A DNA stretch of 15,993 nucleotides, from NCBI GenBank assembly GCA_016839785.1, contig JAEOTQ010000174.1, positions 1-15,993 on the forward strand, written 5' to 3'. Position 1 is the first letter of the stretch. Every line of letters begins with the position of its first letter. Both the position numbers and the translations under genes were made by a program. The notes under the pieces were generated by a model. It was not told the origin of the DNA and made no database searches. It was given only the letters and a program-made list of their open reading frames with translations. Positions 1 through 15,993 of this stretch are shown piece after piece. This stretch comes from Candidatus Hodarchaeota archaeon. Its GTDB lineage: Archaea > Asgardarchaeota > Heimdallarchaeia > Hodarchaeales > Hodarchaeaceae.

Positions 1-2
1 TA

Positions 3-788
3 TGGGCTAGAATAACTGTCACGCTCTTGAAAGATGAGAAGGGGGAACCAGTATTTTTCCTTGCCATGATTGAAGATATTGCCGCTCTTAAGGAAAGGGA
101 AGAGGAACTGAAATCACAACTGCTAAAATTCAAGATTGAAGATGGCAAAATGTACCTTATAAAAGAGAAATTACCAAGATTGTCAAAAACAGTCTTTGAG
201 GATCTTACCAAAGTTGGATATAATGGATTTATAGTCTCTCGAACTTCCAAACAGGAATTTAACAATCATATAGAGGAAAATACTGTGTTTTATCATCTGA
301 CTGAGAAGAATGACTTTGAATCACTATTGAATGTTATGAAGGAATTGCCTCAAAAATCAGTATTTCTTTTTAACCGTTTAGAGTACTTATTTTTAAAGGA
401 AGGTTTTTCTAAAGTTACTAAATTTATTTTTAAATTAAACGAAGTAGCTTACTTCAACAATCTAGTGGTTTTGTTGTCTTTAGACCCCTCAACTTTGACA
501 GAACGAGAAGTCGCAATTTTAGAAAATGAAGCTCACCCTCTCGAACCTCGTTTTATTGCAAAAATATCGGAAGAATTTCTCCAAATATTGAAGTACATAT
601 TTCAACAGAATGGTATTGGAGTAAAACCTTCATATTCGGATGTTGGAGAAACTTTGGAAATAAGTAGGCCCACAGCTAGGAAGAGAATCAAAAATCTCGT
701 ATCTAGAGGTTATCTTGTTGAACATCAGACTGGTAAAAGTAAATATTTAGAGTTGAGTAGTAAAGGGGAAATACTATTTCTTAGCTAA
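3..788 (+). CDS. PAS/PAC + DUF835-like (degenerate KaiC-like) + winged-HTH one-component regulator, 5'-truncated by the window edge
   Basis: The frame is open from position 3 (WARITVTLLKDEKGEPVFFLAMIEDI is a PAC motif), so the TTG at 27 is not the real start. The middle region (MYLIKE...GFIVSR...VFLFNRLEYLFLKEGFSKVTKFI...LLSLDPSTLTEREVAILE) resembles DUF835. The C-terminus PSYSDVGETLEISRPTARKRIKNLVSRGYLV...KYLELSSKG is wHTH-like. Confidence 0.85.
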   Translation, partial: WARITVTLLKDEKGEPVFFLAMIEDIAALKEREEELKSQLLKFKIEDGKMYLIKEKLPRLSKTVFEDLTKVGYNGFIVSRTSKQEFNNHIEENTVFYHLTEKNDFESLLNVMKELPQKSVFLFNRLEYLFLKEGFSKVTKFIFKLNEVAYFNNLVVLLSLDPSTLTEREVAILENEAHPLEPRFIAKISEEFLQILKYIFQQNGIGVKPSYSDVGETLEISRPTARKRIKNLVSRGYLVEHQTGKSKYLELSSKGEILFLS

Positions 789-797
789 TTTTTTTTT
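789..797 (+). terminator. Oligo-T archaeal-type terminator candidate
   Basis: A T9 run directly follows the TAA at 786-788. Confidence 0.5.
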
Positions 798-879
798 GTT
801 AATTCACTACCCTAAGGAGTACTCTTATTATGGGAGATATTCAGATAATAATACGGAGCTATCAAAGAAGGAACTAATC

Positions 880-1356
880 ATGAGTGACGTAGGTAGCGGA
901 TTAATTAAATTAGCGTATCGCGGAGTAGCAGGATTCGTTGTTCTTCTTTTAATGTTCGTAGTTGGGGTAACAGGAACGGTTTTATCGTTTGCTGGTGGCA
1001 TTATCATTGCTATCAGCTGGATTCCCTTAGCATATCCCGAAATACTATCCGAAGTTCCGATTCTAGTAATCGGTACCCAGGGTACTACGAGCCCTCTAAT
1101 TGCAACTGCAGGATTACTCCTTGCAGGAATCGTTCTTATGGCGATAGGTTTTCTTTTTCTCGTATTCACATATTTCCTTGGTAAAGGAGCGATTCAAATT
1201 GATAAACAACTATCTTCTGCGGTTGATCGCACATTTAGCGGAACAGATCGAATTTCAAAATTAGAAAGATTAGCAGTACTCCGTGAAAAAGGAATTATTA
1301 CTGAATCCGAATTTGAAAGGGAGAAAGAGCGGATCCTAGGTCCGAAAGAAGAGTAG
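880..1356 (+). CDS. Membrane protein with a C-terminal SHOCT domain
   Basis: Likely start is the ATG at 880, with AAGGA upstream, rather than the TTG at 796. It has about 3 hydrophobic segments. The C-terminal RISKLERLAVLREKGIITESEFEREKERIL matches the SHOCT pattern (L..L..L...G.ITEEEF...K..IL). Confidence 0.8.
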   Translation: MSDVGSGLIKLAYRGVAGFVVLLLMFVVGVTGTVLSFAGGIIIAISWIPLAYPEILSEVPILVIGTQGTTSPLIATAGLLLAGIVLMAIGFLFLVFTYFLGKGAIQIDKQLSSAVDRTFSGTDRISKLERLAVLREKGIITESEFEREKERILGPKEE

Positions 1357-1477
1357 TGAAGATTTTTAGGTCCTAGATTCGTGTTTTTTTATCAGAGTAT
1401 GAAGTCTTAAGATTGATTCTTAGAGAAATGGGACAGGTGAAAGGAGAAAAACCAAAAAATGAAGGGGCTTGAGAAAA

Positions 1478-1807
1478 CTATTCATTTGAAAATTGATCAG
1501 GAATAACCATCGATGAGATAGAACTGATGAACTCTGATGTTTCATCACCTTGATCGATAGTAATCACCCGATGAGTTAAACCTTTAACTCTTTGTAAATT
1601 TTGGGCAGCATTGGTAGCAATAAATCGTGAACGAACACCTGCAGATTGACCAATCCATAAGAAAATTTTCTTCAATGCATTATCAAGTAATACATAAACA
1701 GATTCCCTCTTTAATTTTTGAGAGGGATCTTCATACGGCTCGAGCTCTCCAGATACATCATTAGATATCTGGAAAAGTGATTTTTCATCATCATTTGTTA
1801 CTAACAT
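1478..1807 (-). CDS. Single-domain gelsolin-like protein (Asgard ProGel-type actin regulator candidate)
   Basis: 109 aa. LKRESVYVLLD...KIFLWIGQSA...RFIATNAA...RVITIDQGDETSEF matches the gelsolin repeat consensus (L.S..vfvLD...iyvWiG..A...v..v.QG.E...F). Confidence 0.88.
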   Translation of the reverse strand: MLVTNDDEKSLFQISNDVSGELEPYEDPSQKLKRESVYVLLDNALKKIFLWIGQSAGVRSRFIATNAAQNLQRVKGLTHRVITIDQGDETSEFISSISSMVIPDQFSNE

Positions 1808-2038
1808 ATTAGTTCCCCAAGATCTCTGCGACTACTCTTAAATTAATGTCTATAAGTTAATAAACCGAACTAAAGAATGTCCTCGGATTTAATTTGGTAA
1901 CAATCAAAGGAAATGGGAAGTATTGCTATTTTAAAATCAGGTAACACATAGAAAATATTAATTATGAAGGAAGTAAGTAACGGAGTTTAGACATTAATTC
2001 AATAGGTTAGACTGATGTAAAAGCCAAAAAACAATGAA

Positions 2039-2668
2039 TTATGAATTAAAATTTCCAGAGGGAAGGGCGAGTTCCTGACTATCAATAAATATTTTCTTCT
2101 CCTCTATTACTACAATTGGGGGACTGAGACTAGGCGGTAAGGTGATAGCAAGAGTTTTATCTGTTTTTTGCGTTTGAAAGTGATGAATATGTCCTGCAAC
2201 AAATAGATGAGGACTAAAAGAGTCAATTATGGATCTTACAGCCTTACTACCGCAATGGTTAAACATTTCAGAACTACGTGGATTTTTACATTTATCTGCT
2301 AAGCCGAAAGCAGGTCGATGGGAAATGAGAACCTCAGTGGATATTGGAATACTCTTAGGTTCATGCATGTGATCGATACCAAAAAAATGTAATCCAGTAA
2401 GATGAAAGATCAAATCGAGATGGTCATTAAGCCAAAAGAAATTCGGGACATCAGCTAAATCTTGTTGAAACTTTTTACCCCCCCACAATTCTTTATTCCC
2501 CTTCACACTAAAAAAGCGTAATGGAAACTCGAAGTCATTATCAGGAGGATGATGATAATCAAAAATGTCTCCACAGGAAATACAGATCATATTGGAATCT
2601 ATATCTTCAACTAACTGAAATAATCGAGAAAATCTTCCTTCAAGATCAGCACATAAGAGAATCTTCAA
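2039..2668 (-). CDS. Calcineurin-like metallophosphoesterase (Icc-related)
   Basis: Motifs occur in the canonical order: ADLEG, CGDIFD, KGNKE, SHRP, HCGS, AGHIH. Probable start is the TTG at 2668 (MKILLCAD...), while the ORF track extends it to 2740. Confidence 0.85.
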   Translation of the reverse strand: MKILLCADLEGRFSRLFQLVEDIDSNMICISCGDIFDYHHPPDNDFEFPLRFFSVKGNKELWGGKKFQQDLADVPNFFWLNDHLDLIFHLTGLHFFGIDHMHEPKSIPISTEVLISHRPAFGLADKCKNPRSSEMFNHCGSKAVRSIIDSFSPHLFVAGHIHHFQTQKTDKTLAITLPPSLSPPIVVIEEKKIFIDSQELALPSGNFNS

Positions 2669-2746
2669 TTTAGAAATCCAACAGGAGAGCTTCGTATAGA
2701 AGTATTTGAATTCTTTTCGATCTTTTCTATTGTCGGACAAAAATGA

Positions 2747-3853
2747 TCATGTACTTATCTTATAAAATTCTCTTGGTTCAGTTGAACTAAACCTTTTGAT
2801 AAGAGAAACTTCAACGTAAAAGAAGAATAAGGGAACAAAAGGAAAGACAAAGATTAGGGCAACAAGGAAAACACCCAGAAATAAGAAAACAAGCATGAAA
2901 GCAGAGTCTCCCATCACATCAGGGAATAAAAAAATCAGTAATTGAGCAGATACCTTATAAGAAGTAAGAATGTAGCTAAAGGAAGGGAGAAGGACGAATA
3001 CAACAGCAAAAGCAAGAATGTATGCAAGAATATTTGGTGCTGAAATGATTACCTCCCACATCGAAGGATCAAATAATGCAAAGAGAGCCACAAGTCCACT
3101 ATAAAGGAAAATATATGCCCCATAAGCAACACTCCAATGAAAAAGTGAGGGGGGTGGTAAATTACTCTTTACCCATTTCCAAACAAGAAAGAATGAGAGA
3201 CTAATTTGAAAAATACTAAATAGTGAACCTACAAGCCATGATGGAAAGGAAAAATCTTCAGCAATATTGGTTAAATCAGAGATTGGATATCGAAAAATTA
3301 CTGTGTAACAAAGAAATAAAAGCACACTAAATCCGACTTGTAGGAGAAGAAACAGTTTCAAATACAGTATTGTAGTCTTATCTCCTGGCGTGGCCTGAGA
3401 ATAACGAAATCTTAACTCAAAGGCAAGTAAAGGAATGAAAATGGGAAGGAAAACTACAGGGAGATAGAAAAGTAACGGACTCATATAGATGGTCTCTGAA
3501 GATGATTGTGAAAGGACAATATAAGATTCAGAAGACAGGAAAAGGAAAAAAACAACCAAGATATAGCCTAAATAGACAATTAAACCGAATCCGAGGAGTT
3601 TAAAGAATGAATCATAGTGTTCACTAAGTAGAAGAAGTCCAAGTAATAAGATGAGTGGAAAAAGTGCACTAGCCCCAAGTACTAAAACTGGAGGAATAAC
3701 ATTATAGTTATCTGGAACGTTCTCAACAATTAACGGAGCTCCAGACAGAATGAACAGAATTGCTGTAAAAATCAAGTATATAGCATATAATATAAGAATA
3801 TATGGAATTAATGGTGTAAATCTCTGATATCTGTGCTGAAACCTCTTTATCAA
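2747..3853 (-). CDS. Polytopic membrane protein of unknown function (roughly 9-10 TM segments)
   Basis: 368-aa ORF of alternating long hydrophobic stretches and short loops. No recognised motif; the start (TTG) is uncertain. Confidence 0.7.
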   Translation of the reverse strand: MIKRFQHRYQRFTPLIPYILILYAIYLIFTAILFILSGAPLIVENVPDNYNVIPPVLVLGASALFPLILLLGLLLLSEHYDSFFKLLGFGLIVYLGYILVVFFLFLSSESYIVLSQSSSETIYMSPLLFYLPVVFLPIFIPLLAFELRFRYSQATPGDKTTILYLKLFLLLQVGFSVLLFLCYTVIFRYPISDLTNIAEDFSFPSWLVGSLFSIFQISLSFFLVWKWVKSNLPPPSLFHWSVAYGAYIFLYSGLVALFALFDPSMWEVIISAPNILAYILAFAVVFVLLPSFSYILTSYKVSAQLLIFLFPDVMGDSAFMLVFLFLGVFLVALIFVFPFVPLFFFYVEVSLIKRFSSTEPREFYKIST

Positions 3854-4027
3854 AGCGAATCACATTTTACAAAGGATGATAGTGGATTCTGTTTCGATTT
3901 GGTATTATTGGATCATATGAATTTAAAAGGTTTAACAAAGAATCACCAACTTACGAAGCAAAAAGAGTTTCAAAGCAGCTTTCAGTACAAAATGATCGAA
4001 ATTCCTTAATGGGAGATATTAACAAAA

Positions 4028-4846
4028 ATGTTGTTGCAGTTTGAATCCCTTGCCACAGATTCTCCAGCTCCCATGATACTCTTCTGGATAATTGTATTCA
4101 TAATTAGTTACGGTTTGATTGATTCAAACTCAATGAGCAAAAAACGTCGTATTCTCCTTTATCTCACTACTATTTTCTTTACGGGAGTAATTCTGGGAGG
4201 AATTCCCAACGTAGTTTTACCGATCGAATATACAACAGATGTGATATCAAGTAAAGGTGATCTGGTCGATACTTTGCATCCACTAGCAATCTTTTGTATG
4301 ATAACTGGATTCTCACTAGTCGTTGGACGAATCTTTTGTGGTTTCGCGTGTCCTTTAGGAGCATTACAGGAATTAATCTCACTTATAAACTTTCCATCGG
4401 ATGTTACGGAATATCAAAAGAAGAAATTCCACATAGAAGTATCTTCACGCACTACAACTAGAATCCGATGGATTTTTCTTGGTATTTTGTTGGTTACTAG
4501 TTTATTAGGAATTTCTTTTTTTTCCAAGATTAATCCGATGTCAGGATTCTTGTTCACAATAGGTTTATCATTATTTAGTATGTTTATTATAATAGCTTTG
4601 AGTTTTTTTCTGTATAGACCATGGTGCAGGTTTTTATGTCCCTTCGGTGCAGGGTCAGGTCTCTGTAGCCGGTTTGCAACAATAAAATATCGAAGAACGA
4701 GTGCTTGCACAGATTGTGGAAAATGTGAGATAGTATGTCCCACGCAGGAGGCAGGAAGAGATAGTAAGAAAGAAGAATGCTATTTCTGTAATCGATGTCT
4801 TCATGTGTGTCCCCACGATGCTATACATTATGATCTGGAAATTTGA
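4028..4846 (+). CDS. Membrane-bound 4Fe-4S binding protein (NapH/MauN/YccM polyferredoxin type)
   Basis: Two CxxxCP motifs (GRIFCGFACPLG, RPWCRFLCPFG) next to TM helices, plus two C-terminal ferredoxin motifs (CTDCGKCEIVCP, CYFCNRCLHVCP). Confidence 0.9.
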   Translation: MLLQFESLATDSPAPMILFWIIVFIISYGLIDSNSMSKKRRILLYLTTIFFTGVILGGIPNVVLPIEYTTDVISSKGDLVDTLHPLAIFCMITGFSLVVGRIFCGFACPLGALQELISLINFPSDVTEYQKKKFHIEVSSRTTTRIRWIFLGILLVTSLLGISFFSKINPMSGFLFTIGLSLFSMFIIIALSFFLYRPWCRFLCPFGAGSGLCSRFATIKYRRTSACTDCGKCEIVCPTQEAGRDSKKEECYFCNRCLHVCPHDAIHYDLEI

Positions 4847-4990
4847 GCATCTAAAGGGTAAAAGAAATAGATTGAATCTGATCCTGTTTCTCTACTAAGA
4901 GAAAATCAGAAAAAAAGGAGGAATTAATTGAAAAAATACAATAACAAAGGTGACTCGCTTCATTCGAGAAATCATGACTAGAAGAGAAAT

Positions 4991-5827
4991 TTAAGTCCAT
5001 GGAGGCAATTCGTCAAGAACTTCGGGAGAAATAATGCGTTCGAATAAAGGAATCGATCCAAGACCAACAAGAGTTCCCACAAGTAACGCAGGTAAGTAAG
5101 CAGCCATATTGTCAGAGAGTAGAGGCGAAATTCCCAACGTGGCGTTCCAAAACAAGTGCCAAATTAATGAAGGGAGTAAAGAGCTAGTTTTATAATAATA
5201 ATAACCCCAGGGAACAGCAACAAGGAATGAAAAGGTACATAAGACTATAGTAAATAGAATAAATTCAAAAAAAGCCACCTCACCTGATATATATCCTTTC
5301 AGAGGGGTAGGAAAGTGCCAAAGGCCAAAGAAAAATGCTTGTATCAGATTCGCTTTCCAGAAGTGCTTTTTAGTAACATCCAAAGATAGACGAAGAAAGA
5401 TTCCACGAAATAAGCTTTCTTCCATCATGACATTGACAATATTTGTTACAAATGTGAAGTATAGAAATGTCATTGTGACCTCAGAAAAATCCCAAGCAAG
5501 GAAATCTCCAGCAATAAATGTATAGACAAGACGCATAGAGATAATTGAAAGGAGAACAAATCCTAAACTGAAGAAAATATTGTAAAAGAAATATTCTCTT
5601 TTTATGCCGATATCTGCAAGGGTTTTTCCCATAAAAATAAGTAAAAACAAGATTAGAACTACAGAAAATGATTTAGAAAGGAGAATATCTCCCCATTCCT
5701 CATCGAGGGTCAACCAGAAGATATCAAGCATTTTAAAAATCAGAAAAAATAAAAACAGTCCAATTATAAGAAGTAAAGACCTGTATTTCTCAGGAAAAGG
5801 TGAATCTTTTTGTAACACTCTTATCAC
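4991..5827 (-). CDS. CPBP family (Rce1/type II CAAX-like) intramembrane glutamic endopeptidase
   Basis: Multi-TM protein with EESLFRG (EExxxR), FFGLWH (FxxxH) and WHLFWN (HxxxN). GTG start at 5827. Confidence 0.9.
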   Translation of the reverse strand: MIRVLQKDSPFPEKYRSLLLIIGLFLFFLIFKMLDIFWLTLDEEWGDILLSKSFSVVLILFLLIFMGKTLADIGIKREYFFYNIFFSLGFVLLSIISMRLVYTFIAGDFLAWDFSEVTMTFLYFTFVTNIVNVMMEESLFRGIFLRLSLDVTKKHFWKANLIQAFFFGLWHFPTPLKGYISGEVAFFEFILFTIVLCTFSFLVAVPWGYYYYKTSSLLPSLIWHLFWNATLGISPLLSDNMAAYLPALLVGTLVGLGSIPLFERIISPEVLDELPPWT

Positions 5828-5953
5828 AGTCCTCTGTCAAATCATCCGATTTGTCAAGAACTCCTTAGAATTATCCTTACTTAAAAAGTTAGTGAGTTTC
5901 TTACGGGAATAGCTAGCTTTTCTTTGATGTAAAAAAGCATAATATGACTAATC

Positions 5954-6703
5954 CTACCCTTCCGCAAAATCTGTTTTAACTTCTTGAATTCTCCAGTGAG
6001 TTAGTTCTAAATCATTTTCATCCACAAACACAATGACAGAAAAAGGAAAAATATTGAACATCAAGCAGTGAAAATCACGGGATAAAGCGATTTGAAAGCT
6101 TTCAATGGGAAAAGAAGTACGATTGGATAAATCCAGAATGGTCTTAAGTGCTTTAGAAACTTCCTCACTAAAAACACTAAATTTTTCATCAATTAGATGT
6201 GTGTAAATTTGACTCATTTCTGGACGAGTGAAAATAACCACATTTTCAAAGATTTTGTCCCCATAACTATGAATAGAATCTAATAATTTACTTAAGTTTG
6301 TGACATCAATATGTGAAAAGGATTTATATGCCTGAGCACATTCCACAGCGAAATCATAGTGTTCTTGGTGAACTAAGGTTTTGCCATTCATCGTATCTTC
6401 TAAATCTACTTGAAATTTTTCTTCAAACTGGTTAATCAAGTCAGCAATAAATCGTTCGAAGATTGGCCCTGACTGAAAAGTAAAGAGCATCCCGTAAACG
6501 TATATTCCTTCGACCAGAATAGCATTATAATGTCCATAATTGACAATCTTTGTTTCCTGTGGGCCAAATGTTTCCCCCATAACTTGCATAATTGCAGTAA
6601 TTAACCCCCCCCGAATTTCACTATTGAAAAGAGTATCAGGCCGAAATTCAAGAGTGAAAAGGGGAATCCCACTGATTTTACTGGTAATTTCAATTCCAAT
6701 CAT
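5954..6703 (-). CDS. Longin-like domain fused to a roadblock/LC7-like domain
   Basis: The N-terminal ~130 aa show the b-b-a-b-b-b-a-a pattern with SGIPLF and GGLITAIMQVMGETF...INQFEEKF, typical of Asgard longin-like domains. The C-terminal ~115 aa show the a-b-b-a-b-b-b-a pattern of roadblock. Fold assignment was made by eye. Confidence 0.7.
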   Translation of the reverse strand: MIGIEITSKISGIPLFTLEFRPDTLFNSEIRGGLITAIMQVMGETFGPQETKIVNYGHYNAILVEGIYVYGMLFTFQSGPIFERFIADLINQFEEKFQVDLEDTMNGKTLVHQEHYDFAVECAQAYKSFSHIDVTNLSKLLDSIHSYGDKIFENVVIFTRPEMSQIYTHLIDEKFSVFSEEVSKALKTILDLSNRTSFPIESFQIALSRDFHCLMFNIFPFSVIVFVDENDLELTHWRIQEVKTDFAEG

Positions 6704-6979
6704 GGAAGAATCACAGGTAATTGGTGATTAGTAAAAGTAGTAAATAATCGGTTACATTTACATTAATTAAATATATCTTAATTTAAGTGTGAATCGATCG
6801 AAAAATCTTCTGATATCGATATAGGATATCTAGATTCCTCCTCCAGAAAACCTAGTCAAAATTCACCAAGTAATAAATGGAATGGGAAGGAGCAGGAAAT
6901 AATTCTAGGAAATAGTCTTCAATTACTTATGAAAAATTTGATAAACTAGCCATTCTTGAAAATACAACGAGGTTGAAAA

Positions 6980-8605
6980 ATGGGAGAAAGACACCATAAA
7001 AGAAAAGTAATTTTTGTTACCGTATCGTTAATATTGAATTTAGGCATCTTATTTTGCGTTGGAATAATCTCTGATTCATCAAGGTACTCCATAGACAGTG
7101 TGAAAGGGATTGTAGAGGAAGATGAGTTACGTATGAAATACATTTTCAGTCGAGTCTTAGGCGGAGGCAAGGAAGATGTTGGTGAAGGAATTGGAATTGA
7201 TTCCCAAGAACGAATTGTGATCACAGGTAATACAGAAACAGCTGGCTTTCCAGTACTCAATGCTTACGATTCCTCTTATAATGGCCCCAGTGAAATCTAT
7301 TTTGAAGGAGACGCGTTTATTGCTAGTTTTTACCCTAATGGTACTCTCTACTGGAGCACCTACTTCGGAGGATCGCAAAGTGACTTTGGAGCTGATCTAG
7401 TAATTGATAGCCAAGATAATATCATCATTACTGGTAGTACCGATTCTACCGACTTTCCAGTATTAAATGCTGACGATTCCAGTCATAATGGGAATGAGGA
7501 TGCATTTTTGGCAAAGTTTACTTCAAATGGTGAGCTTGTATGGAGTACTTTTGTTGGGGATATTGGACATGAATTTGGAATGGGAGTAGCTCTCGATTCA
7601 TCAGATAATATCTTTGTGACAGGACGATGGGAAGTGCCTCCAATTGGTAATTATTACTGGGATGCATATGTGGCAAAATATTCCCCCAATGGGGTCTCTC
7701 AATGGATCCAAATCCTTGGAGGCAGTCAACTGGATTATGGGATGGGAATTACCCTTGATACACAGGATAATGTGGTGATCACAGGAATTACAAGTTCTAG
7801 TGACTTTCCAAATGATAATGTCTACCAAGGAAATCAACAAGAGATTTTTGTTGCCAAATTAAATACTAGTGGAGATTTGGTCTGGAGTAATGTTGTAGGA
7901 GGCGGAGAAAATGATTTTTGTCGAAGCGTACAAACAGATGTAGAAGATAATATTATCCTCGCAGGATGGACATTTTCCTCTGATTATCCAACAGTAAATG
8001 CCGAAGATTCACTATTTGACGGATCAGAGGATATTATAATCTCTAAATTCGATCCAAATGGATCAATGCTCTGGAGTACCTATCTTGGGGGAAGTCATAA
8101 TGATATGACAGAAAAAATTCATGTTGATGATGTGGGGAATATCTATGTCAGTGGGGAGACCCTTTCAATGGATTATCCACTCACAAATACCTCCCAGTCT
8201 TACTTATTGAGTGATTCATTTCAAGCCTTCCTAACCATTCTTAATCCAGAGGGATTTATCCTATGGAGTGAAACATTTGGCGCCACCCAAGGAAATTATA
8301 TATCGGATAGAGGAAAAGCACTCGTAGTCGACTCCAAGAAGAATGTCATGATTGTGGGGAGTACTAGTTCGAAATATTTTCCCGTCACTACAAATGACGT
8401 AGTCACAGATGACGCAAACGTCTTCATTTGTAGTCTATACAATCCTTTTGAAGAACGACCATTAATGCCCACTTCAACAGAACCTACTACAACTGAAACC
8501 GATGATAGCACTACTGAAACAGAGACAACAGTCAATTTAACCAATGGATTTTCAGTCTTCATCGTGCTGGTTATCTTTCTAATACCCCTCTGGAAGAAAA
8601 GGTAA
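6980..8605 (+). CDS. Cell-surface SBBP-repeat (seven-bladed beta-propeller) protein with a Thr-rich linker and C-terminal TM/basic anchor
   Basis: N-terminal basic plus hydrophobic signal. Seven repeats of W.t.lGG...D.G..i.iDs.dNiiitG.T.S.DFP...DAF.aK...nG. A PTSTEPTTTETDDSTTETETT linker is followed by NGFSVFIVLVIFLIPLWKKR. Confidence 0.9.
   Translation: MGERHHKRKVIFVTVSLILNLGILFCVGIISDSSRYSIDSVKGIVEEDELRMKYIFSRVLGGGKEDVGEGIGIDSQERIVITGNTETAGFPVLNAYDSSYNGPSEIYFEGDAFIASFYPNGTLYWSTYFGGSQSDFGADLVIDSQDNIIITGSTDSTDFPVLNADDSSHNGNEDAFLAKFTSNGELVWSTFVGDIGHEFGMGVALDSSDNIFVTGRWEVPPIGNYYWDAYVAKYSPNGVSQWIQILGGSQLDYGMGITLDTQDNVVITGITSSSDFPNDNVYQGNQQEIFVAKLNTSGDLVWSNVVGGGENDFCRSVQTDVEDNIILAGWTFSSDYPTVNAEDSLFDGSEDIIISKFDPNGSMLWSTYLGGSHNDMTEKIHVDDVGNIYVSGETLSMDYPLTNTSQSYLLSDSFQAFLTILNPEGFILWSETFGATQGNYISDRGKALVVDSKKNVMIVGSTSSKYFPVTTNDVVTDDANVFICSLYNPFEERPLMPTSTEPTTTETDDSTTETETTVNLTNGFSVFIVLVIFLIPLWKKR
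7246..7480 (+). repeat. Intragenic coding repeat between SBBP blades 1 and 2
   Basis: 7246-7273 ctttccagtactcaatgcttacgattcc versus 7453-7480 ctttccagtattaaatgctgacgattcc: 25 of 28 positions identical. Confidence 0.75.
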
Positions 8606-8748
8606 AATCTAATGATAAAAATGACTAACGTGTTGTTGGGGGTCATATGAGAGATAATGTGGTTACATCAGAAACTTATTACTTCGCTCATAGAAGTGTA
8701 GCACGATACACCAGTAACCTTAAGGCGGTTCTTAGCGAGGATAAACGC

Positions 8749-9585
8749 ATGGGACAAAAACCAATCGGAGTTCTGATATTAACCTTACTTATCCTCCCAT
8801 TCATCACCTCCCCACCATTGATCAGTAAAAGTAACCCTCTTCCAAGTGATTACAATTACGAAACCATTCCATTAGCCTCAAATTACAATAGTTCAGTTTA
8901 TTTTAAAGCAGAAGACATAAGATTTCAGTTTACTCCAACAAGAGTCTCTATTAATGCGAATTACACTTTTCAGAACAATGATTCCAGTACAGTCGAAATA
9001 AATATATTACTACCATTCATCACTTCCAAAAGTAATGAAGCTAAGCTCCCTATCCTTGAGATGCTCACGCTAGACAAAATAGAACTTGATTTCACATGGC
9101 ACGATTTTCAAATTCCTTCAATAAGTTCTAGTGGCATCTTCCATGCTATCAAATTTTCCCTGCTCTTTACTGGGAATGAAGAACATACAATTAATGTACA
9201 ATATAACAGGGACTATATGGATGGTGTAGGTAGTTGGGACTCTCGAACATTACATTATAATTTTCAATATTGCGTAGGAACAGCATTAGCTTGGAATCAT
9301 AATATAAGCTCTGCTAATTTCGAATTTTGGATTCCTAAGAAAATTTGTGGTGACATTAATGACGAAAGGTACTTTGATGAGTTTGAGGAAACCGACACAC
9401 TCTTTATCGGGAAAATGCAATATGCAAATTGGCTGCCCGAGGAAGAGATGATCTCCATTTGGTGGACAGATCAAGTCCTTTACTCACACAAAGAATTCAT
9501 GTCAACACTCCTTATTCTTGTAATTCTCGGAATCTTCGTATGTACAGGATCTGTTGTATTTTTCCTCATAAAAAAATACAAATGA
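8749..9585 (+). CDS. Secreted/membrane-anchored DUF4424-like protein
   Basis: Likely start is the ATG at 8749 (MGQKPIGVLILTLLILPF, signal-like). AEDIRFQF...VSINANYTFQN...ILLPF and FQYCVGTALAW...ISSANF resemble DUF4424-type proteins. The C-terminus is a TM segment followed by KKYK. Confidence 0.6.
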   Translation: MGQKPIGVLILTLLILPFITSPPLISKSNPLPSDYNYETIPLASNYNSSVYFKAEDIRFQFTPTRVSINANYTFQNNDSSTVEINILLPFITSKSNEAKLPILEMLTLDKIELDFTWHDFQIPSISSSGIFHAIKFSLLFTGNEEHTINVQYNRDYMDGVGSWDSRTLHYNFQYCVGTALAWNHNISSANFEFWIPKKICGDINDERYFDEFEETDTLFIGKMQYANWLPEEEMISIWWTDQVLYSHKEFMSTLLILVILGIFVCTGSVVFFLIKKYK

Positions 9586-9813
9586 AACTTGATTTGTCAA
9601 TATACATCTGTAAGGTACCTCTTAGTCAAGATAATTGTATTTAAGGATGAAAATCCACTCAAAATACTAGTATTACATATTTGAGGCATCCGATATAGCC
9701 ATCATCTCTTCCCTTATCTTGATAACTTTCTCTAAACCAAGGAGAAAACGATTGTATATTCAATTCAGATGACAAAAATCCTCTGAGATTATCAAAATGA
9801 CATATCTATTTCT

Positions 9814-10473
9814 CTAGGGATTTATTATGATCTCAAAGGGCAAAGAAAGGAGAGGTCGAGGATCCGAGTCAACTGCAATCCCAAGAGGTCCAAAATCAAT
9901 GATAAATGAATATAAACCTAGAGGAAGAGCAGGTATCCAATAATCTAAAGCAGGATGCCATTCTTCGGGATCAAAGGATATAGGATCAACACCATACTCT
10001 GGGGGAGGTTCTGTGGAGGGTCCTAGTTGAAAGATATCAGTGAAGGCTACAATTTTTACTCCTTCAGAAAAAGTAAAATTGGCGTACGTGATTGAACCAT
10101 GCATGGTAGGATGCCAAACTACTGAACCATTGTTGTTGAGAATTTTGAGTCAGCGAAACCATCCAGGAATATAATAAGTTACATTATGAGTCACTAAACA
10201 AGTGAGATCAACAGATAGAGTCAAATTGTCAGCTTGATAGTAGGTTGAATTATCCAATGAAGCAGTAAAATTCCAACGTTCAGAAAAAGAGAGAGAAGGG
10301 GTATCATCGGAAACAGGATCCTTTTTAGAGGAATTTTCGAAAAAGGTTAAAGAAGTATAACGAAAGCCAGCTATGAAGACAGCAACAAGAATTCCTCCAA
10401 GTAATAGGTAACGAAGTGTTCTTTGCGAAATCACATTCTTCACAGGATCATTATCAATCAAGAAGTCAGACAA
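9814..10473 (-). pseudogene. Single membrane-anchored Ig-like (BsuPI-like) protein gene interrupted by one in-frame TGA at 10150-10152 (pseudogene, sequence error or recoding)
   Basis: ORFs 10150..10473 and 9814..10104 are in the same frame: ...YYIPGWFR-TGA-LKILNNNGSVVWHPTMHGSITY... Read through, this gives 219 aa with an N-terminal TM and an ASLDNSTYYQADNLTLSVDL...LKILNNNGSVVW beta-sandwich pattern. Confidence 0.7.
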
Positions 10474-10581
10474 AGATCAGAGAGTCACAGGGATCAAAAT
10501 TTTAAAAGCTTTCACTTATGAGAAATAACAGATTAATCTTCCACAAAAGAGTCAGGGTGAAGTGTCAGTGAGATCATTAAA

Positions 10582-11403
10582 ATGAAGTTTGGCTTTGTTT
10601 TTCCCAAGAGTGATGTACAGAAAGCAATAGAGTATGCAGAAATAGCGGAAAAAAGTGGATGGGATGGATTTTTTGTATGGGAACCCCTATATGGAATAGA
10701 TGCCTGGATTACGCTTACAGCTATTGCATGTAGAACAAAGAAAATACGCATAGGTACCATGATTACACCATTATCACGAATGAGACCATGGAAATTAGCT
10801 AGCGAGGTCCTAACTCTTGATATTCTATCCCAAGGACGAGTCACACTCTCTGTTGCGCTCGGAGCAATTGATACAGGGTTTGCAGAATTTGGAGAAAAAT
10901 TAGGTAGGAAAATAAGAGCAGAGTTATTAGACGAAGGATTAGAAGTTATGACAGGACTGTGGCAAGGAAAATTCAATTATGAGGGAAAACACTATCACAT
11001 TCGTGAAACAGCGTTTTTTAAACGACATCCTCCTCCCTCTCTCATTCAACAACCTACGATACCAATATGGGTAGTGGCTGCTTGGCCTTGGGGAAAATCA
11101 ATGAAACGGGCGTTAAAATATGATGGAATCTTACCTGCAGTTATGCCCAAGAAAGGCAAGTTTGAAGAAGTCACACCTGAACATATTCGACAAGTAAACA
11201 AATATATTGAGGAAAATCGGTCAGTAAAAGATAAATTTGATATTGTAGTAGAAGGAACCACACCTATCAATAATCCATCCAAGTCAAAAGAGGTAATCAA
11301 GCCATTCGAAGAGGCAGGAGCGACCTGGTGGATTGAATCAATGTGGGATCAAGAGAGTTTGGATCCAGTTCTCGAAAGACTTCGTGAAGGACCCCCTAAA
11401 TAA
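10582..11403 (+). CDS. LLM-class (luciferase-like) flavin/F420-dependent oxidoreductase
   Basis: MKFG...AEKSGWDGFFVWE...DAWITLTAIACRTKKIRIGTMITP...RPWKLASEVLTLDILSQGRVTLSVALG...YEGKHY...QQPTIPIWV are typical LLM motifs. Confidence 0.93.
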   Translation: MKFGFVFPKSDVQKAIEYAEIAEKSGWDGFFVWEPLYGIDAWITLTAIACRTKKIRIGTMITPLSRMRPWKLASEVLTLDILSQGRVTLSVALGAIDTGFAEFGEKLGRKIRAELLDEGLEVMTGLWQGKFNYEGKHYHIRETAFFKRHPPPSLIQQPTIPIWVVAAWPWGKSMKRALKYDGILPAVMPKKGKFEEVTPEHIRQVNKYIEENRSVKDKFDIVVEGTTPINNPSKSKEVIKPFEEAGATWWIESMWDQESLDPVLERLREGPPK

Positions 11404-11424
11404 TGTCAATGGGTGGTATTGTTT

Positions 11425-14400
11425 TCACTGCTGGTCAGTCTGCTGGATTTCGCGCCTGAACTCGTCTATACACTGATCTTTTTCAACATTTGGAAGCACT
11501 TTCCAGAGAAGTAGTTGTTGTCGCATAATACCAATAAATCGTTTAACTAAGGCTTGCCAAGCCTGTAGTACTCCTTCTATGCGGGTTAGTTTGATAAGAA
11601 GCTTCCAATGGCCTCTCTCTTGGTCATAATAAGCAGATATAACAATTGTCTGAATAATTCCCATATCAAAAGGAGCTAGATTGACCGTTGTAATGAGTTG
11701 CTTTTCTTTGCCTTCGATATTCTTGAATACAATTGGACTCCTTACGAAAAAAGGACCTCCTACACTTTCCGATTCATAAATTAGGAAAAATTCTCTCAAA
11801 AATACAAGCATTCCTTCTGCTTCTCTCTCAGTAGATGCTACAAACGGTAAAAAGATATTCCATTGGGTGCCATCACCTTCAGGAGAGGATCTAATTCGCC
11901 AAATTCTCCTTTTAGAAGGAACAGAGATCATACTAGATTGTCTAAGTGGTGCAATTAGACCTACTAATAGACCAACACCACTGAAAGCAAGTGAAATAAG
12001 AACAGCACTAGAAGAATAATTTACAGAAAACGAGCCTGAAAGGAGACCAAAAGCTGAGAAGATTCGAATAAATGTGACACCTCCCATATATCCAAACAAG
12101 GAACCAATTATTGCGTGCATGAGAAATTCAGCAAAAAATATTCCAAGAATACTTGATGGTGACACGCCCAATGATGTGAAAATTGAAATTTCTCGCCTTG
12201 AGTCGTAGACAGTACTTAAAGATGTGTTACTAATAAGAAGAATTGCAATTGATACGGGGATAGCTACCTCTAGAAAATTACTCTCAAACTGAGCACGAGT
12301 GGAGGTGAAAAGGGTCAATGAAAATGTTAAGAGGGCAATTCCTGAGAAATTTAATATTGTTCGCGACTTCTGTCGCTTCATACGAAGAAGACCAGTTTTT
12401 AATGCCACAAATAACACCCCTGTCTGGTTAGATGTAATGAAATGAGAGCCTAAGGTTTTTGTACGAAGTTGTTTAAGAAATCCAGAAATTTCATGTAACA
12501 GCACATACACAATTAAGAATATTGAGAGAACATTAACCAATCCTAGAAGGGTAAATACTAGGTGGGGAGCTACCTGAAAGCCAGGATGGATCAAATAAAA
12601 GAAACCAAATGCTAAAGTATAAGTGAGACATGAAACACCAAGCCATTTTCTGTCAGAATCGAAATCAAATAGAAATAGAGTCAGTGTGAACGAGAAAGGA
12701 ATGAGAAAACAAGCAAAAAGTAGGGCAGTGTTTGTACTATCATTGAGAATGCTTCGAGCATGTTTAAGAGAAGTAAATGACAGTTGACGGGCTGTATTCA
12801 TTTCAAGTATTGCGTTTGAATATTGGTATTGTTCAATTAGTGAATTAATATTCGTTAATTGAGAAGAGACATTTTGAAACGCTTCCTCAACATCCTGATC
12901 ATAAATACCGTGAGAGGCATACCAGTTGACATATGTTTGAGTCAGAGAATGAAGATCTTTGGATGTAACAAACGGTGAGATACCTAAATTTCGGAATTCA
13001 CCCTTTCCCACTTCAAAACCATTGCCTCGAAGAGCATCTGAACTGGAATTTGTGGCATAAACAGCTAGAATTTCATCAGAAAATGTACCTAGTAAGCTAG
13101 ATCGAGCATCAGGGGGTACAAAAATTAAACTAATTGAATCAGAATTCTTAAAACCATAAAATGGAAGAGAAGCCCTTGATACAGGGTCAACAACTTGATA
13201 TGAAAGCTCTTGGGTTGAAATAAATCTGTCATAAGGATGAGAAATGTCGAATAGACCAAGTGTACCACAAGTGAACACAGTAGGATTAATCGTAATCTCC
13301 CTGGTAACTAATTTCTTCGATTGATCAAAAAAGACTCCATAAGGGCCAATATTATTGGCTTGCACTAATTTTCCCCCAGAGTTGAAGGAATAAGCCTCTA
13401 CAGTGAATTCAAGGGGATTATCAGGCTGAGAGGAAGAAATGCCATTAACTTGAAAGAAACCATTCTCATCGGTAAACGTATAGTAAGCGTAATAGCCAGA
13501 ATTACCTGTTTTCGGATCACGAGAAGTAATTCTAATCAACGCGTTCGGAACTGTATTGAGCAGTAAAGAGGTTTCATCGTAGGTTTTACACGAACCAGAA
13601 ATAATACCATAACCCACATGCCTATTAGGTTTGACAGAGAACTCCTTGGGTTGTAAATCCAGATAATTGTCAAGCTGACTGTCATTACTCAGCTGAACTA
13701 GAGCACAAATTGAAAAAATGACTTGAGATTTAAGATTTTCAAGTACGAGAGAATCAGGCAAATCAAAAGGGGTATTAAAGCGATAACGAGAGGATTCTGA
13801 AGAAAAAAGAGATAAAGCTAAGACATTAGACGCGATAAAAGGTTCTTGATCCCCTACAAAAGTAAAAGGCGCTATTTCCTCAAATTGATCCTCAATATTA
13901 ACATATGAACTGACACTAAACGGATATTCATTTCTAATCTCAGAACTCATCTCATTGGCATATTGAAGAAATAAGTCCCCAACACTCTTTAACCTTCTAT
14001 ACATATTATTACCAGTTGTGTATCGAAGCTTATATTTGTACAGATATCCATAGGGATTAATGCCGATAGTATTGGTGGTAGCTGACAGGTCAAGGGATAG
14101 GAATAATTTAATCCCTCTATCCAGATTTAGCAGATCATAATTCTCTGAAACAAATTCCCGGGCACCTGCAGCCGCCTGATTATGCCCAGATAATGCTAGA
14201 AACATGATTGTTTTCTGAGGAATAATATCGTTGTCCTTCAGGATTCGGATAAGCTCTAAAAGAGTAGCAATACCACAGGCCTCATCAGCTCCGGGGGATA
14301 AGGCAGGAACAACGGAAGAAGAATCAAAATATGCCGATAATACAATGATTTCCTCTTCCAATCCAGGTATAATTCCCATGATATTATTAGCATCAATAGT

Positions 14401-15198
14401 TTCCCATGCGATATCAGAGTAAATCGTAACCGTATGAGATAGTTGATTACTTAGGGTTCTTATGGTTCCAACCAACGTTTCATTCTCAATGTAGACACGG
14501 GGAAATTCAAGAGGGATATCAATAGATTTAGTGTTTGCTTCATACCGATTGGTATTATCTGGTGCTAAATAAATGACTCCTTTTGCTCCTAGACTTGCAG
14601 CATTTATCCAATTATCTTGAGAATTAAATTCAAGAACAATCATGGATCCTTCAATCTCTTTTCCGTTCAAAGCAGAGTATTCGCCTGACCCTCCATAAAC
14701 CAGTCTCCCTGAGACTCCACCTATGGGAGTCTTACTGGTGTGAACAGAATTAGGAACAAGAGCATACGCAGTATAGTTATCTCCGTCAATAGAGATTTTT
14801 GTTTCTCGATCAAGGGGGACAAGATGAGGATACGAGAGGGCTTGAACGTTAGTTAGATTTTGATCCTCAAAGAATTCCTGAATATAATCCTTCGCAAGGT
14901 TATATCCTGGATAACCAGTTACACGACTCCCGAAACTTGAGAAATTGTTAATATGGGAGAATATATTTTGAAAATAGGAGGAATTTATCTGATCTGCAAA
15001 GAAATCATAATCAATCACTTCTTGCAAATCAGTACTAAAATCCTCAATATAAGAAACAACATTAGTTTCACTTGTTACAGGGTCTCTAGTAACATTAAGT
15101 GAAGTTTCAACAGCAAATGTGGGTGATAACAAGACGAAAAATGAAATAAGTACACAATAGAGGAAAAATCGGTGCACTAGGAAATTTCTGACACGCAT
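11425..15198 (-). CDS. Large membrane protein: signal peptide, PA/M28-peptidase-like ectodomain, carboxypeptidase-regulatory-like beta domain, TM bundle and C-terminal FtsX/MacB-type permease domain
   Basis: GSRVTGYPGY, a PA-like GRLVYGGSG insert, NIMGIIPG...IIVLSAYFDS...PGADEACGIATLLEL and FLSLDL give an M28 fold. YTFTDENGFFQVNGI is a beta-domain motif. RMKRQKSRT...NTSLSTVYDSRREISIFTSLG...IFFAE is the FtsX/MacB signature. Confidence 0.88.
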   Translation of the reverse strand: MRVRNFLVHRFFLYCVLISFFVLLSPTFAVETSLNVTRDPVTSETNVVSYIEDFSTDLQEVIDYDFFADQINSSYFQNIFSHINNFSSFGSRVTGYPGYNLAKDYIQEFFEDQNLTNVQALSYPHLVPLDRETKISIDGDNYTAYALVPNSVHTSKTPIGGVSGRLVYGGSGEYSALNGKEIEGSMIVLEFNSQDNWINAASLGAKGVIYLAPDNTNRYEANTKSIDIPLEFPRVYIENETLVGTIRTLSNQLSHTVTIYSDIAWETIDANNIMGIIPGLEEEIIVLSAYFDSSSVVPALSPGADEACGIATLLELIRILKDNDIIPQKTIMFLALSGHNQAAAGAREFVSENYDLLNLDRGIKLFLSLDLSATTNTIGINPYGYLYKYKLRYTTGNNMYRRLKSVGDLFLQYANEMSSEIRNEYPFSVSSYVNIEDQFEEIAPFTFVGDQEPFIASNVLALSLFSSESSRYRFNTPFDLPDSLVLENLKSQVIFSICALVQLSNDSQLDNYLDLQPKEFSVKPNRHVGYGIISGSCKTYDETSLLLNTVPNALIRITSRDPKTGNSGYYAYYTFTDENGFFQVNGISSSQPDNPLEFTVEAYSFNSGGKLVQANNIGPYGVFFDQSKKLVTREITINPTVFTCGTLGLFDISHPYDRFISTQELSYQVVDPVSRASLPFYGFKNSDSISLIFVPPDARSSLLGTFSDEILAVYATNSSSDALRGNGFEVGKGEFRNLGISPFVTSKDLHSLTQTYVNWYASHGIYDQDVEEAFQNVSSQLTNINSLIEQYQYSNAILEMNTARQLSFTSLKHARSILNDSTNTALLFACFLIPFSFTLTLFLFDFDSDRKWLGVSCLTYTLAFGFFYLIHPGFQVAPHLVFTLLGLVNVLSIFLIVYVLLHEISGFLKQLRTKTLGSHFITSNQTGVLFVALKTGLLRMKRQKSRTILNFSGIALLTFSLTLFTSTRAQFESNFLEVAIPVSIAILLISNTSLSTVYDSRREISIFTSLGVSPSSILGIFFAEFLMHAIIGSLFGYMGGVTFIRIFSAFGLLSGSFSVNYSSSAVLISLAFSGVGLLVGLIAPLRQSSMISVPSKRRIWRIRSSPEGDGTQWNIFLPFVASTEREAEGMLVFLREFFLIYESESVGGPFFVRSPIVFKNIEGKEKQLITTVNLAPFDMGIIQTIVISAYYDQERGHWKLLIKLTRIEGVLQAWQALVKRFIGIMRQQLLLWKVLPNVEKDQCIDEFRREIQQTDQQ

Positions 15199-15243
15199 TT
15201 GAACATCAATTTGAATCGGGGAATTTTTTTTGGGGGAATGGTT

Positions 15244-15295
15244 GTTTTCACTGAAAACCGTGCAATCGGATCTTGTGCCTAATCGCTATAAATAG
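15244..15295 (-). promoter_or_regulatory. Putative TATA box plus palindromic operator upstream of the M28/FtsX gene
   Basis: TATTTATA on the minus strand at 15287-15294, and a perfect 7-1-7 palindrome GTTTTCA-C-TGAAAAC at 15244-15258, about 30 bp downstream and near the expected transcription start. Confidence 0.4.
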
Positions 15296-15352
15296 TCTAC
15301 AATGAACCAAGGATATTTTATCTTAGAAATCTCGGATAATACATGAACATAC

Positions 15353-15991
15353 CTATTCTCTTCTACGAATAGAGATGAAAAGCATAGATAGAATAACAAA
15401 CCAAGAGAAATTAATGGTCCAACTAATGGAAGGAGGAGGAGGAGAAGTAGCAGGAGGACTGGTAATCGTAAGGTTCATTTTGTAAAGACCTCCTGCAGTA
15501 GTAAAGAAAAGTTCTTGTCTATAATCATCAAGATACAGATAGGTAATTGGGTCACCCAGTCCAAGATCGATACTGGAAACTAATTCCAAAGTAAGGTGCT
15601 GAGAGAGCTCAAAAACTGTAAGAATATCATTGGTACTACTACAAACAAGAAAACTCTCATTAAGGAACAAAGAATCATAAAAATTATATTTGATGGGTAG
15701 AGTAAAACGAGCATTGTTACGAAGAGTAGAACCGTTAGAGAGCAAAAAAAGATTCATAATATCATTCCTCACATATGGGTCATTCGTAAAAAAATGTAAA
15801 TACTTATCAGAAGCAGCTGGTCTTCCTTTAGCCAAATATAAATAATTTAAACCCGTAAATTCCCCAAACCAGACATTAGCTGGATTAATGGGATTATCCC
15901 CCAGATAATAGATACTTGAGGCAGTAGAACCTTCGAAAAATCCGTAATTATTGACGATATATACATTTTTGGCAAAATCAGAGACATGTAT
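15353..15991 (-). CDS. C-terminal part of a cell-surface protein with a Pro/Ser/Thr linker and TM + RRRE tail, 5'-truncated by the window edge
   Basis: The frame stays open from 15835 to the window end (IHVSDFAKNVYIVNNYGFFEGS...NYLYLAKGRP). Beta-rich sequence ends in TSPPATSPPPPSISWTINFSWFVILSMLFISIRRRE. Confidence 0.8.
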   Translation of the reverse strand: MHVSDFAKNVYIVNNYGFFEGSTASSIYYLGDNPINPANVWFGEFTGLNYLYLAKGRPAASDKYLHFFTNDPYVRNDIMNLFLLSNGSTLRNNARFTLPIKYNFYDSLFLNESFLVCSSTNDILTVFELSQHLTLELVSSIDLGLGDPITYLYLDDYRQELFFTTAGGLYKMNLTITSPPATSPPPPSISWTINFSWFVILSMLFISIRRRE

Positions 15992-15993
15992 CA

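Follow-up and report, generated by a model that had tools for sequence, protein, structure and literature searches.

The window analysed here, a stretch of 15,993 nucleotides, contains on its minus strand an open reading frame (positions 11425-15198) of 1257 amino acids plus a stop, with the frame intact; all features described below lie on that strand. The closest protein found, also of 1257 aa and labelled Hodarchaeales, was 98% identical, and the labels of the closest proteins and loci (Hodarchaeales or Heimdallarchaeota) agree with the Asgard-like genome proposed in an earlier sequence-only reading. No RNA dataset on record contained the gene; in each of two runs labelled as metatranscriptomic, but probably consisting of DNA, one contig of approximately 270 nt mapped within the gene with an identity of at least 99%.

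The product is a membrane protein with an M28-type head and an FtsX-type module, hereafter the short form. It begins with a putative signal peptide or membrane anchor (residues 1-30, positions 15109-15198; hydrophobic window at residues 6-24), followed by an extracytoplasmic head with an M28 fold and a probable PA-domain insert (residues ~60-510, 13669-15021), as delimited by the AF2 model, VIA and Foldseek. Two beta-sandwich domains in the AF2 model (residues 521-615 and 627-740, 12979-13638) precede a helical stalk entering the membrane (residues 741-843, 12670-12978; model helices 741-761, 768-789 and 793-843). Three transmembrane helices (residues ~826-916, 12451-12723), placed by hydrophobicity and the model, lie N-terminal to an FtsX/MacB-type module (residues 922-1098, 11905-12435) consisting of an amphipathic helix, TM1 to TM4 and a coupling helix, as identified by Pfam and VIA. 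The C-terminus is a cytoplasmic alpha/beta domain of unassigned role, seen in the model and conserved in the family (residues 1104-1257, 11428-11889). Approximately eight transmembrane helices were predicted in total, FtsX module included.

The earlier reading had placed an M28 domain at positions 13760-14390 (residues 270-480), and the search results bear this out. Residues 272-482 (13753-14385) are a true M28 domain, with a significant match to Pfam PF04389, Peptidase_M28 (E 1.9e-12; 47.8 bits, cut-off 21.3), and an M28 alpha/beta fold in the AF2 model of residues 40-530 (pLDDT 93.7). The best fold matches were active M28 enzymes in both Foldseek (pdb) and VIA. Foldseek retrieved 2ek8 at E 1.2e-23, and VIA aligned the head with BSAP (Z 31.0, 378 residues), with the Aeromonas/Vibrio aminopeptidase AAP, our reference for residue numbering of the M28 site (Z 29.6-29.7, 268 residues, 2.4 A), and with 2ek8 (Z 28.7). 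The probable PA insert (residues ~134-255, 14434-14799; borders approximate) scored below the Pfam cut-off (residues 162-229, E 0.1, 13.2 bits against 23.9) and was delimited from structural alignments; alignments of the head to PA-bearing M28 enzymes cover 378 to 402 residues, and some relatives carry PF02225.

The motifs pointed out in the earlier reading, AYFD (residues 289-292), SGHNQ (337-341) and FNTPFD (474-479), were found where claimed, and the 37-residue segment quoted there is present in the translation. Its central observation, that the canonical zinc ligands are replaced, also held: YFD stands for HxD, HN for EE and FNTPFD for YHTxxD. In HMMER alignments to AAP, H97 corresponds to Y290 and D99 to D292 (Y290-F291-D292, 14323-14331), while E151 and E152 correspond to H339 and N340 (14179-14184). 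D305 (14284-14286) aligns at the bridging position of AAP D117 and is the sole acid able to represent it, in a loop one residue shorter, whose gap was placed differently in the alignments to AAP and to 2ek8. D370 (14089-14091) was assigned to D179, and N475 (within F474-N475-T476-P477-F478-D479, 13762-13779) to H256, by means of the L-D-[LM] and [YF]-x-T-P-x-D motifs and of strand positions in the model; the alignment printed by HMMER is shifted by two residues at its end, at D370. We take the AAP metal ligands to be H97, D117, E152, D179 and H256, with E152 and H256 specific to the first zinc and E151 as general base; PDB titles (E151H, D118N, M180A, S228A) support the AAP numbering only, not the identity of the ligands. 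On this basis, three of the five metal-ligand positions (Y290, N340 and N475) are replaced and two (D305 and D370) retained, the general-base position is occupied by H339, and the head is predicted to be unable to form a canonical di-zinc site.

In order to evaluate how general these replacements are, a family alignment of 121 sequences was used (the query and the best 120 of 268 matches). Position 340 was never Glu (N52, W28, H14, F10, Y7, G4, D2, A2, Q1, C1), and position 475 was His in a single sequence of the 121. The replacements are thus not random, and the two ligands that bind only the first zinc are, by alignment, lost family-wide. Other positions of the pocket were strongly retained: D292 in 121/121 sequences, His at 339 in 114, D370 in 112, E452 in 112 and R471 in 108. 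Among 52 distant sequences, identity to the query was higher in the head (30-38%) than in residues 505-1257 (21-33%). The pocket is the best-conserved part of the protein, and for that reason we read it as a site that would bind, rather than cleave, a ligand, most likely the end of a peptide or protein.

The same conservation of D292, H339, D370, E452 and R471 is why the non-catalytic nature of the head, suggested by the earlier reading, is regarded here only as plausible, and it also speaks for an alternative in which the head is still an enzyme. Such an enzyme would cut a peptide, amide or other bond at the cell surface with a remodelled single-metal or His/Asp-based site formed by H/Y290, D305, D370 and H339, together with D292, E452 and R471, while regulation or substrate supply would fall to the FtsX module. 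Position 290 was Y in 64 sequences, H in 54, K in 2 and Q in 1, and about half of the family (54/121) combines His290, D305 and D370, a complete set of second-zinc ligands. This, together with the presence of H339 at the position of the AAP E151H mutant, which is functional according to the PDB title of 2anp, makes a metal-dependent activity conceivable. Moreover, a clade of 13 sequences carries His at position 476, one residue past the canonical His, and glutaminyl cyclases, M28 folds able to work with one zinc, appeared in the fold lists at Z 26-29. However, the window protein itself has Tyr at position 290, and at least 14 changes between His and Tyr were counted there on a tree of 71 sequences (9 of them among the 44 Heimdall sequences), a pattern seldom expected of a residue that binds catalytic zinc. 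Position 305 (D in 83 sequences, E in 25) was non-acidic in the remaining 13 of the 121, and the site lost here, E152/H256, is the one that suffices for activity in AAP. We therefore consider an enzymatic head as a minority possibility, perhaps one chance among several, and a binding head as the better reading.

The part from the beta-sandwiches to the C-terminus was modelled separately (AF2, residues 505-1257, pLDDT 87.8). A NOMO-like identity was considered for the two beta-sandwiches and rejected: Foldseek (pilin/adhesin-type matches, E ~1e-4) and VIA listed only generic pilin/adhesin sandwiches. The claimed fusion of the M28 domain to a membrane module of FtsX type was confirmed by a Pfam match of residues 982-1085 to PF02687 (E 1.4e-7; 32 bits, cut-off 25.5), by VIA matches of the module to HrtB (Z 13.8), FtsX (13.5), MacB (12.7), YtrF (12.5) and LolE (10.5), and by profile matches to MacB (E 3.4e-19) and LolF (E 1.2e-14). 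The motif R-x-E-I...L-G-x-x-P of the coupling helix, an element whose function has been established in structures of MacB and LolCDE, was invariant or nearly so across short and long forms. For the cytoplasmic domain, only weak helix-grip/START-like matches were obtained (Z 8-9).

In the genome of the window, the short form is present twice and the long form once. The long paralogue (~1500 aa) contains approximately 247 extra residues, assigned to MacB_PCD (PF12704), between query residues 971 and 973; this is the periplasmic core domain that separates TM1 from TM2 on the outer side of the membrane, and it is absent in the short form. In the tree, the short forms made up one clade (support 100) nested inside the Heimdall long forms, which indicates that the short form is a derived paralogue with a single origin within Hodarchaeales, by loss of the MacB periplasmic domain from a long form.

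The gene neighbourhoods of the two forms were also different. At all 13 long-form loci analyzed, the long form was located between DUF6785 and a membrane protein of approximately 630 aa; one or more ABC ATPase genes were found a few kb upstream in 12 of these loci, and ten had two ATPases plus an FtsX protein of 200 aa. The long-form cluster of the window's genome has two ABC ATPases. In contrast, no ABC ATPase gene was found within the window or adjoining the gene at any of eight short-form loci, and short-form loci showed no conserved neighbours. In this genome, 84.5% complete, a single small-FtsX/DUF6785 set was present for the three paralogues. When short-form residues 830-1257 were modelled in complex with the 200-aa FtsX protein encoded in the long-form cluster, in a run without controls, the score was 0.14 (mark 0.32). 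The DUF6785 profile had no match in the PDB, and the two neighbours of the long form, the DUF6785 protein and the 633-aa protein, proved distantly paralogous (hhalign 86%, E 4.7e-6). An OPT-like identity of these neighbours was discarded, as Pfam OPT (E ≤ 1) matched only a gene on contig C89 of this genome, and neither DUF6785 nor the 633-aa gene.

The absence of both the core domain and conserved neighbours would also fit a short form that has lost its function and is a degenerating remnant of the long form. We find this hard to credit: the 1257-codon frame is intact, many invariant positions are common to short and long forms, the 19 short-form sequences comprise two subclades with one copy of each in the window's genome, and short copies occurred in 9 of 22 genomes of the group that carries the protein.

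The statement in the earlier reading that similar M28-FtsX fusions occur in other prokaryotes was supported, and such fusions are common: at least 1099 representative clusters (50% identity, E ≤ 1e-30) were found in bacteria and archaea, with lengths of 1430 to 1860 aa for nearly all of the 150 best matches. A search for shorter, stand-alone relatives gave 26 matches, with no free PA-M28 protein and no nicalin among them; apparently all were fragments of M28-FtsX family members, many labelled partial or located on short contigs. In a sample of 81 genomes of the class, the protein was found in 13 of the 21 that belong to a single family-level group and in none of 59 from other groups. In the literature searched on nicalin in Asgard archaea, on M28-FtsX proteins (archaea included) and on DUF6785, no description of the family was found.

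The resemblance to nicalin and nicastrin emphasized in the earlier reading was evaluated with family profiles against the PDB. With the whole-head profile, 2ek8 (102.6 bits) and YwaD (75.2) were far above nicalin (47.7; E 3.7e-12 over 222 positions), and AAP (53-57) and TfR (50.3) were also above it; nicastrin scored ~19. With the core-only profile, AAP ranked first (50.8-55.4 bits) and nicalin was the second-best PDB family (33.6; E 2.7e-7), above 2ek8 (28.9) and nicastrin (15.6-19). Nicastrin was marginal with both profiles (E 1e-3 to 0.08). When the profile was limited to the C-terminal half of the domain (core residues 353-505), it retrieved no nicalin from the PDB, only two unrelated matches (E 0.48 and 0.7). 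Nicalin and nicastrin were absent among the 50 matches listed by Foldseek (pdb) and among the 50 listed by VIA, both on the Foldseek top 1000 (rank-50 Z 27.0) and in the wide comparison with 48,161 representatives (rank-50 Z 18.4); absence from these top-50 lists does not in itself exclude a family.

Nicalin therefore stood as a homologue of the head, but a special kinship was not supported, since AAP scored higher with both profiles and the best folds were active M28 enzymes. A specific relationship to eukaryotic nicalin (or nicastrin), with the head as ancestor or sister, would be in line with the significance of nicalin in both profiles, with the absence of the zinc site and the membrane tether common to nicalin and the head, and with the Asgard host. 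Nevertheless, besides the scores, the same architecture was present in Thermoproteota, Bathyarchaeia, Armatimonadota and Latescibacteria, the distribution within the class was confined as described above, and the protein has approximately eight transmembrane helices with FtsX. Nicalin and nicastrin have a single C-terminal transmembrane anchor, with TMEM147/NOMO or presenilin/APH-1/PEN-2 as partners. A specific relationship of the Hodarchaeales protein to either was thus not supported by these comparisons, and we consider it very improbable. Scarcely more probable is a scenario in which the nicalin luminal domain and the M28-FtsX head would come from one already inactivated M28 branch, nicalin having been recruited from a membrane-machine receptor, in keeping with its second rank in the core-only profile, and the short form lacking the PCD would represent a stage with the receptor largely uncoupled from transport. 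Passages of PMC11186639 give the composition of the BOS complex as TMEM147, Nicalin and NOMO; passages of PMC9630114 made no mention of nicalin as an M28 protein.

Taken together, these results favor, with moderate confidence, a model in which the zinc-less M28 head provides a ligand-binding site on a MacB/FtsX-type module moved by ABC ATPases, and in which the derived short paralogue borrows the engine of the long form. The head retains the fold seen in two-zinc aminopeptidases with a PA domain, with the general-base Glu changed to a conserved His, and stands on the two beta-sandwiches and a helical stalk continuing into the type VII ABC module. If the protein works like FtsEX, LolCDE and MacB, cytoplasmic ABC ATPases would use ATP to drive a movement of the stalk (mechanotransmission), and thereby of the head. 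The short form, with no ATPase nearby, would use the engine encoded in the long-form cluster.

Type VII ABC systems such as FtsEX, LolCDE and MacB use ATP for mechanical work outside the membrane, and the M28-FtsX family would be an unstudied and, from its cluster count, very common version of them, the working end of which is a peptidase fold that has lost its two-zinc site and gained a conserved His. The ligand of the head, once found, would define a new function that ABC engines perform outside the cytoplasm in many uncultured bacteria and archaea, and would give an independent case of an M28 peptidase becoming a receptor, as in nicalin, nicastrin and the transferrin receptor. With regard to eukaryogenesis the result was mostly negative, the protein being neither a conserved Asgard trait nor specifically nicalin-like.

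Among known systems, the bacterial PA-domain M28 aminopeptidases (Aneurinibacillus AM-1 2ek8, B. subtilis BSAP/YwaD 6hc6 and P. aeruginosa PaAP 8ac9), with the fold and probably also the PA insert in common with the head, and AAP (1amp/1rtq), with the fold in common, were the best matches in sequence and structure (2ek8, E 9.9e-29). All of them are active enzymes with two zinc ions, either soluble or secreted, whereas the Hodarchaeales domain forms the head of a membrane protein that is polytopic and of FtsX type; with respect to AAP, it retains equivalents of D99, D117 and D179, but has H97, E152 and H256 replaced and E151 changed to His. The transferrin receptor (TfR; profile E 5.9e-13, Z 27.7) and GPAA1 (7w72_A, Z 19.6) likewise reuse the M28 fold, with a PA domain in TfR, as a binding module without classical peptidase activity, although they are eukaryotic, single-pass proteins or GPI-transamidase subunits, and lack an FtsX module. 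Nicalin (7tm3, 6w6l; BOS complex of the ER multipass translocon) and nicastrin (5a63; gamma-secretase) are, like the head, zinc-less M28-fold ectodomains tethered to a membrane complex; they are not its closest M28 relatives by sequence, and they are eukaryotic, whereas the M28-FtsX family is mainly bacterial and TACK-archaeal, with a patchy presence in Asgard archaea.

On the membrane side, the four-helix FtsX module and coupling helix of type VII ABC systems (MacB, LolCDE, FtsEX, HrtBA, YtrEF, BceAB) are also found in the Hodarchaeales protein, which adds N-terminally a head of approximately 800 residues (M28 with the probable PA insert, two sandwiches and stalk), as well as three extra N-terminal transmembrane helices and a C-terminal cytoplasmic domain of approximately 150 aa. 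The short form differs from these systems in lacking the periplasmic core domain and an adjacent ATPase, while the long paralogue resembles them in its MacB_PCD and in having two ABC ATPase genes and the gene of a small FtsX protein nearby.

The gene under study (window 11425-15198, minus strand) encodes a protein of 1257 aa in which an M28-fold head was found fused to an FtsX/MacB-type module. Pfam matches comprised Peptidase_M28 at residues 272-482 (E 1.9e-12), FtsX at residues 982-1085 (E 1.4e-7) and a sub-threshold PA domain at residues 162-229. The M28 core (window 13760-14390) corresponds to residues 270-480, and the motif strings quoted in the sequence-only reading were all present in the translation (AYFD 289-292, SGHNQ 337-341, FNTPFD 474-479). 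The AF2 model of the head (residues 40-530; pLDDT 93.7) returned 2ek8, PaAP, BSAP and 3iib as top Foldseek matches (E 1e-23 to 1e-20), followed by the transferrin receptor (TfR) and GCPII. Structural alignment with VIA-align gave Z 31.0 for BSAP, 29.6-29.7 for the Aeromonas/Vibrio aminopeptidase AAP (268 aligned, 2.4 A), about 28 for glutaminyl cyclases and SGAP, 27.7 for TfR, 24.9 for GCPII, 19-22 for M20 enzymes and 19.6 for GPAA1.

In HMMER alignments, residues H97, D99, E151 and E152 of AAP corresponded to Y290, D292, H339 and N340. For the bridging D117, the sole acid on offer was D305, in a loop that is one residue shorter in the window protein and whose gap position differs between the alignments to AAP and to 2ek8. 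The equivalences D179 to D370 and H256 to N475 were based on the motifs L-D-[LM] and [YF]-x-T-P-x-D and on strand ends in the AF2 model; the printed HMMER alignment to AAP ends two residues out of register at D370. The metal ligands of AAP are taken here to be H97, D117, E152, D179 and H256 (PDB titles of AAP mutants support the residue numbering only, not ligand identity). Based on these equivalences, two of the five zinc ligands are left and the general-base Glu is replaced by His; the replacement of zinc ligands proposed from the sequence was therefore borne out by alignment, motifs and model, with three of five substituted and His at E151.

The same pattern was evaluated in an alignment of 121 sequences (the query plus the best 120 of 268 family hits, five of them partial). 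Glu was found at position 340 (E152) in none of the 121 (N52 W28 H14 F10 Y7 G4 D2 A2 Q1 C1), and His at position 475 (H256) in a single one, with a His one residue later in 13. Position 290 (H97) was Y64 H54 K2 Q1, and position 305 (D117) was D83 E25, with other residues in 13. His/Tyr changed at least 14 times at position 290 on a 71-row FastTree tree (P0001-P0075, leaving out five partial sequences and P0002, which is near-identical, plus the two other paralogues of the window's genome). These counts and changes indicate that the first-zinc site is absent across the whole family, whose M28-fold head lacks the canonical di-zinc site; judging from the aligned residues, the H97 position is constrained to His or Tyr, not to His alone. 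A new polar set was conserved in the family heads: D292 (121/121), H339 (at E151; 114/121), D370 (at D179; 112/121), E452 (112/121) and R471 (108/121). Thirteen distant members forming one clade showed the pattern H290-D305-H339-W340-D370-G475-H476, and may have kept more of a metal site than the Asgard copies. As measured by identity to the query of the same 52 distant sequences (30-38% over residues 40-530 vs. 21-33% over residues 505-1257), the head is the most conserved portion of the protein. The head would bind rather than cleave; the conserved pocket would also be compatible with the main rival explanation, a remodelled single-metal or His-based hydrolase.

The likeness to nicalin and nicastrin suggested earlier was evaluated with family profiles against the PDB. 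A profile of 80 family members matched 2ek8 (102.6 bits, E 9.9e-29), YwaD (75.2), AAP (53-57), TfR (50.3) and nicalin (47.7 bits, E 3.7e-12, 222 positions), with GCPII (about 33) and nicastrin (about 19) below. A profile of the M28 core alone (21 sequences drawn from the loci) gave 50.8-55.4 bits for AAP, 33.6 for nicalin (E 2.7e-7), 28.9 for 2ek8 and 15.6-19 for nicastrin, while one built from the C-terminal half of the core recovered nothing related in the PDB. These scores, together with the C-terminal-half result, indicate that the nicalin resemblance is true homology, carried in the N-terminal half by motifs generic to M28, although an active enzyme scored higher with both profiles; the nicastrin likeness was marginal (about 19 bits with the family profile and 15.6-19 with the core profile). 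The profiles thus showed no special kinship with either protein.

Beyond the head, the AF2 model (residues 505-1257; pLDDT 87.8) comprised two beta-sandwiches (521-615 and 627-740; generic pilin/adhesin structural matches only), a helical stalk (741-843), three TM helices followed by an amphipathic helix, the FtsX four-helix set and its coupling helix (922-1098), and a cytoplasmic alpha/beta domain conserved in the family (1104-1257; window 11428-11889, minus strand), with weak helix-grip/START/Aha1-like matches (Z 8-9, about 110-119 aligned). The membrane module matched HrtB (Z 13.8), FtsX (13.5), MacB (12.7), YtrF (12.5), BceB (11.1) and LolE (10.5) in fold, and MacB (E 3.4e-19) and LolF (1.2e-14) by sequence profile.

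The window's genome (84.5% complete) held three copies: that of the window, a second short form (54% identity) and a 1513-aa long form (50%). The latter aligned to query residues 17-971 and 973-1252, the approximately 247 extra residues in between being assigned by Pfam to the MacB periplasmic core domain (MacB_PCD). The short form had a single origin through loss of this domain: on the 71-row tree, the 19 short rows formed a single clade (support 100) inside the Heimdall-group long forms, split in two subclades, with one copy from each in the window's genome. When 1.84 billion representatives were searched with phmmer, 2706 proteins matched at E<=1e-3, of which 1099 reached E<=1e-30; nearly all of the best 150 matches were 1430-1860 aa long, and the short form appeared as a single full-length cluster and some fragments. 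Source labels included Hodarchaeales/Heimdallarchaeota, Thermoproteota, Nitrososphaerota, Bathyarchaeia, Armatimonadota and Latescibacteria. In an 81-genome sample of the window's class (E<=1e-30), matches were found in 13 of 21 other genomes of the window's group vs. none of the 59 genomes from six other families, absence meaning not found with the window-protein query; of the group's 22 genomes, 9 had short copies and 12 had long ones. A related genome carried a long-form C-terminal part with one in-frame TGA (G011:C96:52266-53147), and two others a more distant paralogue (G058:C104 and G029:C49; open frames 1644 and 1652 aa long) matching the FtsX and C-terminal part only (32-35% identity). 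Literature searches found no paper describing the M28-FtsX family.

Other genes in the window included a contig-end-cut protein with DUF835 (E 3.5e-17) and then a winged-helix DNA-binding domain (3-788, plus) and a 109-aa ORF (1478-1807, minus) matching the gelsolin repeat in Pfam (E 3.6e-6), which is a eukaryote-like domain of actin regulators and typical of Asgard genomes. A polytopic protein (4028-4846, plus) carried several 4Fe-4S motifs, and an Rce1-like CAAX protease homologue was encoded at 4991-5827 (minus). A 541-aa surface protein (6980-8605, plus) combined SBBP beta-propeller repeats (E 4.9e-29) with a Thr-rich linker and had a hydrophobic anchor at its C-terminus. The M28-FtsX gene was preceded on its own strand by a contig-end-cut ORF (15353-15991, minus) without Pfam match that ended in a Pro/Ser-rich linker and membrane anchor; at the loci of the closest relatives (L009 and L010) its place was taken by a divergent 813-aa clostripain-family (Peptidase_C11) gene.

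Twenty-one loci were compared (18 from public genomes and 3 from the window's genome; 13 long-form and 8 short-form), and a conserved ABC cluster surrounded the long form. The order DUF6785/DUF6784 protein, long form, about 630-aa membrane protein was found in all 13 long-form loci, including one from Bathyarchaeia; the two membrane neighbours are remote paralogues of one another, and neither matched the Pfam OPT model. Ten of the 13 also carried, about 6 kb upstream, a 125-aa gene together with genes for a 200-aa FtsX protein and a pair of ABC ATPases, and two further loci had a single ABC ATPase at the locus edge. In the window's genome, this cluster (L007; G000 contig C40, 28000-47600) ran from these four genes through an 808-aa gene on the opposite strand, DUF6785/DUF6784 and the long M28-FtsX to a 633-aa membrane protein, a 226-aa gene and a pair of surface proteins paralogous to each other, one of which matched TIG and PGF-CTERM weakly; its gene order recurred in 10-12 other Heimdall-group loci. 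Neighbours of this type were absent beside the short form in all 8 loci, in one of which a long-form cluster started four genes downstream. The short form would depend on ATPases in trans, and its conserved coupling-helix motif fits continued coupling. By analogy with FtsEX, LolCDE and MacB, a binding head would be moved by the ABC engine.
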